IMG/VR virus record: IMGVR_UViG_2872147552_000001 | From: a virus | Taxonomy: Duplodnaviria; Heunggongvirae; Uroviricota; Caudoviricetes | DNA length: 64,000 bases | Strand: one strand, 5' to 3' | Part shown: piece by piece, positions 1 to 64,000 of the stretch | Position numbering within the stretch: position 1 is the stretch's first letter | How the letters are laid out: each line of letters starts with the position of its first letter | Position numbers and translations under genes: made by a program | The notes under the pieces: generated by a model | The model's database searches: none | Told to the model about the DNA's origin: nothing | Seen by the model: only the letters and a program-made list of their open reading frames with translations

Positions 1-314
1 CTGGTGAAATAGATGTTTTAATAGGCTCGACTATTCTGGATGTTGGTGTTGATGTGCCAAGCGTTGGTGCGGTCATTCTTGCTGGTGGTGGGAAAGCAGA
101 AGTTGAAATGAGACAGCGTGTCGGTCGTGGCTTACGAGCCAAAAAAAATCAGGCAAACGTGTGTTTTATCACTGATTTCATTGACATTAGCAACAAATAC
201 CTGTTGTCTCACTCTTATGAGCGAAAACACATCATCGACACCACACCTGGCTTTGCAGAAGGTGTATTGCCTATTGATGGAGCATTCGATTTTGGAGTTC
301 TGAAACGAGATTAG
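1..314 (+). CDS. SF2 helicase, C-terminal fragment (5' end outside window)
   Basis: Frame from nt 3 gives ...GSTILDVGVDVPSVGAVILAGG...QRVGRGLR, helicase motifs V/VI; stop at 312-314. Confidence 0.6.
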   Translation, partial: GEIDVLIGSTILDVGVDVPSVGAVILAGGGKAEVEMRQRVGRGLRAKKNQANVCFITDFIDISNKYLLSHSYERKHIIDTTPGFAEGVLPIDGAFDFGVLKRD

Positions 315-316
315 TT

Positions 317-595
317 ATGAGTGAAAAGAAAACAACTTACTGTCAGGTAGCATTGTCTGATAAGGCCAATGACAAACTTGGAAAGTTTCAAGTGAAACTA
401 AAAGAAAAAAATATCAAAATGTCTAAGGCTGAAGTCATAAATACCATTCTGGAACAATTGACAATGGCCGACTTTGACAAGGTTATATCTTCTGTCGGGG
501 CTTCCGCTAAGACTCGTGAGAAAATCATGCGTATCTATGAGAACTCTAATATGACAAAGGAAGATCTCGAAACGCTATTAAGCAGATTAAAATAA
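317..595 (+). CDS. hypothetical protein (92 aa)
   Basis: ORF starts 2 nt after helicase stop; no recognisable motif. Confidence 0.45.
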   Translation: MSEKKTTYCQVALSDKANDKLGKFQVKLKEKNIKMSKAEVINTILEQLTMADFDKVISSVGASAKTREKIMRIYENSNMTKEDLETLLSRLK

Positions 596-621
596 TCACG
601 CTATCAATTAGGGAGACAAAG

Positions 622-1086
622 ATGAAGTCTCCCATACTGTTCACTTTCTGTTCTAAAACTATCATGAAATACTCGCTTCTCCCTCTACTAACGTTACCAG
701 TGTTGATGCTTACCGCGTGCCAATCACGCCCAATATCAATCCATGACGCCAAACCAGCACCGCAGGCCAAAGTGTTCAAGTATCAAAGCGCAGCGCCAGC
801 TACGTTGGTGGTAATGAGAGACACAGGTTTTGTAGGAGCTGGATGTGATGCTTCCATTTTCATCAACGGCGAAACTGTCGCAAAACTGGCTACAGGCGAA
901 AAAGCGACTTTCCATTTAAATGCCGGAGAATTAATTGTGGGTGCATCTCTTGAAGGTGCAGGTTTATGTGCTCTAAACCCCGCTCGTCAAGAGCGAGAAA
1001 CGACTCTGAAGAATGGAGACACAAAAGCATTCAGGGTGTTCACCAGCAATTCTGGTGACATCGACATTCTGCCAACAACTCTGTGA
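622..1086 (+). CDS. putative lipoprotein
   Basis: GGGAGA RBS before ATG; N-terminal hydrophobic stretch ending in lipobox-like LTAC. Confidence 0.5.
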   Translation: MKSPILFTFCSKTIMKYSLLPLLTLPVLMLTACQSRPISIHDAKPAPQAKVFKYQSAAPATLVVMRDTGFVGAGCDASIFINGETVAKLATGEKATFHLNAGELIVGASLEGAGLCALNPARQERETTLKNGDTKAFRVFTSNSGDIDILPTTL

Positions 1087-1090
1087 TGAC

Positions 1091-1615
1091 ATGACAACCA
1101 AAGATATTACCTACGGTATCCAAGCTGAACTCTGGCCGCGAGATTACACTAACGTTGAAAAACTACTGATGTTCTGGCGCAGAGAACAAATTCCTGTAAG
1201 GGTCACTCTCGAAGATGGCCAGGCGTTTTGCATGTACGTTTATGGCCTCATGCCATCTCGTAACAAAGTTGACCTTTGCCCAGCCCCTTTTGACAAAGAA
1301 AATCGTATAAGGCTCCCACTTGAACGCATTAGTACAATTGAATCAGGTGTGGTTGACAGTATCGCTCACGATTTCAAAGGTCGACTAACAGTTCACCCTG
1401 ATTATGTCGATAATCGGCCATCACGCCGCGATTTTTTTGCAATTTGCAACCAAGCCTACAAAGCAAACAAATCTATAAGGGTGTACATGGCGGATGGCCG
1501 TGAAATTGAGGGGGTGTCAGCAGGCGCAGATGCTTGTCAGGTTACACTACGTGTCGAGAACGGTAGAAAAATAGTTGTTTTGTTCGATTGGGTTGAACGA
1601 ATTTTGCCTTTTTGA
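1091..1615 (+). CDS. hypothetical protein
   Basis: ORF track frame; first in-frame ATG after upstream stop at 1084-1086 chosen as start. Confidence 0.45.
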   Translation: MTTKDITYGIQAELWPRDYTNVEKLLMFWRREQIPVRVTLEDGQAFCMYVYGLMPSRNKVDLCPAPFDKENRIRLPLERISTIESGVVDSIAHDFKGRLTVHPDYVDNRPSRRDFFAICNQAYKANKSIRVYMADGREIEGVSAGADACQVTLRVENGRKIVVLFDWVERILPF

Positions 1616-1618
1616 GTT

Positions 1619-1927
1619 ATGAAATCGATATTGTTACCACCATTATTTTTACTTTGCTCAGTTGCGGCAAATGCAATGGACTATAAGCCTGTCATTCAAT
1701 CGCTGATGAATGATGTGTGCTCAACGTCTCAGAATGTATCAGTTTGCATGTATCAATTTTCGGCAGCCGTAAAAGCAGGAAAAGCGATAGGTGAGAATGT
1801 GGAACTGTGTAAGAAAGTGGCAAATGAAGAACGGGCAATGTTGGATTGCGAATCTAGCGAGTCATCGGCACAGTTCGTTGATGCGCTATTTGACACCAAT
1901 CGTAAGGCTGTAGAGTCTGTTCAATAA
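1619..1927 (+). CDS. secreted hypothetical protein
   Basis: N-terminal signal-peptide-like MKSILLPPLFLLCSVAANA; followed by terminator. Confidence 0.5.
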   Translation: MKSILLPPLFLLCSVAANAMDYKPVIQSLMNDVCSTSQNVSVCMYQFSAAVKAGKAIGENVELCKKVANEERAMLDCESSESSAQFVDALFDTNRKAVESVQ

Positions 1928-1942
1928 ATCTATAAGGTTAAT

Positions 1943-1969
1943 AACCGGCTAAGTCCGGTTATTATTTTT
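1943..1969 (+). terminator. rho-independent terminator
   Basis: Hairpin aaccggctaagtccggtt followed by attattttt. Confidence 0.6.
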
Positions 1970-2117
1970 CACATCACTTCTTTATATCTATAAATCAAAT
2001 AACCTAAATATATATAAGGTCTAAAGCCGGAATCGATTATTTATTTAGGGAACACCTTCGACGATCTCGCTTTTATTTCTAGGACTTTCATCCCTGCAAA
2101 AAAATTTAAAAAAACAC

Positions 2118-2145
2118 TTGCAATCTTTTTTCGCATATCGATAAT
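2118..2145 (+). promoter_or_regulatory. sigma70-like promoter
   Basis: TTGCAA - 16 nt - GATAAT about 65 nt upstream of ATG at 2211. Confidence 0.5.
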
Positions 2146-2210
2146 TGAACTCGTCGAAAGCGAAGACGCTAACGACAATAAATTTTAAATTTACATAAGG
2201 AAAAATTATC

Positions 2211-2861
2211 ATGGCTAACATTATCATTTCTAAAAAATCCATCATTGAAGCTGCTTCCATTGTATCCGATGAACTGCGCGAAAAAGCAGATCTGGCAACT
2301 CAAACATATAACGAACATTATAAAAATGGTACGCACACTAAAGCAGACAAAGCAAATATGCAAGCTGCGACCACTAAACTTGCTTACTTCATCAACAACG
2401 TTGTAAACGCTGTAGAAGACGAAAAATTATGCTCTGTTTTCTACTATGCGATCAAAGCAAGCAAACAAGCGCCAGAAGTTTTTTTCCGTGATGCAATGAC
2501 TAACAGTTATTCTCTGGAAAAACTGGTTTATCTGGTCAAATCAATTAAATCTGGTAAATGCGTTTATTCCGTCGCTGATATGTCAGGATCTCGTGTATTT
2601 GCTTTAATCGATATGATTAACGACGAGATCGACACGTTCACCAATGGCGCTGTTTTCGATTTAATGAATGAAGCTAAAAAAGCGTGCGAAATTAAATTGG
2701 ACGCTGGCTATACTCAAGCCAACCAGTTGATCAATCTTTGCGAACGTCTCGGACTTGTTGAAAAAGTCAAAGGAGCTGGGAGCGCGAAAGCTGGTACTCA
2801 GCAATATCGCTTCGTTAAAAATGATTTTTATAACTATCTGGCTGATGCTTTTAAAGCGTAA
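2211..2861 (+). CDS. hypothetical protein (216 aa), AT-rich module
   Basis: ORF with AAGGA RBS; no family recognised. Confidence 0.5.
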   Translation: MANIIISKKSIIEAASIVSDELREKADLATQTYNEHYKNGTHTKADKANMQAATTKLAYFINNVVNAVEDEKLCSVFYYAIKASKQAPEVFFRDAMTNSYSLEKLVYLVKSIKSGKCVYSVADMSGSRVFALIDMINDEIDTFTNGAVFDLMNEAKKACEIKLDAGYTQANQLINLCERLGLVEKVKGAGSAKAGTQQYRFVKNDFYNYLADAFKA

Positions 2862-2872
2862 TTAATGGAATC

Positions 2873-2893
2873 AAGCGCCCACTATGGGCGCTT
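2873..2893 (+). terminator. intergenic hairpin (attenuator or terminator)
   Basis: Perfect stem aagcgccc-actat-gggcgctt between two genes. Confidence 0.4.
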
Positions 2894-2909
2894 TAAAGGA
2901 GCTTTAAAA

Positions 2910-3113
2910 ATGGTCAGCTATGACAAGATCCGCGCGGAATATCGCGCAAAGTATCGCGCTTATAAACTGGAATTAATCGATGATTTGATCGCGCAACGCG
3001 ACCAATTAAATTTTACGTTTTCTGATTTGCTCAACAGCAAGCGAGATTGCAAGCGCAAACGTGAATACTTACGTTTAAGCGCATTAATCGGAAAACTTCA
3101 AAATTCTATTTAA
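2910..3113 (+). CDS. hypothetical protein (67 aa)
   Basis: ATG preceded by aaaggagcttta RBS; ORF track start at 2865 would overlap the hairpin. Confidence 0.4.
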   Translation: MVSYDKIRAEYRAKYRAYKLELIDDLIAQRDQLNFTFSDLLNSKRDCKRKREYLRLSALIGKLQNSI

Positions 3114-3134
3114 TTTTTTTTAAGGAGCTTTATC

Positions 3135-3365
3135 ATGTTTGTTCTTATCGCTGGCGTTAACGTGCGCAATGAATATTTTGTTAATCGCATCGCTGGGATC
3201 GCTGGTTACGCTGGGCGCTCAGTCGAGTTTATCGATGAAACAACGCGTAAAATTGATTTATTGAGCGACCAGGAGCGAAAAAAAGCAGACGTGAACGACG
3301 CTGATATATTTTTAATGTTAAAAGCGTTTGTAGAAATGGGATTTAAAATCAGTTTACACAAATAA
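3135..3365 (+). CDS. hypothetical protein (76 aa)
   Basis: Same aaggagcttta RBS context as the previous gene. Confidence 0.45.
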   Translation: MFVLIAGVNVRNEYFVNRIAGIAGYAGRSVEFIDETTRKIDLLSDQERKKADVNDADIFLMLKAFVEMGFKISLHK

Positions 3366-3370
3366 AATCG

Positions 3371-3395
3371 AGCGCCCATAGTGGGCGCTTTTTTC
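3371..3395 (+). terminator. rho-independent terminator
   Basis: agcgcccatagtgggcgct hairpin followed by TTTTTT. Confidence 0.6.
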
Positions 3396-3415
3396 GTTTC
3401 CAATACTCCCACCAT

Positions 3416-3446
3416 AGCGCGCCATCATTGGCGCGTTTTTTATTGT
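3416..3446 (+). terminator. second tandem terminator
   Basis: agcgcgccatcattggcgcg hairpin followed by TTTTTT. Confidence 0.55.
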
Positions 3447-3854
3447 CTTTAACTCACTCCAACAACATAAAAATAAGCGCCAAAATAACGCCATAGACGC
3501 GCTTTTATATCCTTACCAGTACATACCCATTACTTAGCACATTAACGCGCTTAAAATGCGTTATATTGCGCTATAACGTATGGCTAATCATTGGCTTTTA
3601 TTCTTGCTATGTGATCCGCGTTTATTTGTCGGCGCGGATCGGCATTTTGTGTTGTTCTGTATCCGCTCGCGTATTATGTGCGCGTGATTTTTCACATAAT
3701 CACACCACTTAATCACGTATGTGATTACGCTACGAAAGAAATCTGGATGTCTCAGGCGACGAAAGTCATCATAATTTTCCCCGCTCGCCTGTCCGACAAC
3801 CGCTGGTTGGATTCCACCAGCTTCCCGATGTTTTTTTCTACATAAAGGCGAATG

Positions 3855-3970
3855 CAGCCGTTTCCCGAAAAAATCCTGGCCGTTTCCCGTCGGCTCATGA
3901 ATACGTTCCTCGCCGTTTCTGAAAATTTCCCTGCGGCAGCTGGTGGCTATAGAGAAAGGGCCGTTTCTGG
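3855..3970. repeat. cluster of four GCCGTTTC(C/T) direct repeats
   Basis: cagccgtttcccgaa, ggccgtttcccgt, cgccgtttctgaaaa, ggccgtttctgg within 115 bp. Confidence 0.6.
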
Positions 3971-3982
3971 CCCTCTTCTCAG

Positions 3983-4465
3983 TTACACGCCATCAAGGAT
4001 GTGGATGCGGTTGCTTGCGTATACATTCAGCATAAAGTTAGCGCAAAACAGTTTCCATGTATCAACGCCAGCGGTATACGTAATGTTTTTGCATTTAATC
4101 GCATTGTTGGCGATCCGCATCCCCTGCGATACTGCTTCATCGTCGGAAAATTTGAACGACGATTGAGTTTTAATCCAGACAGAAATCTGCGTAGCGAACT
4201 CAATCAGCTTGGACTGGCAGAATCGCCCGGAGCGCACCGGAAAGACGAACGTTCCGAATCCAGAATTTACCACATACGCTTTCTCAAATACCCGCGAGTA
4301 ACGACGATTGCCAATGATGTCGCGTGCAATAATGCATTTTTCTTGTGCTGACAGTTCTACCGTCTCATTGTCGCGCCATGCACCAAGTACTCGTTTTTCA
4401 ATGTCAGAGAACGTTACAGCGATATTGCCATGTGCGGGTGCGTTTACAGTAGCGATAAAATTCAT
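3983..4465 (-). CDS. hypothetical protein (160 aa)
   Basis: ORF with AAGGA RBS; upstream GATAAT -10 and palindromic leader motif. Confidence 0.5.
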   Translation of the reverse strand: MNFIATVNAPAHGNIAVTFSDIEKRVLGAWRDNETVELSAQEKCIIARDIIGNRRYSRVFEKAYVVNSGFGTFVFPVRSGRFCQSKLIEFATQISVWIKTQSSFKFSDDEAVSQGMRIANNAIKCKNITYTAGVDTWKLFCANFMLNVYASNRIHILDGV

Positions 4466-4486
4466 GATTAATTCCTTATCGTAAAT

Positions 4487-4497
4487 AACAAATTGTT
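4487..4497 (-). promoter_or_regulatory. class A palindromic leader motif (AACAAnTTGTT)
   Basis: aacaaattgtt about 22 nt upstream of the start at 4465. Confidence 0.5.
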
Positions 4498-4640
4498 TTC
4501 TTGTTGGTGTTAATTATCGTTGTACGAATAAGGCGTCAAAGTGGAAAGTTGCGGTAGCCGGACGGGAACAGGTGGGTTTGTCGGTTGCCTGGAGGTAAGA
4601 GGTTGGTGTTTTTAGCCTGCGGGAAACAGGATGGTCATTT

Positions 4641-4664
4641 AAGGCCACCAGCATTGGTGGCCTT
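4641..4664 (-). terminator. conserved GGCCACC hairpin at gene 3' end
   Basis: aaggccaccagcattggtggcctt directly after the stop at 4670; one of five related copies. Confidence 0.45.
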
Positions 4665-4669
4665 AATCT

Positions 4670-4951
4670 TTAGTGGAGCAGACCGATGTCGATGGTATCC
4701 CCTGAATCATCCACACGGATCATCAGCATGGCGAAGGCGTTTAGTGGATAACTGGCGTGCCATTCAGGGAAGCGGTCATCTCGCATGAAGTCGGCAATGT
4801 CGTAAACGCATCCCTCAAAGTGGAAGAATCGCGTGCTTACCTGCTCGTCATATTCCACATGATCCATTTCTTGCTGTTCTGTTTCCGGCAAGTCCAGCCA
4901 TGATTCAAGGAATACATTTTGTGCTTTAGGGGTAATGGTGAAATCAGTCAT
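4670..4951 (-). CDS. hypothetical protein (93 aa, acidic)
   Basis: Start moved to the ATG with GAGGA RBS (MTDFTITPK...); ORF track start lies upstream of the promoter motif. Confidence 0.45.
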   Translation of the reverse strand: MTDFTITPKAQNVFLESWLDLPETEQQEMDHVEYDEQVSTRFFHFEGCVYDIADFMRDDRFPEWHASYPLNAFAMLMIRVDDSGDTIDIGLLH

Positions 4952-4970
4952 GAGCATATCCTCACTGCGT

Positions 4971-4984
4971 AAACATGTTGTTTT
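4971..4984 (-). promoter_or_regulatory. class A palindromic leader motif
   Basis: aaacatgttgtttt about 20 nt upstream of the start. Confidence 0.45.
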
Positions 4985-5111
4985 CTTGTTGGTGTAATTA
5001 TCGCAGTGTAGATAAGGCATAAAAGAAGTTAATACAGGCTGAATACACAAGAAAGGTTCTGGAAGTTGATAGCCAGGTTTCAAACTAACCTTCGGTTATT
5101 AAAAGTCATTT

Positions 5112-5135
5112 AAGACCACCAATGCTGGTGGCCTT
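5112..5135 (-). terminator. conserved GGCCACC-type hairpin
   Basis: aagaccaccaatgctggtggcctt. Confidence 0.4.
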
Positions 5136-5140
5136 AATAA

Positions 5141-5284
5141 TTATCGACCGATTACGCTAAGGATCTTTTCCTCAACTGATTTGTTGTTGCGACTAAACTG
5201 CCTTGCGTATCTGATGACAGAAGAGGCGTTTTGCTTTCTGACCATCTCGGCTCTTTCCTTCAGGCGTTTCTTGAAATCGCCCAT
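5141..5284 (-). CDS. possible small basic protein (47 aa), not in ORF track
   Basis: ATG 2 nt after the stop of the upstream gene; MGDFKKRLKERAEMVRKQNASSVIRYARQFSRNNKSVEEKILSVIGR; ends just before the hairpin. Confidence 0.25.
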   Translation of the reverse strand: MGDFKKRLKERAEMVRKQNASSVIRYARQFSRNNKSVEEKILSVIGR

Positions 5285-5286
5285 AT

Positions 5287-5661
5287 TTACCACCAGGCGC
5301 AGAAGGTCAGTCTGTTATTGTGAAAGTCGTGGTTCTTAATCAGATCTTCCACAATCTCTTTCAACTCCCCCACATCATGCCAGTAACCTTCATCGTACTC
5401 CTGACTGCCGAAGAAAAAACCTTCCCGGGTAGGCAAGTACTCTTCGCAATTACTTTCGTTTATGTGCATCAAATGAGCCTTCAGAAAACAAATGTCATTC
5501 ATCGTTAATTCTAAAAGCTCACAATTTTCGACTTCACCTACGTTGCGCTCCATCCACCCAACGAGCGCATTGAACTTACGGAAGTAAGCAACCTGCTTTC
5601 TGGATGCCTCGTTATTCAGATCGTTTTTAGGCTGTGTCTCGATATAGATATCAAGTCCCAT
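5287..5661 (-). CDS. hypothetical protein
   Basis: Start set at ATG with AAGGAAA RBS (MGLDIYIETQ...). Confidence 0.45.
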   Translation of the reverse strand: MGLDIYIETQPKNDLNNEASRKQVAYFRKFNALVGWMERNVGEVENCELLELTMNDICFLKAHLMHINESNCEEYLPTREGFFFGSQEYDEGYWHDVGELKEIVEDLIKNHDFHNNRLTFCAWW

Positions 5662-5718
5662 GATGGTTTCCTTATTAAGTTGCTTCAGTGAAATCATTTT
5701 CACAAATCAGATAAGGCA

Positions 5719-5732
5719 GAAAACAAATTGTT
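5719..5732 (-). promoter_or_regulatory. class A palindromic leader motif
   Basis: gaaaacaaattgtt upstream of the start. Confidence 0.45.
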
Positions 5733-5778
5733 ATCGGGCATAAGAAAATGGCGCGGTTTACGCGCCATTTAAAGAGGA

Positions 5779-6174
5779 TTAAGCGAATACGCTTTCAGGG
5801 ATTAAGGTGTCGGCAGGAATGCCAGAGGTAATGCGCAGGCCGTACTGACCAATCCAGGCAGTGTTGGTATTCAGGTTGGAGGCGAATACGGTGTCAACCA
5901 TATTCATCATTGGTTCAAACACCTCTTCATCAACCTGGCGGAAGTAGTTCTCGATTTTCAGCAGCAGCGGGTCAGTTGCATCGAAAATAGACTGGTATTG
6001 AATCGCGTACTCGCCGCCGGAGGCATCACCTTTACGCACGATCGTACTGGCCTGGACTTCGGCACCAGTTTCGGTGTTGTACGTAACAACGGTGATTTTT
6101 GCCACATTCTTACCTTCGGCGGTTTCAGAGGCATAGTAAACATCAACTGTCAGTTTTTCGCGTTTAACGGTCAT
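5779..6174 (-). CDS. hypothetical protein
   Basis: Start set at MTVKREK ATG with GGAGAG RBS. Confidence 0.45.
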   Translation of the reverse strand: MTVKREKLTVDVYYASETAEGKNVAKITVVTYNTETGAEVQASTIVRKGDASGGEYAIQYQSIFDATDPLLLKIENYFRQVDEEVFEPMMNMVDTVFASNLNTNTAWIGQYGLRITSGIPADTLIPESVFA

Positions 6175-6216
6175 TTCACTCTCCGTAGTGTATTGGTTAT
6201 TTTTATATTCTATGAT

Positions 6217-6233
6217 CGTAAGTATGTACTTAC
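6217..6233 (-). promoter_or_regulatory. class B palindrome (TAAGTA..TACTTA type)
   Basis: cgtaagtatgtacttac about 45 nt upstream of the start. Confidence 0.4.
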
Positions 6234-6300
6234 AATACAAAAAAGCCCCGTAAGGATGGCGGGGCTGTCGTACTGTCGACTAATTACCACTTGCACATTA

Positions 6301-6612
6301 TCAGGCTATTGCCATCACTGATGCTCTCTGAATTTCTTGCTGGGCCACGCGGTTAACTTCCATCAAAGCCAGTTCGAGCTGATGTTCCGGCCACATTCTT
6401 TGAAATGCCATCCAGCCTTTTCCACGCTGGCGACGAACATTCATTACATAACGAGTAAAGGTGTTTTTATCGAAAGACACCGCTGTTTCACGGAACAGAC
6501 GAATAGAGGTTCCATTGGCAACGATGTCCAGCAAAGTTAATTGAGCAACCAGCGCAGGCTTCTCTTTTCTCTTCTGGTCTTTGTCCAGACCAAGAACCAA
6601 TGATTTTTTCAT
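6301..6612 (-). CDS. hypothetical protein (103 aa)
   Basis: Start at ATG with GGAG RBS (MKKSLVLG...). Confidence 0.45.
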   Translation of the reverse strand: MKKSLVLGLDKDQKRKEKPALVAQLTLLDIVANGTSIRLFRETAVSFDKNTFTRYVMNVRRQRGKGWMAFQRMWPEHQLELALMEVNRVAQQEIQRASVMAIA

Positions 6613-6623
6613 CACAACTCCGT

Positions 6624-6637
6624 AAACAACTTGTTTT
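6624..6637 (-). promoter_or_regulatory. class A palindromic leader motif
   Basis: aaacaacttgtttt 12 nt upstream of the start. Confidence 0.45.
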
Positions 6638-6737
6638 CTCAATGGCGTAAATAATACCAGTAAGAAAACGGCTACAAAGCATAATGATCAGGTGCATGAT
6701 CGATATGCAGGTTCTTCCCTGCGGCTACATATTAAGT

Positions 6738-6756
6738 TAAGCCAGCAATGCTGGCT
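6738..6756 (-). terminator. hairpin (variant of GGCCACC family)
   Basis: aagccagcaatgctggctt downstream of the gene ending at 6767. Confidence 0.35.
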
Positions 6757-6766
6757 TTGGTTGGGG

Positions 6767-7096
6767 TTACTCGAATACTTCAAGAAACTCCTGAACGTCC
6801 CAATGCTGGACGAGGTGAAGATAGACCTTAGAAATCACGTCATTTTCGCTATCGCATGTGAAGTAGTACTTCTGGCTGCGGTTGTATGTGTCCACACAAA
6901 ATTCGCTCATATCCATAAAGTCAGCATCTTCACCCATGTCGCAAATCATCAAAGCAGGTGCGTCATCACGAGTCATCAGCTCAAGCACCCACCGCGAATT
7001 GATCAGAGTGGAAGACCAACCTTCTAACTCATAAAACTGATCAAACTCTTTTTGAGTTAATTTCTTGATTTGGTTGATGTCGATATTTGCAAACAT
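6767..7096 (-). CDS. hypothetical protein (109 aa, acidic)
   Basis: Start at ATG with AAGGA RBS (MFANIDINQ...). Confidence 0.45.
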   Translation of the reverse strand: MFANIDINQIKKLTQKEFDQFYELEGWSSTLINSRWVLELMTRDDAPALMICDMGEDADFMDMSEFCVDTYNRSQKYYFTCDSENDVISKVYLHLVQHWDVQEFLEVFE

Positions 7097-7108
7097 AAAG
7101 CAATCCTT

Positions 7109-7122
7109 AAACAACTTGTTTT
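7109..7122 (-). promoter_or_regulatory. class A palindromic leader motif
   Basis: aaacaacttgtttt followed by GATAAT-like -10. Confidence 0.45.
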
Positions 7123-7457
7123 CTTGATGGTGTTATTATCGCAATAACGCACAGGCGAAAAAGGATTTTATTCCGGTGAATGTGGTTTTGGCAGTGAGTT
7201 TTCAGGTTCAGTACCGAGTACACTTTTTACATTATTCTGATTTAGTGGCCGAAGGTGGCTGGTGGGCAGAATAATCATCTCCCCGAAAACCTACTGAAAT
7301 CGATTGTGACCCGTTGGCTGTCTGGCACAATTACGCTGTAGCTGGGCATTCAGAGGGAGTCCAACGGTAAGTTAGTCCGCCTGCACGTGAGCGCCTCTCT
7401 TCTTCCCGCACATTACAGGTGGGTAGCCGCAACTCTCCCTCACGCTATACCGGTACG

Positions 7458-7595
7458 CCGCCGTTCCTGAACCGGCATCGAGCCTTTTCCCGAAATCCAC
7501 ACAGGCAACTCGACCGTTTCCCTGAAAACCTCCAGCCGTTCCCCGAAGGCAACCCAGCCGTTTCTGTAGCGGGATGCAGCTTTTTCCCTGTATGG
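7458..7595. repeat. second cluster of CCGTTTCC-type direct repeats
   Basis: cgccgttcctgaa, cgaccgtttccctgaaaa, cagccgtttccccgaa, cagccgtttctgta; same family as 3855-3970. Confidence 0.6.
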
Positions 7596-7599
7596 ACCG

Positions 7600-8640
7600 A
7601 AGGCTGACCGTAGGGGTGTTACGGGGGATAAAATCAGGAGTTGAATAAATACGAAAAAGGAGGCGACACCCCTCCTTCCCTCCCCACTTATACATACCTG
7701 GCTTCTTCGCTATACATGTTGTGTTTTATTCGTGTTTTATCTGTCTCAACCTCTCTATGGACGTTAACACTCACTCCTTCCAGAACGTTCTATACGGCGA
7801 CTAATTCTGTTGGTGAATTGGGTGTGTTGTTCTCTCTGTCGGTGTATGTGGTTTCGTTCGTTTTGCGGTGGTTCTTCTATGGGGTGTTCTCGTCGTTTTG
7901 GTGATTGTTCTTCTCCGTGTATGGAGTAATGGCAGGTGGGCGATTCCTTTCGTTGTTGTGTTTGAGTTGTTTGTCTGGAGTGTGAAAGGCTTTTGTAGTT
8001 ATTCGTGTATTGGGTAATGGCGTTTCCCGTGATTGTTCTGTTTCGTGTCTTTTGGGATTGAGAGAAGCCTTGCGGTTACAGGCTTCGTTGGGGGTTCAGT
8101 GATTCTGGTGTTTCTTCGCTGTTTGGGTAATGGCGTGTCGTGGGTATCGCGCGTATGAATGTTTTCGGATTGCCTGTGAAAGTTAGGTTGGTTGTCCGGT
8201 AGCCTGGGGAGAAGAGGTGGGTCTTTTCGGTAGCCTGCCATAAAGAGGTTGGTTGTTTTTGGAAATGGCATATGTGTTATTTAGTTGTTTTGTTATGCCT
8301 GAAAATAAGTTGTTTATATGGTTATGTAACGCAACGGGAACGATTTTGAGCGTGTGTTTTTGTTGGTAGTGTGTTGGGTCGTCTGTGGTGAAAATTGGAC
8401 GCTGTGGCGCTGTCTGCTGCGTAGAATTACGGGTATAAGCAGTGATGTGTGAAAACGTCAATTTTTTAGACCAAATAGGGTGAAAGCGTTGATGTTTCGT
8501 TGATCTGTTATTTAGTTGTTTTCTTGTTTGTATAAACAACTATAACCTATTGATATTTAAGGATGTGATTGCGGGTATGGAAGGGGAGTAGTGGCGATCA
8601 ACGGATTCTTATAGAAAAGAATCAAATTGTGACCGCCATT
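7600..8640. other. ORF-poor, GT-skewed noncoding region with degenerate repeats
   Basis: Plus strand strongly G+T rich; recurring gggtaatggcg and ggtagcctg units; only low-complexity ORFs. Confidence 0.5.
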
Positions 8641-8649
8641 ATCAATGTT

Positions 8650-9384
8650 TTACTTAGTTTTGTTTAGCAGAGAGAGAATTTCATCACTAATTTCACTCGC
8701 CTGTTTGATAGCCAATGCAGTTACCTCTTCTATGGTTGGTGACTGTTGATGCTCATGTTTGGTTTCAGTTATGACAATGTGTTCTTCACCTGAATTTGCG
8801 CATAGTGCCGCATTGACTATAAGGTTTGAGTAAGAATTTAGCAGAGCACTGTTGATAAACGCTTTCACGGTATTACTGTCTGCACCAAATACATCTTTTC
8901 TGACCGCTTCAGCCTCACAGCGAACCCCTGCAGCAACATCGTGAAGAACATGTATGGCCTTGGAGCTTGTTTGTTCACAGTACTCAATCATTATTGTCGA
9001 ATTGTTCTGTTCAACAAATGATCTGATGCCTGACGATTCACCCATAGCATCGAAGGCAGCGTGACCCGCACTAGTAGAGATATCTTCGTAGAGTTCTTCA
9101 TCGCTATCTTTTTCTTCAGGTGTCGAGGTGTCTTCATCGTCGTAATAGATATTGCCTTTAATCAGTGTTTTGGATACTTGATATAAACAATAAGAGACGA
9201 GATTTAAGCATTGGATTTTAGCTGTATTGTCCTTTGTCGCCTCGCTCTTCAGTTCTTTCGCTTCTTCAGTAAGGCTGTTGATAAGACTTTGTATTTTTTC
9301 CAACGCGTTAGGTGCACACTCCGCGTTGTCCATAAAGAATTTATAACCAGTTCCAGGGATTTCTAAACTTTTCAACTTTTTCAT
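8650..9384 (-). CDS. hypothetical protein (244 aa)
   Basis: Long ORF, acidic Ser/Glu-rich middle; no family recognised. Confidence 0.5.
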   Translation of the reverse strand: MKKLKSLEIPGTGYKFFMDNAECAPNALEKIQSLINSLTEEAKELKSEATKDNTAKIQCLNLVSYCLYQVSKTLIKGNIYYDDEDTSTPEEKDSDEELYEDISTSAGHAAFDAMGESSGIRSFVEQNNSTIMIEYCEQTSSKAIHVLHDVAAGVRCEAEAVRKDVFGADSNTVKAFINSALLNSYSNLIVNAALCANSGEEHIVITETKHEHQQSPTIEEVTALAIKQASEISDEILSLLNKTK

Positions 9385-9429
9385 TTCTTTGATAATCCTA
9401 AAAACAAACTACCAATGCTTTAATATCTG

Positions 9430-9729
9430 TTACCAGTTCCAGCACTCAAGCCCTTCAACGACCGGTGCACCACAATCAAAATGTACAGAGTCAAAGCCTA
9501 CATCAAGTACTTTCTGAATGTTAGCAATCGCGCCTTCGGATATACCATATCGACGCAAGTCCTCTTTCCAGACATCATCCTGTAACCCGGCGTGGACAAT
9601 ACAACCGCCGTCAATTTGCGAAACCCAATCCAGCTCATTGCTTGCGATCATGAATCGGCGAGCATCTTCCTCTGATGTATGAGATGAACTGATCAATGCC
9701 ACCTGGTAGGCTTGGGTAATGTTCAACAT
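9430..9729 (-). CDS. hypothetical protein (99 aa)
   Basis: ATG with GGAG RBS; class A motif in leader. Confidence 0.45.
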   Translation of the reverse strand: MLNITQAYQVALISSSHTSEEDARRFMIASNELDWVSQIDGGCIVHAGLQDDVWKEDLRRYGISEGAIANIQKVLDVGFDSVHFDCGAPVVEGLECWNW

Positions 9730-9741
9730 TTCAACCACTCC

Positions 9742-9756
9742 GAAACAATTTGTTTT
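9742..9756 (-). promoter_or_regulatory. class A palindromic leader motif
   Basis: gaaacaatttgtttt. Confidence 0.45.
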
Positions 9757-9790
9757 CTTATGTGGTTTATTATCTCCATCAACAAAAGGC

Positions 9791-9807
9791 AGAAAACAAA
9801 TTGTTTT
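9791..9807 (-). promoter_or_regulatory. class A palindromic motif, second copy
   Basis: agaaaacaaattgtttt 35 nt further upstream. Confidence 0.4.
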
Positions 9808-9844
9808 AGGTACTGTGTAAATCAGAAGGGATTGTGTCTATATG

Positions 9845-9871
9845 AAAATGCCCGGCGTGTTGCCGGGCATT
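9845..9871 (-). terminator. rho-independent terminator of metG
   Basis: Minus-strand hairpin gcccggcaacacgccgggc followed by UUUUCAU, 20 nt after the metG stop. Confidence 0.7.
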
Positions 9872-9890
9872 GCGAAGAGAGGTTGTTTAA

Positions 9891-11924
9891 TTACTTAACC
9901 TGGTGGCCAGGTTTAGCACCAGCATCCGGGCTTAACAGGAAGATATCTTTCCCGCCGGGGCCAGCAGCCATCACCATGCCTTCAGAGATACCGAAGCGCA
10001 TTTTACGTGGTGCCAGGTTAGCCACCATAATGGTGTGACGACCAATCAGTGCCTGTGGATCTGGATAAGCGGAACGGATGCCTGAGAAGACATTACGCTT
10101 TTCACCACCGAGATCCAGCGTCAGGCGAAGCAGTTTGTCAGAACCTTCTACAAACTCTGCGTTTTCAATCAGCGCCACGCGCAGGTCAACTTTGGCGAAG
10201 TCGTCAAAGGTGATAGTTTCCTGAATCGGGTCGTCAGCCAGTGGGCCAGTTACCGGTGCGGCTGTGGCTTTCACTTCTTCTTTGGATGCTTCCACCAGTG
10301 CTTCAACCTGCTTCATATCGATGCGGTTATACAGTGCCTTGAACGGATTTACTTTATGGCCCAGCAGCGGTTGCTGGATACCATCCCAGGTCAGTTCTGT
10401 ATTCAGGAATGCTTCTGCACGTTCAGTCAGTTTCGGCAGTACCGGCTTCAGGTACGTCATCAGCACGCGGAACAGGTTAATGCCCATAGAGCAAATCGCC
10501 TGCAGATCGGCATCGCGACCTTCCTGCTTCGCCACCACCCACGGAGCCTGTTCATCGACATAGCGGTTAGCCAGGTCAGCCAATGCCATGATTTCACGGA
10601 TAGCTTTACCAAATTCGCGGCTTTCCCATGCTTCGCCAATCACTTCAGCGGCATCAGTAAAGGTTTTGTACAGTTGCGGGTCAGCCAGTTCGCTTGCCAG
10701 CACGCCGTCAAAACGCTTGTTTATAAAGCCTGCATTACGGGAGGCCAGGTTAACCACTTTGTTCACGATATCGGCATTCACGCGCTGAACGAAATCCTCC
10801 AGGTTGAGATCGATATCATCAATGCGCGAAGAGAGTTTCGCAGTGTAGTAGTAACGCAGGCTGTCGGCGTCAAAATGATTCAGCCAGGTGCTGGCTTTAA
10901 TAAAGGTGCCGCGAGACTTGGACATCTTCGCGCCGTTCACCGTCACATAGCCGTGAACAAACAGGTTGGTCGGCTTGCGGAAGTTGCTGCCTTCCAGCAT
11001 GGCAGGCCAGAACAGGCTGTGGAAGTAAACAATATCTTTACCGATGAAGTGGTACAGCTCGGCGGTGGAGTCTTTCTTCCAGTATTCATCGAAGCTGGTG
11101 GTATCGCCGCGCTTGTCGCACAGATTCTTGAAGGAACCCATGTAGCCAATCGGCGCGTCCAGCCAGACGTAGAAATATTTGCCCGGCGCGTCCGGAATTT
11201 CAAAACCGAAGTAAGGCGCATCGCGGGAGATATCCCACTGTTGCAGGCCGGATTCAAACCATTCCTGCATTTTGTTCGCCACCTGCTCCTGCAACGCGCC
11301 GCTGCGGGTCCATGCCTGCAACATTTCGCTGAAAGAAGGCAGATCAAAGAAGAAGTGTTCGGAATCACGCATTACCGGGGTAGCGCCAGAAACCACCGAT
11401 TTCGGCTCGATCAATTCAGTCGGGCTATATGTTGCGCCGCAGACTTCACAGTTATCGCCGTATTGATCTGGCGCTTTACATTTCGGGCAGGTGCCTTTTA
11501 CAAAACGATCCGGCAGGAACATGCCTTTTTCCGGGTCGTACAACTGAGAGATAGTGCGGTTTTTAATAAAACCGTTCTCTTTCAGGCGAGTATAGATAAG
11601 CTCAGACAACTGACGGTTCTCTTCGCTGTGCGTCGAGTGATAGTTGTCATAGCTGATGTTAAAGCCTGCGAAATCAGTCTGGTGTTCCTGACTCATTTCG
11701 CCAATCATCTGCTCCGGTGTGATACCAAGCTGCTGCGCTTTCAGCATGATCGGCGTACCGTGGGCATCGTCGGCACAGATGAAATTAACCTCGTGGCCGC
11801 GCATTCGCTGGTAACGAACCCAGACATCAGCCTGGATGTGCTCCAGCATATGGCCGAGGTGGATTGAGCCGTTAGCGTACGGCAGCGCGCACGTCACCAG
11901 AATTTTCTTCGCGACTTGGGTCAT
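9891..11924 (-). CDS. metG: methionyl-tRNA synthetase
   Basis: 677 aa from [26 protein letters not shown] (HIGH motif) with KMSKS and C-terminal tRNA-binding domain; very close to enterobacterial MetG from memory. Confidence 0.9.
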
Positions 11925-12081
11925 AGTAGGCATTACTTCTTTGTAGTGAAAAGGGGCTTGATAGTAACAAAATGGCCTTATGTCTGCCATGTGATAACAG
12001 CATTTCTCATAAATGATTAAATGTCGTAGCTGGAGTACACTACAAGGCGACAATTGCGCAAATTAAAATAAAGGAGACGGG

Positions 12082-13182
12082 ATGAGCGAGTCCAAATCGC
12101 CGGATGCCCTGAGAGCAATGGTAGCCGGTACGCTGGCTAATTTTCAGCACCCAACCCTGAAACACAACCTGACTACGCTTAAAGCGTTACACCATGTTGC
12201 GTTGATGGATGACACACTGCATGTCGAACTAATCATGCCTTTCGTGTGGAATAAGCCTTTTGAAGACCTGAAAGAGCAATGTAGTGGTGATCTGCTCCGT
12301 ATCACTGGCGCAAAGGCTATTGACTGGAAGCTGTCGTACAACATTGCCACGCTTAAGCGCGTCAAAAACCAACCAGGCATTAATGGCGTTAAGAACATTA
12401 TCGCCGTCAGCTCAGGCAAGGGCGGCGTGGGTAAATCCTCCACGGCGGTAAACCTGGCACTGGCGTTGGCTGCTGAAGGTGCGAAAGTTGGTATTTTGGA
12501 TGCCGATATCTATGGTCCATCAATTCCAACCATGCTGGGTGCGGAAAACCAACGTCCAACCTCACCTGACGGTACTCACATGGCACCTATCATGTCTCAT
12601 GGCCTGGCAACCAACTCTATTGGTTATCTGGTCACCGACGACAATGCAATGGTGTGGCGTGGACCGATGGCCAGCAAGGCGCTGATGCAGATGTTGCAGG
12701 AAACTCTATGGCCTGATCTGGACTATCTCGTTCTCGATATGCCGCCGGGCACTGGTGATATTCAGTTGACGCTGGCGCAGAACATTCCTGTAACTGGTGC
12801 GGTTGTGGTAACTACGCCGCAAGACATCGCGCTGATCGATGCGAAGAAAGGCATTGTGATGTTCGAAAAAGTCGAAGTGCCGGTACTGGGTATCGTCGAA
12901 AACATGAGTGTGCATATTTGCAGTAACTGCGGTCATCACGAGCCAATTTTTGGCACCGGTGGCGCACAGAAACTGGCCGAGAAATACAACACGCAGTTGT
13001 TAGGCCAAATGCCACTTCATATCTCTCTTCGTGAAGATCTGGATAACGGAACACCAACCGTTATTAGTCGTCCAGATAGCGAATTTACGGCTATTTATCG
13101 TGACCTCGCAGATCGCGTTGCCGCCCAAATGTATTGGCAAGGTGAAGTAATACCTGGCGAAATCGCATTCCGCGCAGTGTGA
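12082..13182 (+). CDS. apbC: Fe-S cluster carrier ATPase ApbC/Mrp
   Basis: P-loop SSGKGGVGKS, CxxC (CSNCGHH); divergent from metG as in enterobacterial chromosomes. Confidence 0.9.
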   Translation: MSESKSPDALRAMVAGTLANFQHPTLKHNLTTLKALHHVALMDDTLHVELIMPFVWNKPFEDLKEQCSGDLLRITGAKAIDWKLSYNIATLKRVKNQPGINGVKNIIAVSSGKGGVGKSSTAVNLALALAAEGAKVGILDADIYGPSIPTMLGAENQRPTSPDGTHMAPIMSHGLATNSIGYLVTDDNAMVWRGPMASKALMQMLQETLWPDLDYLVLDMPPGTGDIQLTLAQNIPVTGAVVVTTPQDIALIDAKKGIVMFEKVEVPVLGIVENMSVHICSNCGHHEPIFGTGGAQKLAEKYNTQLLGQMPLHISLREDLDNGTPTVISRPDSEFTAIYRDLADRVAAQMYWQGEVIPGEIAFRAV

Positions 13183-13183
13183 T

Positions 13184-13210
13184 AAAAAGGCGGTGCATTG
13201 CACCGCCTAA
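13184..13210. terminator. bidirectional terminator between apbC and umuD'-like gene
   Basis: aaaaaggcggtgcattgcaccgcc hairpin; T-run on minus strand. Confidence 0.6.
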
Positions 13211-13219
13211 TCAGTTCTC

Positions 13220-13609
13220 CTACATCACGGGACAATCATCAAACTCGCCACTTCTTGCGTCGTTGATAATGTGAGTGATCACACCAAACACGGCATTGCT
13301 GCCCGTGCATCCATCGTCATCCTTTGGCAATGCTTCCTTCTTACCGGTTCTTAAATCCTCCAGATGCTGACGTGGGTACTTCCGGTATCTTTTTACGCGA
13401 TATTCCCCATCCAGAGCGCATACAAGCAGAGAACCATCAACCGGGGTAAGCGAGGAATCGACCACCAGCAATGCACCCTGTAATATTCCCTCACGATGAT
13501 GACTATCAGCTGCCCTCATGAAGTAGGTCGCTGAAGGATGTCTAATTATCTGCTGATCAAGAGAAATACGGCTCTCAGCATAATCCGCCGCAGGAGAAGG
13601 GAAGCCCAT
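13220..13609 (-). CDS. umuD: UmuD'-like protein (pre-truncated, HumD-like)
   Basis: 129 aa beginning M-GFPSPAADY, the residue after the UmuD self-cleavage site; retains S24 peptidase fold motifs (HPSATYF, Ser and Lys positions). Confidence 0.7.
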   Translation of the reverse strand: MGFPSPAADYAESRISLDQQIIRHPSATYFMRAADSHHREGILQGALLVVDSSLTPVDGSLLVCALDGEYRVKRYRKYPRQHLEDLRTGKKEALPKDDDGCTGSNAVFGVITHIINDARSGEFDDCPVM

Positions 13610-13625
13610 AGCGTTTTGCCCTCAA

Positions 13626-13645
13626 TACTGTTCATTTATACAGTA
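13626..13645. promoter_or_regulatory. LexA (SOS) box
   Basis: TACTGTtcatttatACAGTA = CTGT-N8-ACAG, 17-36 nt upstream of the umuD'-like start. Confidence 0.7.
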
Positions 13646-13728
13646 TACATGAAAGAAGCTCACTCAGTGCAACTGATCGGTACATAGCACCAGACAAAGG
13701 AACGTTATTTTCTCGAACAAGAAAAGGT

Positions 13729-13743
13729 AGAAAACAAATTGTT
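13729..13743 (-). promoter_or_regulatory. class A palindromic motif
   Basis: gaaaacaaattgttt; part of the 50-bp unit repeated at 18003-18038. Confidence 0.45.
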
Positions 13744-13744
13744 T

Positions 13745-13765
13745 AAGGCCACAACTAGTGGCCTT
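13745..13765 (-). terminator. conserved GGCCAC hairpin
   Basis: aaggccacaactagtggcctt right after the gene ending at 13782. Confidence 0.45.
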
Positions 13766-13781
13766 AATGGAGAAGGGATGC

Positions 13782-14306
13782 TTATTGGCTATGGCTAAAA
13801 ATCAAATGAGACACTTCATTTGGTTGTAGCTCGTCAAGATCCGGGGCCACAAAACCTTTTCCAAAAGACTTCACAAGTGATTCACCAGCCGCATCATTGT
13901 CACCTATTACGCGAAAGTCATACGGCAGCATTGCCAGTTGACGACGTAATCCTGCTGAGAAAGTCGAACCTAACAGCGCCCACGAATTTCCGCCCGCGTT
14001 GTGCACTGCTGCACTTTTAAAAATCGACTCAGTTATCCATATCGGTCCATCTTTTAAAGGAAGATAGGTTCCCCATAGTAGCTGTCTGCCGTTCGCTCGT
14101 GTGAAATACCGGGCCATCTTCGGATTGCTATGCTGCTTAGGAGCGCCTGGTCTGTATGTCTGATACCCGGCCAACATCCCATCAAACCTGTATAGAGGGA
14201 ACGTAACAACTCCTTCGCTTTCATCGATCCACTGTCTATATGGATGCACATCATGGCGGTAGTTACGAGTTAGCAAATGAGCTTCCAGCTTTCCATATTT
14301 GGTCAT
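13782..14306 (-). CDS. hypothetical protein
   Basis: ORF track frame; start at MTKYGK ATG (alternative ATG at 14345 would overlap the upstream gene). Confidence 0.4.
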   Translation of the reverse strand: MTKYGKLEAHLLTRNYRHDVHPYRQWIDESEGVVTFPLYRFDGMLAGYQTYRPGAPKQHSNPKMARYFTRANGRQLLWGTYLPLKDGPIWITESIFKSAAVHNAGGNSWALLGSTFSAGLRRQLAMLPYDFRVIGDNDAAGESLVKSFGKGFVAPDLDELQPNEVSHLIFSHSQ

Positions 14307-14319
14307 AACTTCGCATCCC

Positions 14320-15135
14320 TCATAACACTTCCCATTTATCACCATATTTCTCCATAGCTCTTAGCCAGTAAACATGGCCACTAGGCATAGTGATGTGAGG
14401 CTCGCCAAACTCTTCTCCATGCACATCAAAGATGTCCCCAACAGAGAATTGGGGGATTTCTACGCCGTTTTCACCTATATGCGTAATTCGTATACGTTTC
14501 GGTTGAGATTCTCCCCCTTTGAGCGAGTTGTTCACTGCTCTGGCAATCTTCTCCCGCAATTGCTGCGTTCCGTGGTACTGAACCGCAATATCCCTCAACT
14601 CATTCACCAGTTCTCGAATCTGGTGATCTTTAAGCTCATTATTTGAGTGATGGGTAACAACTCTGGTTAATTCACCCTTGTCTTTTGCTCTTACGTATGC
14701 AGCTCTTGTGCATTCGACCCATGTATTACCGCCTACATTAACTTCGTAGATTAGGCTGGACTTATCTGTCAATTCGGAACAAATACGGGCCGTGGTCTGG
14801 CAACTAGAGCATTCGCAGTTATCGCGGAAACCGTGATCTACCGGTCGAGAAAGAGGTTTAACTTTTTCATCCAACTTCATCACAGCATCGTGATAAGCGT
14901 TCCAGCCGTCATCTTTACCAAGTTGATAAATCTCTGAAGGCTCCATGTAGTCTATATCGCAACCTTCTTCATCCGATCTATCTGGTCGCTTCCCTGGTAA
15001 TCGCTCATAAAAACGATTTCTGTCTCGACGTTCGGCTCTCAGTGCTAACGCAAGAAGTTGCTCAAGCGAGGTATTTGCACCAGCAATAATTTCATTGAGA
15101 ATATCTTCTGTGAGATCTTTCGCTACCGTGCTCAT
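14320..15135 (-). CDS. hypothetical protein (271 aa)
   Basis: Long ORF with Cys cluster CECSSCQ; operon context. Confidence 0.5.
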   Translation of the reverse strand: MSTVAKDLTEDILNEIIAGANTSLEQLLALALRAERRDRNRFYERLPGKRPDRSDEEGCDIDYMEPSEIYQLGKDDGWNAYHDAVMKLDEKVKPLSRPVDHGFRDNCECSSCQTTARICSELTDKSSLIYEVNVGGNTWVECTRAAYVRAKDKGELTRVVTHHSNNELKDHQIRELVNELRDIAVQYHGTQQLREKIARAVNNSLKGGESQPKRIRITHIGENGVEIPQFSVGDIFDVHGEEFGEPHITMPSGHVYWLRAMEKYGDKWEVL

Positions 15136-15515
15136 TTATCTCTCTCAGTATGTTGCGATGGCGTAAATTTGACGACATCAAATATTTTGGATGGCATCAA
15201 CTTTATCCGCGAGCTTAGTTCGGCTCTTCTCTGTAATGCGGTTAATAATGTTTTCGTTCTGACGCCTTCGTGTATCCTCATCCCTGGCACAAGAACTACA
15301 TCGCAGGGGAGATGCTCAGGTGACAAATCATTTTGGGCATCGCTAATCAGTCGTGTAATCTCTCTTTCAAGCCGACCGCCTAGCTCTGTTTTAGTGCAAT
15401 GTTCTGACCAATCACCAGCCTCAAGCAGCGCGAGAATGCTTAAAATATCGTCCAATAGATCAGTGGTATTATCGACTTCCTTCTGAAGCTCACCGGCTAC
15501 TGATTTATGCATCAT
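15132..15515 (-). CDS. hypothetical protein (127 aa)
   Basis: Start/stop overlap with neighbours. Confidence 0.45.
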   Translation of the reverse strand: MMHKSVAGELQKEVDNTTDLLDDILSILALLEAGDWSEHCTKTELGGRLEREITRLISDAQNDLSPEHLPCDVVLVPGMRIHEGVRTKTLLTALQRRAELSSRIKLMPSKIFDVVKFTPSQHTERDK

Positions 15516-16165
15516 TCGTCATCCTCATCCGAGTCATCCTCATCACAGGATGAGAGTAGTGGGTTAGTCATTCGCCCTACTTGAGTGGCGTAGCCACGCC
15601 GACAGAGATTGCGCAGCACACTGTATATTTCGAACATCTCGGTTCGTTCATCGCCAACATCAAGCTCAGATGCTATAGCGTGGCATTCAGTCGCGAGAGC
15701 CGATATTTTCTGAAATAACTCTGCATTATTCACTGTTCGACTCCTGCGGCGTTCTGGTAGTGACATCCAGTGTGTGACATTGCTAATCAGACCATATTCA
15801 TTAGTTTGAGGATGGTTGCCGTTAGCGTCTCCGTATTTAAGACTCTCCATAAAGCCATAATGCCTATCACCATTAACGCTCACAAAGCCGTAATAAGCAG
15901 GTATAACGCCGATCTCACACGTAACCAGTAAAGGAAAACTAGTTCTCCAATTTAGCTCGCCAATTACAGGCATTCGCTCACTACAGCTTATCCAACCATC
16001 CTTAGATGCGGCTGTATTGGCATAGGCCTTACGGTGCTTCTGTAACTCTGCTGCAATCGCTCTCACGACTTCAACTGGTGCCCTTGCAGCAAACTCAATG
16101 TTGGTGATCAGCTCATTAAGATATTTCTCGCTTGGGTAGCATTTCTTATTGTTAACGGTGGTCAT
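15512..16165 (-). CDS. hypothetical protein, DUF551-like phage protein
   Basis: WISCSERMP...THWMSLP pattern; acidic C-terminal tail. Confidence 0.45.
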   Translation of the reverse strand: MTTVNNKKCYPSEKYLNELITNIEFAARAPVEVVRAIAAELQKHRKAYANTAASKDGWISCSERMPVIGELNWRTSFPLLVTCEIGVIPAYYGFVSVNGDRHYGFMESLKYGDANGNHPQTNEYGLISNVTHWMSLPERRRSRTVNNAELFQKISALATECHAIASELDVGDERTEMFEIYSVLRNLCRRGYATQVGRMTNPLLSSCDEDDSDEDDE

Positions 16166-16350
16166 TAGGCAGCTCTCTCAACAACAAGCAATTCGTCGTA
16201 GTCATAATCAGTTTCGGAACCATCCGTACCGAACAGAGTCACTTTGTCATTTTCCATCCAAAAAGATTTAACCGCACATTGTTGACCTTTAGATGTTATG
16301 AGCACATCACCAGGGATTACGTCTTCAGCGCGAACCTCTAGTGTTCTCAT
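16165..16350 (-). CDS. hypothetical protein (61 aa)
   Basis: Tightly packed between neighbours. Confidence 0.35.
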   Translation of the reverse strand: MRTLEVRAEDVIPGDVLITSKGQQCAVKSFWMENDKVTLFGTDGSETDYDYDELLVVERAA

Positions 16351-16769
16351 CGTGCTGCCCCCTCTTTGGTGAAAATGCCTGCTGCAATGCTGTTTATGAT
16401 GCTGTCAGTGCATGGAGTAGAAAGCTGGGCATCTCCAGCAATTTTCATGACCTCAACATCCGCATATCGAATACCGAGGTGTATCAGACCGGCTATACCT
16501 GACTTAAGTCGAACATTTTCCATAAACAGATCCTTTTCCCGCTGTTTAACGGTCTCCAGCTCAACACGCAACTTCTCAATTTCGGCAGCCATGTAGTAAC
16601 CAACCATAGCGAAAGTGGCGAAAGGGTAGTCCGAATCATCAGGAGATACGGAGGCCATTAGCAGACCATCGTGCATGTTCTGGCTTCCATCAGTGATAGA
16701 TACCGCATAAGAATCGCTGGTTTCCCGCTTATACAATACGACGACCGGGTTCTTGATTTTCTCTCTCAT
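16347..16769 (-). CDS. hypothetical protein (140 aa)
   Basis: 4-nt overlap with flanking genes. Confidence 0.45.
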   Translation of the reverse strand: MREKIKNPVVVLYKRETSDSYAVSITDGSQNMHDGLLMASVSPDDSDYPFATFAMVGYYMAAEIEKLRVELETVKQREKDLFMENVRLKSGIAGLIHLGIRYADVEVMKIAGDAQLSTPCTDSIINSIAAGIFTKEGAAR

Positions 16770-17311
16770 TACGATGCCTCTAACTTGTCTAACTCTTTCA
16801 GCCCTTCACGTACCGCGTTCACAATGCGTTCCAGATACTGGTATTTCGGGTTTGGTACCGTTGGCCAGTCGGCATACCACGGATCATCACCAAAGAGATT
16901 CAGTAGTTTGTTACCGACGCCGAAACAGCAGCAGCTTTCTTTTACGTCATCGGCGTTTTCCGCCTCGTCCCACATTTCGCGAGCCAGTACGGCGTCTATT
17001 TCTCTCTCTCTTCGTAACTTTATGATTTCTGACTTCACGAAAAGCAGATTTGCATCGTTGTCATCGTCGACCGTGCTTCGCAGTTGAGGGTCGAAATAGC
17101 CGATTAGATACTCGTTGCTGACCCGCTTAATGAACGTCTGCACATCATCACCGCCCATAGCAAACCAAGCCGCAGTCCACGCTTTTCCGTAGCAGGTGAT
17201 GGTGATTCTTCCCTTACCAGGTTCGTAGTTTTCAATCATCACTCGAACCGGATCGAGGCGTTCCAGATCCGTCAGCACAAAGGAAAGAACATCTATTTTT
17301 TCGATCTTCAT
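16769..17311 (-). CDS. hypothetical protein
   Basis: ATG overlaps the stop of the HD-domain gene (ATGA coupling). Confidence 0.45.
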   Translation of the reverse strand: MKIEKIDVLSFVLTDLERLDPVRVMIENYEPGKGRITITCYGKAWTAAWFAMGGDDVQTFIKRVSNEYLIGYFDPQLRSTVDDDNDANLLFVKSEIIKLRREREIDAVLAREMWDEAENADDVKESCCCFGVGNKLLNLFGDDPWYADWPTVPNPKYQYLERIVNAVREGLKELDKLEAS

Positions 17312-17949
17312 GCAGCCTCCCACGCGCTCCAGATCAGCGATTTGTGTTTTTCATAACGTTTGATGTGTACCGGTTTCAGAAGCGCAATACCTTCAGTGAC
17401 TTTCGCCATTGCGCTTAATAACAACGGGTGTTCTATACCTATCCTCTCCATGTACTCGACAACATCAGCGTTGGCACCAATCTCCTTCCCGTTAAAAAGT
17501 ACGTCCAGCATCAGCTCTTTCTCTGCAAGGTAGATAGCTGAAAACTCAGGATCGCGACTCACGATAGAAGAGGTATTGTCGAGCAGGTCAGCCAGCTTGA
17601 TCATGCGCGTCTGCATGTCGAGATTTTGCTCCAGCTCCCGGACATTGATGATGAAACGCTGTATTCGATTGCCGTCTTCTGGCCTTGCAATGTTGGTCAG
17701 AGCCTGAACCATTTCAGCTACGCGCTCACCGAAGTGATCACGAACCATCTCTATGGTTACATGGGTGTCTTCGACCACATCATGCAGAAGCGCCGCGATT
17801 TGCATCTCCACGGTTCCGTCATGCAATGCAACAATCTCTCGGACAGCAACCGGGTGGTTGATGTAGTCTTCGCCGGTATATTTTCTTTTCTGACCAACGC
17901 CACCATGAGCGCCAGCGGCGAACATATGAGCTTCGGAAATACTAGACAT
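17308..17949 (-). CDS. HD-domain phosphohydrolase, RelA/SpoT-type (p)ppGpp hydrolase-like
   Basis: HPVAVREIVALH ... AALLHDVVEDT (His...HD motif) as in the SpoT/Mesh1 hydrolase domain; no synthetase domain. Confidence 0.55.
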   Translation of the reverse strand: MSSISEAHMFAAGAHGGVGQKRKYTGEDYINHPVAVREIVALHDGTVEMQIAALLHDVVEDTHVTIEMVRDHFGERVAEMVQALTNIARPEDGNRIQRFIINVRELEQNLDMQTRMIKLADLLDNTSSIVSRDPEFSAIYLAEKELMLDVLFNGKEIGANADVVEYMERIGIEHPLLLSAMAKVTEGIALLKPVHIKRYEKHKSLIWSAWEAA

Positions 17950-18002
17950 TCTTAACTCCGTTGTTTTCTAGTTGTGGTTATTTTCACAAATAAGAAAAGG
18001 TA

Positions 18003-18017
18003 GAAAACAATTTATTT
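18003..18017 (-). promoter_or_regulatory. class A palindromic motif
   Basis: gaaaacaatttattt in the leader of the HD-domain gene. Confidence 0.45.
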
Positions 18018-18038
18018 AAGGCCACAACTTATGGCCTT
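18018..18038 (-). terminator. conserved GGCCAC hairpin
   Basis: aaggccacaacttatggcctt after the gene ending at 18069. Confidence 0.45.
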
Positions 18039-18068
18039 TATTTATTCATGCCGAAGGATTTGTAGCGT

Positions 18069-18449
18069 CTAATTGCCGGATAAAATGGGGTGAGGTGCTT
18101 GCCAGTAGGCTCCACCGGTCCATGTGAACCCCATGCGAATAAGAGTGTTTATTGCGGCTTTGGTAGACTCCGATTCGACACTGGCTTTTCGAAACTCTTG
18201 AACCTCTTTCGCCAACTTGTATGTAATTGTGCAGGGGACGATTGCAGCCCAGCCTTTCTCATGACTGTTAATGACCATCTGGATGTGACCATCCAGAATA
18301 GGTTGATTAGGCATGTTATTGAAAATGTCTGCCTGTTTTTGAATGTGAAGAAAAAGCCTTGCCAGCTCCATTTGCTCACTACGAGACAAGGGATTATCAA
18401 GAGGGCTTTTTGCAAAAGCGGCTATACGCTGTGCGTCAATGCCAAACAT
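18069..18449 (-). CDS. hypothetical protein (126 aa)
   Basis: ORF; start overlaps the upstream gene stop. Confidence 0.45.
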   Translation of the reverse strand: MFGIDAQRIAAFAKSPLDNPLSRSEQMELARLFLHIQKQADIFNNMPNQPILDGHIQMVINSHEKGWAAIVPCTITYKLAKEVQEFRKASVESESTKAAINTLIRMGFTWTGGAYWQAPHPILSGN

Positions 18450-19153
18450 CAGCGCACCTCACCATCTTTATGGCTGGAGTTAACTTCCGCCATTAAATGT
18501 CTGACGTAATCGACAAGAGAGCCGCCTGGTGGAATCTGGCATTCCTCAACTAACTGGAAGTAGATATCCGCTGCATTACGTGTATTGCTACCCGCGCATA
18601 TTCTTTCTTCCCGAAGTGCATGAAGCTCGTTGATCAAACGGTCACACTCTCCGTTACGCTGATCCACAACGGCCTCAAGCTCTGCGACGCGTTCACCTGG
18701 CGTCTTACCTTCTTTGCGTTGGATGGTAACGACGAAATCGCCAATTGCAGGGACGTTGTAATCCAGCTCAAGGTAGTTTTTGGCACCGCTGCGGACGAAC
18801 TCACCCGCGAACATGGTGGCGAACATCGCAGAGGCCACTTCGCCGTTGAAAAGTGACTCCAGATCTAACGGAGTCCCGGCATCAAGAGCCTCTTTTGCTG
18901 TATCCATTGCATCCATGAACCGATCAAACTCATTGGCGCGCTTTTCCAGGTTTTTCCATTGCTCGCTCCAACGTTTGGCAACGAAGTCTATGAATGTTTT
19001 CGCGGATTCATCAAAATTCCCCTCAAACTTAACGATGCCTTTATCAATAATGATCTGGCCTACCGCATCCTCTGCATAACCTTTCAATGTAAACTTGAAA
19101 GGAAAATCGGAATGGCCTGTGACGTTAAAATGCTCTAACTGGAGGTTGCTCAT
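18449..19153 (-). CDS. hypothetical protein (234 aa)
   Basis: ORF; class B palindrome upstream. Confidence 0.5.
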   Translation of the reverse strand: MSNLQLEHFNVTGHSDFPFKFTLKGYAEDAVGQIIIDKGIVKFEGNFDESAKTFIDFVAKRWSEQWKNLEKRANEFDRFMDAMDTAKEALDAGTPLDLESLFNGEVASAMFATMFAGEFVRSGAKNYLELDYNVPAIGDFVVTIQRKEGKTPGERVAELEAVVDQRNGECDRLINELHALREERICAGSNTRNAADIYFQLVEECQIPPGGSLVDYVRHLMAEVNSSHKDGEVR

Positions 19154-19192
19154 GTGTTTTCTCTTATCGTTTAGTTACTACATTCTTACATA

Positions 19193-19215
19193 AACTAAGT
19201 AAGTATTTACCTATC
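19193..19215 (-). promoter_or_regulatory. class B palindrome
   Basis: ctaagtaagtatttacctatc. Confidence 0.4.
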
Positions 19216-20899
19216 ATTTAACGCGTTTGAAAACGTATACGCTGACTGTGATCCCTGTGTCTTCAAACTCGTTGGTAAACGACTTCCCTCTGGCATAAAC
19301 GTAATTATCCATCGTCATCCAGTCCAGTATTGGCGCAGTGCCCGGCAATACTGCTACAAGACGCCCGCCGACTTTCAGATGCCCCAGCGCAGCCAGCGTG
19401 TGCTCTCTATGACGACCAAGCGAGTACGGCGGGTTCATAACGATTTTGTCGAACTGATAACCTACGTTGTCCTCAGACCACTTTATGAAGTCGCAGCAAA
19501 TCGTGTTCGTATACCCTTTTCCGCGCAGGATATCAGCGAAGAGAGGTGCGATTTCTATGCAGGTAACATCTTCCAGATCGGCGTTAATATAGGCCAGAAG
19601 ATCCCCACGTCCGGCTTGAGGCTCCAGCAGCTTCTCACCAGGCTTCAATTCAGTGGCTCTGGCAACGTACTCAGCAATCAAGCGTGGGGTAGGGTAGAAC
19701 TGGTGTGATTTTGTATCCGGTATTAAACCGGTAGCCACAATCGTATTTAGCGTATGGACGATGTCATACGGGAACTGCCAGTGCTTTTTCTCCTGCACGC
19801 CGCCAATGAAGCTCAGTGTGCGCTCAAGCTCTTCCACCTGCGACTTCTGGAGAGCTGAATCAGAGAAGTACCATACGCCTTTGTCTTTGCTCAATCGCCC
19901 GTCACGAAGCGCAGTGCGAACCGGCACGGAGATCGTCTTCTGGATTAACCCGAACTGCTTTGGTGCCCGTGTTTTTGGCGCGGTGCGACATGGCGCGGGG
20001 ATTGCAGCAGGCATACTGTAAGCCAGCACCTCATTCAACTTCCAGGCCACGTCAGGATGTATTTCAAAGTGAACGTTGCCGTTCTTGAACATCTTCACGC
20101 GCATCAGATTTCCATCGACGTTCATCCAGTCACCGGTCTGGCAGTCGTTTGCCCGATACGCAGCTGATAGCACCTCAGCAGTGCGGTTGATGGTAATAAA
20201 TTCTTTGTGCGCGAAGAAATGAAGCAAGACACGCAGATCGTCGATGTAGTCCTCTTTGCGATAGTTCACGCTAACGCTGTCCCGCCAGAAATCAGAAATG
20301 CAGTCAGCGATTATCAGCCGCTCGCTGAAACCGTTTGTCTTATTTGTCTTGTGCGCAGGACTCAGCGCCTTAAACAAGCCATACACGCGCTCAGAGAGAT
20401 ATTTGTGCCTGTCATTCAGCAAATTAAGCATCGTGGGTATGACCGTTTCTGCTTTGAACTCCGGTACACCAACGAACTCTTTAACCTTCATCTGGTAGCC
20501 GGTTCTGTCAGTTTTGATGACTTCCTGTTTGCCCTCTATAAACTGCTCGCGCCACTCATCTCGACGGGAAGCTGGCATGATCAGCAAAACGTTAGTCATG
20601 TCCGTGACCTTCCTCCAGTACTCGGCCCAAATATTCTGTTTCACCCATTCCAGATCGACTTTATCCAACCAACCTCGATTTAAACGCGAGCGATCTTCAT
20701 CTGGTCGATGGTTTAGTCTCAGCAGGCGATTAATCATGTTGTGGCGTTCGTCGCCATAAACGAAGTCGTGTACCTGATACATGAAGGCGATCTCTTTCTC
20801 GCACTCGGCCACAATTTCGTGGATGACGTTCATTTCCTGCCGATAGTCGATAGCAGTGTTTGAGTTGGCATCGTCGATGATGGAAAGGGCTGTATTCAT
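19214..20899 (-). CDS. DNA N6-adenine methyltransferase with large N-terminal domain of unknown function
   Basis: C-terminal third has FYPTP, EPQAGRGDLL (SAM-binding) and NPPY catalytic motif; about 380 aa N-terminal with no recognised motif. Confidence 0.65.
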   Translation of the reverse strand: MNTALSIIDDANSNTAIDYRQEMNVIHEIVAECEKEIAFMYQVHDFVYGDERHNMINRLLRLNHRPDEDRSRLNRGWLDKVDLEWVKQNIWAEYWRKVTDMTNVLLIMPASRRDEWREQFIEGKQEVIKTDRTGYQMKVKEFVGVPEFKAETVIPTMLNLLNDRHKYLSERVYGLFKALSPAHKTNKTNGFSERLIIADCISDFWRDSVSVNYRKEDYIDDLRVLLHFFAHKEFITINRTAEVLSAAYRANDCQTGDWMNVDGNLMRVKMFKNGNVHFEIHPDVAWKLNEVLAYSMPAAIPAPCRTAPKTRAPKQFGLIQKTISVPVRTALRDGRLSKDKGVWYFSDSALQKSQVEELERTLSFIGGVQEKKHWQFPYDIVHTLNTIVATGLIPDTKSHQFYPTPRLIAEYVARATELKPGEKLLEPQAGRGDLLAYINADLEDVTCIEIAPLFADILRGKGYTNTICCDFIKWSEDNVGYQFDKIVMNPPYSLGRHREHTLAALGHLKVGGRLVAVLPGTAPILDWMTMDNYVYARGKSFTNEFEDTGITVSVYVFKRVK

Positions 20900-21002
20900 A
20901 ATTGCACCATTAAGAAGTGATTTGTTTAATGGTGCAATTATTTCAAAAATGAAAAGGTACTAAATAGAAATAAACAGGCAATCCTTCAAATAAAGGCATT
21001 GG

Positions 21003-21614
21003 CTAATCATACTTGGAGGTATTTATCACCAGAATTTTGTTTGTATAAATCTTCTTAATATCCCATGTGACATTACCGGAATACCATTGACCGTTATATA
21101 CTTGGTTTCCAGTTGCACCTGTCATTGTTACATAGACAGGTCTGTCGTAATCGGTTCGTCTATAGTTATATACTCCAACCATAGCAGGCATTACCGCACA
21201 TGGATACCCCATATCTATTGTAAATTGAGGGTCAGAAATAGTGATAAGTTTCGCATCAAGGGGCATCATCTCACCGTGATACACCATTGCGCCTGCGCTG
21301 TTATACATGGCAATGCCATAGCCAGAATGTGGTAACACCATATCAGAAAAAGCATAAACTGTTATTGTTCCGGGGCTACCATTTACCTGATGCAATCTGA
21401 GAGCATTGTATCCGTTACTATGCTCATGAATAAACATCATGTTCGCCTTATTACTGCTTTTTATGAAGAAAAAGCATGATTTGTTTGATGGGATTGATGT
21501 TTGAAAAACAGAACCTTTAGATGTAGACATTGTCCCTTTATTAATCAGATTTTGCGGAGTAAATTCTGGACTCATCCACAAACTTCCATCTGATTGAGTA
21601 ATTGACATCCCGAA
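21003..21614 (-). CDS. hypothetical protein, AT-rich island
   Basis: Tyr/Gly/Asn-rich; hydrophobic N-terminus; low GC. Confidence 0.35.
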   Translation of the reverse strand, partial: FGMSITQSDGSLWMSPEFTPQNLINKGTMSTSKGSVFQTSIPSNKSCFFFIKSSNKANMMFIHEHSNGYNALRLHQVNGSPGTITVYAFSDMVLPHSGYGIAMYNSAGAMVYHGEMMPLDAKLITISDPQFTIDMGYPCAVMPAMVGVYNYRRTDYDRPVYVTMTGATGNQVYNGQWYSGNVTWDIKKIYTNKILVINTSKYD

Positions 21615-21619
21615 CATAA

Positions 21620-21901
21620 TTATCCCCAGTATGTGTATATGTAAGAACCAAGCCCCGTATATAAATTTGACCAACTAACCGTATTTCCATTAATAGTAAC
21701 TGTTGGAACAGGTAAATTAATGTAGTTGTCGTTGTTAAGAGGCATCAATGACCACACGGCATGTAGCGATTTACCCGGTGGCGGATTGGAGTACGTCTTA
21801 GAGCCTGATGACGCAGTAAATCGATCAAGAAAAAAAATAGGAGTAAGGAAGCCAGTAACGTTAATTCCTTTATTGTTGTAAATCCCTGTACCGTATGCCA
21901 T
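21620..21901 (-). CDS. hypothetical protein, AT-rich island (possibly upstream part of a frameshifted gene)
   Basis: Good RBS; overlaps the next ORF in a different frame. Confidence 0.35.
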   Translation of the reverse strand: MAYGTGIYNNKGINVTGFLTPIFFLDRFTASSGSKTYSNPPPGKSLHAVWSLMPLNNDNYINLPVPTVTINGNTVSWSNLYTGLGSYIYTYWG

Positions 21902-21956
21902 TTTTCATCCTTGTTTTTTATCAACACAATATGGCCGATCATGCGGCCATATCAGA

Positions 21957-22526
21957 TCAATTAGAGCTTTGAAAGGCTTTGTGTGGCTGTGTTGCGAGGT
22001 TATGTCGATGGCTTAACTCACGCATCATGTCTTCAAGCCGACTCTTTGTGTCGTCGAGTTGGTCGGCCATTGCTCCCAAAAGCTGACGAACGGCCATCGG
22101 ATCATCGCTGTTTAGTGATGGCATTTTATAACCCGCCTGAGAAGACATAAGATTGAACGCAGACATCAACATCGTTAGAGAGGATTTAAGCCCAGCAATT
22201 TCACGATCTTTGCTGGCAATAATCGCCTCACTCTTGTTAGTGTCATCAGTTCGTTGAGTCTCGCTCACCATATCCAAAGTCGCCTGCAACTTATCAGCGC
22301 GCTCTTTTTCAGCAAGATAATGAACACCGAAATGATGTGCTAAAGCTACAACCTGAGTTGGCTCTTCAAAGGTGGACTCAAAATTAAGTGCTGTAACCAC
22401 TCTCTCAAATATGGAAACGTCTTCTATTCCTCGAAGAATGGCTAACATTTTGACCAGTTCATTAGCATCCATTTCTTCGAATAAGGCGTTTTGTTCATCA
22501 GCTATCGCTTTGCATTTCTTGCACAT
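21957..22526 (-). CDS. hypothetical protein (189 aa)
   Basis: ORF; class A motif in leader. Confidence 0.5.
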   Translation of the reverse strand: MCKKCKAIADEQNALFEEMDANELVKMLAILRGIEDVSIFERVVTALNFESTFEEPTQVVALAHHFGVHYLAEKERADKLQATLDMVSETQRTDDTNKSEAIIASKDREIAGLKSSLTMLMSAFNLMSSQAGYKMPSLNSDDPMAVRQLLGAMADQLDDTKSRLEDMMRELSHRHNLATQPHKAFQSSN

Positions 22527-22544
22527 GTGTTTTTCCTAATGCTT

Positions 22545-22558
22545 AAACAAGTTGTTTT
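22545..22558 (-). promoter_or_regulatory. class A palindromic leader motif
   Basis: aaacaagttgtttt about 20 nt upstream of the ATG. Confidence 0.45.
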
Positions 22559-22640
22559 CTTATTGGCTTTATTGTGATGTGGCATAAAAGGGGAGCAAGC
22601 TAAACGTAAAGGTGCAAACTCTCTATTTCGGTCAACGAAA

Positions 22641-22664
22641 CACAAGGGCCATTTGGCCCTTGTC
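22641..22664 (-). terminator. terminator hairpin
   Basis: cacaagggccatttggcccttgtg right after the small ORF stop. Confidence 0.5.
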
Positions 22665-22665
22665 A

Positions 22666-22824
22666 TTAACACGTTGCTTTACGGACTAGCGGATAAGCGA
22701 AGTAGATCGCCAGACCAATGAGGACGCCATCAGAAATGACAGACATCATCTTTCCCGTAAAATCCACCAACACCGCCATCACCAGAAGAGCAATGACGGT
22801 CACAAGCCGGAATCTCTCAAGCAT
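22666..22824 (-). CDS. small two-TM membrane protein (52 aa), not in ORF track
   Basis: ATG overlaps the TAA of the TerB-like gene (TAATG); MLERFRLVTVIALLVMAVLVDFTGKMMSVISDGVLIGLAIYFAYPLVRKATC. Confidence 0.4.
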   Translation of the reverse strand: MLERFRLVTVIALLVMAVLVDFTGKMMSVISDGVLIGLAIYFAYPLVRKATC

Positions 22825-23249
22825 TAGAGATAAGCATCCAGTGACAACTGAAGCGCCTGTGCGATCTTTTTCAGTGCCAGCTCTTCTTGTTCGCCAATAC
22901 CGTCTTGGTCGGCAATATCAAGGCACAGACACAGTACATCTACTGCATCATTAGTCCCGGCCACATCAGCCAGCTCACGTAAAGCCTGGGCATTAGCGCG
23001 GCGCGGTGAGGCTTCGTATTGAGCACGGATATTGGCGCTCATTTGGGCAATCTCACCAGCAAACGGAGAAAACGCAGGCAGAGCTGCAATTGTTTTCTCA
23101 AGAATGGAAATTTCCTTTGCGTCGCATGTGCCATCGGCATAGGAGATCATGTACGCGCCCCACACGGTGGCTTCAACCGCATCACGGTTCTCCATTTTTT
23201 TGACTTCAATAACAGCTTTACGAGTTTTCTTTTTGAATAAACCTAACAT
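22824..23249 (-). CDS. TerB-like (tellurite-resistance TerB domain) protein
   Basis: Two helical repeats with D-G/D-x-D-x-x-E pattern (DGTCDAKEISILEK, DQDGIGEQEELALKK); AAGGAAA RBS. Confidence 0.5.
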   Translation of the reverse strand: MLGLFKKKTRKAVIEVKKMENRDAVEATVWGAYMISYADGTCDAKEISILEKTIAALPAFSPFAGEIAQMSANIRAQYEASPRRANAQALRELADVAGTNDAVDVLCLCLDIADQDGIGEQEELALKKIAQALQLSLDAYL

Positions 23250-23272
23250 GTGTTTTCCTTTTATTATTTGTC

Positions 23273-23287
23273 AAAACAAGTTGTTTT
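23273..23287 (-). promoter_or_regulatory. class A palindromic leader motif
   Basis: aaaacaagttgtttt. Confidence 0.45.
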
Positions 23288-23341
23288 CTAGTTTCATAAA
23301 TGCTTGCGCAAAGATGGTCAATGCATATGCACTAACAACCG

Positions 23342-23530
23342 TCAGAAATAACCAAGTACCGAACCAACTGGAAAAACAAAAATCCCAACTACACGAGCCA
23401 AGGTCATGCCAGCCTGAAACTGGAGATCACCAGAGCAAACAAGTTTTATAATGTTCGATACCCAACCGGCGGCCATGAGGGCCAGAATTGCCAGCCAAAT
23501 TTTTCCAAAGTGATTTGAAAACCAGTTCAT
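23342..23530 (-). CDS. small membrane protein (62 aa)
   Basis: Two hydrophobic helices; ATGA start/stop overlap with the upstream ORF. Confidence 0.4.
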   Translation of the reverse strand: MNWFSNHFGKIWLAILALMAAGWVSNIIKLVCSGDLQFQAGMTLARVVGIFVFPVGSVLGYF

Positions 23531-23778
23531 ACAACCGCCTTAGTCACAACATGATCCTGAGTAACTGGATGAACTTGAGGTATCGCATCCACCGTCATCC
23601 CATCCAGAGTGACAGGACGCTCTACTGGAGTGGTGGTAATTGTCGTCGACGGAGGTGTGGTGATGGATGAACCCGGCATCAAAAGGCTCTGGCCGGCTGG
23701 AACGGCTATCGTCGCCAGTGAAACTATAATGAGAACGTAGGCCATTGGTTTCAGCCTCTTTCTTTGAAAATTTTCCAT
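23527..23778 (-). CDS. small secreted or membrane-anchored Thr/Pro-rich protein
   Basis: Hydrophobic MAYVLIIVSLATIAVPA then TTPPSTTITTTP; coupled to downstream gene. Confidence 0.35.
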   Translation of the reverse strand: MENFQRKRLKPMAYVLIIVSLATIAVPAGQSLLMPGSSITTPPSTTITTTPVERPVTLDGMTVDAIPQVHPVTQDHVVTKAVV

Positions 23779-24034
23779 TCGAACTGTCCTTGTTGTTTTT
23801 CTCCTTCACTAAAGGCCGTGCATTTTTCGCTTGGTGTGAAGAACCAGAGGTAACAATCGCCCCCACGTTCGCAACAACTGACGCTTGCTTATCTAAACGT
23901 TCATTCAGCAACCGAACGGTAGTCTCCAGTTCATCAAGACGTGACAGAACACGACCGCTAAATAATTCGGCCAAAATTTGACGTAGTGAACGAGGACGTT
24001 TAGTTGCAGAAGTGAAATAGGTTTGACGTGCCAT
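23540..24034 (-). CDS. hypothetical protein (N-terminal part plausible, C-terminal part overlaps 23527-23778 in another frame)
   Basis: N-terminal about 85 aa look protein-like; C-terminal part low-complexity Ser-rich. Confidence 0.3.
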   Translation of the reverse strand: MARQTYFTSATKRPRSLRQILAELFSGRVLSRLDELETTVRLLNERLDKQASVVANVGAIVTSGSSHQAKNARPLVKEKNNKDSSNGKFSKKEAETNGLRSHYSFTGDDSRSSRPEPFDAGFIHHHTSVDDNYHHSSRASCHSGWDDGGCDTSSSSSYSGSCCD

Positions 24035-24163
24035 GTGGACTCCATCCAGTGTCAGAAAGAGTTGCGGCTGGCGATTGCCAGCCGCCTTTCTCGTTCCATC
24101 CTGGAACTGTGTCTTACCGACACATTGTCATCCTGACGCTGATAAGATACATGATTTAAAATG

Positions 24164-24183
24164 ATAGGTAAACACTTACTTAC
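24164..24183 (-). promoter_or_regulatory. class B palindrome
   Basis: ataggtaaacacttacttac. Confidence 0.35.
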
Positions 24184-24773
24184 TGCTTGTTGTAAACAAA
24201 ACCAATATCTTTCTTGTGAGGCATATCTGCTGCGGAAAAAGCTGCGATCTTCGCGAGTCGATCACATATTTCATTTTCACGATGCCCGGCGTGACCTTTA
24301 ACCCACTTCCAGCGAACATTATGTCGACTTGCAGCCTCATCCAGACGCTTCCACAGATCAACATTCTTTACCGGTTTTTTGTCAGAAGTCACCCATCCAT
24401 TGCGTTTCCACCATTTCATCCACTGTGTCATGCCGTTTTTCAGATACTGGCTATCAGAGTACAAAATAACGTTGCATGGATATTTCAAACGCTCCAGCCC
24501 GATAAGTGCGCCCATCATCTCCATGCGGTTATTGGTGGTGCTATGAAAACCATCTGAGAACTCGCGTTCCTCACCACGATACTGGAGAACGATACCGTAA
24601 CCACCCGGGCCACCCGGATTTTTAAGGCAAGAGCCATCACTAAAGATTTTCACGGTTTTGAGCTGGGGATTGAACTCTACGACAGGCGTTGTGGGATTGG
24701 TGCGGGGAGAATTTTTGTTTTTGGCTTTTTTGCGAGTTTTTGCTTGCGATCGGGCTGGTGTCTTCGTCGTCAT
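24180..24773 (-). CDS. rnhA: ribonuclease HI
   Basis: IFSDGSC...[27 protein letters not shown] motifs; basic N-terminal extension; AGGAG RBS. Confidence 0.8.
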
Positions 24774-24849
24774 ATAAACTCCTGAATCAAGCGCCGCGCC
24801 GATTTTTTCCTCGCGCGTGCGCACACGCGTGCGTGTTAATAATTATTAA

Positions 24850-25350
24850 AATAAACAAATTACTTCCCAGAACAGGTTTTTATAAACCTGAACTGAACGA
24901 ACGAAGTGAGTGAAGTTCACCTCGAACGAAGTGAGAGGTTGTCTTTTCAGGTAATACTCTCCCAGGGAGGTGAGTATAAAAATCCCTCACCAACCTGGTC
25001 GTTTCATAACCTGAAAAGTTATGGCCTAAGTCTACTGCCAGCTTAGACTTGGGAAGTTATGGATGACAGCACCCCAGAACCGAGATCTTCCCACACTTTA
25101 TGAAGGGGAGTACTGGATTCAACCTCTCGAAACACCCCAGACTCGACAATCATAAAGTGACCCTTGTCTCCGCTCACTTTGGTTCCCCCTTCCCCGACAC
25201 CTAAACGGCACCGGTTCTACGCTGGTAGTGAGCTTTTTTTAAACCTGACGCCAGTGACGCTTACCCCCACCCATCAGGTCGAGTCTCCAGTCTACGACTG
25301 GAAACTAGCAGATCTTAGCACTTACAATTCACTTTATGAATAGTTTGTAC
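24850..25350. other. about 500-bp noncoding region with dense dyad symmetry (candidate structured RNA or origin)
   Basis: No ORF on either strand; multiple stems such as aagtctactgccagcttagactt and repeated gaacgaagtgag. Confidence 0.35.
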
Positions 25351-25357
25351 TTATCTA

Positions 25358-25588
25358 TCATTTCGATTGATTATTTTCTCGACCATGTAGTTGAACATTC
25401 AAGGCAAACACCTCATTGATCAACTCACCTAAAAGCTGTTCAACAAGTTCGCGATGCTCGCCAAGATGCAAGCACTTAATTGCCCATTCGTACAAGTTGA
25501 AAGCCTGCTCGCGATCTTTCATCATTTCACGGGCCTGGGCCAGAAAATCGCTCTCTACGAGCGCAACGACATTAGTCGGGTATGACAT
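25358..25588 (-). CDS. hypothetical protein
   Basis: ATG start (MSYPTNV...). Confidence 0.4.
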   Translation of the reverse strand: MSYPTNVVALVESDFLAQAREMMKDREQAFNLYEWAIKCLHLGEHRELVEQLLGELINEVFALNVQLHGRENNQSK

Positions 25589-25693
25589 GTTGGTTTCCTT
25601 AAAGTGGTTCATAAAATCGATTTTAAAGCGTCTGGGAAGGGGTTCTAGTGGATTCTGTAGTGGTGTTCAGGTCTGGGAGTCTCTGATATAAAA

Positions 25694-25753
25694 CAGCCTG
25701 CTTCCGTATATTAATAATTAATATGTAGTTATTTATATATACAGAAGCAGGCT
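25694..25753 (-). terminator. long-stem hairpin terminator
   Basis: cagcctgcttc ... gaagcaggct with AT-rich loop downstream of the methyltransferase gene. Confidence 0.5.
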
Positions 25754-25774
25754 AATTACAGACGCCAGAACAAA

Positions 25775-26368
25775 CTAAGCAGCCTTCTTTGATGGTCTTT
25801 TTTTCCTGATCACATTCGCAGGATCATACCCTCCCAGACTTTTCATGACATCCAAAGGGATCTTGCTTATAGAGTGCCCAGCGTCCTGACAGAATCCTCG
25901 AAAAACAACGAGCATACTGCCACCGGGGTTGATGTTTACTTCTACCTGACCCAGATTGACGTCAGGCTCGACAAACGCTACGCGGCCACCAGACAGAATA
26001 ATCGTCTCATTCGCACACTCTGTTGCACGCTCATACCACTTTGTATCGAGGGATTGAGGAATTAGCATCACTGTTGTAACTCCGCGAGCCTGCTCACGTA
26101 TAGCCGCATCAATCCAGGGGGAGATTTTGGAGTAGGGTGGATTGAGGAAGGCAATTGTACCTGGCTGCCCCCATTCAGATTTCAAAGCATCACGCTCAAC
26201 GCCTATGAAATTAGGCAGCTTCGCATTATCCTTGTTGCAGGCAACGTCAACATCAAATGTCACTCCAAGATAACGTTGAATGGCAGAAAACAGCCAGTCA
26301 GGTGTTCTCCAGAGGTCACGAAGAGAGTTGTCGCGCTTTCGCTGTTTGATTTTTTCGGCTGCAATCAT
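25775..26368 (-). CDS. DNA N6-adenine methyltransferase (phage Dam-like family)
   Basis: WRTPDWLF and NPPYS motifs. Confidence 0.7.
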   Translation of the reverse strand: MIAAEKIKQRKRDNSLRDLWRTPDWLFSAIQRYLGVTFDVDVACNKDNAKLPNFIGVERDALKSEWGQPGTIAFLNPPYSKISPWIDAAIREQARGVTTVMLIPQSLDTKWYERATECANETIILSGGRVAFVEPDVNLGQVEVNINPGGSMLVVFRGFCQDAGHSISKIPLDVMKSLGGYDPANVIRKKRPSKKAA

Positions 26369-26377
26369 CTTCTTTCT

Positions 26378-26400
26378 CGATAGGTAAGTGATTACCTATT
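26378..26400 (-). promoter_or_regulatory. class B palindrome
   Basis: cgATAGGTAAGTgATTACCTATt, near-perfect dyad 10 nt upstream of the methyltransferase start. Confidence 0.5.
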
Positions 26401-26551
26401 TTTGCATTTGATTTTATGTCTGGCAATCAAATAAAACGCGACAGAAATGCAAACGAGAAGCTCTCTGGCGCGTTTTTGTGGTGCTGGATATGTGATTGGC
26501 TTACCCAGCACTATAAAGCTCTCTATGGGCTTTATTTTCAGTAGGGGGACG

Positions 26552-27361
26552 TCATCCAATAGTGTACTCCGCGACAAACTTCTTAACGATCGGTGATTCT
26601 TCGTTCAATGTTAGATTTCCACCGTCTCTAACAGCAATTCCTGTAGCTGGAAATACAGCCATCATTTGCCCAGCCTGAGTTGACGCAGTGTTAAGCGGAT
26701 ACGGTTTTTCTGGATTGCTCATTAAAGCAATCTTAATACTATTACTTGTAGCCTTCTTTTCTGTGAGAAGGTGTCTCATGGAAATTACCGTGTAAACACT
26801 AATATCTGGACCTCCGCTAAACCAATTAAGAAGGTTTAATATCTTATCCTTTGCTTTGACAGGCGCGTTTTCGTAAGCGTCTAAGAAAATATCTTTTTCT
26901 AAGCCTGCTTTATTGAAAAACAAATCATCTTTATCACTTAAAGTAAAACGAGGACCTCTTGCAGTACGAGCTTTTTTATTTGTATTGCTATCATTTGACT
27001 GTTGAACTTTTAATTCATCATTAACCTCAACACACTCTTCAACCTCAATAAACCCCAATTGTTCTGGCTCGTTTTCGGCAGATTCAACACTTTCAGCCTT
27101 AATTACGTTTATAGGCTCATGAGCTAACTCCAACTCATTTAAAGCGGAGCTGAAATCACCTGCTTTTCCTTCATTGAACAGTTCTTCGGCAACATCATCA
27201 GAACTCATGGCTACGCCAGCATCGAGGCCGAGAAGCAGATCGTCAATATCATCAGTATTTTCAACCTGTGCAGCTTTTTTTACTGGTTCATCAAGTGATT
27301 GCAACATGGCTGTCAGCTCATCCAGATCATCATTTGTCATTACATTTTCAACCGAACTCAT
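26552..27361 (-). CDS. acidic hypothetical protein (269 aa)
   Basis: Highly acidic N-terminal half. Confidence 0.5.
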   Translation of the reverse strand: MSSVENVMTNDDLDELTAMLQSLDEPVKKAAQVENTDDIDDLLLGLDAGVAMSSDDVAEELFNEGKAGDFSSALNELELAHEPINVIKAESVESAENEPEQLGFIEVEECVEVNDELKVQQSNDSNTNKKARTARGPRFTLSDKDDLFFNKAGLEKDIFLDAYENAPVKAKDKILNLLNWFSGGPDISVYTVISMRHLLTEKKATSNSIKIALMSNPEKPYPLNTASTQAGQMMAVFPATGIAVRDGGNLTLNEESPIVKKFVAEYTIG

Positions 27362-27482
27362 GTAAGTCTCCTTCTGTTTGGTTACATTTGCGTTTCGATG
27401 GCTACATTTTGACTAAACCTATCAGGCGGAAAAGTATTAAATACAGGCAGGAAATGATTGAAAGGCGACTGTTCTTTAAAAG

Positions 27483-27515
27483 AAAGCCTACTTTAAACTT
27501 TTTAAAGTAGGCTTT
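27483..27515 (-). terminator. rho-independent terminator
   Basis: aaagcctactttaaactttttaaagtaggcttt with T-runs on both sides. Confidence 0.55.
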
Positions 27516-27519
27516 TGTT

Positions 27520-28077
27520 TTACACAATTTCAGAGGGTAATTTAAAAAATCCGTACTTATTACGTGCCTTAAAGAAGCATTGCATCATTAAGTTTGTGTC
27601 ATATAAGGCACTATGTGCTTTGGCATGATCGTATATAAAGCCAAGAGAGAAGGCCAACTCTTCAAGGCGGGGACGTTTACCGTCTTCTGTGGCCCACAAT
27701 CCCGATAACATAGTATCTATAACAGGAACTTCTGGCAGTCTTACTCCATACCCTGAAAACTCGTGTCGAATAAATGGTATATCAAATGCTTCGCCGTTAT
27801 GAGCAACCCACACACTACATGCCCCCATATAAGCGCCAATTTCGCTGGCATGATTTGACAACAAAGGTTCAGCTGCGAGCTGTTCCAATGAAATGCCATG
27901 AACGGCTTGAGCTTTCGGATCTATGTTTCTGCGAGGGTTAAAACGCATCTCCAGACTATCAATATGTCTCTGTGTCTCCAGTTCATAGCGGGTAATTGCG
28001 ATTTCAATAATTTTATGACCAGCAAGGAAATCCAGTCCCGTAGACTCGATATCGATGCCTGCAACAATCGTTGTCAT
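27520..28077 (-). CDS. DnaQ-like 3'-5' exonuclease (DEDDh)
   Basis: Exo I GIDIESTG, Exo II HNGEAFD, Exo III YDHAKAHSALYD. Confidence 0.75.
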   Translation of the reverse strand: MTTIVAGIDIESTGLDFLAGHKIIEIAITRYELETQRHIDSLEMRFNPRRNIDPKAQAVHGISLEQLAAEPLLSNHASEIGAYMGACSVWVAHNGEAFDIPFIRHEFSGYGVRLPEVPVIDTMLSGLWATEDGKRPRLEELAFSLGFIYDHAKAHSALYDTNLMMQCFFKARNKYGFFKLPSEIV

Positions 28078-28086
28078 CAGAACTCC

Positions 28087-28506
28087 TTACAACTTCTTAG
28101 CGCCCTTAAGTAGTGCGCTACGTACAAATTGAGCCGCTTTTTTCAAAGTTTCTTCACTGGTTTCACAGACAATCGGATCTTTCCACTTACCTGACACAGT
28201 GTTGAGAATATTGATTTGGTTGCTATCCAGACAAACAGAGATATAAAGCACCGTGCCACCAGCCAGCATCAAATGCATAGGAAACAGAGGCTTTTTACTG
28301 CCTTCACTGAACTGAGACATGGCGATGTTAATGGCTTCACCCACTTGTGTACCAACAAGCCCCTGCGCAGTTTCGAATATGGCACGAATAGCCAGACGAG
28401 CCTCTCGATCGCTCATAAGCGACCGGGAATGTTCGTCCGCTACACGAATCAAAGCCTCTGTTGTTTTCCGATCCAGTTCATCTTCAAGCAACATTTCACT
28501 AAACAT
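28087..28506 (-). CDS. hypothetical protein (139 aa)
   Basis: ORF in operon. Confidence 0.45.
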   Translation of the reverse strand: MFSEMLLEDELDRKTTEALIRVADEHSRSLMSDREARLAIRAIFETAQGLVGTQVGEAINIAMSQFSEGSKKPLFPMHLMLAGGTVLYISVCLDSNQINILNTVSGKWKDPIVCETSEETLKKAAQFVRSALLKGAKKL

Positions 28507-28567
28507 TTTTTATCCTTAACCCATTTTGAGAGTTTTATTGTCGCAATGTCGAAGAGGCGAACAATTT

Positions 28568-29212
28568 CTAATGAACGGTCACTCGGCCACAGAACCGGTT
28601 TTCTATCTTTTCTACAGCGTTATCTAGCATTCTCATCACTGATCTGGCTCTTGCTTCAACCGTGCGATATCGGTTGGAAACGACGAAGGTTTGCAGATCC
28701 CCCCTTTGCGGATGCAGGTGAATTTTTGTCAGTTCCCCGCACATCAACGCATCAATACGAGCGACATACAGACGGTCTAATGATGCTCGTTGTGATCGCA
28801 AGTAATCTCGCTCTGAGAGAGCGACTCCCGGGCGTAGGCCAGCAATGGCGTTAAAGTTTGAAATAGCAGTTTTGTGGCAAAACTTTTCGATATCGAGGGC
28901 TAACTCAATACACCGATCTTCATTTGTATGGCCGACCAAATCCAACGTGTAGGCCATAACATCAGCAGGTGTGCGATCGATAACAAAGCCTTCAACACCA
29001 CGTGTAAGTAGCTCTATATGCTTTGCTATTTCCATTTGAATCTGAAGCCGCTCATATAGAGGCATAGACTCACCTACTCGAACACCGAGGCGGCTCATCA
29101 AACTTCCGACACCAGCATCCACGTAAGGGATTCCGTAATGTTTGTCGATATATTTAGCCAGGGTTGTTTTCCCACTGCCCTGAGCACCAGTGATCCCAAT
29201 CCGGTAATCCAT
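28568..29212 (-). CDS. P-loop NTPase, putative (deoxy)nucleotide kinase
   Basis: Walker A GITGAQGSGKTT at N-terminus; sits with folA and thyA. Confidence 0.45.
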   Translation of the reverse strand: MDYRIGITGAQGSGKTTLAKYIDKHYGIPYVDAGVGSLMSRLGVRVGESMPLYERLQIQMEIAKHIELLTRGVEGFVIDRTPADVMAYTLDLVGHTNEDRCIELALDIEKFCHKTAISNFNAIAGLRPGVALSERDYLRSQRASLDRLYVARIDALMCGELTKIHLHPQRGDLQTFVVSNRYRTVEARARSVMRMLDNAVEKIENRFCGRVTVH

Positions 29213-29688
29213 TACGACCTTCTGTATACGATCTGCGAAAAGCCAGGCTCTTCCTCGCTGGCTCGTTGGGTAAAAACTGTTTCAACAGGCACAAAGCCTA
29301 AATTACGCATCATGCTTGCCGGGAAGAATGCATCGGCGTTTGGCACATCAACGCCGATGTGGGAGAGCCAAATCTCTTCAACATGCGGCATGAATAGCGA
29401 GTAAATTTGTTCCCCGCCAATCACCCACACAGGCTCTGGTAATCGCAACACATCATCCACACCAGCAGGGTAGAATCCATTTGGTACAAAGCCATGAGAG
29501 CGCGTCAAAACGAGGTTATGACGCTCTGGAAGAGGGCGTTTGAGACTTTCCATCGTTTTACGCCCCATAACGACAGTGGCGTTTTTGGTGAGTCTCTTAA
29601 ATAGCTTCAGATCGGTAGAACAACGCCAGGGGAGTTCATTCGCTATGCCGATCTCATAGTTACGGCCAACAGCAGCGATCATCTTCAT
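29212..29688 (-). CDS. folA: dihydrofolate reductase
   Basis: MIAAVGRN..IG..LPW, VVMGRKT, VIGG motifs; 158 aa. Confidence 0.8.
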   Translation of the reverse strand: MKMIAAVGRNYEIGIANELPWRCSTDLKLFKRLTKNATVVMGRKTMESLKRPLPERHNLVLTRSHGFVPNGFYPAGVDDVLRLPEPVWVIGGEQIYSLFMPHVEEIWLSHIGVDVPNADAFFPASMMRNLGFVPVETVFTQRASEEEPGFSQIVYRRS

Positions 29689-30098
29689 TTGCTCACCTCA
29701 TAGATGACCGGTCGATGGTGAGAGTCGGCTAAAGCGGCACGGAGTCGAGGATCGTGCACCAGCGCAGCGATAAGCAGATCGCCTTTATGCTCCGCTAATG
29801 TGCGCTTAATATGCTTCTCATAACTGGTGCCATTCGGTACGAGATGAAGCCAGTCATAATCAACGCCAAAATCTTTCAGCCATCGTTTAGTTGGCGCTTC
29901 AAGAGTTTCAGAGCGGCTACTGATAAGCACCACTTCAGCCCCTGAGCGAGCAAAACCACGCAACATACGGCTGGTGGGGAAAATGAGTTCATCACCGGCA
30001 ATGAGCTGGCCTGCATCCGCGTCAGATACTGATTTACGATGGCTGGCATTTGCCAGCACACCTTCAATTTCGCATAAGACATACATACCTCTTGCCAT
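29685..30098 (-). CDS. hypothetical protein, possible HAD-like hydrolase
   Basis: ATG 1 nt after thyA stop; weak HAD-like pattern. Confidence 0.35.
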   Translation of the reverse strand: MARGMYVLCEIEGVLANASHRKSVSDADAGQLIAGDELIFPTSRMLRGFARSGAEVVLISSRSETLEAPTKRWLKDFGVDYDWLHLVPNGTSYEKHIKRTLAEHKGDLLIAALVHDPRLRAALADSHHRPVIYEVSK

Positions 30099-30099
30099 A

Positions 30100-31203
30100 T
30101 CACACCGCCACTGGAACCTTGATCCACGGAAGAGTGCTGTAGCCGCACACCTGCACACCTTCCCATTTGAAGTCGTCCAGTTCGGCCCATTCATGCGGGA
30201 AGATGACAACCGGGTCGGACTCTTTGGGCGGCTCGCGCTTCATCAGTTCCTCAACGCCTTCCATGTGGTTGTTGTACAAATGCACGTCAAAGCCAAAATG
30301 CACGAATGCGCCAGCCATGTGGCCGGTGATCTTCGCGAGGAAGTGGGTGAGAATGCCGTAACCGGCGATGTTGAACGGCATACCAACAAAGGTATCGACA
30401 CTGCGTTGAACCAGGCATGAGTTCAGAATGCGTTTCGGGATGCCCAGCTCGTCCAGCATGTTCTCAGTAATGCCGCCATCTCTTTCCAGAAGACACAGCA
30501 TCTGGGTGTAAATGGACTCGTGGCCGTGGCGGTTGTGCTGTATACCAATGTCAGTTGCCATCGTTAAACGGGTTTCAAAATCCAGCTCACGACTCCACAA
30601 AGAGAAGACAAAGTGGCAAGGTGGCAGTTTCATATCCTCAAGCTCGCCTACGTTCCATGCGTTAAGCATGATGCGACGATCGGTAGGGTTCGTGCGCAGT
30701 GTATCGACAATACGCTGTAGCTGATCGATTTCACGGGACAGCACTACGCGATCTTCACTGATACCCAGGTATCCCTCGACTCTGTACCCGCGTTCACGGA
30801 AAGTAGCGATCTTGCTCAGATATTCACTATGGCTCACGATGCGGGTATCTTCCCATCGACGCCACTGCTTACCGTAAACCGGCCCCAAATCGCCATTCTC
30901 ATCGGCCCATGCATCCCAAATCTTAACGCCGTTATCCTTGAGAAATTGGATGTTGCCCGTGCCTTTCAGATACCACTCAAGTTCGACAAGCAGTGGCTTA
31001 AGATTTACCGCCTTTCCAGAAATAAGCGGCACAGTCCCACCAGTAAGCATGTAATAAGAGGGAACGTAGCAGGTGCTTAAAGTACCAGTGCCTGTGCGAT
31101 CATCAGCCTGCACGCCGCTTTTAAGCACCGTCTCAATAACTTTTGCATACGATGCGTTTGTTACCTGACCGTTCGTATGCTCTCGATTCAAAAGGAGTGA
31201 CAC
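30100..31203 (-). CDS. thyA: thymidylate synthase with about 50-aa internal insertion
   Basis: DRTGTGT, LPPCH, PFNIAGY, HLY, IKVPVAV motifs; GTG start with GAGG RBS; extra segment between PPCH and the SCxxxxRS region. Confidence 0.85.
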   Translation of the reverse strand: MSLLLNREHTNGQVTNASYAKVIETVLKSGVQADDRTGTGTLSTCYVPSYYMLTGGTVPLISGKAVNLKPLLVELEWYLKGTGNIQFLKDNGVKIWDAWADENGDLGPVYGKQWRRWEDTRIVSHSEYLSKIATFRERGYRVEGYLGISEDRVVLSREIDQLQRIVDTLRTNPTDRRIMLNAWNVGELEDMKLPPCHFVFSLWSRELDFETRLTMATDIGIQHNRHGHESIYTQMLCLLERDGGITENMLDELGIPKRILNSCLVQRSVDTFVGMPFNIAGYGILTHFLAKITGHMAGAFVHFGFDVHLYNNHMEGVEELMKREPPKESDPVVIFPHEWAELDDFKWEGVQVCGYSTLPWIKVPVAV

Positions 31204-31217
31204 AAAAACCTCACAAA

Positions 31218-31235
31218 GATAAGTAATTACTTATT
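31218..31235 (-). promoter_or_regulatory. class B palindrome
   Basis: gATAAGTAATTACTTATt, perfect dyad about 15 nt upstream of the thyA start. Confidence 0.5.
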
Positions 31236-31373
31236 CATCATGTGAGTTTACATTCATTGAGAGAACAAGACCAGACAGATAAAAAAATGGTGGCCATAGG
31301 CCACCAAAACGAATAGTCATTCCAGAGTTTTATTACGCATGTTAAATATACATAGATAGATAACTACCTACAA

Positions 31374-32243
31374 TTATTTTTTGATCATTCCGTACATTGC
31401 TGAGGCTTTAGCTTGCTCAACAAAGGAGGATAAATCGACATCACTATAGGTTGGAGACTTCAGAATCTTTCCATCGGAAATTCGAAAACCGATCATCTTA
31501 TCGGTGCCATCAGCATGGCGGAATCCCAGATCTGAAGAGTCGTATTTGCAGTTGGCCACAGCCTGGCGACGTTCCTCAACATCAGCAGGCCATAATTTTG
31601 TCATGTTAGACCGATGAATTTCGCCAACCAGCTCGACGACATTGATACCGAGGAAATCAGCCAGTCGATAAGTCATCATGCACGCCACATAGATTTTGTT
31701 CATTACACGGCGCAGTTCCTGAATCAGCTCAGAATCCTTAACAGCCTTCTTCTCAAGTTTATCTGCCAGCTCTTCGAGCATACATGACGCCTCACGAGCT
31801 TCCTGAAATGGCATTGCCATATCATCGAAAACAGTGTTACCAGGCACAAAAATTGTCTGCATAAAGCGATCAATGCTCTGTTCCTGCGTGTAATAGGTCA
31901 TGCCGGTAGAAATACCACCTTTGATGGCGACCATCGTACCAACACCAACGTATAAAAAGTCGGCCATTGCATCCAGCAGTTGCTCAATATCCCCATTCAT
32001 TGCAGCTGGAATACCTTCCACTACAGCTTCTTCATGAATCAGGCTTGCACGGAGACGAAGCAGCTCTGGTGTCGGCATAACGCGTCTCGGATGCTGGAAG
32101 AGTTCATGAAACTGATCGACCATCTTGTAAATACTTTCAGTGGCTACACCATGGCCTTCATGCAACTCATATGGTTCTGGCTTAAATCCAATGAGTCGAT
32201 CGGTGGCAAGTTTCAGGTGGTCAGTCAGTTTGGTAAAGTTCAT
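31374..32243 (-). CDS. hypothetical protein, possible all-alpha NTP pyrophosphohydrolase (MazG/dimeric dUTPase-like)
   Basis: HEEAVVEGIPAAMNGD acidic EExxE-like patch; weak assignment. Confidence 0.3.
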   Translation of the reverse strand: MNFTKLTDHLKLATDRLIGFKPEPYELHEGHGVATESIYKMVDQFHELFQHPRRVMPTPELLRLRASLIHEEAVVEGIPAAMNGDIEQLLDAMADFLYVGVGTMVAIKGGISTGMTYYTQEQSIDRFMQTIFVPGNTVFDDMAMPFQEAREASCMLEELADKLEKKAVKDSELIQELRRVMNKIYVACMMTYRLADFLGINVVELVGEIHRSNMTKLWPADVEERRQAVANCKYDSSDLGFRHADGTDKMIGFRISDGKILKSPTYSDVDLSSFVEQAKASAMYGMIKK

Positions 32244-32320
32244 GCTAGTTTTGTTCCTTCTTAATTCTTGTGATCCATTGTGGCCCAGCGTTGCCAGGCC
32301 ACATAATGCTTTGTATCGGT

Positions 32321-33463
32321 TTACAGGTCTGCAAACTGGCTTAGAGAAGCCTTATCCACGGTAGAATCGATCTGACCTACCAGATATGTGCTTTGCTCTG
32401 CCTCTTGTGGTGCAATTTGCAGTGTGTCGGTTAACAACCACTTGTTCATCCAGACCAGCGGATCGGTGGTAACCTCTGGAAATAAAGCCTTCAGGCCAAG
32501 ACGATTCATAGCCAGATTGGTGCGGTATTTTACATAGGTTTTGAGAATATCCGCGTTTAAACCAATCATCGAACCGTCTTTGAAGAGATAGTCTGCCCAG
32601 TTCATTTCTTGTTCGGCGACTGATTTCATGGTGTCGTAAATGACGTTTTCTTCATCAGCAGCAATCTCTTTCCACAATAAACCTTCGCGACCGGTACGCA
32701 TGAAGCGGATCATGCGTTCAGTTCCTTCGCAATGCAGAGCTTCATCACGGGCAATAAAGCGCATAATTTTGGTGTTACCCTCAAGCAACTTCCGTTCGCC
32801 AAAGGCAAACGTACATGCAAAACTTACATAGAAACGGATCGCCTCAAGCGCATTAATGGACACCAACGTGCGGAAAAGCTGACGGTGCAAAGGGTATGGC
32901 TCCCAGCCATATTCATTTACGTACAGACGTTCAAACTCTTTCTCACCTAACGACTGGCGCTCGCAGGTCATCCCATAAAGCCTGTCATATTCAGCAGAGA
33001 TACTGATCGCTCGGTTGATGATTTCTTCATCCGTAACAATACCGTCAAAAACAATACTCGGATCGTCCACCATGCCACGAATAATGTGGGTGTAGCTGCG
33101 GCTATGGATAGTCTCAGAGAAAGACCACGTTTCAACCCACGTTTCCAGTTCAGGAATAGAGATAAGCGGCAGCAGAGTTGCGTTTGGGCTACGTCCCTGA
33201 ACTGAATCGAGCAACGTTTGATAACGGAGATTACTCAGGAAAATGTGGCGTTCGTGGTCCCGCAGCTTCGTATTGAAGTCGATGCGATCGCTCGAAATAT
33301 CAACTTCTTCCGGCCGCCAGAAGAAAGACAATTGACGTTCAATCAACTTTTCAAAATCACGGTATTTTTGTTGATCGTAACGTGCCACGTTGACAGATTG
33401 TCCGAGGAACATAGGCTCTTTGGTTGCATCATTAGCACCCAAACGGAACGTTGAATATGACAT
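32321..33463 (-). CDS. nrdB: ribonucleotide reductase class Ia beta subunit
   Basis: About 75% identical by eye to E. coli NrdB, including iron ligand motifs. Confidence 0.9.
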
Positions 33464-33488
33464 GTGTTTTTCCTTTTTTGATGTGTTT

Positions 33489-33500
33489 AAACAAGTTGTT
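33489..33500 (-). promoter_or_regulatory. class A palindromic leader motif
   Basis: aaacaagttgtt about 25 nt upstream of the nrdB ATG. Confidence 0.4.
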
Positions 33501-33563
33501 ATCTTATGTGTTTAAACAAGGCTTACAAATCAAAGATAAGGTGGGGATATACCCCACCATATG

Positions 33564-35879
33564 TCAGATTTTGCAGGCTCCGTCGCACTCATCTTCTGGC
33601 TCGACGGCTACAGCTTGCGTCAGTGGATTCTGCGCTTCGTCGTCATCACGCTTTCCTGCCCCATCTCTGGTGTTGTGGTAGTAAAGCGTTTTAACTCCCA
33701 TCTTGTAGGCGAGAAGCAAATCTGACAGTAGCGTCATCATTGGGACTTTATCGCCTTCAAAGCGAGAAGGGTCATAGTTGGTATTGGCTGAAATAGCCTG
33801 GTCAAAGAACTTCTGGATGATCGCCACCTTTGTCAGATAGCCGCGGTTGTCCGGCATATCCCACAGGTATTCATACTGTTCCTTCAGTTTTTCAAACTCA
33901 GGCACGACCATCTTAACGATGCCGTCCTTAGAAGATTTCACCGACACCGGTCCACGAGGCGGTTCGATGCCGTTGGTGGAATTAGTGATCTGGCTGGAAG
34001 TCTCGCATGGCATTTGTGCCGTCAGTGTGGAGTTGCGAAGGCCGTATTTTGCAATACGTTCACGCAGTTCTTCCCACGGCATCTTTAACTCAAAGTTGGT
34101 TTCGCCGCTTTCGTCTAATGAAGAACGGTAATGGTCGATCGGCAACTGACCAATTGCGTACTTGGTCTGCTCAAACCAGTCACACTCACCTTTTGCTTCA
34201 GCAAGTCGGCAGCTGGCATCAAGAAGGTAATACTGGATAGCTTCGAACGTTTCATGCACCAGTTTATTGCCAGCGGTATCAGAATAACGAACGCCATTCT
34301 TTGCCAGGTAATAAGCAAAGTTGGTTACACCAATTCCCAAGCTACGACGAGCTTTGGCAGGCACTTCGGCTGCCTCCATCGGATAGTCTTGATAATCCAG
34401 TAACGAATCCAGTGCAGCAACGGCATAGAACGCCACCTCTTTAAGAGACTCCAGTGAACGGATGGCTCCGAGGTTAAAAGCGGATAAAGTGCATAGCGCG
34501 ATCTCACCGTTCGGGTCGTCGGTAAATGCCAGTGGACGAGTGGGTAGAGTGATCTCCATGCACAGGTTTGACTGGCGGACAGGTGCAAGAGCAGGAATGA
34601 AAGCGCCATGCTCATTAATATGATCGACGTTCGCAATATAAATTCGGCCCGTGGACGCTCGTTCCTGCATCAGAGATGAGAACAGCTCAATGGCAGGTAC
34701 TGACTTCTTGCGAATTGAATCATCGGCTTCGTATTTATGGTACAGCTTTTCAAACAGATCCTGGTCTGTGAAGAAGGCTTCGTACATATCAGGCACATCA
34801 TGCGGGCTGAACAGAGTGATGTTCTCGCTTCTGACGAGTCGACGGTACATTAGACGGTTACTCATGACGCCGTAATCAAGATGGCGAACGCGGTTTTCAT
34901 CAATACCACGGTTATTTTTCACCACCAGCAGACTTTCAACTTCAAGATGCCAGATCGGGTAAAACGCTGTTGCTGCGCCACCACGAACACCACCTTGCGA
35001 ACAAGATTTAACAGCCGTCTGGAAATGCTTCAGGAATGGAATAACTCCGGTATGGGTGGCTTCACCATTGCGGATCTCGCTGCCCAGCGCACGGATACGG
35101 CCAAAACCAATACCAATTCCAGCACGACGTGAAACGTAGTCGATAATTGCGGCTGAAGCTGCACTAATCCCTTTCAGACTATCGCCAGACTCAATCAGCA
35201 CACAACTGGAGAACTGACGGGTTGGAGTACGGACGCCAGCCATGATTGGTGTGGGCAGAGACAGTTTGAACGTACTTGTAACGTCATAGAAACCTTTGAC
35301 CATCTCCATACGTGTTTTGCCCGCGCAGTCGTCTTCCCAATTCTGGAACAGACACATGCCCACCAGCATATAGATATGTTGCGGGCCTTCGTGAATCTCA
35401 CCAGTAACACGGTTTTGAACGAGGTATTTGCTTTGCAACTGCACCGTAGCTGCATAGCCAAAAAGATCGTCACGTTTAGGCTTAATGTAATTGCCGAGTT
35501 CTTCGATCTCTTCAAATGAATAATGTGTCAGCAAATCCTTGTCATAAACGCCCTTGTTAACGTTCTTGACAATGTGTTGGTAGAAGTTCGGATAGTCGTA
35601 ACGACCGAAGGCATCTTTGCGGATTTTAAAAATGTTCAGGCGGGCAGCCACCTGCGAGTAATTTGGTGCATCTGGTGAGATCAAATCAGCGGCAGATTTA
35701 ACCAAAGCCTCATGCAACTGGCTGGTGGTAATCCCATCAAAAATGCTGGCCGCAGCTCCCATTGCTACAGCGGATGCGCTTACGCCACGAATGCCTTCTA
35801 CGCCATACATTACGACGCGGTTGTATTTTTCTTCGGATAACGGCTCTGTTTGGCCGTTACGTTTTACGATGCTTATCAT
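33564..35879 (-). CDS. nrdA: ribonucleotide reductase class Ia alpha subunit
   Basis: ATP-cone N-terminus, catalytic NLC.E and C-terminal CxxC tail; closely resembles E. coli NrdA. Confidence 0.9.
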   Translation of the reverse strand: MISIVKRNGQTEPLSEEKYNRVVMYGVEGIRGVSASAVAMGAAASIFDGITTSQLHEALVKSAADLISPDAPNYSQVAARLNIFKIRKDAFGRYDYPNFYQHIVKNVNKGVYDKDLLTHYSFEEIEELGNYIKPKRDDLFGYAATVQLQSKYLVQNRVTGEIHEGPQHIYMLVGMCLFQNWEDDCAGKTRMEMVKGFYDVTSTFKLSLPTPIMAGVRTPTRQFSSCVLIESGDSLKGISAASAAIIDYVSRRAGIGIGFGRIRALGSEIRNGEATHTGVIPFLKHFQTAVKSCSQGGVRGGAATAFYPIWHLEVESLLVVKNNRGIDENRVRHLDYGVMSNRLMYRRLVRSENITLFSPHDVPDMYEAFFTDQDLFEKLYHKYEADDSIRKKSVPAIELFSSLMQERASTGRIYIANVDHINEHGAFIPALAPVRQSNLCMEITLPTRPLAFTDDPNGEIALCTLSAFNLGAIRSLESLKEVAFYAVAALDSLLDYQDYPMEAAEVPAKARRSLGIGVTNFAYYLAKNGVRYSDTAGNKLVHETFEAIQYYLLDASCRLAEAKGECDWFEQTKYAIGQLPIDHYRSSLDESGETNFELKMPWEELRERIAKYGLRNSTLTAQMPCETSSQITNSTNGIEPPRGPVSVKSSKDGIVKMVVPEFEKLKEQYEYLWDMPDNRGYLTKVAIIQKFFDQAISANTNYDPSRFEGDKVPMMTLLSDLLLAYKMGVKTLYYHNTRDGAGKRDDDEAQNPLTQAVAVEPEDECDGACKI

Positions 35880-35925
35880 GTATCACCAAATAAAGAGGGC
35901 CACTATATTTAGTGGCCCATGTTAA

Positions 35926-35946
35926 TAGATAAGCACTTACCTATCA
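35926..35946 (-). promoter_or_regulatory. class B palindrome
   Basis: atagataagcacttacctatc; hairpin gggccactatatttagtggccc at 35898-35919 lies between it and the ATG. Confidence 0.45.
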
Positions 35947-35952
35947 ATGAGA

Positions 35953-36522
35953 TCAAATGAGAGACTTGAGAACATCGCGCACCTGGCGAAACTGATCTGT
36001 TTGCATACCGGTATGGATGGCAGCCACCGCATCAGCCAAATGTTCGTTTTTGTTCACGAGAACATCCTGTCCAGATTGCTTACGACGCAGCCACGGTGCT
36101 TTAGGGTGTTTTTTCGTAGCCCACTGGATAATCTCTTCTTTCGATGTAGTAAGTTTATTGCCGACAAAATGTTTAATTTCGTTTGGAGTAACCTGGATCA
36201 ATGGCTTATCTACGCACGCAAGTACACCGATGCAAATACCGTAAGACGTCTGCGAACGAGAGTTTTGGCTCCCAACCGGTAGCTCACAAAAAACCATATT
36301 TGCCTTATCAATGATTGGCTTCGCAACACGCCATATTTCACTGGCACGGCGCAGATCGTCACTGTTCACACGAACGGTCTTTTTGTTACTCCCCGCTTTA
36401 GTCTCAACAAGAGTAAGGCCGTGAATCTCAAGTTCGTCCGTTTCAAGGTCTAAAGTGCCCACAGCAAGCCCAAAGTTGCTCATAGAGGGATCAACACCAA
36501 CTACGCTGATTTTTTTACTCAT
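35953..36522 (-). CDS. RuvC-like Holliday junction resolvase
   Basis: VVGVDPSMSNFGLAV, CELPVG and EHLADAVAAIH acidic-residue pattern. Confidence 0.55.
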   Translation of the reverse strand: MSKKISVVGVDPSMSNFGLAVGTLDLETDELEIHGLTLVETKAGSNKKTVRVNSDDLRRASEIWRVAKPIIDKANMVFCELPVGSQNSRSQTSYGICIGVLACVDKPLIQVTPNEIKHFVGNKLTTSKEEIIQWATKKHPKAPWLRRKQSGQDVLVNKNEHLADAVAAIHTGMQTDQFRQVRDVLKSLI

Positions 36523-36531
36523 ATAGTCTCC

Positions 36532-37275
36532 TTACCATGTTCCCCATATAGGGTTTTCCAATAATCTCGCCTCCAACGAATTGGCTACTATTGCCGTTTG
36601 CAACGTTGGTTGGGGATAGTTTGCAAAGTCTGAATACTCATTTTCCTGCGTGACACGTTTATCTGCGGCATGTTTAACACCACTTGCTATGAAATGACGC
36701 ATGATGCCCAATAGCCTCCGACTGTCTGCACTATCGTTTGCTAAAACATGAGGGAGCTGAAGTTCGATTTCTACCATTTCTCCATACTTACCAACAAACT
36801 GTAGTTTGTCCGCACTGTACTTTTTATCCCTCCTTTGGATAAGGAAACCAGTAAAAGCATCACCTGGCGATGCCAAACTATCCACCCGCTTATTGGCAAG
36901 TCGAATAAGGTTCGTGAAAGCCATACAGTGATGCGCACCCATTCCCCCAAAGAACCCTTCGCTATTAATGTTAAGATCTTCAGTTTCATGGGATGCAATA
37001 AACCCAGGCCCGACGTTGGGAAGATATCCCCCCTCAACAAAAGGATTAATCAGGATCGGCGCAATACATCCAGGTGGTAGTGATTTCAAACTTTGCATCA
37101 ATGGCGTCTCGGATATTAGACCAAGCAACGCGGCGAATTGTACTCCGTCAATATTGTTGCTGCCCCACAGAATACGTGGAGCCGCACCATTGGAGGTATG
37201 CCCATTGATCAGTTTTATCGACTGCATCACTGCAAATACCTGCAAAAACTGTGAGCGGCTTAATTTAAACGACAT
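36532..37275 (-). CDS. hypothetical protein (247 aa)
   Basis: ORF between resolvase and SbcC-like gene. Confidence 0.45.
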   Translation of the reverse strand: MSFKLSRSQFLQVFAVMQSIKLINGHTSNGAAPRILWGSNNIDGVQFAALLGLISETPLMQSLKSLPPGCIAPILINPFVEGGYLPNVGPGFIASHETEDLNINSEGFFGGMGAHHCMAFTNLIRLANKRVDSLASPGDAFTGFLIQRRDKKYSADKLQFVGKYGEMVEIELQLPHVLANDSADSRRLLGIMRHFIASGVKHAADKRVTQENEYSDFANYPQPTLQTAIVANSLEARLLENPIWGTW

Positions 37276-39181
37276 AGCTGCGCCCCTCTTTAACTTCCAG
37301 CGTAATAGTTTCCCGGAACCACGACTTCATCTCTTTATGGGAGATAATCAGCACAGTACCTCGCTCGCGAGCTTTGGACTCCAGAATACCCATGAGGCGT
37401 TCAAGACCGGCTGTATCGAGTGCATCGTCAATTTCGTCGCCGATAAACAAATCGATGTTTTTACTCGCCCGGTTACTAACCAGATCCTGCAATGCCAAAG
37501 AACACGCAATGCGAACCTTCCGCTTCTCACCACCAGAGAGGGTTTGGAACGACTTACTTGAACCTTTCTTCTGCACACTAATGTTGAATTTGTCGCGATA
37601 CTCACCTTTTTTAGTGACATCCATCGTCGACCACTCAGCAGTAATATTCCCGTCAGACAACGTATTGAGATACTCGGCAGTGCGTGTATTCAGGAAAGGC
37701 GTAACAGACGTCAAAATATGAGAACGCACCCCGGCAGGAGAGTAGACCTGACGAGCTTTTTCCAATAGCAACGTTTGTTCCTGAATAGCCTTCAACTCAT
37801 CTTTTAAGGACTTGAAGGTAGACTTACTGGATACCAGGTTATCTTCGTGTCTGGCGATAAGAGCAATAAACGGATTAATCTCTTTTGATATACGATCGAC
37901 CTCAGTACGAGCACGAGTCACAAGAGACTCAATAGCAACAACCTCCTTCTCACGATGACGCAAAGATGAGAGTTGTTTCGTAAGCTCTTCAATCCGGGCA
38001 ATGATAGCCGTTACATCAGGTGTCGTTTTAACAAGGGCAGACTCAATGCTTAACGCTTTCTCAAGATTCGTTTTGTGTTTAGCCATTGCCTCTGCAAGTG
38101 TCTTCGCCTGACCAATTTCCTGACGTGCTTGTTCAATGAAACTCTCCTTCACCGTTGATAGATCTTCTTCGCAGTAGGCTTTGCCACAAGTAGGGCATGG
38201 TGATCCCACTTTAGTACCAACCTCTTCTGCTTTGGTCTTAAAATTACGCGCGCGGTTCATTGCATCAGCCTGACTATTTTCTGTAGCTTTGATGCTTGCC
38301 CGAATATCAGTTATCGCACCACGAACTTTGAGCAACTTGGCGTCATGTTCTTCTTTTGAGGCTAACTTTTTGCGCTCACTTTCGATTGCCTTCTCGGTAT
38401 CACGTATCTGTTCGGGAAGAGTGCGGATCTCAAGTTCAACTTCCGTTAACTCAACTTCGGCACTGGCCAGCCCAGCCAGGGCATCGTCATAACGTTTAGA
38501 ACGCTCTTGCTCCCATGATTCAGAGGAGGCTTTCGCTGACTCAATTTCTGACTGTGTTGCCTCAATGGTCGAGATTGTCGACTCCAATTTGGTTTTAACC
38601 ACATCCATACGTGCGGCAGCTGCATTAGCTCGCTCACGAGCAATAGCGTAGGCGCGTGTCAGTCTGTCAACGCCAGCGGCTTCTTCTACGATGGTTTTGA
38701 GGTTTTTGTCGGACATTCCAGGTAAATCTGGCATAGCTTCTTGGCTCGCATAGATGGAAGCCATGAAAACCTCTTTAGATGCACCGATCAGACGCTCGAC
38801 GAACTCCTGCGTCAGCGCATCTTTGCCTTTCGTCATATCGCCATCTTCACCACGAACGATAAGACGATTTTTGAACTCTTTGTGTTTACGGTGACGAATG
38901 ATTGCGTATCTCTTGCCTTCATCCTCGATGGTTACTGCAACACGACAGTTCTTTTCATGGTCGGTAGACAACACATCGTCACCCTTCACACCATGAGCTG
39001 TTTCGCCATAAAGACACCACATCAGACTATTCATTAGAGTTGACTTTCCAGAGCCATTACTTGATGCGGAACTATCATCACTATTAACACCCTGAATAAG
39101 CACTAAACCACGCTGATCTAACTCGACCTCCGCGCTGGCGATAGCCATAAAATTCTCAACCTGGAGCTTTAAAAACTTCAT
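37265..39181 (-). CDS. sbcC: SbcC/Rad50-like ATPase
   Basis: Walker A GSGKST, central CPTCGK zinc hook, C-terminal signature LSGGEKRK and D-loop. Confidence 0.8.
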   Translation of the reverse strand: MKFLKLQVENFMAIASAEVELDQRGLVLIQGVNSDDSSASSNGSGKSTLMNSLMWCLYGETAHGVKGDDVLSTDHEKNCRVAVTIEDEGKRYAIIRHRKHKEFKNRLIVRGEDGDMTKGKDALTQEFVERLIGASKEVFMASIYASQEAMPDLPGMSDKNLKTIVEEAAGVDRLTRAYAIARERANAAAARMDVVKTKLESTISTIEATQSEIESAKASSESWEQERSKRYDDALAGLASAEVELTEVELEIRTLPEQIRDTEKAIESERKKLASKEEHDAKLLKVRGAITDIRASIKATENSQADAMNRARNFKTKAEEVGTKVGSPCPTCGKAYCEEDLSTVKESFIEQARQEIGQAKTLAEAMAKHKTNLEKALSIESALVKTTPDVTAIIARIEELTKQLSSLRHREKEVVAIESLVTRARTEVDRISKEINPFIALIARHEDNLVSSKSTFKSLKDELKAIQEQTLLLEKARQVYSPAGVRSHILTSVTPFLNTRTAEYLNTLSDGNITAEWSTMDVTKKGEYRDKFNISVQKKGSSKSFQTLSGGEKRKVRIACSLALQDLVSNRASKNIDLFIGDEIDDALDTAGLERLMGILESKARERGTVLIISHKEMKSWFRETITLEVKEGRSYVV

Positions 39182-39410
39182 ATAACACCTCTGATACCGC
39201 GTGTTAGCTTTTGGCCTTCTTTCAATCTGAACTCCGTATGCGCCGGGAAGGATCTGCGCCTCAATACGCCTTTTCTTGTTAACCTTCCAAGATAAAACGC
39301 TACGGGATTTCCTTGTGGCGGGTAGGGCTTGTGAAACATCACCGTCTGGCCTCGTTCAAGTCTTTTCATCGTGATGGCAAAGTCTCGAAAGCTCCCATAA
39401 CGACTTTGCT

Positions 39411-40496
39411 TCACACAGCCTCCGAACTCTCCGCTTCGGTGAGGATTTCCTGACACAAAATATCCAATTTGCTCAGATCAAATCCGCCGTCAGTATCGTG
39501 GACAATCTTGCAATAAGCAGATACCGACTCTCCCAGGCTATCGATTTTGCTGGTTTCAGTTGTGCTGGCTGTACCTTCCATCATTGATGACTTACGGATG
39601 AAGTTGCACACGACACCTTTTGCACCCATTGTTTTGAGGATGTTCTGGTACTTAATGCCTTCTTCATCGTTCTCAATTACGGCGCGGAAACGCACGTAGT
39701 TGCCGCGAATTTGGTCATCAGCAACATCATCTTCCAGGTTAATGAATTTAGGCGCACTGGTTTCGTAGTGACTGAAACTGCCGTCCGGGTTTACGATCAT
39801 GTAGCCAGCCAGAGATCCAACATCTCCCCAATTTTGATGAGTCAGTGCACCGACACTGATAACTCCAGGAATGACCTCTTTGTGGTTGTGGTAATGCCCA
39901 CTAAGCACGAGACGAAAGCCGATATCCTTTAACTCCTGCGCATCGATACCGACGTCAGGCATTGTTGGAATGGCTTTGTTAATGGATGTATGGATAACAA
40001 CGTCATGATTATCACCTTCTACGCTCTTACGTAATGCTTTCAGATCGCTGATAAGCTCCGCATGATTGTTACGCCAGCTAATCAGGTGGACAGTCACATC
40101 ACCAATTTTTATTGAGTGTGGGCGCTTGCCACATACGATTACCACGCCGATAGAACTCAGCGATGCTGCTGCGTTGGCGCTATATACTGAATCGTTGGTT
40201 TCAAGATCGTGATTACCGGCCAGCATTACTACTGTCAGATCAAGCTCGTTGATAATCCACTTGTACGTTTCAGTTACGTAATGCAAAACAGAAGGGGACA
40301 CAGTTCCTCGGACGTGAAATGTATCACCGGCAACCAACATGTACTTACAACCGGCCTTCTTCATGGCGATGGCTGCTTCTTTCGTTGCTTCCAACTGTAT
40401 TTCAAGTCTGGAGTTAAGCCCCTCAGCGTTCGTCGTGGAGAACGCATCCCATTTGTGGTAGTGGCAGTCAGAAATGACGCCGTATGGCAAAGTCAT
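39411..40496 (-). CDS. sbcD: SbcD/Mre11-like nuclease
   Basis: Phosphoesterase motifs DCHYH, GDTFH, GNHD, GHYH. Confidence 0.8.
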   Translation of the reverse strand: MTLPYGVISDCHYHKWDAFSTTNAEGLNSRLEIQLEATKEAAIAMKKAGCKYMLVAGDTFHVRGTVSPSVLHYVTETYKWIINELDLTVVMLAGNHDLETNDSVYSANAAASLSSIGVVIVCGKRPHSIKIGDVTVHLISWRNNHAELISDLKALRKSVEGDNHDVVIHTSINKAIPTMPDVGIDAQELKDIGFRLVLSGHYHNHKEVIPGVISVGALTHQNWGDVGSLAGYMIVNPDGSFSHYETSAPKFINLEDDVADDQIRGNYVRFRAVIENDEEGIKYQNILKTMGAKGVVCNFIRKSSMMEGTASTTETSKIDSLGESVSAYCKIVHDTDGGFDLSKLDILCQEILTEAESSEAV

Positions 40497-40607
40497 GTGT
40501 TTTTCCTTTGTGGTTATTTTGATACAAATTCTAAGAGCAATGAGGAGGTAAACAACTATGCATAACGGTATGTTAGGAATGAAACTAGCGCCTTAATATA
40601 CAAAATT

Positions 40608-40631
40608 TATAAGTAAGTATATACCTATTTA
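40608..40631 (-). promoter_or_regulatory. class B palindrome
   Basis: tataagtaagtatatacctattta. Confidence 0.4.
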
Positions 40632-40750
40632 TCGTGGCGCAACTTTGCTTGTCTGTATGACTAAAAATAAGACAGGATCACTGTAGAACGCTATGAGAGC
40701 TATTTTGAGGGGGCGTAGATTCTATCTACGCCAATATACGATCTGGAGGG

Positions 40751-41395
40751 TTACAGCGCGTCAGTTGGCTTTTTACGCGCTGCATTTATGCTTATGACGC
40801 CAGCTTTAGGACGTGGATCGACAAGGTTCAGTTCTTCTTCGCTATGGTATTCAAGGTCGAACTCACGTTTTACATGTCTGATGTAGATTGCAGTGAGCAG
40901 GCTATCTTTGGTCAGGAAGTGTCCGTAGGATTTGCGGATCACTTCTTCAACCTTCTCGATTTTCTCACCACCCATGCAGAGGTGATTAAACCGGCTGTGT
41001 TTCCGCAACATCTCGTCAACTGGGCCTGAGTAAACCTTGTCTACTTTCCCAAAACGAATGATTTTTCCTGTATCTGCGGATACAAGGCAAATCAGTTTGT
41101 CTGGTGATAAACGATCTCGCCACGTTACTCCTGAACGGAGTGTGTTGAAGTAGGGCGCATCCAATCCGATGATCGGTTTACGAAATGCGAGCAATGGAAC
41201 GTACCTGATACAACTATTCAAATGAAAGTTCACACCAGCCTTATCAAGTTTAATTCTGGTTTCGTAGATCGGGCACTTCGCCGCTATACCGCAGATATCA
41301 CAAAGTAACTTCTGCTTATTCAGGTTGGAATTTGATTCGATAGTGTAGGAGCCGTCCTCAAGACGACGAACCCAGCGCGTGCGTTTTAGATCCAT
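40751..41395 (-). CDS. hypothetical protein (214 aa)
   Basis: Basic protein with CxxC; sits beside the origin. Confidence 0.45.
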   Translation of the reverse strand: MDLKRTRWVRRLEDGSYTIESNSNLNKQKLLCDICGIAAKCPIYETRIKLDKAGVNFHLNSCIRYVPLLAFRKPIIGLDAPYFNTLRSGVTWRDRLSPDKLICLVSADTGKIIRFGKVDKVYSGPVDEMLRKHSRFNHLCMGGEKIEKVEEVIRKSYGHFLTKDSLLTAIYIRHVKREFDLEYHSEEELNLVDPRPKAGVISINAARKKPTDAL

Positions 41396-41482
41396 AATCG
41401 TTTTTTCAGTAGTTATTGGCCGATGCTACGATAACTCATTAGGCATACCTTAATCTGCATTTGCCTGTTTTACTTATCCCAG

Positions 41483-41700
41483 TTATCCACTGGATAGATC
41501 CAAATAAGAGATCCCAAGTAAGATCAAATAGAAGATCCAAAGAGATCCCAGATCGCCTCTAGCCGTTGCGGTTACTGGTCTGAAAGGGTGTTGCCATCCA
41601 CTATGGAGAGCAAAGAAACCTCTGTAGAGAGCTGAATAACCGCTATGAAGAGTAAAACAACCACTCTGGAGAGCTGTATATATCCACTGTAGAGAGTAGA
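41483..41700. promoter_or_regulatory. origin-like unit 1: DnaA box, GATC cluster, iteron array
   Basis: TTATCCAC at 41483; six GATC in 41497-41554; five approx 21-bp-spaced iterons CCACTnTrGAGAG 41596-41700. Confidence 0.6.
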
Positions 41701-41808
41701 GCACATTGTCTTTTATGGATAACTTAATGACTTAATTCTTCATTAACATACTGATATACATAGATATATTTTAAACTCTACTCTTAGTCATGATTCTTAT
41801 GTCCTTAA

Positions 41809-42098
41809 ATATCCACAGAAGAGTAGAGTTACCTGTTCTTGAAATCCTCTGATTTTTATCCACAGGCCCGATCCAGTAATTCAGATCACAAAGAGAACCA
41901 AAGAGACCCATAAAGACCCAATAAGATCCCCGCCCACCTCAAACCGTTGTGCCATCTGCCTTCAGACATGATCGATATCCACTATAGAGAGCGAATAATC
42001 CACTATAGGGAGCAAAGCAACCACTATAGAGAGGAGAAAAACCACTATAGACGGTAGGATAACCGCTGTGATGAGTGCTACTATCCACTGTAATCAGC
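41809..42098. promoter_or_regulatory. origin-like unit 2 (incC-like): DnaA boxes, GATC sites, iterons before repA
   Basis: ATATCCACA 41809, TTATCCACA 41856; GATC sites; six iterons 41976-42098. Confidence 0.65.
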
Positions 42099-42138
42099 AA
42101 AGGCCACCAAAGCCGTCGAATAACAAGAGACATTTGGA

Positions 42139-43194
42139 ATGAGCGAAAACGGCAATAAAAACATAGCGATCGTTGAAGCATTTTCAGAAACAGATAAAAA
42201 GACAGGCGAAGTTGTTACGTTGGTTCCTAACACTAATAACACTGTTCAGCCTGTTGCTTTGATGCGTCTGGGCCTCTTCGTTCCGACGCTGAAATCGACA
42301 TCCAGAGGAAGAAAGGGGCAAATGGTCTCTATGGATGCCTCTGCTGAACTCAAACAGCTGTCTCTGGCAAAAGCCGAAGGGTACGAAGACATAAGGATCT
42401 CTGGCCTTCGGCTTGATATGGATAACGACTTTAAAACGTGGGTGGGAATAATCCACGCGTTTGCCAAACACAAGGTCGTTGGCGATACTGTCACGTTGCC
42501 GTTCGTTGAGTTTGTAAGGCTGTGTGGCATTCCGACCGCCAGGTCATCAGCGAAGTTACGCAAACGCCTGGACAGTTCGCTAAGCCGTATTGCCACAAAT
42601 ACCATCTCGTTCCGTAGTAAAGGCTCTGATGAGTTTTACGTAACGCATCTTGTGCAAACGGCAAAATATAGTGTCAAGCACGATACGGTCGAACTGAAAG
42701 CAGATCCCAAGATTTTCGAACTCTACCAGTTCGACAAAAAGGTTCTTCTGCAACTCCGGGCTATAAACGAACTCTCAAGAAAAGAATCCGCTCAGGCGCT
42801 TTATACTTTTATTGAAAGTTTGCCGCCTGATCCGGCACCAATATCACTAGCCCGTTTACGCGCCAGACTTAATCTGACAAGTCGCACTATTACTCAGAAT
42901 GCGACGGTAAGAAAGGCTATGGAACAGCTGCGAGAGATAGGATATCTCGATTACACGGAAGTTAAGCGCGGAAACTCGGTCTACTTCGTCATCCACTATA
43001 GGCGGCCAAAGTTACGCCAGGCACAAATATCAACAAAAATCGATAATGATGAGACGGAATATAGCCTCCCAGATGAGAATCAAGATGACATTATCGACGT
43101 TGTGCCTGACGAAAAAGAAGGCAAAATGGTCATGTTGAGTAAAGAAGAACTGGCGCTTCTCGAAGAGTTGCGCAAGGCAAAGACTCGCAAATAG
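42139..43194 (+). CDS. repA: replication initiator RepA (P1/RepFIB iteron-binding type)
   Basis: [77 protein letters not shown] recalled as hallmark of P1/RepFIB RepA; iterons on both sides. Confidence 0.85.
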
Positions 43195-43196
43195 CC

Positions 43197-43675
43197 CAAC
43201 CACTGTAGTTAGTAGTAAGGCTCACTATCCACTGTAGTGAGCCTTACTTATATCTGTAATTCGCTATCCACTATAGTGAGTATCGTTATCTGTTGATAAC
43301 CACTGTAGGCAGTAGAATGCAAATACTGAATTAAATGTTAGTGATCACTAACACTGATGAAACAAGGGCTGCGAGGTTAGTGGTCACTGGGTATCTTGGA
43401 AAATTTACTGTCTATAGTGGTTGTTGTCGCCCTCATCTTTGAGCGTATCCACTGTGGCGAGTGGATATCCACTGAAAACAGCAAAGGCTTACTCACCATA
43501 GTGTATACCCGCTGGACATCTCACTCCAATACTCACCATAGTGGTTGTTTGATGCGAATGAAAGGCTGTCTACTCGCTACAGTGGTTAGCAGATATGTAG
43601 GAAGAGAGGACTGCAGACCACAGTGGATAATGAGCTGATACGAATGCGGTGAGCTGGCTACTCACCGCAGTGGTT
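43197..43675. repeat. incA-like iteron array downstream of repA
   Basis: At least ten CCACTGTAG / CTATAGTGG type iterons in both orientations. Confidence 0.65.
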
Positions 43676-43682
43676 GGTGCTA

Positions 43683-43895
43683 TTAGTGTATTTTCTTCAA
43701 CAGACCCCAAAGTGTTCCGGCTTTTGTAGTCAGTTTTCCTGTTTCTGGATCGTACATACGCCATTCACGCCGCTGGTGGACGATATACCCATCTTCACGT
43801 TCCAGACGCTCAAGAATGCCAGGCTGCTTGAAACCCTTAGCGCGCCAGTATCCGCTTGTTTTCTCGATTTCCAGACCTGCCAGTGTTAATGCCAT
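43683..43895 (-). CDS. hypothetical protein (70 aa)
   Basis: ORF coupled to upstream gene. Confidence 0.4.
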   Translation of the reverse strand: MALTLAGLEIEKTSGYWRAKGFKQPGILERLEREDGYIVHQRREWRMYDPETGKLTTKAGTLWGLLKKIH

Positions 43896-44230
43896 TATCC
43901 AACCTCCTTGCAGTCATCGAAAAGGTAGCTTTGCTGAGAAGCGTGAACGCCATAGAAGCCCTTGTATTTGTTGTATACGAAGTGGTCTTCTCCGACGCCG
44001 GTTAATTTGCCATTACGATTTGTGAGATATGGGGATGACAATACTCGATCGTCACGCACAACATAGAACTGGTCGCCGCTGTCTACGACCATCGCTCCAT
44101 ATGGTGCTTTTATGACGTCGGTAAGAGCACCATTCTTAACGTCGGCTACAGACATTTCACACTGATAAACAGTGGTGTCGGCCACAACGATCGAAGAAAG
44201 GAACAACAGCGCGAATGGGATGGCCTTCAT
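43895..44230 (-). CDS. secreted hypothetical protein (111 aa)
   Basis: Signal peptide MKAIPFALLFLSSIVVA; ATGA overlap with small membrane ORF. Confidence 0.45.
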   Translation of the reverse strand: MKAIPFALLFLSSIVVADTTVYQCEMSVADVKNGALTDVIKAPYGAMVVDSGDQFYVVRDDRVLSSPYLTNRNGKLTGVGEDHFVYNKYKGFYGVHASQQSYLFDDCKEVG

Positions 44231-44406
44231 GCTGCCACCTCTTTGATTACATCAAATGCTGAATTAAATACGAGCACGATAGCCAAAGCGTTTATGACTA
44301 CGTCGTGCACCGGGGAAAAGACTTTACGAATGACACCAGTGAAAATGCAGTCGATGACAAAAGCTATTGAAACGATGAGTAACAAGTATTCAATAAAAAT
44401 CTTCAT
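44227..44406 (-). CDS. small two-TM membrane protein (59 aa), not in ORF track
   Basis: MKIFIEYLLLIVSIAFVIDCIFTGVIRKVFSPVHDVVINALAIVLVFNSAFDVIKEVAA; stop overlaps next ATG. Confidence 0.35.
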   Translation of the reverse strand: MKIFIEYLLLIVSIAFVIDCIFTGVIRKVFSPVHDVVINALAIVLVFNSAFDVIKEVAA

Positions 44407-44429
44407 GATAGGTAGATACTAACTTATAT
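44407..44429 (-). promoter_or_regulatory. class B palindrome
   Basis: gataggtagatactaacttatat immediately upstream of the small membrane ORF. Confidence 0.4.
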
Positions 44430-44445
44430 AAATTTTACTGTAAAC

Positions 44446-44721
44446 TCACTCAAAAGTGCTGATGCTTAAAATACGCTCAAGATGTTCGGCATCTTCATCA
44501 CTGATTTGTTGAGTCTCTTCTACGTACCAACAGTTGCCGTTATGCCAACAAACACCATCATCATCAACCATCACTGAATCAGCGTCATGACCTGTATATT
44601 CAACGAGAATACGCTGGATCAGCGCGTCAGTTTCTTCGTCGTTAAGGCCATCGGCTTTGACCATAAAAAGCGGAAACACGTCATAGACAGTGCTGGTAAC
44701 GATTCGAACTAAAACTCTCAT
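44446..44721 (-). CDS. hypothetical protein (91 aa)
   Basis: ORF. Confidence 0.45.
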   Translation of the reverse strand: MRVLVRIVTSTVYDVFPLFMVKADGLNDEETDALIQRILVEYTGHDADSVMVDDDGVCWHNGNCWYVEETQQISDEDAEHLERILSISTFE

Positions 44722-44776
44722 GTGTTTTTCCTTTTGTGGTTAGTGTTTACTTATTTTGTTAGTTATGAATAGGCGA

Positions 44777-45202
44777 TCAATCTTCTTGTTTAGGGAAAAA
44801 CTGTTCAATAACTCTGTCAACGGCTGTGTCTATATGGAGTAGATGCCACACAACCATATCTTTGCTTCCCATGCCTTGTGTGAATATCACGTCATACTTA
44901 CGCCATGCGCAGTGGAACCAATATGCTGAGTCATCAATTGGTAAATCCTCTCCCGCCTCTTTGAAGTATTTCAGCAGCATTGCCTGCTCTGCCGTTGGCG
45001 TTGGACCTATTTCCTGAGCGTACATACGGATGAATCGCTGCCAGTCTGTCTCGTCGGGGGTTGGATCTGGTGGGGTCATTTCTGCGATAGCGTTTCGTAG
45101 CTGATGCGCCCAATCAGGTTCAGGAAAGCCTTTTGCTACTTCATCATCAATAACATCCAGAGCCACGTTTGCGGCATCGTAGAGTTTCTTAATAACTGTC
45201 AT
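44777..45202 (-). CDS. hypothetical protein (141 aa)
   Basis: ORF with class A motif in leader. Confidence 0.5.
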   Translation of the reverse strand: MTVIKKLYDAANVALDVIDDEVAKGFPEPDWAHQLRNAIAEMTPPDPTPDETDWQRFIRMYAQEIGPTPTAEQAMLLKYFKEAGEDLPIDDSAYWFHCAWRKYDVIFTQGMGSKDMVVWHLLHIDTAVDRVIEQFFPKQED

Positions 45203-45218
45203 GTTTTCTTATCCTTTT

Positions 45219-45232
45219 AAACAAATTGTTTT
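45219..45232 (-). promoter_or_regulatory. class A palindromic leader motif
   Basis: aaacaaattgtttt. Confidence 0.45.
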
Positions 45233-45293
45233 CTTAATAAGATAATTGCGATAAAAAAGGCGTCCAACTGGACGCCTGAACTTTTTAGGGGAG

Positions 45294-46124
45294 TTATTTC
45301 ACTGTAATGAAAGGAGTGTTAGCCCCTTGAGTCATGTACTGCGGTAACTGGCCATTCCATTTATTGATGGCTTCCAGTTCCATAACGTTCGGGTTTTGAC
45401 GCAGAGCTTCACCGCGCAGACGAATGGCGTCTGCTTCTGCTTGCGCACGAGCACGGATAGCATCAGCTTCACCATTAGCCTGTTCACGTAGCATATTCGC
45501 CTCAGCTTTACGTTGTTCAACTTCCTGCTGACGTTGCAGAGTACGCTGGTTAGCCGTTACTTTGGCGTTGATAGATTCTATGACGGTTTTTGGGTAATCA
45601 GGCTTTCCAACCCATGACAGGCTCAGTACCTCAATACCAACCGGAGACATCTCTTTCTGAATATCTTTCAGTGCGTTGTCCAGCAATTGCGCCTTACCAC
45701 CGTCGATAAATGAGTCAGTGGTCATACGGCTGGCCAAACGGTTTAGAGAGTCGGCAATTTTCTGACGCAGATCTGATTCGGTGATATCGTCTACGCCTTT
45801 GCGATAGGTCTGGAACACCGTCGTTACCTTGTCACGATTAACCAGATACGCAACGCCAATTTTGTGACCAATAGCAGTACCGTCACTCATCTGGAATGTG
45901 AATGGCTCGTCGTAGGTCTTCATTTGTTTGAAGGTCGGGAATACGTAAAGTTCGGTGTTAAGACCTGTCCATTGGCGACCAACGCCAACCACTTCACCAA
46001 TCCCTTTGTCTTCACCTAATTTGTTTACTTTGATGCCAACGTATCCAGGCTCCACGCGATCGCAGCCAGTAAGACCCATTGTGCAAATAGCCGCCAGAGC
46101 AACTGCAAGTAAACCTTTCTTCAT
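45294..46124 (-). CDS. SPFH/band-7 domain lipoprotein
   Basis: Lipobox LTGC after signal peptide; long coiled-coil Ala/Glu/Arg-rich segment typical of prohibitin/HflC-like proteins. Confidence 0.6.
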   Translation of the reverse strand: MKKGLLAVALAAICTMGLTGCDRVEPGYVGIKVNKLGEDKGIGEVVGVGRQWTGLNTELYVFPTFKQMKTYDEPFTFQMSDGTAIGHKIGVAYLVNRDKVTTVFQTYRKGVDDITESDLRQKIADSLNRLASRMTTDSFIDGGKAQLLDNALKDIQKEMSPVGIEVLSLSWVGKPDYPKTVIESINAKVTANQRTLQRQQEVEQRKAEANMLREQANGEADAIRARAQAEADAIRLRGEALRQNPNVMELEAINKWNGQLPQYMTQGANTPFITVK

Positions 46125-46127
46125 TAC

Positions 46128-46328
46128 TTATTTCCCCTTTGCTTTGATTAATGAGTTGATAAACTTACGACCAGCAATAAGACCGATTACAGGAGCACCA
46201 AAACCAACGATAACTCCAAACATGACGGCTAAATCACTCTTGGTAGAAATCAGCGACGGAACCAGTAAACCGTAGATGAGAGCCACTGAAAGGCCTGTGG
46301 CTACTGCCAATAGATAGATTTTGATCAT
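46128..46328 (-). CDS. small membrane protein (66 aa), possible partner of SPFH protein
   Basis: Two hydrophobic helices; ends 4 nt before the SPFH start. Confidence 0.45.
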   Translation of the reverse strand: MIKIYLLAVATGLSVALIYGLLVPSLISTKSDLAVMFGVIVGFGAPVIGLIAGRKFINSLIKAKGK

Positions 46329-46359
46329 GTGTTTTCCTATGTGGTTGTTATGCGAAAAT

Positions 46360-46378
46360 AATAAGTAAGTGCTTATAT
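46360..46378 (-). promoter_or_regulatory. class B palindrome
   Basis: aataagtaagtgcttatat. Confidence 0.4.
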
Positions 46379-46420
46379 ATTTTCAAGAGATAAAAAAGGC
46401 GTCCTGTGGACGCCTTGTGT

Positions 46421-48760
46421 TTACTCTTCTACTGACTCGGTGGGGTTGTCTTTTGCTCTTCGGTCGTCGATTGCCTGCAAAGCCGCAATGATTTCAGCCA
46501 GTGGCTTCTCCCGATACATCTCGACGATCTGCGATTTGGTGTATTTCTTGTCACCAATTTCAACTCGCCCGCTGGCGTTCTTTGGCAGGTATCCTTCTTC
46601 CAGCATGTACTCGACGAGCGATTCGATAACGTCGAGGCCACGAGTAGGATCGAAGTAGAATTTCCAGGTGCATTTGCCATACGGTGGTGCAACTTTGTTT
46701 TTGATGCATTCTGCGCCTACGTCCTGGCCGATCTTCTCTTTACCATCCTTCATCACCGATGCACCAAGACGGATACGTACAGAAGCGTAGAACTTCGGTG
46801 AATCTCCACCTGGCGACGTAGTAGGGTCGCCAAACATTACACCGATTTTTGTGCGAACCTGATTCAAGAAGATGATGCAGGCGTTGTATTTGCGTGCCCA
46901 CAAAGCCAGAGTAGGGAAGTTCGCACTCGTCGCACGAGCCAGTGCCGTATTGTCGTTCATGTTTAGCTGATCTTTGTCTTTGGCAGTGCCTTCAGCCATC
47001 TTTTCGAACTTCTCGGCTTTGGAGTTCGGAACCATAGACGCAAGAGAGTCAGCCACGATACAGATTGGTGCTGATTCGGGGATAAGCTCTTCATCACGAA
47101 CCAATTTAAGTATTGTGCCGATCAACTCTACAGAGTCTTCGAAGGTATCTGGCTGCTTGTATACCCACTGACCGTCATCCTCATCTGCGTTCAGGCCATT
47201 GGCGACAGCCAGGCCAACGTCAAAACTGTTTTCATGATCGAGGAATACCGCCAGACCATCCTGTTTTTGTGCTGACACCATCGCAGCCGTCGCGAGGAAT
47301 GTGTTGTGGCTGATAATCCCGTTAGACCAGAAAGAGTGTGTTTCCGGCATCGCTACGTCGAACGTTGGTGCTTCACCTTCCTCAATAGCCACGACTTCGT
47401 CGTAGAACAAGTTAGAGCCAATTACCGCTGCCAGTTGTGCAAACAGATGCTCGTTAAAACGATTCTTTCTGCCAATGAAGGAGACATAGATTTCTCGCAG
47501 TTTGTCTATTCCGACACGATCGCCGCGGCCAATAACGTGGTCTACCAGAGCGTAGTCTTCACGGGTGGTCTTGGTGAGCGACTCGTAGAGTGATTTCACT
47601 AAGCCGCTGATGTGCGGAACATAGCCTGAGTAAGTGCGGTCAAAACCAATGTCCCGTTTGGTTGCCACTGATAAACGTGCCGGAGATTCGAAACCAATCG
47701 TTGACAGAAAAAGGTCGTAATTAGAGCCACTGAATGACAGCCGGTAATATGTATTTTCATAACCCGCGACGTGTTTTTCAGAGATAGTTGACGTAATCCC
47801 CAGATTCAGGAGCATGAGGCGAATTTGCTGTAGCAGCAGCCCACTCGCGCTCACAACCTCAATGCAGCGACCATCATTGACGTGGCATTCCAGCTCAAAG
47901 TAGCCGCGAAGGAATGCAATTTGAGCCTCGCTATTGGCGCGACGCACACTCAACGGAACCTGCTTGCCAGCAGCTTTCTCATACTCCAGACCATATTCTT
48001 TAAAAAGCAGCGAACGCACCTCTTTGCTAAACAGCACATGGTCTTCCGAGCCGTTATGTTTTCTCGTAACTGGCATCTTGTCTGATACCAGCGAAATGAG
48101 GCGGTAGTACTCATCCTTGATGAATGGATCTGTGTTAGAAAAATGCACAGAATTTTCAGAGGCCACGTATCCGTCAGCAATTAAATAGCCCATCAGTTTT
48201 GCGATATTGGCATCCAGGTGCTGATCGCCGAATTGATGTGTGCCAACCATTGAAGGAATCGTGTCGCCTACACTGATTTTTTCAGCATACCGCCAGACGA
48301 TATTGCCTAAGTCGTCAACCACACGGATTGGGTGACGGAACGTAGCCTCGATGTAACCCCCTGATGCCAGCTTAATGCGCTTGAATTTGCGACGGTTGTT
48401 CCATGTCAGGTGTGAGGTCTTCTCTATCACGCCATTTTCATTGATGAGTCCAACGTTATGCTCTACATCGCGAGTAGTGCATGTCGCTTTGTACCCTTCA
48501 ATCTCAAACAACTCTTTCACTGTTACCATTCCACGCTCCGTCAGCAGCATGGTGTCTGCGGTAACACATTTCCCCGCACTTGGTGGCCCGAATACTTCTA
48601 CGATACGACCACATGGGAAACCGCCATCGTAACGACCGGAAATAGCTTTGTTTAACGGAGGAAAGCCTGTGTCAATCCAATGAGTTACTTTCTGAATTTC
48701 GTCGTTGCTACCGATTTTCTTTTTCAGAGCAAGTGCCAGTGCGGATTTTCCTTTTGCCAT
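46421..48760 (-). CDS. RecA-family recombinase interrupted by an intein
   Basis: Exteins GRIVEVFGPPSAGK|TF, QPDT.E, IIFLNQVRTKIGVMFGDP, KFYASVRIRL match RecA motifs; 422-aa insert after the Walker A lysine. Confidence 0.7.
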   Translation of the reverse strand: MAKGKSALALALKKKIGSNDEIQKVTHWIDTGFPPLNKAISGRYDGGFPCGRIVEVFGPPSAGKCVTADTMLLTERGMVTVKELFEIEGYKATCTTRDVEHNVGLINENGVIEKTSHLTWNNRRKFKRIKLASGGYIEATFRHPIRVVDDLGNIVWRYAEKISVGDTIPSMVGTHQFGDQHLDANIAKLMGYLIADGYVASENSVHFSNTDPFIKDEYYRLISLVSDKMPVTRKHNGSEDHVLFSKEVRSLLFKEYGLEYEKAAGKQVPLSVRRANSEAQIAFLRGYFELECHVNDGRCIEVVSASGLLLQQIRLMLLNLGITSTISEKHVAGYENTYYRLSFSGSNYDLFLSTIGFESPARLSVATKRDIGFDRTYSGYVPHISGLVKSLYESLTKTTREDYALVDHVIGRGDRVGIDKLREIYVSFIGRKNRFNEHLFAQLAAVIGSNLFYDEVVAIEEGEAPTFDVAMPETHSFWSNGIISHNTFLATAAMVSAQKQDGLAVFLDHENSFDVGLAVANGLNADEDDGQWVYKQPDTFEDSVELIGTILKLVRDEELIPESAPICIVADSLASMVPNSKAEKFEKMAEGTAKDKDQLNMNDNTALARATSANFPTLALWARKYNACIIFLNQVRTKIGVMFGDPTTSPGGDSPKFYASVRIRLGASVMKDGKEKIGQDVGAECIKNKVAPPYGKCTWKFYFDPTRGLDVIESLVEYMLEEGYLPKNASGRVEIGDKKYTKSQIVEMYREKPLAEIIAALQAIDDRRAKDNPTESVEE
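47303..48568 (-). mobile_element. intein with LAGLIDADG homing-endonuclease domain
   Basis: Insert begins Cys (CVTADTMLL) and ends HN before Thr; LMGYLIADGYV and LRGYFELECHVND motifs. Confidence 0.6.
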
Positions 48761-48762
48761 GA

Positions 48763-49035
48763 TCAGGCTCCTTTTGTTTCGTTGATTCGTTTTAAAGCGG
48801 CGGATTCATCGAATACAATCGCATCGTGGTTAAGGAGTCTGGATACACGAGCGAGGATTTTTACGACCTGCTCGCTGACTAATCCAAACTCGCGATCTGT
48901 CGCTTTCATTCCGGCAGCGCCTAGAATTGACGGCAGTGCGATGACAGCGTACTCACCGTGATAAAAGACAATCTCTTTTGCCAGTTGGGCAGGGGTGGTT
49001 GTAGCGCCATTGATAATCGATTTAAGCATTAGCAA
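48763..49035 (-). CDS. hypothetical protein (90 aa)
   Basis: Starts 3 nt after the recombinase stop. Confidence 0.45.
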   Translation of the reverse strand: MLMLKSIINGATTTPAQLAKEIVFYHGEYAVIALPSILGAAGMKATDREFGLVSEQVVKILARVSRLLNHDAIVFDESAALKRINETKGA

Positions 49036-49973
49036 TACCTTTCGAATGGAAGAACAAACACTTCAAGGTCTTCAAGGAACGAACGGAAATTCAGCTCGTA
49101 GCACAGTTGCTCGAATGCTTTCACGTCACGATTGCCTTTGATTGTTTCGATTTCGGTAGGCGGAAACTTCGTCTCAATCAGGTTCATTAGCGTGATGTTT
49201 CTCTTGAACGCTTCGAGCATTCGACAGCCTGTTTTCTCGTTGAAGGCATTCTTCGCTAGTTTGTTGAAGGCGGTCTTATGACGCCCTTTATTAACCACGA
49301 TTGAGCCGTCGTTGATGCCGCGTACCATCGTTGCGACACTTCCCCATTCATGCAGCAGCTCTTTCGCACCGCCAGCACCAATGCCACCAACACCGCTAAT
49401 GTTGTCCGAGTTATCGCCTTGTAATGCTTTTGCTTCCAAAAATGCGCGAGGCGTGGCGAATCCTGTCAGCTCCGCAAATTGCTCAAAATTAACCTGCTTG
49501 TTTTTGGCGTCTTCACGCAGGCTTACCCAGCTTACGTTTTCGCGAACTAACTGAAGCCAGTCGCTATCGCCTGTTAACAGATAGATGTGTTCAACGGTTG
49601 GCTGCGGTGCCATGCGGGATACCAGCAGCCCGGCCAGATCATCCGCTTCTGCATCTTTTGCAATGATTTGGTTAACACCAAGCGCGGTCATCATTTTGAG
49701 GATGTATGGCTTCTGGATAGCAAAGCCTTCCTTCATCTTTTTCATATCAGGATCGTCGTCGCGATTTGCTTTGTAGTCCGGGTAAAAGTCGCGACGCTTG
49801 TCACTAAATCCATCCCAAAGAATCATAGGTCGGGCATGGAGGATGGAGGCATAACGACGGACGTTCTTAACAAAGCCGAAAGCAGCCTGTACTTCCATTT
49901 CGCCGTTGTGCAATTTGTCAGATTGTTGGTGGTAATAACCCAGGCTATTGCCATCTACGAAGAGATAATTCAC
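49029..49973 (-). CDS. 5'-3' exonuclease / flap endonuclease
   Basis: YLFVDGNSLGYY N-terminus and AKDAEADDLAGLL, LLTGDSDWLQL acidic clusters; start moved to GTG with GGAAGGA RBS because a terminator sits inside the ORF-track N-terminus. Confidence 0.7.
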   Translation of the reverse strand: MNYLFVDGNSLGYYHQQSDKLHNGEMEVQAAFGFVKNVRRYASILHARPMILWDGFSDKRRDFYPDYKANRDDDPDMKKMKEGFAIQKPYILKMMTALGVNQIIAKDAEADDLAGLLVSRMAPQPTVEHIYLLTGDSDWLQLVRENVSWVSLREDAKNKQVNFEQFAELTGFATPRAFLEAKALQGDNSDNISGVGGIGAGGAKELLHEWGSVATMVRGINDGSIVVNKGRHKTAFNKLAKNAFNEKTGCRMLEAFKRNITLMNLIETKFPPTEIETIKGNRDVKAFEQLCYELNFRSFLEDLEVFVLPFERYC

Positions 49974-49993
49974 CGGTACATTCCTTCCAAAAA

Positions 49994-50017
49994 GTAAGGC
50001 GTCCGTAGACGCCTTAC
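49994..50017 (-). terminator. rho-independent terminator of SSB-like gene
   Basis: Minus-strand hairpin gtaaggcgtctacggacgccttac followed by TTTTT. Confidence 0.6.
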
Positions 50018-50033
50018 TGGTCACGTAATGGGA

Positions 50034-51062
50034 TTACAGAGAGTCCAGCTCTCTCAGTAGGTCATCCAGACCTTCATCTTCCGTCGCAGATGCGGTTGCT
50101 ACAGATGTCGCTGCGACTGCTTCAGACTCTTTGACTGATACAGCAACGGCAGCGGAACTTGCCTCTGGTTTAAATTCAGTTTCAACGGCACGGAGGATTT
50201 CTTCATCAACCAGACTGGTTGGTTCAGAAGCCGGTGTGTGCGCGGTTGCTACAGCCGTCGCTCCTTCTGTATGACCAGTGACAGAGCCAAATCCAGGTAG
50301 TGCCGCAGCCGATGTTTTCGCGGTTGAGGAAATTGCTGGTGCAGATGCTGCGGCAGTTGGTGCAGCGATGCCAATCAGACGACCCATAGTGCGAACTGTC
50401 GACAGAAGACGAGTTTCATCAGCCTGATTTGCGTATGCGATCAGATCATGCTGGGTGTTCCAGAATTTATCTTCGATATCGCCTTTGTAGACTTTACGCT
50501 TAGGCGAGACGTCATATTTGGTATCGCGACCAGAGCCAGTACGTTTAATCAGGAATGCGTAGCCTTCCTCTTTGCTCAGTGGATTGCCGATATCATCAGC
50601 GATGTCTTCGGTGATTGCTTTGCAGATATCATCGAATACAGTAGACGGCAGCTCGATTAACTGGCATTTCTCAGCATCTGCGAAATCCTCACGAGCAGAA
50701 AGAATGCCGTTGACCAGGTAGCGAGGAGTGGCACGCATTTGACCGATGCGTTCTTCCATTGCTTTGTTACCCTTGTGACGAGCGCGACCTTCCATCACCA
50801 TTTCGCATAGCTGACAAGCGCGACCGTGAGTATGTTGCTCACAAATATAAGCGTTGGTTGCTTCTTTACCTTCCTCGTTCTGATACTTAACGTAGTGCAT
50901 ACCGAAAGTCTGGAAGAACTTACCGTTTGGGTCGTCTTTATTCGGGAAGATGCGGATATAGTTGACGCCGTCTTTTAAGCGAGTCAGATCAACGTTGTTG
51001 CCACGTTTGGCGGCAATGTCTTCACGAGTTTTGTTAAGCAAATCAAGTAATGTCTTAGACAT
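50034..51062 (-). CDS. single-stranded DNA-binding protein, gp32-like
   Basis: Cys/His cluster CEQHTHGRACQLC and acidic C-terminal tail EDEGLDDLLRELDSL. Confidence 0.5.
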   Translation of the reverse strand: MSKTLLDLLNKTREDIAAKRGNNVDLTRLKDGVNYIRIFPNKDDPNGKFFQTFGMHYVKYQNEEGKEATNAYICEQHTHGRACQLCEMVMEGRARHKGNKAMEERIGQMRATPRYLVNGILSAREDFADAEKCQLIELPSTVFDDICKAITEDIADDIGNPLSKEEGYAFLIKRTGSGRDTKYDVSPKRKVYKGDIEDKFWNTQHDLIAYANQADETRLLSTVRTMGRLIGIAAPTAAASAPAISSTAKTSAAALPGFGSVTGHTEGATAVATAHTPASEPTSLVDEEILRAVETEFKPEASSAAVAVSVKESEAVAATSVATASATEDEGLDDLLRELDSL

Positions 51063-51145
51063 GTGTTTCTCCTTGTTGTGATTTGGCCGATGGCGCTATG
51101 CGCGTTGGGCTTTCGTTCATTCGTGGCTCTTTCGAGCTGTTAAAT

Positions 51146-51174
51146 GATAGATCAGTACTTACTTATTATCTATC
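51146..51174 (-). promoter_or_regulatory. class B palindrome
   Basis: gatagatcagtacttacttattatctatc. Confidence 0.4.
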
Positions 51175-51179
51175 AAAAA

Positions 51180-51611
51180 TCAACGGGGAGTAATAAAGCG
51201 TTCAGAGCCTAATCGCTCTAATTCAACGATGGCCATCTTTGACGCCTGAACGATCATGTCTCGGCGATGCGAAAAGGCGGCGACAGCATGTTTGTATATG
51301 TCTGCGATGTGCCGTGCTTCATCCAACTTCTGCCGTTTAGACAGATACTGTGGGTTTGTTTTAACCTTAGCGTCCAGTACAGACTCGTTGAACTTAATGC
51401 CGTTCATACTCAAGTTCTTACGCTCTGTGTCGTATAGCTTTGCTTCAACAGCTTCAAGGTTAAGTTTTGCCTCTGCGACATCTCGATCTGCCTGCGCTAG
51501 TTTTGACCCATACTCCATTAAAAGCCGTGGCTGTTTACGCCATACTTCCTCAAGGTTGTCGCGGTCGAACTCCAGATCGGCCATGATTTTAGAAAAAATA
51601 TCAGTGTTCAC
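51180..51611 (-). CDS. hypothetical protein, possibly UvsY-like recombination mediator
   Basis: Size and helical pattern loosely resemble T4 UvsY; sits with SSB and RecA-like genes. Confidence 0.35.
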   Translation of the reverse strand: MNTDIFSKIMADLEFDRDNLEEVWRKQPRLLMEYGSKLAQADRDVAEAKLNLEAVEAKLYDTERKNLSMNGIKFNESVLDAKVKTNPQYLSKRQKLDEARHIADIYKHAVAAFSHRRDMIVQASKMAIVELERLGSERFITPR

Positions 51612-51819
51612 TCTAATAGGTTCCTACTTATAAAATCTGTATCAATTATATCAAACAGAGAACGGGTTTATGGCGTCATGTCAACTTTGTTCAGGGGAAA
51701 ATATTGAGATCACCGAAGATAATTAGTTGTCTTATTTTGGTAAGCTGTGCTGACCATCTTTAGGTCACATACATGAGATGGATGGGGGTGTGGCATGAAC
51801 GGATGAAATTCAGTCGCCG

Positions 51820-51848
51820 TTGACAGATGTCAACACTGTGAATAGAAT
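51820..51848 (+). promoter_or_regulatory. near-consensus sigma70 promoter
   Basis: TTGACA - 17 nt - TAGAAT, about 18 nt before the ATG at 51866. Confidence 0.6.
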
Positions 51849-51865
51849 ACTATTATCGGAGGCGA

Positions 51866-52090
51866 ATGAAGCAACATCCGAATAAGCATATTCAAGCAGC
51901 CATTGACTATGCATTAAGTAAAGGCTGGATCTGGGTAGCAGCTGGTGGTGCTGCACATTGTTTTTGCAGACTGCGATGCGGTAATCCAGAAGGTGAACAC
52001 AAAACTCACCAAATGAGCGTATGGTCGACTCCGGGTAATCCCGAAAACCATGCCAAACAGATCAAACGAATGGTTGATCGTTGTAAATGA
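51866..52090 (+). CDS. hypothetical small protein (74 aa)
   Basis: GGAGG RBS; followed by hairpin ggcggctattgccgcc + TTTT at 52098-52118. Confidence 0.45.
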   Translation: MKQHPNKHIQAAIDYALSKGWIWVAAGGAAHCFCRLRCGNPEGEHKTHQMSVWSTPGNPENHAKQIKRMVDRCK

Positions 52091-52150
52091 TTTCAAGGCG
52101 GCTATTGCCGCCTTTTGCAGAAACTGTCCAACTATCTTCAAAGGAATACT

Positions 52151-52714
52151 ATGGCGCTTTATAACTTCACTCTGACGCTCTCAGGCGTATCGTATGAGAC
52201 GGAAGGACTGGAAGACGCGCTGTACCAAAACGGCTGTGACGATGCGCTAATTTGCGCATATGGAAACTCCGTCTATGTAGAATTTGACCGCGAAGCACAA
52301 TCACTTGATGCAGCTATCGCATCTGCGGTCGACAATATTGAATCAGCCGGTATCGGTGCAATTGTTGAATCCGTCGACTCGGCTCTTGTGGGCTTAAGCG
52401 ATATCGCGGAACTGACAGACCTGTCTCGCCAGGCTGTGGCGTTGCTCAAAGACGGTAAGCGCGGAAGCGGCGACTTCCCTTGCCCTGTACAACGCATAAA
52501 AGGCCAGTCGCCTCTGTGGGATTGGGCTGATGTGGCTGAATGGCTCATGGATAACGGACGACTTAAAGAGGGCGATCAGATTGTCCAAAATGCCCGAACT
52601 TTGAGTAAATGGAATCTGGCGCTTCGAAACAGCGTCTCGAAAGATTTCAACGAAATAGAGCAAATTGCTGAGAAACTGATTAAACGCCGCAAGGATATTG
52701 CGAAATGCGCATAA
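52151..52714 (+). CDS. hypothetical protein (187 aa)
   Basis: AAGGAA RBS; ends at a bidirectional terminator. Confidence 0.45.
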   Translation: MALYNFTLTLSGVSYETEGLEDALYQNGCDDALICAYGNSVYVEFDREAQSLDAAIASAVDNIESAGIGAIVESVDSALVGLSDIAELTDLSRQAVALLKDGKRGSGDFPCPVQRIKGQSPLWDWADVAEWLMDNGRLKEGDQIVQNARTLSKWNLALRNSVSKDFNEIEQIAEKLIKRRKDIAKCA

Positions 52715-52717
52715 TGA

Positions 52718-52745
52718 AACCCGCCAGTTGGCGGGTTTTCTTTAT
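52718..52745. terminator. bidirectional terminator
   Basis: aaacccgccagttggcgggttttctttatt. Confidence 0.6.
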
Positions 52746-55700
52746 TACTTATTTATCGTCTCCGCGATATCAGCCAGAATGGCCTCCAGTCGCTCTCCTT
52801 CTTCCGGTCGGAAGTACAGGATATTCGGGTTAAATCCGTAGAAGACGGTTGCATCAAGCTCCGGGAAGTACTCCTTACGACCAATCAGATCTGATGGTTT
52901 ACTCTTATTGTTAAATAGTGCGGTTGAACGACTACCACACGTCAAAATGTAGGTTGGTCGTACAAGATTAATTTCTTCCCGCATAAAGTCTGTGAACTGG
53001 CCTATCTCGTCTTTGGTATAGTCTTTCTCTTTGTCCTTAACCTTCTTACAAACACCCGTGACATAAAGATCGCCCATGCGCAGATCTCCAACTGTCAGTA
53101 GTTTTGCCTTAAAGTCGTCGTATCCGTTCTCCATGAAGTAGCCGGTACGAGCGTCATTGCCGTTCGCATTGTCCAGAATGATCATGATTTTGGGTTTAAT
53201 ACCAATAGTCGGGCGTATCAACTCCTCACCCAAGCCCATTTCAGCCGCCATACGTGTCATGAGTACGTTGATTTCGGCAGAACGCTTAGGATTCATTTCG
53301 AACGGACGTGATGCTTTAACAGCGTCAATGATGAGATTGCCCATCAGCTCAGCCTGGTCGCGCAGTCGTTCAGGATCAGTTGCTGGCAGACTGCCTGGCT
53401 CAATTGACGCAAAAGCCCCTACTTTATGAAGCGACTCGCGTACACGACTGTTACATGCACGCTTCTCGACCGCTTCATCGAATTGTGCCACTGACTCGAA
53501 TTTGCCACCAACTTTCTCACGCGCACGCATAATTGCCTGACAACCATTTTCAGAACAGCCTTTCACAGCAGAGAATGGCGCATACAGTGCCTGACTGCCG
53601 TCTTCGAGTGTGCGGATCTCAATTCGGTTAGATGACACATTAACGTCTGGTGGCAATACGCGAATGCCATAGGTCAGCGCATCCTTCACCAGCCCCTGAT
53701 GCTTATCCTCGCCCAGAATGGTGAGCGCAGCTGCGAAGAACTCAGCAGGGTAGTGCGTCTTTAGCCACATAGACTGATAACTGATTAAAGAATAAGCAAC
53801 GGAGTGTGATTTGTTGAAGGCATATCCACCGAACTTCTCAAAGGCGTCCCATATTTCTTGGGCTTTTTCCTTACTGAGACCTTCTTGTTCAGAGACGATC
53901 TCCACGTAGTCTATGCCGTCACTAATAGCCTCGCTGTAGCTTCTACGCTTACCGTCTGAGCAATCCAGTTTTGCGTGTTTGTGAACCTCTACAGTACCTC
54001 CATTTTTGAGTGACAGTGTCACCCAGCCTGCTTGTGCTCGTTCTACAAAATCGCTGCCGATCGCTTTCATCTTATCCATGTTCTTTTTACCGATAGCGGA
54101 ACGCAGAGCGTCTGCTTCGGCCATAGAGAACCCGGCAAGTACTCGGGAACTTTGCATGATTTGTTCCTGATAGAGCAAAACACCATTAGTCTCCCGGGTG
54201 ACTTCCTCAAGACGCGGATGAATTGAATGTGGAGCCATAAAGCCTTTGGCTACAGAAACATAGTCATCCAACATGCCTGACTGAATTGGCCCCGGCCGGA
54301 AGAGTGCAGTCGTAGCAACAACCGTTTTAAAGCTCATTGGCTCAATTCCACCACCTAAATCTTTAAGCAGCTTGCGCATTGGGCCTGATTCAAGCTGGAA
54401 AACACCTTGAGTGTACCCAGCAGCAAAACCATCCAGCACCTTGCGATCTTCAAGAGAAATGGCATCAAGATTGATATCTTCACCTGTGTTCTCTTTTATG
54501 TAGCGTTTTGCACTATCGAGCAAATCGAGAGTTGCCAGACCAAGTACGTCCAGCTTAATTAGGCCCATAGCCTCGCAGTAACGCTTGTCAAATGCGATAC
54601 AACGCGCGTCACCACGGCGTTCAACCGGTGTACGTTCTGTCAGAGGAACACCTGCTACGATCATCCCTGCCGCATGTCTACCAAAGCCACGCATAAGGCT
54701 TTGTAACTTGCAGGCTGCATTGAATGCATCAGGATATTTTGTTGCGTATTTGTCGAGACTTGCCAGTTGTTCGCGCAGCTCTTCCAATGGAAGGCTATCA
54801 TCCTCGACGTTCTTCAGTTCTTTTGATACCGCCATATCTGCGGACTCCACACCATAAATACGAGCGGTGTCACGTAGTGCAGATGCCGCGCCCAGATAGG
54901 TGAAGTTCGGAATGCCTGCAACGTAATCTTCGCCGTAGCGTTCATTCAGATACTCGATCACCTCATGGCGACGTGCCTGGCTGAAGTCCAAGTCCGCATC
55001 CGGCAAGTCGAGACGCTCAGGGTTGATGAAACGCTCAAACAGAAGACCGTGACGGATTGGGTCGACGTTGGTTATGCCTATGCACCACGCCACCAGAGAA
55101 CCGGCAGAGGAACCACGACCAGGCCCAACGGGAATGCCAGTTTCACGACTATGATTCATCAGATCGCGTACCATCAGGAAGTAACCACAAAATCCCAGGC
55201 GAGTCAGCGTGTCCATTTCGTACTTTAGCCGCTCAACATAAACCCTGTTCTCAGAAGCAGGTGGTGTGTAGCCAAACTCTTTTGTGGTAAGACGTTTACG
55301 CAGCCCTGCAACAGCCAGCTTCATAAGCGTTGCAGGCTCGTCGTCTGCCATCTTTGGCAGTGCTGGCGGCAATTCATGCCAGCGCCATGTGCAGGCATCG
55401 ATAATGGTATCCTGCGTTGTTGAGGCCATTGCAGCTGTTACCGGCACATCCATGCGAACGGAGAAGGCTTTAAGCGCCTCAAGGAGATGGCGGCGACCAT
55501 TGACGGCGTTATCTCGCTGGTGGGGGATACGCAGACGATGCGGCTGGTCGATTTTGATGTTGTTCGTAACCATGTGCGCAATGTCTTTAATGTCTGCATC
55601 GTCGATCGATTCGTAATAAGCGGGATAGAACGCCACTGGCTCTATTTTCAATGCGCTGGCGACTTTCATCGCCCGGACGTTAATCTGGTCGTAGAATGGG

Positions 55701-56251
55701 GTAGGATGCGGATAAACCACACTATAGAAGTTGTCTTTTCCACCCGCTGTAATCAGTGTGCTTATGATTTTTGCAAAATCGTTGCGTTGGAACACGCTAC
55801 CGATGTCGGAAGTAAGCAGGATGATGTTGCCTTTGGCATATGTAGAAACCAACTGTTCGAGCGAGAGACGCGGTACAAAGTAGAACTGTTCTCGTGTGTT
55901 GGCCGCCGTCATTAGTTCGCAGATGTCGCGATATCCTTGCTCATTTTTAATTAGAGCGGTAAACGAGTAGTTACGTCCCCGCTCTAATGATTCCATACAT
56001 CTCATAGATTCTTTAGCAAGTTTAGCCCGGTGCTCGTATGTGGGATCATCAACAATGTTTAGTTTCACACCACAAATAACCGCCATGTCGTCACCAGCGG
56101 CACGTTGTAGTGGAATAACGCTCGCAATATTCATGCTATCTGCTGAAATTACAGCGGTGTAGCCAGCTTCTCTGGCAATCTTCACCGCGTTTTCTGCTTT
56201 TAGAGCCGACTCCCCAAGTGAGAAGTCAGTTCGAACCATCAGTGCCTTCAT
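52745..56251 (-). CDS. dnaE: DNA polymerase III alpha-type (DnaE family, PHP + polymerase core)
   Basis: 1168 aa; GYAFNKSHSVAYSLISYQSMWLKTHYP and other DnaE core motifs. Confidence 0.8.
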   Translation of the reverse strand: MKALMVRTDFSLGESALKAENAVKIAREAGYTAVISADSMNIASVIPLQRAAGDDMAVICGVKLNIVDDPTYEHRAKLAKESMRCMESLERGRNYSFTALIKNEQGYRDICELMTAANTREQFYFVPRLSLEQLVSTYAKGNIILLTSDIGSVFQRNDFAKIISTLITAGGKDNFYSVVYPHPTPFYDQINVRAMKVASALKIEPVAFYPAYYESIDDADIKDIAHMVTNNIKIDQPHRLRIPHQRDNAVNGRRHLLEALKAFSVRMDVPVTAAMASTTQDTIIDACTWRWHELPPALPKMADDEPATLMKLAVAGLRKRLTTKEFGYTPPASENRVYVERLKYEMDTLTRLGFCGYFLMVRDLMNHSRETGIPVGPGRGSSAGSLVAWCIGITNVDPIRHGLLFERFINPERLDLPDADLDFSQARRHEVIEYLNERYGEDYVAGIPNFTYLGAASALRDTARIYGVESADMAVSKELKNVEDDSLPLEELREQLASLDKYATKYPDAFNAACKLQSLMRGFGRHAAGMIVAGVPLTERTPVERRGDARCIAFDKRYCEAMGLIKLDVLGLATLDLLDSAKRYIKENTGEDINLDAISLEDRKVLDGFAAGYTQGVFQLESGPMRKLLKDLGGGIEPMSFKTVVATTALFRPGPIQSGMLDDYVSVAKGFMAPHSIHPRLEEVTRETNGVLLYQEQIMQSSRVLAGFSMAEADALRSAIGKKNMDKMKAIGSDFVERAQAGWVTLSLKNGGTVEVHKHAKLDCSDGKRRSYSEAISDGIDYVEIVSEQEGLSKEKAQEIWDAFEKFGGYAFNKSHSVAYSLISYQSMWLKTHYPAEFFAAALTILGEDKHQGLVKDALTYGIRVLPPDVNVSSNRIEIRTLEDGSQALYAPFSAVKGCSENGCQAIMRAREKVGGKFESVAQFDEAVEKRACNSRVRESLHKVGAFASIEPGSLPATDPERLRDQAELMGNLIIDAVKASRPFEMNPKRSAEINVLMTRMAAEMGLGEELIRPTIGIKPKIMIILDNANGNDARTGYFMENGYDDFKAKLLTVGDLRMGDLYVTGVCKKVKDKEKDYTKDEIGQFTDFMREEINLVRPTYILTCGSRSTALFNNKSKPSDLIGRKEYFPELDATVFYGFNPNILYFRPEEGERLEAILADIAETINK

Positions 56252-64000: not shown

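Follow-up and report, generated by a model that had tools for sequence, protein, structure and literature searches.

What is encoded by the roughly 500 bp that separate rnhA from the next gene upstream in this phage-type genome? In the window, by which we mean the whole 64,000-nucleotide stretch of DNA analysed, the minus strand carries in order a gene for a Dam-like methylase, a 76/84-aa gene (25358-25612), a noncoding stretch and rnhA. An earlier note, made from the letters alone, had described dense short stems and repeated words in the noncoding stretch and had proposed a structured regulatory RNA, a secondary origin or a recombination site. We put the probability at about 0.6 that this DNA encodes a large structured noncoding RNA of a new family, transcribed from its own promoter on the minus strand and probably pseudoknotted.

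Host phage-plasmid and conservation of the element

The window belongs to an SSU5/pHCM2-type phage-plasmid, and the 581 bases around the finding matched Escherichia phage CMS-2020a at 99% and Cyrano, SSU5 and Klebsiella phage-plasmids at 88-98%. The element was present in 686 PLSDB plasmids, nearly all non-mobilizable and ~110 kb in size, in 12 phages, and in 232 of 5426 complete E. coli genomes (~4%), and carriers besides E. coli included many Klebsiella, Enterobacter and Salmonella isolates. IncFIB was the sole replicon type called on one example plasmid. The RNA family is specific to SSU5/pHCM2-type phage-plasmids of Enterobacteriaceae; a Buttiauxella remnant retained the 3' two-thirds of the element, with the rest gone. 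None of the listed records had an annotated feature beneath the element, and a literature search that included sequence words found no paper on it.

Compared in 100-nt segments across four lineages, the RNA core was 0.92-0.98 identical versus 0.63-0.84 for flanking coding DNA. Among loci retrieved through the RNase H protein, the element kept 87-99% nucleotide identity even where that protein was only 76-84% identical. More divergent members, located through the 76-aa protein, stood at 82% (L205) and ~68% (L202, L206 and the L263-L266 group), and nhmmer and covariance model searches of distant RNase H loci gave no match to the element. A Logan contig of the same locus (L207) was discarded as an assembly artefact; every C in it reads T, and it therefore derives from bisulfite-converted reads.

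The earlier note had seen no open reading frame of meaningful size, and comparison bore this out: none is conserved among relatives, ORFs differ from clade to clade, and variable columns lack 3-nt periodicity (81/73/85 by position mod 3). A 44-aa ORF annotated in phage Cyrano (25043-25177, minus strand) was rejected, as 1- and 2-nt indels break its frame in relatives. The note's further impression that the sequence is not a tmRNA, RNase P RNA, 6S RNA or group I intron agrees with Rfam 15 and ARAGORN. The Rfam scan identified no common element in the region, either at gathering thresholds or at E <= 10; this search, which also covered group II introns, ROOL, GOLLD, OLE, HEARO, raiA and RNAI, returned only chance miRNA-type matches far below threshold, and ARAGORN found no tRNA or tmRNA there.

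Evidence for a minus-strand RNA fold

The dense stems noticed earlier correspond to a region that folds better than its dinucleotide shuffles on both strands, at -185.7 kcal/mol (z = -5.06) on the minus strand and -151.8 kcal/mol (z = -3.65) on the plus strand, with 0 of 100 shuffles reaching the observed energy on either. RNAalifold applied to 50 sequences gave 128 pairs. When 126 of these were tested on the same 50 sequences, the two outermost being left out, 99.7% of cells were canonical and double changes occurred at 12 pairs, compared with 1-3 when the partners were slid.

Conservation and covariation in relatives, the check that the earlier note had named, were then assessed on an alignment (A4) of 17 representatives with <97.5% identity, reaching down to ~68%. 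A curated structure of 99 pairs was 98.3% canonical in these representatives and had double changes at 30 pairs versus 2-7 in slid controls (0 of 500 shuffles had as many), these changes coming mostly from three divergent clades and thus reflecting few independent events. Since the family is narrow, many central pairs never vary in its main clade. Compensatory changes were present in each of P2, P3, P8, P12, P13, P14, P15, P16 and P17. The same pairs were 98.3% canonical when read as minus-strand RNA and 89.6% canonical on the complement, a difference that arises because 9.2% of cells are G-U. The helices, and the strands of one long-range pairing, are as follows.

25283..25305, minus strand: P1, 5' hairpin at the putative transcript start; 4 of 7 pairs covary
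25243..25279, minus strand: P2, long hairpin containing GGGUGGGGG; 4 double-change pairs
25172..25233, minus strand: P3, around hairpin P4 and the G-tract GGGGAAGGGGGAACC; 3 double changes
25093..25159, minus strand: P8, around P9 and the C-tract CUCCCCUUC; 4 double changes in P8
25120..25128, minus strand: 5' strand of the tentative pairing PK1, GAGAGGUUG within the P9 loop; 8 bp, paired at 100%, with a single compensatory change (L205)
25050..25092, minus strand: P12 (UGGGAAG/CUUCCCA) with inner hairpin P13; 3 and 1 double changes
25024..25048, minus strand: P14 hairpin; double changes in 5 of 10 pairs, only 2 invariant
24960..25023, minus strand: P15 (CAUAAC/GUUAUG) and P16 hairpins; compensatory changes
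24933..24941, minus strand: 3' strand of the tentative pairing PK1, CAACCUCUC
24898..24935, minus strand: two copies of CUCACUUCGUUCG, flanking and inside P17 (UGAACU/AGUUCA); 3 double changes in P17

Some helices have been kept through larger changes. MAFFT misaligns P1, P4 and P9, yet the same hairpin folds in every clade, so that these three persist with different sequences and GNRA or UUCG loops. The P4 loop is GUUUA, GAAA or UUCG depending on the clade, and the CUGG/CCAG pairing of P9 becomes CCAG/CUGG in L202. P3 is one base pair shorter in L205, where both arms carry matching deletions. Covariation, the G-U asymmetry between the strands, the tetraloop swaps and a conserved promoter-like site give strong support to the proposal of a structured RNA. 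Searched with a covariance model built on the P8-P14 domain, the window yielded a single copy; remote relatives were not found.

Long-range contacts are more tentative. Besides PK1, the candidate pairings are PK2, between the P15 loop and CUGAAA; T1, between GGGGA of the G-tract and UCCCC of the C-tract; and T2, between GGAACC and GGUUCU. All four are fully or almost fully paired, with one or two events behind each. RNAalifold helices 6/7 (GAGA..GGU with ACCUCUC) are lost in L202, and PK1 was put in their place. A pairing of the 3' word CUGGGAAGUAA with CUUCCCA was also rejected; the 3' word is not conserved, whereas P12 covaries.

The individual words singled out before fared differently. CGAACGAAGTGAG does occur twice (24898-24910 and 24923-24935); neither it nor the G-tract has a further copy or a complementary target within the window. 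The symmetry aagtcta...tagactt (CCTAAGTCTA/TAGACTTGGG, 25025-25034 and 25044-25053) is a real helix, P14. The words gtcgagtct and agactcgac (AGACTCGAC/GTCGAGTCT, 25139-25147 and 25278-25286) are likewise present, but their 9-nt pairing lacks covariation support because the bases belong to P2 and to an extension of P9.

Putative promoter and ends of the RNA

Upstream of P1 the alignment contains a promoter-like site, from which the RNA start was placed. The site and the extent of the RNA are as follows.

24860..25305, minus strand: structured RNA, ~445 nt; putative start ~25305, conservation stops at ~24860
25312..25320, minus strand: extended -10-like element, TGc TAAGAT (TAAAAT or TAACAT in relatives); T, A, A and T invariant in 17 of 17 representatives
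25335..25340, minus strand: -35-like hexamer TTCATA; T18 and T19 conserved
25339..25357, minus strand: 19-bp imperfect palindrome (TAGATAAGTACAAACTATT) that abuts or overlaps the -35; one of ~14 copies in the window

The arrangement suggests that the RNA may be transcribed from its own extended -10 promoter of the sigma-70 type. The spacer between the two hexamers is 17 nt in all lineages and its sequence is unrelated between clades; as the hexamers are kept across this variable spacer, the RNA start was put near 25305. Measured against consensus the putative promoter is weak (8 of 12), which is why a simple promoter scan missed it. Conservation ends on the 3' side at YUCUGGG(AAGUAA), ~24860, and the functional element thus extends from ~24860 to 25305, plus the promoter-like region up to 25340. 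No canonical intrinsic terminator was seen at the 3' end of the RNA, so read-through into rnhA is possible. We infer transcription and both ends of the RNA, together with any action in trans and any function that it has.

Neighboring genes and the downstream slot

The flanking features are as follows, with linkage counted in loci retrieved by an RNA word alone.

25358..25588, minus strand: 76-aa gene (84 aa from an upstream ATG), upstream of the RNA in 56 of 56 loci
24831..24859, minus strand: AT-rich spacer that varies in both sequence and length
24790..24830, minus strand: conserved tract of alternating purines and pyrimidines, followed by GAGG, an A-run and GC-rich sequence; retained without rnhA
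24180..24773, minus strand: rnhA (RNase HI), 197 aa from ATG 24773

The 76-aa protein is predicted to form a three-helix structure (pLDDT 80), and fold and family searches with it gave no match. Downstream of the RNA, rnhA was found in 54 of 58 loci; in the remaining four (L174, L192, L193 and L136) a TIR-like 775-aa gene or other cargo takes its place, or it is truncated, with a common breakpoint just past the A-run. This position is a cargo hotspot. An rnhA homologue also occurs without the RNA (L065 and L066). Because rnhA can be replaced while the RNA stays, and can exist without it, the RNA module is not just a leader of rnhA. Downstream of the RNA in L202 there is a gene with a weak likeness to Tad2.

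RefSeq/PGAP places the rnhA start at GTG 24824 (215 aa), and the added segment (24774-24824) overlaps the conserved noncoding tract. We favor ATG 24773 as the probable true start on the basis of conservation and indels, the A-run being variable in length (5-9 after GAGG). The alternating tract of ~25 nt (ACACGCACGCGTGTGCGCACGCGCG) is Z-DNA-prone, as substitutions in relatives preserve the alternation.

In a related lineage, represented by L208 and L210, a different noncoding sequence of 715 nt (1726-2440) fills the slot that lies between a 74-aa gene and RNase H. It opens with 510 nt of strongly structured sequence (z = -5.68), after which come ~110 nt of AT-rich DNA and two RNase H genes; nhmmer, covariance model and Rfam searches found no match between it and the present family.

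The DNA between the Dam-like and 84-aa genes contains a long and perfect AT-rich hairpin (AGCCTGCTTC...GAAGCAGGCT, 25689-25757), which is probably a terminator on the minus strand, since GUUUUAU comes next on that strand. Rfam returns spurious miRNA matches for it.

Possible roles and alternative explanations

The reading that we prefer begins with minus-strand transcription, which would start at the extended -10 sigma-70-type promoter beside one copy of the dispersed 19-bp palindrome and would yield a transcript that opens with a protective 5' hairpin. The RNA would fold into ~14 helices in two domains, which may be tied by the tentative pairings of the P9 loop with CAACCUCUC, of the G-tract with the C-tract and of GGAACC with GGUUCU, and a protein or nucleic acid might bind the folded RNA or be its target. 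The RNA lies in an early region that includes Dam, Tad2-like and swappable cargo genes. Conceivably, though this is less likely than not, the family represents a new class of RNA, compact and pseudoknotted, that has an activity of its own; it could for example be a ribozyme, form the RNA core of a ribonucleoprotein or serve as a decoy against host defence.

Two other roles were weighed. As a long structured 5' leader, the RNA could control rnhA or other cargo in cis through alternative folding near its 3' end, for example of P17 versus the next hairpin. The gene is on the same strand and in the same orientation with no clear terminator between, it is the next gene in nearly all loci (54/58), the 3' arm of P17 shares bases with the 5' arm of the hairpin that follows, and the conserved tract ahead of the Shine-Dalgarno sequence travels with the RNA. 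We nevertheless consider a leader unlikely: a 445-nt multi-domain fold far exceeds known leaders, the downstream gene is not constant (TIR-like and others), the AT-rich spacer between RNA and gene is unconserved, and an rnhA homologue does without the RNA. At the locus, neither a terminator nor a helix sequestering the Shine-Dalgarno sequence was seen. The other role would be that of a primer or activator RNA for a (lytic) origin, which would form an RNA-DNA hybrid in the AT-rich and purine-pyrimidine region and undergo processing by RNase H from the neighboring gene, as in ColE1 RNA II or the T4 R-loop origins. The distance from the putative start to the A-run is ~505 nt, G-tracts are followed by an AT-rich stretch and the conserved ACGCGCGAGGAAAAAA tract, the RNase H gene adjoins, and in the related lineage of L208 and L210 a different structured RNA (z = -5.68) shares the slot with a long AT-rich stretch and two genes for RNase H; the region may also resemble the ColE1 ori sequence. 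An origin of this kind is still distinctly improbable when set against a GC skew that is flat with no inflection at the site, the typing of the one example plasmid as IncFIB only, and the retention of the RNA where RNase H has been lost. Nor was there an Rfam RNAI match or a conserved antisense promoter, the only plus-strand promoter-like site being in the unconserved edge of the element, and covariation of the G-tract with the internal C-tract suggests that the former pairs within the RNA.

A site acting as DNA, such as the recombination site proposed before, a packaging site or a protein-binding array, or a hairpin-rich spacer with no function, can hardly be credited. Recombination breakpoints nearby and the dispersed palindrome at the edge of the element are what it would explain; G-U strand asymmetry, tetraloop swaps, compensatory changes and a peak of conservation would be unexpected, and a recombination site in particular leaves the strand-specific compensatory changes unaccounted for. 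We do not think that the RNA is either a DNA site or a simple antisense RNA.

Three known systems offer the closest comparisons. ROOL and GOLLD are large ornate noncoding RNAs that are often found in prophages. The present RNA is like them in its length of hundreds of nucleotides, its many helices, its phage-type carriers and its own putative transcription unit, but it is shorter (~445 nt versus roughly 580 and 800), has no Rfam match at E <= 10, is confined to Enterobacteriaceae and lies ~38 kb from tRNA genes rather than next to them. ColE1 RNA II is also a structured RNA of ~500 nt whose fold matters, with an A-run downstream and a link to RNase H; unlike it, the present RNA has no RNA I antisense partner, no Rfam RNAI match and no demonstrated similarity in sequence to RNA II, persists without rnhA, and is carried by a replicon that types as IncFIB (one example). 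The P1/P7 C4, P4 CI and N15 CA immunity RNAs share with it a position at the head of a phage-plasmid early operon and short repeated words inside, but those RNAs are 70-90 nt long and base-pair with repeats, whereas the present fold is far larger and, unlike these leader-derived RNAs, has no complementary target found in the window.

To our knowledge, large bacterial or phage RNAs with a complex fold and no known function are few, and each has led toward new biochemistry. The element described here is the best-conserved 400 nt of its neighborhood and is unannotated in the records examined, and its carriers are a clinically widespread phage-plasmid lineage. Since the hosts are genetically tractable and carriage is wide, function is directly testable.

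A dispersed palindrome and other features of the window

The 19-bp palindrome at the edge of the element recurs through the phage-plasmid. Its sequence, TAGGTAAGTRCTTACCTAT, had 24 strand matches in the window versus 0.45 expected, in intergenic spacers, at positions 19195, 24164, 25339, 26380, 31215, 35925, 40609, 44409, 46361, 51147, 57727, 59057 and 60386. In many cases the palindrome begins at the stop codon of the gene upstream, and in one it lies 11 nt ahead of a start codon; a phage regulator could use it as an operator, or it could act as an RNA hairpin. Three tRNA genes are present at 63353-63596 on the minus strand.

What the first reader, a model, noticed from the sequence alone, without database searches (positions are those of the whole stretch)
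25775..26400. Second orphan Dam-like methyltransferase directly under a perfect class B operator
A 197-aa phage-type N6-adenine methyltransferase (WRTPDW, NPPYS) has the cleanest class B dyad 10 nt upstream of its start. Two different orphan adenine methylases in one element, one of them tightly regulated, suggests layered anti-restriction or epigenetic control. The origin region also carries two GATC clusters that a Dam-type methylase could act on.
Basis: partly seen in the sequence, partly recalled or inferred. Interest (0 to 1): 0.45.

Follow-up and report, generated by a model that had tools for sequence, protein, structure and literature searches.

The report
Operator-controlled phage Dam methylase gene
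This is an ordinary phage-type DNA adenine methylase gene of an SSU5/pHCM2-like phage-plasmid; the palindrome in front of it is real, but it is one of about 18 to 25 copies of a genome-wide control site that seems never to have been described.

Summary
ORF 25775..26368 (minus strand, 197 aa) is a PF05869/TIGR01712 "phage N-6-adenine methyltransferase" with all family-invariant residues. The 20-bp dyad ATAGGTAA-GTGA-TTACCTAT (26380..26399) lies 11 nt upstream of its ATG.

The window is an SSU5/pHCM2-like phage-plasmid, 98% identical to Escherichia phage Cyrano. The gene is already annotated this way in hundreds of plasmids.

The dyad is not special to this gene. Its consensus, TAGGTAAGTACTTACCTA, occurs 11 times in the window against about 0.2 expected, and 18 times in the whole Cyrano genome. 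Almost all copies are intergenic, they are enriched about 14-fold at sigma-70-like promoters, and they are conserved at orthologous positions in SSU5. A related variant dyad is used in an Acinetobacter relative.

The two arms vary independently, so this is a protein-binding DNA site and not an RNA hairpin.

At dam, and at a conserved 128-aa XRE regulator gene, the -10 hexamer ends exactly on the first base of the dyad.

Best reading: dam is a terminator-insulated, single-gene unit repressed in the plasmid state and switched on with the lytic DNA-metabolism genes. It probably methylates GATC.

The GATC clusters are a P1-type oriR, which host Dam already serves.

Interest is low to moderate.

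The parts
25775..26368 (-). dam-like gene: 197-aa phage-type DNA N6-adenine methyltransferase (PF05869 / TIGR01712)
   Evidence: All residues invariant across the family alignment are present (D41, N48, W66, NPPYS 76-80). The AlphaFold2 model has pLDDT 83.
26380..26399 (.). Class B dyad ATAGGTAA-GTGA-TTACCTAT, the putative operator. It lies 11 nt upstream of the ATG and abuts the -10 hexamer.
   Evidence: The arms are invariant in E. coli, Salmonella SSU5 and Klebsiella pJN2-26, while the 4-nt centre and the flanks vary.
26398..26426 (-). Predicted sigma-70 promoter TTGCCA-17 nt-(TG)cAAAAAT. The last T of the -10 is base 1 of the dyad.
   Evidence: 9/12 match, TG extension. Conserved as TTGCCA or TTGCTA plus TGnAAAAAT in three lineages. 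Prediction only.
26429..26473 (-). Terminator-like hairpin CGCGCCAGA...TCTGTCGCG followed by TTTTATTT. It ends the upstream gene just before the dam promoter.
   Evidence: Read. The stem is perfect (GCGCCAGA/TCTGGCGC) in SSU5 and imperfect in the window and Klebsiella. Inference from sequence.
25685..25753 (-). Strong terminator-like hairpin (18-bp stem, then GUUUUAU) starting 21 nt downstream of the dam stop codon
   Evidence: dG -38.2 kcal/mol, z = -7.0. Conserved in SSU5 and Klebsiella.
19196..19213 (.). Class B site, 42 nt upstream of gene 18449..19153 and immediately after the stop of the 561-aa methylase gene
   Evidence: Orthologous site in SSU5.
24165..24182 (.). Class B site at the 3' end of the RNase H gene, 130 nt upstream of gene 23540..24034
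31216..31233 (.). Class B site 12 nt upstream of the thyX start (30100..31203)
31353..31370 (.). Weaker class B-like site (3 mismatches to the arm pattern, 5 to the 18-bp consensus) just downstream of the MazG-like gene (31374..32243), 149 nt upstream of thyX
35926..35943 (.). Class B site 46 nt upstream of nrdA, lying in the spacer of TTGATA-17-TAACAT
40610..40627 (.). Class B site upstream of sbcD
44409..44426 (.). Class B site 2 nt upstream of an ATG that corresponds to an annotated small-gene start in SSU5; 178 nt upstream of ORF 43895..44230
46362..46379 (.). Class B site in the spacer of TTGAAA-17-TATTAT, upstream of the membrane protein / SPFH genes
   Evidence: Orthologous SSU5 site at 15696.
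51148..51165 (.). Class B site upstream of the gp32-like ssb gene, in the spacer of TAGATA-17-TATCAT
57727..57744 (.). Class B site upstream of gene 56432..57667
60387..60404 (.). Variant class B site TCGGTAAGCACTTACCAG, directly after the -10 of the XRE regulator gene's promoter
   Evidence: The block is conserved in Klebsiella, S. Typhi pHCM2 and Y. pestis pMT1.
60434..60820 (+). 128-aa XRE-family HTH protein next to the integrase. It is the candidate repressor that binds class B sites.
   Evidence: Present in 864 plasmids. Missing from lytic isolate SSU5 through a clean 5.9-kb deletion. HTH conserved.
19214..20899 (-). Second putative adenine methylase: 561 aa, DUF4942 plus a C-terminal domain with motif I EPQAGRGDL and motif IV NPPYS
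   Evidence: Conserved next to dam in Xenorhabdus and Providencia relatives.
41484..41973 (.). P1/RepFIB-type origin region: DnaA-box-like TTATCCAC, six GATC in 41497..41554, a set of iteron-like repeats, then four GATC in 41870..41973. A second set of iterons follows (to about 42100) before repA (42139..43194).
   Evidence: IncFIB typing of relatives. These are the only strong GATC clusters in the genome.

Best explanation
The ORF encodes an active, restriction-less DNA N6-adenine methyltransferase of the phage T1/HP1/VT-2 'Dam' family. It is carried as a core gene by SSU5/pHCM2-like phage-plasmids.

The gene forms its own small transcription unit, in this order: the upstream gene's terminator, a sigma-70 promoter (TTGCCA-17-TGcAAAAAT), the 20-bp palindrome starting on the last base of the -10, a weak ribosome-binding site, dam, and a strong terminator.

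The palindrome is one copy of a genome-wide operator with consensus TAGGTAAGTACTTACCTA, about 18 copies per 108-kb genome. It is recognised as double-stranded DNA by a symmetric dimeric protein. The most likely binder is the 128-aa XRE-family regulator encoded next to the integrase.

In the plasmid (lysogenic) state the bound protein blocks RNA polymerase at dam and at the other lytic units. These include the nucleotide-metabolism, recombination, replication and structural genes. The protein also limits expression of its own gene through a weaker variant site in the same position. When repression is lifted, dam comes on together with the DNA-metabolism genes.

The enzyme then keeps the fast-replicating phage DNA fully methylated, most probably at GATC. 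Progeny genomes would therefore be protected and would arrive in the next host with a ready-methylated P1-type origin.

Shown here: family membership, intact motifs, the reality, repetition and conservation of the dyad, its association with promoters, and the lack of arm covariation.

Inferred: that the promoter is used, that the site represses rather than activates, the identity of the binder, GATC specificity, and the biological role.
For: Family: PF05869 at E 2.5e-38, TIGR01712 above its cut-off, phrog_111, and PADLOC 'orphan methyltransferase'.

Motifs: every column invariant in the alignment with the T1, HP1 and Stx-phage (VT-2-type) Dam proteins is kept.

Distance to characterised members: those three enzymes are 32-37% identical to one another, and this protein is 27-33% identical to each. 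The literature reports all three as GATC-specific (references in PMC7556043, and my own knowledge).

Orthologues sit on ~100-112 kb phage-plasmid contigs across Enterobacterales.

Dyad statistics.

Conservation: the arms are invariant and the centre variable in three lineages, with the promoter hexamers conserved. SSU5 has 13 sites in 50 kb at orthologous positions, including dam. Xenorhabdus and Providencia keep a class-B-like dyad abutting the dam ATG.

DNA site, not hairpin: in 28 distinct sites, 81.7% of cells pair against 81.8% after shuffling partners. A-C mismatches (16) are not rarer than G-U pairs (12) on the sense strand.

Promoter link: 7 of 18 sites overlap a sigma-70-like match, against 2.7% of random positions.

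Identical geometry at two promoters: the -10 ends on dyad base 1 at dam and at the XRE gene. The latter block is conserved in pHCM2, pMT1 and Klebsiella.

Regulon logic: no site at <=4 mismatches lies upstream of repA, parA or the toxin-antitoxin genes.

XRE candidate:
- It is present in 864 plasmids.
- SSU5, isolated as a lytic phage, is 98-99% identical to an Enterobacter plasmid prophage around a clean 5.9-kb deletion. That deletion removes the XRE gene, its divergent 70-aa neighbour and the integrase.
- An Acinetobacter phage-plasmid whose XRE homologue is 40-48% identical differs at the start of the recognition helix (YKNANN to FKRPNV). It uses a variant dyad, AGTCAGTACTGACT, more than 20 times, including in its own switch region.

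Insulation of the dam unit: hairpins on both sides.
Against: There is no experimental evidence of any kind.

The promoter matches are weak (9 of 12). Locally they are no more frequent than in shuffled sequence, so the argument rests on conservation and on the genome-wide enrichment.

Several late-region dyads sit in very short gaps with no promoter-like match, for example the 26-nt gap between the large terminase subunit gene (terL) and the portal gene. Simple promoter occlusion does not explain these.

The centre of the site is asymmetric, and the better-conserved half flips between early and late regions. This is unexplained.

The link to the XRE protein is circumstantial. SSU5 keeps all its dyads without the protein, and because the deletion is recent this neither supports nor refutes the link. 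Two ParB_N proteins with a dyad at their own start are present in all these elements.

GATC specificity rests on 27-33% identity to characterised enzymes. There is no solved structure of the family. Fold matches are only generic N6-adenine/Rossmann methyltransferases with TM 0.4-0.54.

All hosts already have Dam, so a GATC enzyme would be partly redundant.
Confidence: 0.6

Rival explanations
1. The dyads are positive control sites. A conserved core protein of the element, for example one of the two ParB_N proteins next to the terminase or another DNA-binding protein, binds them to activate or organise lytic transcription. Under this reading dam is switched on, not held off, through the dyad.
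For: Dyads occur at both early and late units. SSU5 grows lytically and keeps well-conserved dyads without the XRE gene. ParB_N genes have a dyad at their own start in both Cyrano and the Acinetobacter element. P1 late promoters use a palindrome bound by an activator (from my own knowledge).
Against: At dam and at the XRE gene the dyad starts on the last base of the -10 and covers the expected start site. At other promoters it fills the -35/-10 spacer. These are positions typical of repression, not activation. The promoters it overlaps already have recognisable -35 and -10 hexamers. The SSU5 deletion is recent (98-99% identity on both flanks), so the retained dyads say little either way.
Confidence: 0.2
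2. A ParB/KorB-like protein, not the XRE regulator, is the global silencer that binds the palindromes, as KorB does at the OB operators of IncP-1 plasmids.
For: Two ParB_N-domain proteins are conserved in the Enterobacterial and the Acinetobacter elements. Palindromes of 13-20 bp are typical ParB/KorB sites. The sites lie at variable distances from promoters and also within operons. KorB biology is from my own knowledge.
Against: No HTH or KorB domain was detected in these proteins beyond ParB_N. They lie next to the terminase genes, a place where phage ParB-like nuclease-domain proteins are commonly encoded (general knowledge; not tested here). The variant dyad and the XRE recognition helix change together between families. 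However, any co-evolving protein would show the same pattern.
Confidence: 0.15
3. The dyad acts as an RNA stem-loop in the dam 5' leader, as a translational operator, processing site or attenuator, and not as a DNA operator.
For: It lies 11 nt from the ATG, next to a weak ribosome-binding site. In Xenorhabdus and Providencia the dyad abuts the ATG. The element encodes an FljA/Hfq-like RNA-binding protein. Some late sites lie in tiny gaps inside operons.
Against: There is no covariation between the arms: 81.7% paired against 81.8% in shuffles. A-C mismatches (16) are at least as common as G-U pairs (12) on the sense strand. Positions 3 and 16 vary independently as purine and pyrimidine. Each half is conserved at the level of sequence, not pairing. 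At dam and the XRE gene the predicted start site lies inside the dyad, so the RNA would lack the 5' arm.
Confidence: 0.07
4. The enzyme is not a GATC methylase. It methylates another motif and serves as anti-restriction cover against a specific host restriction system, perhaps together with the 561-aa methylase.
For: It is only 27-33% identical to the characterised GATC enzymes. It forms its own clade restricted to these phage-plasmids. All hosts already methylate GATC. The element carries a second methylase, and some relatives carry whole restriction-modification systems nearby.
Against: The three characterised members are as distant from one another as from this protein, and all are reported to recognise GATC (literature cited). 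The known relaxed-specificity phage adenine methylases (phiP27/OS31 type) belong to an unrelated family, PF01555.
Confidence: 0.35

Closest known systems
Phage T1 / HP1 / VT-2 (Stx phage) Dam methyltransferases (Pfam PF05869, TIGR01712)
   Same: Same family by HMM, scoring above the curated cut-offs. It is a small (173-237 aa) stand-alone enzyme. It has the N-terminal D-x-W-x-TP motif, the FD-x-D acidic motif, NPPYS and the T-V-V-M-L-x-P strand. It has no restriction partner. It is encoded among early / DNA-metabolism genes of a phage.
   Different: It is only 27-33% identical to the characterised members and forms a separate clade confined to SSU5-like phage-plasmids. Its specificity is untested. 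It has its own promoter-operator-terminator cassette, whereas in the Stx phage the gene lies inside the nin region.
E. coli / T4 Dam (alpha-class, Pfam MethyltransfD12)
   Same: Possibly the same target (GATC) and the same chemistry (N6-adenine).
   Different: It is not homologous at the sequence level and belongs to a different family. No match to that family was reported, and no solved structure of any kind matches by sequence.
Phage-plasmid P1: C1 repressor with more than 15 operators scattered round the genome, and P1 Dam (Dmt)
   Same: Both are phage-plasmids whose lytic functions are held off through many dispersed copies of one operator, including a copy at the repressor's own gene. Both carry a P1-type oriR with clustered GATC sites and their own adenine methylase.
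   Different: P1 operators are asymmetric 17-mers bound by a large C1 monomer. Here the site is an 18-20 bp palindrome and the candidate binder is a 128-aa XRE protein. P1 Dmt belongs to a different methylase family. The P1 facts are from my own knowledge and were not tested here.
Mycobacteriophage L5 gp71 'stoperators'
   Same: Tens of copies of one repressor site lie in short intergenic gaps of both early and late operons.
   Different: L5 sites are asymmetric and orientation-dependent, and they block elongation. Here the sites are palindromic and many overlap promoters. A roadblock function for the late-region copies is only a possibility.
IncP-1 KorB / OB operator network
   Same: A palindromic operator is repeated a dozen or more times across a mobile element, at varying distances from promoters. 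ParB-family proteins are present.
   Different: No KorB-type DNA-binding domain was detected. The sequence is unrelated to the OB operator. Binding has not been tested.

Membership tests
Phage Dam family (PF05869 / TIGR01712) | Profile-HMM score above the curated family threshold | tested here: met
   PF05869 scores 131.8 bits against 28.1. TIGR01712 scores 113.9 bits against 97.05.
Phage Dam family (PF05869 / TIGR01712) | Catalytic motif IV (D/N)PPY, plus the family-specific D-x-W-x-TP and FD-x-D motifs | tested here: met
   DLWRTP is at residues 18-23, FDVDVA at 38-43 and NPPYS at 76-80. All columns invariant with T1, HP1 and VT-2-type Dam are kept.
Phage Dam family (PF05869 / TIGR01712) | Methyltransferase (Rossmann-like) fold | tested here: inconclusive
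   The model is confident (pLDDT 83, pTM 0.81). The best solved matches are N6-adenine or other class I methyltransferases (PCIF1, TaqI, CamA, KsgA), but only at TM 0.4-0.54 and E about 3e-4. No member of the family has a solved structure.
Phage Dam family (PF05869 / TIGR01712) | m6A formation at GATC | not testable with these tools
   This can only be inferred from 27-33% identity to three GATC enzymes that are 32-37% identical to one another.
Orphan (solitary) methyltransferase | No cognate restriction endonuclease gene adjacent | tested here: met
   The flanking genes (84 aa, 269 aa, RNase H, exonuclease) give no nuclease or restriction hit in Pfam, PHROGs or PADLOC. The same neighbours are conserved in SSU5, Klebsiella, Xenorhabdus and Providencia. 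An unrecognised nuclease cannot be excluded.
Repressor operator (DNA site of a dimeric regulator) | A palindromic sequence repeated far above chance, conserved as sequence in each half | tested here: met
   The arms vary independently.
Repressor operator (DNA site of a dimeric regulator) | Overlap with promoter core elements or the transcription start | tested here: met
   7 of 18 sites overlap sigma-70-like matches, against 2.7% of random positions. The -10 ends on dyad base 1 at dam and at the XRE gene. The promoters themselves are only predictions.
Repressor operator (DNA site of a dimeric regulator) | A cognate protein binds the site and lowers transcription | not testable with these tools
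   The candidate XRE protein (60434..60820) is supported only by context.
Structured RNA element (leader hairpin) | Base pairing maintained by compensatory or G-U changes on the transcribed strand | tested here: not met
   81.7% of cells are paired against 81.8% in shuffles, and the covariation score is 0.126 against 0.127. There are 16 A-C mismatches against 12 G-U pairs.
P1/RepFIB-type plasmid origin (oriR) | DnaA box, clustered GATC repeats, iterons and an adjacent repA | tested here: met
   Sequence inspection. Relatives are typed IncFIB. RepA is named in the Cyrano annotation. Dependence on methylation was not tested.

The most novel reading that the evidence does not exclude
The 18-bp palindrome TAGGTAAGTACTTACCTA may be the operator of an undescribed genome-wide silencing network. 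This network would be shared by the SSU5/pHCM2-like phage-plasmid family, which includes S. Typhi pHCM2. A co-varying version exists in Acinetobacter phage-plasmids. The regulator and its own variant site are also conserved on Y. pestis pMT1. In this reading a single 128-aa XRE protein holds about 20 lytic units silent in the plasmid state, dam among them. It would act at promoters and possibly also as a roadblock inside late operons. Loss of the protein, as in SSU5, would turn the plasmid prophage into a lytic phage.
Probability: 0.4. Interest if true: 0.5.

Novelty: new member of a known kind. Interest (0 to 1): 0.3.

Why it matters
The methylase itself adds little. Solitary Dam-family enzymes are common in phages, and this gene is already annotated as one in hundreds of plasmids.

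The useful by-product is the control site. SSU5/pHCM2-like phage-plasmids are widespread in clinical E. coli, Klebsiella, Enterobacter and Salmonella and can carry resistance genes. I found no description of how their plasmid and lytic states are switched: text searches for the motif, and for SSU5 with repressor or operator, returned nothing relevant.

The analysis yields a defined operator sequence, a list of the units it heads, and a named candidate repressor. Together these make the switch directly testable. They also explain why phage SSU5 behaves as a lytic phage.

For dam specifically, the analysis predicts expression only during lytic growth. That would explain why methylome surveys of carrier strains need not show any extra motif.

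Tried and rejected
1. RNA hairpin reading of the dyad. Rejected on the covariation test and on A-C versus G-U counts.

2. Relation to the known non-specific phage adenine methylases (phiP27 / OS31 type). Rejected: those are PF01555, with no similarity to this protein.

3. The S24 'LexA-like' protein (13220..13609) as the repressor. Rejected: it is UmuD-like and has no DNA-binding domain.

4. A P1-pac-like GATC cluster near the terminase, which would explain a phage Dam. None was found. The only strong clusters are at oriR.

5. GATC over- or under-representation as a clue to specificity. Uninformative: 273 against 246 expected in the window, and 456 against 416 in Cyrano.

6. A solved structure of a relative. 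None by sequence, and only generic fold matches.

7. Literature on SSU5 regulation, the motif, or methylomes of carrier strains. Nothing relevant was found. One 2026 preprint on a phage-plasmid and heteroresistance could not be opened.

8. Using SSU5's lack of the XRE gene as evidence against XRE binding. Dropped once the deletion proved recent.

9. A single fixed promoter geometry for all dyads. Not found. There are at least two geometries, and some sites have no promoter match.
Full report
**What the window is**

The region 25000..27500 is 98-99% identical to about 175 non-mobilizable plasmids of 105-120 kb from E. coli and E. albertii. It is also 98% identical to Escherichia phage Cyrano and 76-78% identical to Salmonella phage SSU5 and to Klebsiella phage-plasmids.

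The Cyrano annotation shows that the window covers the early, DNA-metabolism and plasmid half of an SSU5/pHCM2-like phage-plasmid. It contains RNase H, exonuclease, DHFR, ThyX, NrdAB, SbcCD, RepA, RecA, SSB, the DNA polymerase III alpha subunit, an integrase and a small HTH regulator.

**The observation**

The ORF lies on the minus strand at 25775..26368 and encodes 197 aa, including LWRTPDW and NPPYS. It matches Pfam PF05869 'Dam' (E 2.5e-38), NCBIfam TIGR01712 'phage N-6-adenine-methyltransferase' above its cut-off, phrog_111 and PADLOC 'orphan methyltransferase' models.

The dyad ATAGGTAA-GTGA-TTACCTAT is at 26380..26399, 11 nt from the ATG.

**The enzyme**

A database search finds orthologues (56-98% identity) almost only on ~100-112 kb contigs of Enterobacterales, including Xenorhabdus and Providencia. 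All are named phage N-6-adenine-methyltransferase.

I aligned the protein with the Dam proteins of phage T1, phage HP1 and an Stx2 phage (VT-2 type). It keeps every invariant column, including DxWxTP, FDxD and NPPYS.

It is 27-33% identical to these three enzymes, and they are 32-37% identical to one another. All three are reported in the literature as GATC methylases (references listed in PMC7556043, and my own knowledge). GATC is therefore the most likely target, though far from certain.

The relaxed-specificity phage adenine methylases described in PMC7556043 (phiP27/OS31 type) belong to PF01555 and are unrelated to this protein.

No solved structure is related by sequence. A confident AlphaFold2 model (pLDDT 83) matches only generic N6-adenine/class I methyltransferases, at TM 0.4-0.54.

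The flanking genes give no restriction or nuclease signal, and the same neighbours recur in all relatives. 'Orphan' is therefore justified.

**The second methylase**

The second methylase is real. The gene 19214..20899 (561 aa) has a DUF4942 domain plus a C-terminal domain with EPQAGRGDL and NPPYS, and it matches phrog_6263. A perfect 14-bp inverted repeat of a different sequence ends at its ATG.

**The dyad is a genome-wide element**

The consensus is the 18-bp palindrome TAGGTAAGTACTTACCTA.

- The window has 11 sites at <=4 mismatches, against 0.2 expected.
- Ten of these lie wholly outside ORFs, against 0.025 expected from intergenic composition.
- The tool's own shuffles give 5 observed against 0.07 expected, and 12 against 1.65.

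In the window the sites head these units: the gene after the 561-aa methylase, the gene after RNase H, dam, thyX, nrdA, sbcD, ssb, several small genes, and the XRE regulator gene.

In the rest of the Cyrano genome the sites also occur in the late region. They lie between terL and the portal gene, after the major capsid gene, and before the tail, tail-fibre and lysis genes. That gives 18 sites at <=4 mismatches in 108 kb.

None lies upstream of repA, parA or the toxin-antitoxin genes.

SSU5 has 13 sites in 50 kb, 12 of them intergenic, at orthologous positions including dam.

**DNA site or RNA hairpin?**

On 28 distinct sites, oriented to the sense strand, the proposed stem pairs in 81.7% of cells, against 81.8% after shuffling partners. 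The covariation score equals the shuffle mean. Among non-Watson-Crick pairs, A-C (16) is at least as common as G-U (12).

Each half-site is therefore conserved as sequence, and the two halves drift independently. A symmetric DNA-binding dimer imposes this pattern; an RNA stem does not.

**Relation to promoters**

Seven of the 18 Cyrano sites overlap a sigma-70-like match on the sense strand, against 2.7% of random positions. Usually the dyad fills the -35/-10 spacer.

At dam the predicted promoter is TTGCCA-17-TGcAAAAAT, and the last T of the -10 is dyad base 1. The hexamers and both arms are conserved in E. coli, SSU5 and Klebsiella, while the centre and the downstream flank vary.

The XRE gene shows exactly the same geometry: TTTACA-16-TAATAT ends on base 1 of TCGGTAAGCACTTACCAG. 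That block is nearly invariant in Klebsiella, S. Typhi pHCM2 and Y. pestis pMT1, inside an otherwise poorly conserved spacer.

In Xenorhabdus and Providencia a class-B-like imperfect dyad abuts the dam ATG, downstream of a TTGCAG/TTGAAG...TATAAA-type promoter.

dam is also bracketed by hairpin terminators. It therefore looks like a self-contained cassette of promoter, operator, gene and terminator.

**Who binds?**

The best candidate is the 128-aa XRE protein (60434..60820), encoded next to the integrase.

- It is present in 864 plasmids, from Klebsiella to Yersinia, but not in phage SSU5.
- SSU5 is 98-99% identical to an Enterobacter plasmid prophage on both sides of a clean 5.9-kb deletion. 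The deletion removes this gene, its divergent 70-aa neighbour and the integrase. An immunity-region deletion is what one expects in a phage isolated by plaque formation.
- The deletion also shows that the protein is not needed for lytic growth. If it binds the dyads, it therefore represses.
- In an Acinetobacter phage-plasmid the XRE homologue is 40-48% identical and differs at the start of the recognition helix. There the recurrent dyad is AGTCAGTACTGACT, a symmetric A-to-C / T-to-G change. It has more than 20 intergenic copies, including copies in the regulator's own upstream region.

All of this is circumstantial. Two ParB_N proteins next to the terminase, each with a dyad at its own start, are the main alternative. 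An FljA/Hfq-like protein is also encoded, but the covariation result argues against an RNA target.

**The origin**

The region upstream of repA holds, in order:

- a DnaA-box-like TTATCCAC;
- six GATC in 58 bp (41497..41554);
- a set of iteron-like repeats;
- four more GATC (41870..41973);
- a second set of iterons just before repA.

Further iterons follow repA. These are the only strong GATC clusters in the genome, and relatives are typed IncFIB.

This is the anatomy of a P1-type oriR. In P1 such an origin needs Dam methylation and is handled by host Dam (established knowledge, not tested here). There is no P1-pac-like GATC cluster near the terminase, and GATC is not biased genome-wide.

**Mechanism proposed**

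In the plasmid state, the class B binding protein occupies the dam operator and blocks initiation. Host Dam looks after oriR. On induction or infection, dam is transcribed together with the nucleotide-metabolism and replication genes.

The enzyme then keeps the rapidly replicating DNA fully methylated, probably at GATC. This would protect packaged genomes. It may also let them fire their methylation-dependent origin on arrival in a new host.

Only the anatomy is shown. Regulation, specificity and role are inferred.

**Verdict**

The methylase is a new member of a well-known family and is already annotated as such. The operator in front of it is not a special feature of this gene. It is one copy of an apparently undescribed genome-wide control site of SSU5/pHCM2-like phage-plasmids, and that site is the more interesting result.

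Overall interest is low to moderate.

Noticed in passing
window 6624, 7109, 9743, 9794, 13732, 22545, 23274, 45219 (13-bp cores): A second recurrent dyad, (AAGA)AAACAA-N-TTGTTT, has 8 perfect copies. All lie 10-25 nt upstream of minus-strand start codons, and several are preceded by a GATAAT-like -10.
   Followed up: partly
window 20900..20939: A perfect 14-bp inverted repeat, AATTGCACCATTAA-N12-TTAATGGTGCAATT, ends exactly at the ATG of the 561-aa DUF4942 methylase gene. It is a different control element from class B.
   Followed up: no
SSU5 (L006 2643..2675) versus Enterobacter plasmid NZ_CP134668 (L017 3373..9298): Phage SSU5 differs from a 98-99% identical plasmid prophage by a clean 5.9-kb deletion. 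The deletion removes the XRE regulator, its divergent 70-aa gene, the integrase, a YafO toxin gene, grxA and phoH. This is a likely reason why SSU5 behaves as a lytic phage.
   Followed up: yes
Acinetobacter plasmid NZ_CP035046 (L010, L011): A distantly related phage-plasmid uses the variant palindrome TCAGTCAGTACTGACT more than 20 times in intergenic gaps of early and late genes. Position 8 varies and positions 9-11 (TAC) are constant relative to transcription. It has no Dam homologue in the 84 kb examined (L010 + L011).
   Followed up: partly
window 35880..35925 (minus strand): Between the class B site and the nrdA start codon lies a terminator-like hairpin, GGGCCACT-AAATAT-AGTGGCCC followed by TCTTTATTT. 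It is either a promoter-proximal attenuator or a 5' stabilising stem.
   Followed up: no
Cyrano 2021, 5444, 9019, 15530, 22449, 26658 (L012); window early sites: In sense orientation, the late-region class B sites keep the 5' half (TARGTAAGTA) and degrade the 3' half. Early-region sites do the opposite. This polarity flip is unexplained.
   Followed up: partly
Cyrano 100780..101301 (L003 2381..2902); corresponds to roughly window 2500..3100 (+): A 173-aa protein matches PF03614 'repressor of phase-1 flagellin' (FljA) at E 1e-80, with an Hfq-like part. The Acinetobacter relative encodes a 180-aa 'Hfq'. These may be an RNA-binding regulator of the phage-plasmids.
   Followed up: no
Providencia relative L019 13781..18278: A complete Type III restriction-modification pair (Res helicase plus N6_N4 Mod) is inserted between the dam region and the DUF4942 methylase gene. 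The stretch between the two methylases is therefore an accessory-gene hot spot.
   Followed up: no
window 25640..25690 and alignment A5 columns 130-200: Downstream of the dam terminator there are three or four copies of a CCCAGAC/CCAGA-containing repeat, conserved in SSU5 and Klebsiella. They lie just upstream of the 84-aa gene.
   Followed up: no

Follow-up and report, generated by a model that had tools for sequence, protein, structure and literature searches.

Why would a single repA gene be preceded by two origin modules? In an SSU5/pLF82-like phage-plasmid, repA has two homologous P1-type modules upstream of it, which we call U1 (distal, 41483-41702) and U2 (proximal, 41856-42101). This raises the questions of whether the doubling is real, whether it is peculiar to this element, and whether the two copies have the same role. 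All positions refer to the window, by which we mean the whole 64-kb stretch of DNA that was analysed. The two modules are collinear and have the same order of parts: DnaA box, GATC heptamers, G+C-rich spacer, and 5 or 6 iterons at a 21-bp pitch. The features of the region are:

41483..41491, + strand: U1 DnaA box, TTATCCACT (from the motif map)
41493..41556, + strand: U1 heptamer run, with six GATC (Dam) sites at 41497, 41510, 41522, 41534, 41544, and 41551
41557..41595, + strand: U1 G+C-rich spacer (GCCTCTAGCCGTTGCGGTTACTGG...), from alignment and conservation
41596..41700, + strand: U1 array of five 19-bp iterons, starting at 41596, 41617, 41638, 41659, and 41682 (spacing 21-23 bp)
41703..41855, no strand: inter-unit spacer
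41714..41722, - strand: inverted DnaA-box-like element (TATGGATAA)
41856..41864, + strand: U2 DnaA box, TTATCCACA, which is the consensus and the sole exact copy in the window
41866..41930, + strand: U2 heptamer run, with GATC at 41870, 41884, and 41925
41931..41976, + strand: U2 G+C-rich spacer, with a fourth GATC at 41970, immediately 5' of the first iteron
41977..42101, + strand: U2 array of six iterons, starting at 41977, 41998, 42019, 42040, 42061, and 42083; predicted repA operator
42076..42084, + strand: predicted repA promoter, extended -10 TGCTACTAT, between or overlapping the last two U2 iterons
42139..43194, + strand: repA, encoding a 351-amino-acid initiator of the Rep_3 family (Pfam Rep3_N, E=1.3e-10, and Rep3_C)
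43195..43682, no strand: incA-like control region with ~12 iterons, six forward (43200-43469) and six reverse (43408-43661)

The element is 99.3% identical to phage Cyrano and 99.8% identical to ~110-kb E. coli plasmids. Its RepA is 100% identical to that of Cyrano, 91-92% identical to those of SSU5 and pMT1, and 47.5% identical to those of P1 and P7 (tblastn, E=1e-71). The window also shares its gene neighbourhood with SSU5, Cyrano, pMT1, and the E. coli relatives: a divergent ASCH-like ORF lies upstream, and Cra-like and small ORFs lie downstream. On these similarities, we assign the element to the SSU5/pLF82-type phage-plasmids and its replicon to the pMT1/pHCM2/SSU5/pLF82 group. GC skew, which is negative across the whole region, was uninformative for locating the origin; the long ORFs around repA are all on the minus strand. 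A search for structured RNA in the region gave no Rfam match, even at E<=1.

Two homologous modules upstream of repA

The first-pass annotation of this DNA had proposed a tandem duplication of the origin unit, and the alignments bear this out. U1 and U2 are 68% identical over a collinear alignment of 216 positions (z=24.5 relative to dinucleotide shuffles), and their heads, without the iterons, are 70% identical (z=12). Each of the two units can be aligned over its entire length, also collinearly, with the oriR/incC region annotated in P1. (The P1 record, AF234172, has one oriR with DnaA boxes, 5 Dam sites, and 5 incC iterons that contain PrepA, along with repA and 9 incA iterons.) Judging from these alignments, U1 and U2 are truly homologous and arose by tandem duplication of a module of the oriR/incC type. 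Iteron cores with two or fewer mismatches are confined to 41598-43585 within the 64-kb window; if up to three mismatches are allowed, there are 32 matches, versus 10.7 +/- 3.3 expected.

The boundaries that had been given for the units are essentially right, except that homology between the units begins at 41856 and not at 41809. At 41809-41829, within the inter-unit spacer, there is a lone degenerate iteron or DnaA-box-like element. Each unit does contain the DnaA box, GATC cluster, and five to six iterons that were ascribed to it, but the GATC cluster of U2 is weak on its own. The GATC sites of U1 (41497-41551) are the densest such cluster in the window, and random placement gave 6 GATC per 70 bp in 7 of 2000 trials. 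The U2 cluster by itself is not statistically remarkable, and the U2 heptamer run is recognisable only by its homology to U1 and P1. Its central heptamers are AGAACC (41894), AGACCC (41904), and AGACCC (41914).

The opening 21 bases of U1, TTATCCACTGGATAGATCCAA, match the left end of P1 oriR exactly, and the U1 heptamer run aligns with the annotated P1 Dam sites 1-5. All of the U1 GATC sites are kept in SSU5, pMT1, Ec77, and Buttiauxella. The G+C-rich spacer of U1 includes a CTGRRAGGGGGT-like motif that is common to the distal units of SSU5, Moellerella, and Pantoea, and the position-specific variants among the U1 iterons are conserved in SSU5 and pMT1. Directly to the right of these iterons, the TGGATAACT block at the inverted DnaA-box-like element is invariant in the SSU5 clade, while the spacer around it is poorly conserved. 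Inverted DnaA boxes are found at the equivalent site, right of the distal iterons, in Rahnella, Pantoea, Erwinia, and Buttiauxella.

The spacer between the units had been described as AT-rich, and at 41703-41855 it is 72% A+T. We considered that it might be a conserved unwinding element that fuses the units into "one long origin," and we rejected this idea: the high A+T content is specific to the window's lineage (the A+T fraction is 0.48-0.67 in relatives, and pMT1, pHCM2, and SSU5 do not share the unusual richness), and the spacer is the least conserved segment. The spacer also contains a strong promoter-like site (TTAACA-16-TATATT, 41743-41770). It is not conserved in SSU5 or pMT1, so we did not take it to be the repA promoter.

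The doubling is old and widespread

The earlier description implied that the doubling was a peculiarity of this element, which is not the case: pMT1, pHCM2, SSU5, and many other relatives are arranged alike. The full 743-bp upstream region is present in 91 of 5,426 complete E. coli genomes (~1.7%). It is in one piece in 90 of these, and in the 91st it is split only by the start of the record. No natural variant without one of the units was found among the 91 genomes. In a plasmid collection, 334 records cover at least 80% of the region; pMT1 and pHCM2-like plasmids contain it at 80-81% identity over 98-99% of its length. The full upstream region is also present at ~80% identity in phage SSU5, Enterobacter, and Citrobacter.

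Tandem repeats are prone to mis-assembly, and this, like the unremarkable GATC cluster of U2, would fit a second unit that was created by faulty assembly, that was duplicated recently in this strain alone, or that is a functionless remnant in neutral decay. We give this explanation almost no credence, as it is already refuted by conservation. Hundreds of complete plasmids that were assembled independently have the identical arrangement, as do distant genera, and the intact region in E. coli genomes and plasmid records excludes an artefact of assembly. Also, at just 68% identity, U1 and U2 are too different for an assembler to confuse. As for a decaying remnant, no segment is better conserved between the window and the SSU5 clade than the DnaA box and heptamer run of U2 (87-95% identity, versus 84-85% for the repA coding sequence), and the only conserved repA promoter motif sits in U2.

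Two heads were found in 46 of 88 surveyed loci; the survey includes the window and previously fetched relatives, and the loci are not phylogenetically independent, so these counts overstate the support. The two-module layout extends to Rahnella, Erwinia, Pantoea, Cedecea, Buttiauxella, Kluyvera, and Xenorhabdus, whose RepA homologues are 62-91% identical. Among SSU5, pMT1, Ec77, and Buttiauxella, the identity is 0.96-0.99 for the U1 head, 0.92-0.99 for the U2 head, and 0.83-0.92 for the spacer. Both iteron arrays, like both heads, are more conserved than the spacer between the units.

In a tree of the heads across genera, distal heads group with distal heads and proximal heads with proximal heads. 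(This is a neighbour-joining tree of 111-nt heads, which is noisy, and we use it only for this broad pattern.) Since the heads group by position across genera, the duplication predates pMT1, pHCM2, SSU5, pLF82, and the other lineages. The exceptions are Buttiauxella-MAG and Cedecea, in which U1 and U2 group together; these may reflect gene conversion or a separate duplication. On this distribution, we consider the doubled module to be standard in the pMT1/pHCM2/SSU5/pLF82 "IncFIB" replicon and in many Enterobacterales plasmids.

The first-pass annotation also stated that P1-type replicons normally have one unit. This is correct for P1, as annotated, and for other relatives: Klebsiella-type SSU5-like plasmids, the RepFIB-type replicon of SJ46, and Pantoea LPP-1-type megaplasmids. 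(We also considered pSW1200 as a member of the family, but it turned out to have an IncY, P1-like replicon.) We found no description of the doubled module in the searchable literature, and a prior account in the primary pMT1, P1, or RepFIB papers is possible. As the architecture is family-wide and is present in sequences that have been public since 1998, we view this as a modest finding that is not peculiar to this element.

The two units differ consistently

U1 and U2 do not look like two equal origins, as they differ consistently in their Dam sites and in promoter content. U1 retains 5-6 GATC sites and has no promoter motif. U2 lacks the central GATC sites, with GAACC or GACCC in their place, and is the sole unit with a conserved extended -10. 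Rahnella, Erwinia, and Pantoea have lost the central sites of the proximal head too. In 44 of 46 loci, GATC sites are more numerous in the distal head than in the proximal one, but the dependence among loci means that this count, and the nominal sign test on it, overstate the support. A distal head has on average 0.13 degenerate heptamers (GAACC, GACCC, or GTTCC), and a proximal head has 1.5. Of the 46 proximal arrays, 42 contain the promoter motif TGnTAnnAT, versus 0 of 46 distal arrays, and in U2 the motif has the same place relative to the last iteron as the annotated -10 of P1 PrepA. The iterons themselves do not show such an asymmetry: position-weight scores, used as a proxy for affinity, did not differ consistently between U1 and U2 across 15 lineages.

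The units also differ in which one is lost. In lineages where one head has decayed, the decayed head is the proximal one. About 14 relatives, from Moellerella, Phytobacter, Franconibacter, Entomohabitans, Scandinavium, Tolumonas, and some Pantoea, keep the distal head and have iterons only proximally. The argument that decay is confined to proximal heads would be weaker if the single-unit relatives descend from doubled ones that lost the distal unit, as is possible in principle.

Proposed roles of the two units

We propose that the origin module was duplicated in tandem long ago, that selection kept both copies, and that their functions diverged, with U1 as the origin and U2 as the operator. 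We lean towards this explanation, with slightly better than even confidence. The split that we infer is that U1 would be the principal origin and would depend on Dam methylation, with DnaA and monomeric RepA opening its heptamer region as in P1, while U2 would chiefly be the promoter/operator of repA and a control module. RepA on the U2 iterons would repress repA; the six RepA sites of U2 would titrate the initiator; and the U2 iterons would pair ("handcuff") with those of U1 and with the ~12 downstream iterons, which would lead to low copy number. U2 may also have some residual origin activity.

Several observations count against this split. The strong conservation of the U2 head, above that of repA, and its consensus DnaA box are more than a mere operator would need. 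The loss of GATC from U2 is no proof of lost origin activity, as the single origins of P1 and SJ46 work with a degenerate heptamer (GGTCC and GAACC, respectively). And it is U2, not U1, that is the positional equivalent of the single functional origin of the relatives.

The roles could therefore be reversed, with U2 as the working origin and promoter, as in P1, and U1 as an auxiliary control locus. The iteron/GATC block of U1 would then act like an additional incA: by binding RepA, SeqA, and DnaA, it would handcuff the true origin or keep it sequestered. The geometry of U2 relative to repA is that of P1 oriR and of all of the single-unit relatives: its DnaA box is at -283 from the repA start, the P1 DnaA boxes are at -277, and its iterons are at the same positions as those of P1 incC and the single-unit relatives. 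The conservation of the U2 DnaA box and heptamer run also suits this arrangement, as does the consensus proximal DnaA box that most lineages have kept, and, as noted above, working origins can contain degenerate heptamers. However, the ~14 related replicons that lack a proximal head have kept the distal head with at least 5 GATC, so in those replicons the distal unit must be the origin. Furthermore, the head that is nearest in sequence to P1 oriR is the distal one, DnaA boxes flank the distal unit on both sides, and a pure control block has no need of a DnaA box, heptamers, and a G+C-rich spacer that are conserved at 0.96-0.99. Overall, we consider a reversal of roles to be unlikely.

Another explanation, which seems to us equally unlikely, is that both units are active origins that are used alternatively or together. 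For example, U1 might be strongly controlled by Dam and SeqA, with U2 less dependent on methylation. Such a pair could keep replication robust as host, growth rate, or methylation state varies, or let one origin stand in while the other is sequestered. Purifying selection on both heads, both DnaA boxes, and both iteron arrays is consistent with this, as is the fact that the 91 E. coli genomes include no variant that is missing a unit. The GATC difference is also systematic: the same central heptamers are altered in many genera, and the AGAnCC shape is kept. On the other hand, some lineages have dispensed with the proximal head, and handcuffing would be expected to cause interference between adjacent origins that draw on one pool of initiator.

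A bolder form of the two-origin explanation, which we consider more doubtful again, is that one initiator serves two origins of deliberately different sensitivity to Dam and SeqA. U1 would be fully methylatable, and U2 would have central heptamers that cannot be methylated and would otherwise be strictly conserved. If so, the choice of which origin fires, and the time for which it is sequestered, would be set by the methylation state or growth phase of the host, and the replicon would contain a switch for copy number or host range. To our knowledge, no such switch has been described for iteron plasmids.

With U1 as the origin and U2 as the operator, which is the split that we favor, the conserved doubling would be a natural system for studying the interplay of initiation, autorepression, handcuffing, and sequestration by Dam and SeqA. 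The suggestion that a doubled origin affects copy number and incompatibility is plausible. The replicon maintains clinically widespread elements (pMT1 of Yersinia pestis, pHCM2 of Salmonella Typhi, and SSU5/pLF82-type phage-plasmids), and its doubling also bears on incompatibility determinants and on the design of curing cassettes against these plasmids.

Comparison with known replicons

By its parts, this is an iteron replicon of the P1/RepFIB type, in a variant with two origin modules instead of one. In P1, the textbook model of iteron control, one set of five iterons inseparably serves both origin function and repA autoregulation. The resemblance to P1 (IncY; oriR/incC-repA-incA) includes the Rep_3 initiator (47.5% identity), the DnaA box or boxes, about five GATC heptamers, the G+C-rich spacer, five 19-bp iterons at a 21-bp pitch with an annotated (P1) or predicted (here) repA promoter, and a block of control iterons in the incA position, directly 3' of repA. 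The differences are that P1 has one module, whereas here there are two in tandem, 373 bp apart; that here the array with the predicted promoter (in U2) and the head with the full set of GATC sites (in U1) belong to separate copies; and that P1 has 9 downstream iterons and not ~12. The iteron sequence also differs (CCACTATAGAGAG here versus GATGTGTGCTGGAGGG in P1), so cross-incompatibility is not expected. According to reviews (PMC5043065 and PMC4980987) and the titles of Abeles & Austin (1987) and Abeles et al. (1993), the P1 origin has DnaA boxes at both ends and is opened by DnaA and RepA.

In the classical RepFIB replicons (P307, F, pO157, and REPI of pColV-K30), upstream iterons BCDD'D'' with a DnaA site and downstream control iterons E-K have been described, and handcuffing of the upstream with the downstream iterons is the accepted model of control (PMC11983097). 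As here, repA is flanked by origin-associated iterons upstream and control iterons downstream; unlike here, descriptions of the classical replicons give one upstream iteron block and one origin, and their RepA is ~44% identical. The RepFIB-type replicon of phage SJ46 has the same head grammar, but just one head, at -256.

The single-unit SSU5-like replicons of Klebsiella and of the E. coli phage PhiR41_1 have the same phage-plasmid backbone and the same neighbouring genes. Beside the upstream ASCH-like gene, they have a DnaA box and GATC head that is ~78% identical to the U1 head of the window. However, the iterons after this one head are five of a different sequence (ATGCTGTCAGCGG), a second unit is absent, and the Rep proteins are 46-51% identical.

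The closest known systems are pMT1 from Yersinia pestis, pHCM2 from Salmonella Typhi, SSU5, and pLF82/Cyrano, which belong to the same family and are typed as "IncFIB" by MOB-suite. Their RepA proteins are 91-100% identical to that of the window. The window's lineage has diverged further on the left side of the region: between the window and SSU5, the leader, the U1 head, and the inter-unit spacer are 0.65-0.76 identical, versus 0.95 for the U2 head. Across this group, both units, the degenerate U2 heptamers, and the promoter motif recur in a 743-bp upstream region that is collinear throughout and ~80-99% identical.

Identity of the replicon

The region around repA is the plasmid-maintenance replicon of a phage-plasmid of the SSU5/pLF82 type, based on its nucleotide identity to known elements and on the matches of its Rep_3 initiator. 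The 2.5 kb around the doubled origin matches Escherichia phage Cyrano at 99.3% identity, Salmonella phage SSU5 at 83%, and many ~110-kb E. coli plasmids at 99.8% (the Cyrano record and pLF82 from E. coli LF82 are both 108,379 bp). RepA is 100% identical to the protein from Cyrano, 91% identical to that from SSU5, and 47.5% identical to those from P1 and P7. In relatives such as pMT1, MOB-suite assigns the replicon to IncFIB; the one described here is a member of the known pMT1/pHCM2/SSU5 family, within the broader P1/RepFIB kind.

Across 30000-56000, repA is essentially the sole long plus-strand gene among minus-strand genes. In the Cyrano annotation, the gene upstream of repA (40751-41395, minus strand) encodes an ASCH-domain protein and the gene downstream (43683-43895, minus strand) a P1 Cra-like protein; a Pfam search gave no match for either.

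Two homologous units upstream of repA

The first-pass annotation proposed a tandem duplication of the origin unit, and both our reading of the sequence and our motif maps bear out this anatomy. We refer to the distal unit (41483-41702) as U1, to the unit nearer repA (41856-42101) as U2, and to the DnaA box, heptamer run, and G+C-rich spacer of a unit, without its iterons, as the head.

Features of the replicon
41483: U1 DnaA box, TTATCCACT
41497-41551: six GATC sites of U1
41557-41595: G+C-rich spacer of U1
41596-41700: five iterons of U1
41714-41722: inverted DnaA-like box, directly right of the U1 iterons
41809: lone degenerate iteron or DnaA-like sequence
41856: U2 DnaA box, TTATCCACA
41866-41930: heptamer run of U2, with three GATC and central heptamers AGAACC, AGACCC, and AGACCC
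41931-41976: G+C-rich spacer of U2, containing GATC at 41970
41977-42101: six iterons of U2
42076-42084: extended -10-like motif of U2, TGCTACTAT, placed relative to the iterons as is the annotated PrepA -10 of P1
42139-43194, plus strand: repA, a 351-aa Rep_3 family initiator (Pfam Rep3_N and Rep3_C)
43195-43682: downstream control region in the incA position, with ~12 iterons in two opposed sets (six forward, six reverse)

The second unit is real, but its homologous start is 41856 and not 41809, as was first annotated. Similarly, a GATC cluster had been assigned to each unit; U1 does have six GATC, but the heptamer run of U2 holds three. The U1 cluster is denser than any other in the 64-kb window, and 6 GATC per 70 bp was reached in 7 of 2000 random placements of the window's 273 GATC sites. 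Iteron cores with at most 2 mismatches are confined to 41598-43585 within the window. If up to 3 mismatches are allowed, there are 32 cores, versus 10.7 ± 3.3 expected, and no shuffle reached 32. Aligned end to end, U1 and U2 are 68% identical (z = 24.5 relative to dinucleotide shuffles), and the heads are 70% identical with the iterons left out (z = 12). Judging from these alignments, the units are homologous copies, not chance clusters of motifs.

Within the repA coding sequence, 42986-43005 is iteron-like (TCATCCACTATAGGCGG) and encodes a conserved ...IHYRRP... motif near the C-terminus. This may reflect coding constraint or an extra RepA site.

Spread and age of the duplication

The second unit is neither an assembly artefact nor a peculiarity of this sequence, both of which had been considered. 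Of 5426 complete E. coli genomes, 91 carry the complete 743-bp region upstream of repA at 97% identity or above, always on plasmids, and 334 plasmid records match it over at least 80% of its length. None of the 91 genomes has a natural deletion variant that lacks a unit (the sole partial hit is split by the start of the record). Versions that are ~80% identical, with 98-99% of the region covered, are found in Y. pestis pMT1, Salmonella pHCM2-like plasmids, Enterobacter, and Citrobacter. Our motif maps show the double unit in SSU5, pMT1, a 77%-identical E. coli relative (Ec77), and a non-phage 211-kb plasmid from Pantoea agglomerans.

For a wider survey, we started from a RepA alignment and scanned one genome per species, which gave 80 loci; with the window and previously fetched relatives, there were 88. 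We mapped DnaA boxes, GATC sites, and iterons, after which a head profile was run against the upstream 1.3 kb. Two heads are present at 46 of the 88 loci, whose RepA proteins are 62-91% identical to the window's: the SSU5 clade, Kluyvera, Buttiauxella, Rahnella, Erwinia, many Pantoea, Cedecea, and Xenorhabdus. About 14 of the 88 have a distal head with iterons and then proximal iterons only (Moellerella, Phytobacter, Franconibacter, Entomohabitans, Scandinavium/Pseudescherichia, a Tolumonas MAG, and some Pantoea). A single head at about -250 is found in P1, the SJ46 RepFIB-type replicon, Klebsiella-type SSU5-like plasmids, PhiR41_1, and Pantoea LPP-1-type megaplasmids.

In a noisy tree of head sequences, distal heads from different genera mostly cluster with distal heads and proximal with proximal, which indicates that the duplication predates the surveyed double-unit lineages. 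In short, the P1-type origin module is duplicated in tandem, and the duplication is real, old, and widely conserved. In a Buttiauxella MAG (L045, L055) and in Cedecea (L056), a locus's own two heads are closer to each other than to their counterparts elsewhere, which suggests gene conversion between the units or an independent duplication.

In Klebsiella SSU5-like plasmids (L005, NZ_CP032225.1, 3194-3313), the annotated 405-aa "RepB family" initiator begins ~40 codons early: its N-terminus, MLSAVNDMLSAVRYMLPTV, is the translation of five origin iterons (ATGCTGTCAGCGG). Alignment with relatives points to a start near 3314.

Roles of the two units

Both copies are constrained, but they are not equivalent. 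Among SSU5, pMT1, Ec77, and Buttiauxella, pairwise identity is 0.96-0.99 for the U1 head, 0.92-0.99 for the U2 head, 0.83-0.92 for the inter-unit spacer, 0.91-0.97 for repA, and 0.61-0.86 for the downstream region, which of all parts of the replicon varies most among relatives (0.53-0.86). When the window is compared with the SSU5 clade, identity is 87-95% for the DnaA box and heptamers of U2, above repA (84-85%). The distal head has more GATC sites at 44 of the 46 double loci (typically 5-6 versus 3-4), although a sign test on this asymmetry is only nominal because the loci are not phylogenetically independent. A proximal head has on average 1.5 degenerate heptamers (GAACC, GACCC, or GTTCC), compared with 0.13 for a distal head, and the same central U2 heptamers are degenerate in the SSU5 clade, Rahnella, Erwinia, and Pantoea. 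Brendler et al. reportedly found in 1991 that mutating the heptamer GATCs inactivates P1 oriR. Of the 46 proximal arrays, 42 have an extended -10-like TGnTAnnAT just 5' of the last iteron; none of the 46 distal arrays does. Iteron scores did not differ consistently between U1 and U2.

We propose that U1 is most likely the main origin and that U2 provides the repA promoter/operator and a supply of RepA sites. Given its anatomy and what is known of P1 and FIB replicons, U1 would be a complete, promoter-free, fully Dam-methylatable origin where initiation mainly occurs. The six U2 iterons would enlarge the pool of RepA sites (~24 in all), titrating RepA and pairing with the origin. The strongest comparative argument for U1 as the origin is that in every relative with one decayed head, it is the proximal head that was lost, while the distal head and the proximal iterons were kept. 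Counting against a purely regulatory U2, its head is under very strong purifying selection and retains a consensus DnaA box. Also, degenerate heptamers are tolerated in working single origins (GGTCC in P1, GAACC in SJ46), and U2 lies where single-unit relatives have their functional origin. Because of these points, we still consider two other arrangements, both of them rather unlikely: U2 might serve as the origin and U1 as a control locus, or, with similarly low probability, both units might be origins.

The A+T-rich inter-unit spacer is not a shared unwinding element, as its A+T richness is lineage-specific. It contains a near-consensus sigma-70-like site facing U2 and repA (41743-41770, TTAACA-16-TATATT, 10/12). 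This was the best consensus promoter hit, but we do not take it as the repA promoter: it is confined to the window's (Cyrano/pLF82) lineage and is not found in SSU5 or pMT1. GC skew was uninformative, and an Rfam search of the region gave no matches.

Relative to SSU5 and pMT1, the window's lineage looks mosaic: the leader, U1 head, and inter-unit spacer (41396-41855) are 0.65-0.76 identical, versus 0.95 for the U2 head (within 41856-42138) and 0.85 for repA. The window's U1 head is about equally close to the Klebsiella-type single origin (78%), P1, and SSU5. This suggests recombination within the origin region of the window's lineage.

Comparison with P1 and FIB replicons

In line with the first-pass annotation's comparison to P1-type replicons, P1 has a single module. 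Its record (AF234172) shows one oriR with DnaA boxes, five Dam sites, and five incC iterons containing PrepA, followed by repA and nine incA iterons, versus about 12 downstream of repA in the window. P1 oriR aligns collinearly with both units. It is nearer in sequence to U1, whose first 21 bases (TTATCCACTGGATAGATCCAA) are identical to P1, but U2 is its positional equivalent, with iteron cores at about -160, -139, -118, -97, and -76 from the repA start, as in P1. The P1 origin is opened by DnaA together with RepA (PMC5043065), and it is known to have DnaA boxes at both ends (PMC4980987; PMC5043065). With the inverted box to its right, U1 has this layout as well; the TGGATAACT block of that box is invariant across the SSU5 clade, and similar boxes occur in several other genera.

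The right-hand DnaA-box block of P1 oriR, AAAACTATCCACACA (L088, 1060-1090), is nearly exact in the SSU5-like plasmid pNX2019-MW3 from Moellerella (L006, 3190-3215), where it separates the first four iterons from a further set of four. This layout looks like an intermediate between single and doubled origins.

In the accepted model for related FIB replicons, iteron-bound Rep autorepresses rep, and upstream and downstream iterons handcuff; one upstream iteron block is described (PMC11983097). We found no description of the doubled module in the searchable literature, which does not cover the original pMT1 papers, where it may have been described earlier. The doubled module is not specific to the window; its moderate interest lies in offering a natural system whose origin and operator roles seem to be split. 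Compared to P1, it is a variant layout: a doubled origin module whose copies appear, from their sequences, to have differentiated in function.

What the first reader, a model, noticed from the sequence alone, without database searches (positions are those of the whole stretch)
45294..46378. SPFH/band-7 lipoprotein paired with a 66-aa membrane protein
A lipobox-bearing SPFH-domain protein with a long coiled-coil tail is followed 4 nt later by a small two-helix membrane protein, under a class B dyad. SPFH proteins organise membrane microdomains and usually pair with NfeD-like partners; on a phage-like element they might modulate membrane proteases, lysis timing or superinfection exclusion.
Basis: partly seen in the sequence, partly recalled or inferred. 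Interest (0 to 1): 0.5.

Follow-up and report, generated by a model that had tools for sequence, protein, structure and literature searches.

The report
Phage SPFH lipoprotein with membrane partner
A self-contained two-gene cassette on an E. coli phage-plasmid encodes a lipid-anchored, HflK/C-like membrane scaffold protein and a 66-residue membrane hairpin; the two are paired, and sometimes fused, in nearly every phage locus examined, including classic phage N4, and I found no published function for either.

Summary
On the minus strand, a 66-aa two-helix membrane protein (46328..46128) is followed 3 nt later by a 276-aa lipobox-bearing SPFH/Band-7 protein (46124..45294; Pfam E=2.6e-30). An AF2 model of a natural-fusion homologue (77% identical) best matches HflK/HflC. 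The window is an SSU5/Cyrano-type phage-plasmid.

A profile of the small protein hits one ORF in the 64-kb window. It hits exactly one co-directional ORF in 159 of 160 viral loci that carry an SPFH homologue, usually directly upstream. Natural in-frame fusions exist, and coliphage N4 gp19-gp20 is the same module. The partner is not NfeD and matches no Pfam or PDB family.

The cassette is its own transcription unit. It has a sigma-70-like promoter overlapped by a dispersed operator-like dyad, and two same-stem terminators flank it. In Cyrano it is silent in LB.

Best reading: the lipoprotein forms an HflK/C-like ring or cage on the periplasmic face of the inner membrane, together with its obligate hairpin partner, and is made outside stable lysogeny. 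The biological role is unresolved: FtsH or membrane homeostasis, superinfection exclusion, or lysis timing.

It is a new variant of a known kind, of moderate interest.

The parts
46396..46416 (-). Intrinsic terminator-like hairpin (AAGGCGTCC-ACA-GGACGCCTT followed by TTTTTT). It ends the upstream intein-containing RecA-like gene and forms the upstream border of the cassette.
   Evidence: 9-bp stem, 6 GC pairs, T run. (-15.6 kcal/mol, z=-6.1); the stem GGCGTCC..GGACGCC occurs only twice in the 64 kb, at the two ends of this cassette.
46358..46386 (-). Sigma-70-type promoter TTGAAA-17 nt-TATTAT of the two-gene operon.
   Evidence: 10 of 12 matches, the best in the 5.4 kb scanned. It is conserved in Cyrano as TTGAAA-17-TATCAT. 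This is a consensus match only; the transcription start was not mapped.
46361..46376 (.). Operator-like palindrome ATAAGCACTTACTTAT that overlaps the promoter spacer and -10. It is one copy of a dispersed dyad family.
   Evidence: 16 matches on both strands, about 9 sites, against 0.52 expected. (at least 16 sites in Cyrano, nearly all in intergenic regions). That a repressor binds it is inferred.
46128..46328 (-). 66-aa inner-membrane hairpin protein (PHROG 1130). It has two TM helices, and both ends are predicted cytoplasmic. The conserved periplasmic turn is P24-x-L-I-S28-x-K-S-D, and G38 is invariant.
   Evidence: phrog_1130, E=2e-25; profile, E=1.4e-18, unique hit in the window; hydropathy; invariant P24, S28, G38. 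A Shine-Dalgarno sequence AGGAAAA lies 3 nt upstream of the ATG.
45294..46124 (-). 276-aa SPFH/Band-7 lipoprotein (PHROG 200). It comprises a signal peptide with lipobox (Cys21, Asp22), the SPFH domain, a helix of about 65 residues, and the conserved C-terminal motif I-N-K-W-N-G-x-L-P.
   Evidence: (C21, G49 and W256 invariant in 49 homologues). A Shine-Dalgarno sequence AAGGGG lies inside the end of the upstream ORF.
45258..45277 (-). Intrinsic terminator-like hairpin (AGGCGTCC-AGTT-GGACGCCT followed by TTTTTT) that ends the operon.
   Evidence: (-15.6 kcal/mol, z=-4.3).

Best explanation
The cassette is a phage two-component membrane scaffold.

SHOWN by sequence or structure prediction:
(1) The operon has its own promoter, whose spacer and -10 are covered by a dispersed palindrome, and its own terminator.
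(2) The first product is a 2-TM hairpin with short termini and a conserved turn.
(3) The second product has a Sec/lipoprotein signal with an invariant Cys, followed by an SPFH domain, a helix of about 65 residues and a conserved C-terminal motif. These are the elements that HflK/C, prohibitin, erlin, stomatin and flotillin use to build rings or cages.
(4) The two genes are inherited together across very different phages and are sometimes fused in frame. The partner is kept even where the SPFH protein has its own TM anchor.

INFERRED:
- The lipoprotein is exported, acylated at Cys21 and retained in the inner membrane (Asp+2). Its SPFH domain therefore faces the periplasm, as in HflK/C.
- It oligomerises into a ring or cage on the periplasmic face of the inner membrane.
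- The hairpin is an obligate co-subunit or enclosed client, contacted through its periplasmic turn.
- The promoter is held off in stable lysogeny by a regulator that binds the dyad, and fires in lytic growth or stress.

ROLE (least certain): the strong conservation across phages of different hosts suggests the target is a conserved feature of the host inner membrane rather than a rival phage's protein. I therefore favour fencing off a membrane patch to modulate FtsH-type quality control or to preserve membrane integrity during infection (about 0.35 for this group). Superinfection exclusion gets about 0.25, lysis timing about 0.15, and other roles the rest.
For: Fold and family:
- Pfam Band_7 E=2.6e-30.
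- The best NCBIfam and PDB sequence neighbours are HflC and HflK.
- The AF2 model has pLDDT 83. Its top Foldseek hits are HflK/C 7vhq at E about 6e-14, then prohibitin, erlin, stomatin, flotillin and QmcA-YbbJ.

Topology:
- The lipobox Cys is invariant in 49 aligned homologues.
- At least 9 representatives, and loci L174, L177 and L181, replace it with an uncleaved hydrophobic anchor. That is compatible only with an inner-membrane, periplasm-facing protein.

Pairing:
- One profile hit in the window.
- 159 of 160 viral loci have exactly one co-directional hit; 152 of these are directly upstream.
- The pair is present in P88, phiP27, the N4-like phage KpCHEMY26, PVP-SE1, the LUZ24-like phage TL, and N4 gp19-gp20.
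- About 18 of 150 representatives at 50% identity are in-frame fusions. One of them, P0021, was verified on two contigs.
- The partner is retained alongside TM-anchored SPFH proteins.

Regulation:
- Promoter and dyad; terminators.
- In the 95%-identical Cyrano cassette, CYRAN_56/57 are at background in LB (log2 2.3 to 4.3) and are not listed as morons. They rise to 7.3-7.7 six hours inside macrophages, while the RecA and exonuclease neighbours stay near 3-4 (PMC9928086 main text and S1 table).
- In other phages the module sits in early or middle regions among nucleotide-metabolism genes, never with lysis genes.
Against: - No experiment on this family was found.
- Oligomerisation, lipidation, localisation and partner contact are all unverified, and the model coordinates could not be inspected for contacts.
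- Similarity to HflK/C is at superfamily level only (15-19% identity). The HflK and HflC equivalog scores are far below their cut-offs.
- The +2 rule does not hold across the family: N4 gp20 has C-Y-D and PVP-SE1 has C-E-R. Some members could therefore reach the outer membrane.
- The Pasteurella prophage 'HflK/C-like' PM0222 was reported in outer-membrane vesicles (PMC9872710). I could not verify that it belongs to this family.
- That the dyad is a repressor operator is a guess. It also precedes structural genes, so it could be a phage-specific promoter element instead.
Confidence: 0.55

Rival explanations
1. Superinfection exclusion or envelope barrier. The pair is made early in infection, or on stress in the lysogen. 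From the periplasmic face of the inner membrane it blocks DNA entry or membrane penetration by secondary phages, in the way T4 Imm/Sp, P22 SieA or the lipoproteins Llp, Cor and Ltp do.
For: - It has the early/middle position, the membrane and periplasmic location and the small size typical of exclusion genes.
- In N4 it follows gp18, which is annotated 'superinfection exclusion, similar to P22 gp17'.
- In PVP-SE1 and KpCHEMY26 it clusters with other small membrane proteins.
- Its patchy, cassette-like distribution, 413 of 50,697 phage records, fits an accessory competition gene.
- N4's exclusion system is still unidentified (PMC12642591).
Against: - Exclusion proteins are usually lineage-specific and evolve fast. 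This SPFH protein is 64% identical between N4 and an SSU5-like siphovirus, and 38-47% identical to proteins of Pseudomonas and rV5-like phages that have different receptors and ejection machinery.
- It is not expressed in the Cyrano lysogen in LB.
- No PADLOC model matches.
Confidence: 0.25
2. A dedicated HflK/C mimic that captures or displaces host FtsH, stabilising phage regulators (CII-like) or phage membrane proteins.
For: - HflC and HflK are the nearest named relatives by sequence and structure, and they share the periplasm-facing topology.
- The module sits in early operons next to lysis-lysogeny switch genes in P88 (C/cox) and phiP27 (int/xis).
- FtsH is universal, which matches the breadth of hosts.
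Against: - The module is common in strictly virulent phages that make no lysogeny decision.
- There is one SPFH gene rather than a K/C pair.
- Equivalog scores are far below their cut-offs.
- Foldseek scores prohibitin, erlin and stomatin almost as well as HflK/C.
- Nothing here links the pair to FtsH.
Confidence: 0.2
3. A lysis-timing device. The 2-TM protein is holin-, pinholin- or antiholin-like. The SPFH ring restrains it, or restrains membrane-tethered endolysin, delaying lysis. This would make it a candidate factor in N4 lysis inhibition.
For: - The partner has class II holin-like size and topology, with a basic C-terminus.
- N4 shows lysis inhibition through unidentified inhibitory factors (PMC12642591).
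- Cyrano's endolysin has a C-terminal TM anchor.
Against: - The module is never next to endolysin, holin or spanin genes in 70 diverse contigs or in the annotated phages.
- There is no consistent Pfam holin match: one weak hit among 13 members.
- The conserved residues lie in the periplasmic turn, not in a glycine zipper.
- Spontaneous N4 rapid-lysis mutants mapped elsewhere.
Confidence: 0.15
4. A lysogenic-conversion or virulence lipoprotein. It is exported to the outer membrane or vesicles and acts on the animal host (TLR2 agonist), with no role in the phage cycle.
For: - The Pasteurella prophage SPFH protein PM0222 was reported in OMVs and affects virulence (PMC9872710).
- The Cyrano pair is induced 8- to 40-fold inside macrophages.
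- The cassette has a moron-like promoter-plus-terminator structure.
Against: - The module is widespread in environmental and virulent phages of non-pathogens.
- Asp+2 and the TM-anchored variants point to the inner membrane.
- The obligate inner-membrane partner is unexplained by this reading.
- PM0222's membership of this family was not verified.
Confidence: 0.05

Closest known systems
E. coli HflK/HflC-FtsH complex (PDB 7vhq, 7wi3, 9cz2)
   Same: It has an SPFH domain, a long coiled-coil helix and a C-terminal cap segment. It is the best sequence and structure neighbour. Its SPFH domain sits on the periplasmic side of the inner membrane.
   Different: It has a lipid anchor (Cys21) instead of an N-terminal TM helix, and a single SPFH gene rather than a K/C heteromer. 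Identity is 15-19%, and TIGR01932/TIGR01933 score 30 and 19 bits against cut-offs of 134 and 159. It has a dedicated 2-TM partner that HflK/C lacks. No link to FtsH was shown.
SPFH-NfeD operons (QmcA-YbbJ, PDB 8z5g; YqiK-YqiJ; archaeal PH1511-PH1510)
   Same: An SPFH gene is co-transcribed with, and strictly linked to, a small multi-TM partner gene. Fused forms of the two also occur.
   Different: The partner has no NfeD OB-fold domain and no PF01957 match. It lies upstream rather than following the usual order. The SPFH domain is predicted to be periplasmic, whereas QmcA and YqiK face the cytoplasm (established knowledge).
Coliphage N4 gp19-gp20 (also PHROG 1130 + PHROG 200)
   Same: It is the same module. 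gp20 is 64% identical and gp19 matches the partner profile at E=2e-12, and the two genes overlap. Homologous pairs occur in P88, phiP27, Stx2a phages, N4-like, rV5-like and LUZ24-like phages.
   Different: In N4 it lies in the middle-gene block of a virulent podovirus, without the dyad-bearing promoter and flanking terminators seen here. None of these pairs has a described function, and annotations range from 'lipoprotein' to the unsupported 'serine protease' and 'transposase fusion'.
Phage superinfection-exclusion envelope proteins (T4 Imm + Sp, T5 Llp, P22 SieA)
   Same: They are small inner-membrane or lipid-anchored periplasmic proteins made early by the resident phage. This is a resemblance in kind, recalled from the literature (PMC7677548, PMC9586334 and PMC10883804, listed).
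   Different: There is no sequence or fold relation. Those proteins are lineage-specific, whereas this pair is conserved across phage families.

Membership tests
SPFH / Band 7 superfamily (Pfam PF01145) | Match to the Band_7 profile above the gathering score | tested here: met
   106.2 bits against a 23.6-bit cut-off, E=2.6e-30, residues 23-209 covering profile positions 2-176 of 176.
SPFH / Band 7 superfamily (Pfam PF01145) | Alpha/beta SPFH fold followed by a long helix, as in the cage-forming members | tested here: met
   AF2 model of the natural fusion homologue P0021 (77% identical) has pLDDT 83 and a helix at 250-314. Foldseek gives probability 1.00 to HflK/C, prohibitin, erlin, stomatin and flotillin.
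SPFH / Band 7 superfamily (Pfam PF01145) | Assembly into a large homo- or hetero-oligomeric ring or cage on a membrane | not testable with these tools
   Only monomer prediction was available. Assembly is inferred from the conserved helix and the C-terminal K-W-[ND]-G-x-L-P motif.
HflK / HflC (FtsH modulators) | Score above the equivalog cut-offs of TIGR01933 / TIGR01932 | tested here: not met
   18.7 and 30.2 bits against cut-offs of 159.4 and 134.4.
HflK / HflC (FtsH modulators) | Two paralogous SPFH subunits encoded together, each with an N-terminal TM anchor | tested here: not met
   There is one SPFH gene per cassette in the window and in 160 loci. The anchor is a lipobox Cys; a few relatives have a TM anchor.
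HflK / HflC (FtsH modulators) | Physical association with FtsH | not testable with these tools
   This needs co-purification or cross-linking.
SPFH-NfeD operon | Partner carries the NfeD C-terminal OB-fold domain (PF01957) | tested here: not met
   The partner has 66 aa, about 40 of them in two TM helices. No Pfam match at E<=0.01, and none of 13 family members matches NfeD at E<=1.
SPFH-NfeD operon | Strict co-directional adjacency of the SPFH gene and a membrane partner gene | tested here: met
   159 of 160 viral loci, 152 of them directly upstream. In-frame fusions exist.
Bacterial lipoprotein (Lgt/LspA substrates) | Signal peptide ending in a lipobox [LVI][ASTVI][GAS]C | tested here: met
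   MKK + h-region + L-T-G-C21. The Cys is invariant in 49 homologues, and about 92 of 124 assessable representatives have a canonical box. Actual acylation was not tested.
Bacterial lipoprotein (Lgt/LspA substrates) | Inner-membrane retention signal (Asp at +2 in Enterobacteria) | tested here: inconclusive
   Asp22 is present here and in the close enterobacterial relatives (CDRVEPG). However, +3 is Arg, and N4 (C-Y-D) and PVP-SE1 (C-E-R) differ. Localisation needs fractionation.
Holin / pinholin (class II) | Small 2-TM protein encoded in a lysis cassette next to endolysin or spanin genes | tested here: not met
   The topology fits. However, the lysis cassette of the Cyrano relative lies 30 kb away, and no lysis genes flank the module in 70 diverse contigs. 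One weak holin-family hit appears among 13 members.
Known anti-phage defence systems (PADLOC-DB 2.0) | Match of either protein to a defence-system model | tested here: not met
   No hit at E<=0.1 for either protein.
Moron (autonomous transcription unit in a prophage) | Own promoter and terminator between neighbouring phage genes | tested here: met
   Promoter and flanking terminators. These are sequence-level matches only.
Moron (autonomous transcription unit in a prophage) | Expression from the repressed prophage | tested here: not met
   In the 95%-identical Cyrano cassette, transcript levels are at background in LB, and the genes are absent from the authors' moron list (PMC9928086). They are induced in macrophages at 6 h (column headers).

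The most novel reading that the evidence does not exclude
Phages of many families build their own periplasm-facing SPFH cage around a dedicated 2-TM client. This would create a private inner-membrane compartment that acts as a general device against secondary infection or premature lysis. It would make N4 gp19-gp20 a candidate for that phage's still unidentified superinfection-exclusion or lysis-inhibition factor.
Probability: 0.2. Interest if true: 0.8.

Novelty: new variant of a known kind. Interest (0 to 1): 0.5.

Why it matters
SPFH proteins (HflK/C, prohibitins, stomatins, flotillins, erlins) have recently been shown to form cages that wall off patches of membrane. What such cages are for is still debated.

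A virus-encoded version should be a compact, genetically tractable model. It has an obligate 60-70-residue partner, natural fusions, lipid-anchored and TM-anchored variants, and a presence in classic phage N4.

The module occurs in about 0.8% of sequenced phage genomes and about 5% of complete E. coli genomes. Assigning it a function would therefore annotate thousands of genes now labelled 'lipoprotein', 'serine protease' or 'hypothetical'. It could also reveal a general way in which phages manage the host inner membrane.

Tried and rejected
Searches that failed:
- A locus search with the 49-sequence alignment failed because no conserved stretch was available.
- Single-protein locus searches with P0149 and P0218 found nothing.

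Negative results:
- PADLOC gave no hit.
- The partner has no meaningful Pfam or PDB match.
- Eight literature searches found no functional study of this family. The N4 lysis preprint's rapid-lysis mutants do not map to gp19 or gp20. The CRISPRi-ART paper says nothing on them.

Rejected readings:
- The 'serine protease' and 'transposase fusion protein' annotations of homologues. Only Band_7 is detected.
- The partner as NfeD.
- The partner as a mere surrogate membrane anchor, because TM-anchored SPFH variants keep it.
- The small ORF as a chance ORF.
- A toxin-antidote role for plasmid maintenance, because the module is common in virulent phages.
- Membership of a lysis cassette.

Full report
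**What is in the sequence**

Both reading frames lie on the minus strand.

The upstream gene, 46328..46128, encodes 66 residues: MIKIYLLAVATGLSVALIYGLLVPSLISTKSDLAVMFGVIVGFGAPVIGLIAGRKFINSLIKAKGK. It has two hydrophobic segments, about residues 4-24 and 33-53, a nine-residue turn and a basic tail. The positive-inside rule, which is established knowledge, places both ends in the cytoplasm and the turn in the periplasm.

Three bases after its TAA stop, the second gene begins (46124..45294, 276 aa). It opens with MKKGLLAVALAAICTMGLTGC|DRVE, a lipoprotein signal with lipobox L-T-G-C21 and Asp at +2. Each gene has a Shine-Dalgarno sequence.

**The SPFH assignment is secure**

- Pfam Band_7 scores 106 bits (cut-off 23.6, E=2.6e-30). 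The Glu/Ala-rich tail gives a sub-threshold Flotillin match.
- The nearest named relatives are HflC and HflK, but far below their equivalog cut-offs. HflK is also the only PDB sequence hit.
- An AlphaFold2 model of a natural fusion homologue has mean pLDDT 83. It shows three TM helices, the SPFH domain and a 65-residue helix.
- Foldseek's best matches are HflK/HflC (7vhq, E about 6e-14), followed by prohibitin, erlin, stomatin, flotillin, QmcA-YbbJ and major vault protein. All of these build rings or cages.
- Across 49 homologues at 30-60% identity, the lipobox Cys, G49 and W256 are invariant. A C-terminal K-W-[ND]-G-x-L-P motif is nearly so.

**Where the window comes from**

The cassette is 99-100% identical to about 110-kb non-mobilisable E. 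coli plasmids (185 PLSDB records) and 95% identical to phage Cyrano. Cyrano is the SSU5-like phage-plasmid of E. coli LF82. It occurs in 291 of 5,426 complete E. coli genomes. About 100 of the matches are chromosomal prophage variants at about 76% identity.

Its neighbours are a RecA-like gene interrupted by a LAGLIDADG intein, a DUF7238 gene, small ORFs, and RepA with iterons.

**The pairing is the main result**

Protein-level searching finds the SPFH lipoprotein in 413 of 50,697 phage records. They include:
- temperate phages: phiP27, Stx2a-converting phages and the P2/186-like phage P88;
- virulent phages: N4-like, rV5/PVP-SE1-like, LUZ24-like and phiEa21-4-like phages, phiCbK, jumbo phages, Lak phages and crAss-like phages.

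The small protein diverges too fast for BLAST. I therefore built a profile from 7 separate genes and 16 N-terminal extensions. The alignment is almost gap-free through the two helices and the turn. P24, S28 and G38 are invariant in a 13-sequence subset.

The profile gave these results:
- It hits exactly one ORF in the whole 64-kb window (E=1.4e-18).
- I tested it on 160 IMG/VR loci that hold an SPFH homologue. Eighty were close relatives; the other 80, at 42-55% identity, were found with a different clade's alignment.
- 159 of the 160 have exactly one hit, always on the same strand. Of these, 152 are directly upstream or overlapping and two are in-frame fusions (L142, L155). Two more lie within 1 kb upstream and three just downstream.

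Annotated phages show the same arrangement. P88 has gp11-gp12. phiP27 has an unannotated 62-codon ORF that overlaps gene L05 by 4 nt. KpCHEMY26 has an overlapping pair. PVP-SE1 and TL each have one gene intercalated between the two.

Coliphage N4 gp19 (68 aa, E=2e-12) and gp20 (64% identical to the window protein) are the same module.

About 18 of the 150 best representatives at 50% identity are single polypeptides. They run hairpin, basic linker, signal-like helix with lipobox, then SPFH. One of them, P0021, translates intact from two independent contigs.

Variants whose SPFH protein lacks the Cys and carries an ordinary TM anchor still have the hairpin gene upstream (L174, L177, L181). The hairpin is therefore a functional partner, not merely a substitute anchor. 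Those TM-anchored variants also fix the topology as inner membrane with the SPFH domain in the periplasm.

**What the partner is not**

It is not NfeD: there is no room for an OB-fold and no PF01957 match. It has no Pfam family and no solved relative. Its only home is PHROG 1130. Neither protein matches a PADLOC defence model.

**Transcription unit and regulation**

Two hairpins with the same stem, GGCGTCC...GGACGCC, each followed by a T run, occur only twice in the window. They lie at 46396-46416 and 45258-45277, bracketing the cassette.

Between the upstream terminator and the first gene lies the best sigma-70-like promoter of the region, TTGAAA-17-TATTAT. Its spacer and -10 are covered by the palindrome ATAAGCACTTACTTAT.

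That motif is strongly over-represented: 16 matches against 0.52 expected. In Cyrano it lies in front of at least 16 transcription units, including DNA-metabolism and structural genes. I read it as a dispersed operator, as in P1. A phage-specific promoter element is not excluded.

Published LF82 transcriptomes fit a promoter that is off in ordinary lysogeny:
- CYRAN_56/57 are at background in LB and are absent from the authors' moron list.
- They rise to log2 7.3-7.7 six hours inside macrophages.
- The flanking RecA and exonuclease genes stay near 3-4 (PMC9928086).

In other phages the module sits in early or middle regions. In 70 diverse contigs its neighbours are nucleotide- and NAD-metabolism genes and never lysis genes.

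**Mechanism**

Shown:
- an autonomous, probably regulated operon;
- an inner-membrane hairpin with a conserved periplasmic turn;
- an exported, lipobox-bearing SPFH protein with all the elements used for cage assembly;
- obligate co-inheritance, including fusion.

Inferred:
- acylation at Cys21;
- retention in the inner membrane (Asp+2, supported by the TM-anchored relatives);
- oligomerisation into an HflK/C-like ring or cage on the periplasmic face;
- the hairpin as co-subunit or enclosed client.

I put 0.55 on this assembly-level model.

The biological role is open. The unusually high conservation across phages with unrelated receptors and hosts points to a conserved host target. That target would be the inner membrane itself or FtsH-type quality control (about 0.35 together, of which a strict HflK/C-FtsH mimic is about 0.2). 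Superinfection exclusion gets about 0.25, lysis timing about 0.15, and a host-directed virulence lipoprotein about 0.05.

**Comparison with known systems and novelty**

The window's protein is already annotated 'SPFH domain-containing protein' in RefSeq, so the fold itself is not news.

The following appear to be undescribed in the literature I could search:
- the strict two-gene module with a non-NfeD partner;
- its natural fusions;
- the lipid-anchored, periplasm-facing design;
- the identity with N4 gp19-gp20.

It works like an SPFH-plus-partner operon and resembles HflK/C in topology. It fails the membership tests for HflK/C and for SPFH-NfeD. I class it as a new variant of a known kind, with interest 0.5.

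Noticed in passing
window 6218, 19195-19214, 24169, 26380-26399, 31219-31234, 35930, 40609, 46361-46376, 51151-51166, 57730-57745: A dispersed 15/16-bp palindrome (consensus about ATAAGTA-n-TACTTAT) gives 16 matches on both strands against 0.52 expected. In the related phage Cyrano it precedes at least 16 transcription units, including structural genes. It is probably the operator of a phage regulator, as with the dispersed operators of P1, or else a phage-specific promoter element.
   Followed up: partly
window 46421-48760 (-): The 779-aa RecA-like recombinase is interrupted by an intein with a LAGLIDADG homing-endonuclease domain (Pfam RecA, Intein_splicing, LAGLIDADG_3).
   Followed up: no
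window 45258-45277 and 46396-46416: The two terminators that bracket the cassette share the same stem and about 16 nt of upstream sequence (GATAAAAAAGGCGTCC). They form about 30-bp direct repeats 1,139 bp apart and occur nowhere else in the window. This suggests the cassette was acquired or exchanged as a unit.
   Followed up: partly
window 41484-42104 and 43198-43680, flanking RepA 42139-43194 (+): Arrays of 18-21-bp iteron-like repeats (ATCCACTATAGAGAG type) lie on both sides of the RepA gene. This is the plasmid replication origin of the phage-plasmid.
   Followed up: no
L003 (phage phiP27, NC_003356) 2316-2504 (+): An unannotated 62-codon ORF encodes the hairpin partner. It overlaps the annotated lipoprotein gene L05 by 4 nt. 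The RefSeq record shows an empty 360-nt gap at this position.
   Followed up: yes
L009 5729-6304 (NCBI assembly GCA_035826095.1, contig JAPPYW010000018.1): A Tad2-like (anti-Thoeris) gene lies about 700 nt downstream of the naturally fused hairpin-SPFH gene. The module can therefore sit in an anti-defence or accessory region.
   Followed up: no
L005 (PVP-SE1) 2329-2493 and L006 (phage TL) 2225-2443: In rV5-like and LUZ24-like phages a third small gene sits between the hairpin gene and the SPFH gene. In PVP-SE1 it is a 54-aa protein that looks like a ribbon-helix-helix domain. A three-gene variant of the module may therefore exist.
   Followed up: no
L172 (Cyrano) 27076-27768; outside the window: The endolysin of this phage-plasmid family ends in a hydrophobic C-terminal helix (..VRIIFGIATIVVAGFIAWSQVRKHQKGMV). 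It appears to be a membrane-tethered endolysin with a C-terminal rather than an N-terminal (SAR) anchor.
   Followed up: no
window 44227-44406 (-) and its Cyrano homologue CYRAN_60: The 59-aa membrane ORF two genes downstream is also induced inside macrophages in the LF82 data (log2 2.3 in LB rising to about 8.6 at 6 h), as is the SPFH pair. Several small genes of this block respond to that condition.
   Followed up: no
Phage records listed (e.g. LC567838, MN163281, LN610578, MT119371, KU682439): Homologues of the SPFH lipoprotein are variously annotated 'serine protease', 'SPFH serine protease', 'putative transposase' or 'transposase fusion protein'. For the window's protein, the only significant domain found by profile search is Band_7. 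The homologues themselves were not scanned.
   Followed up: partly
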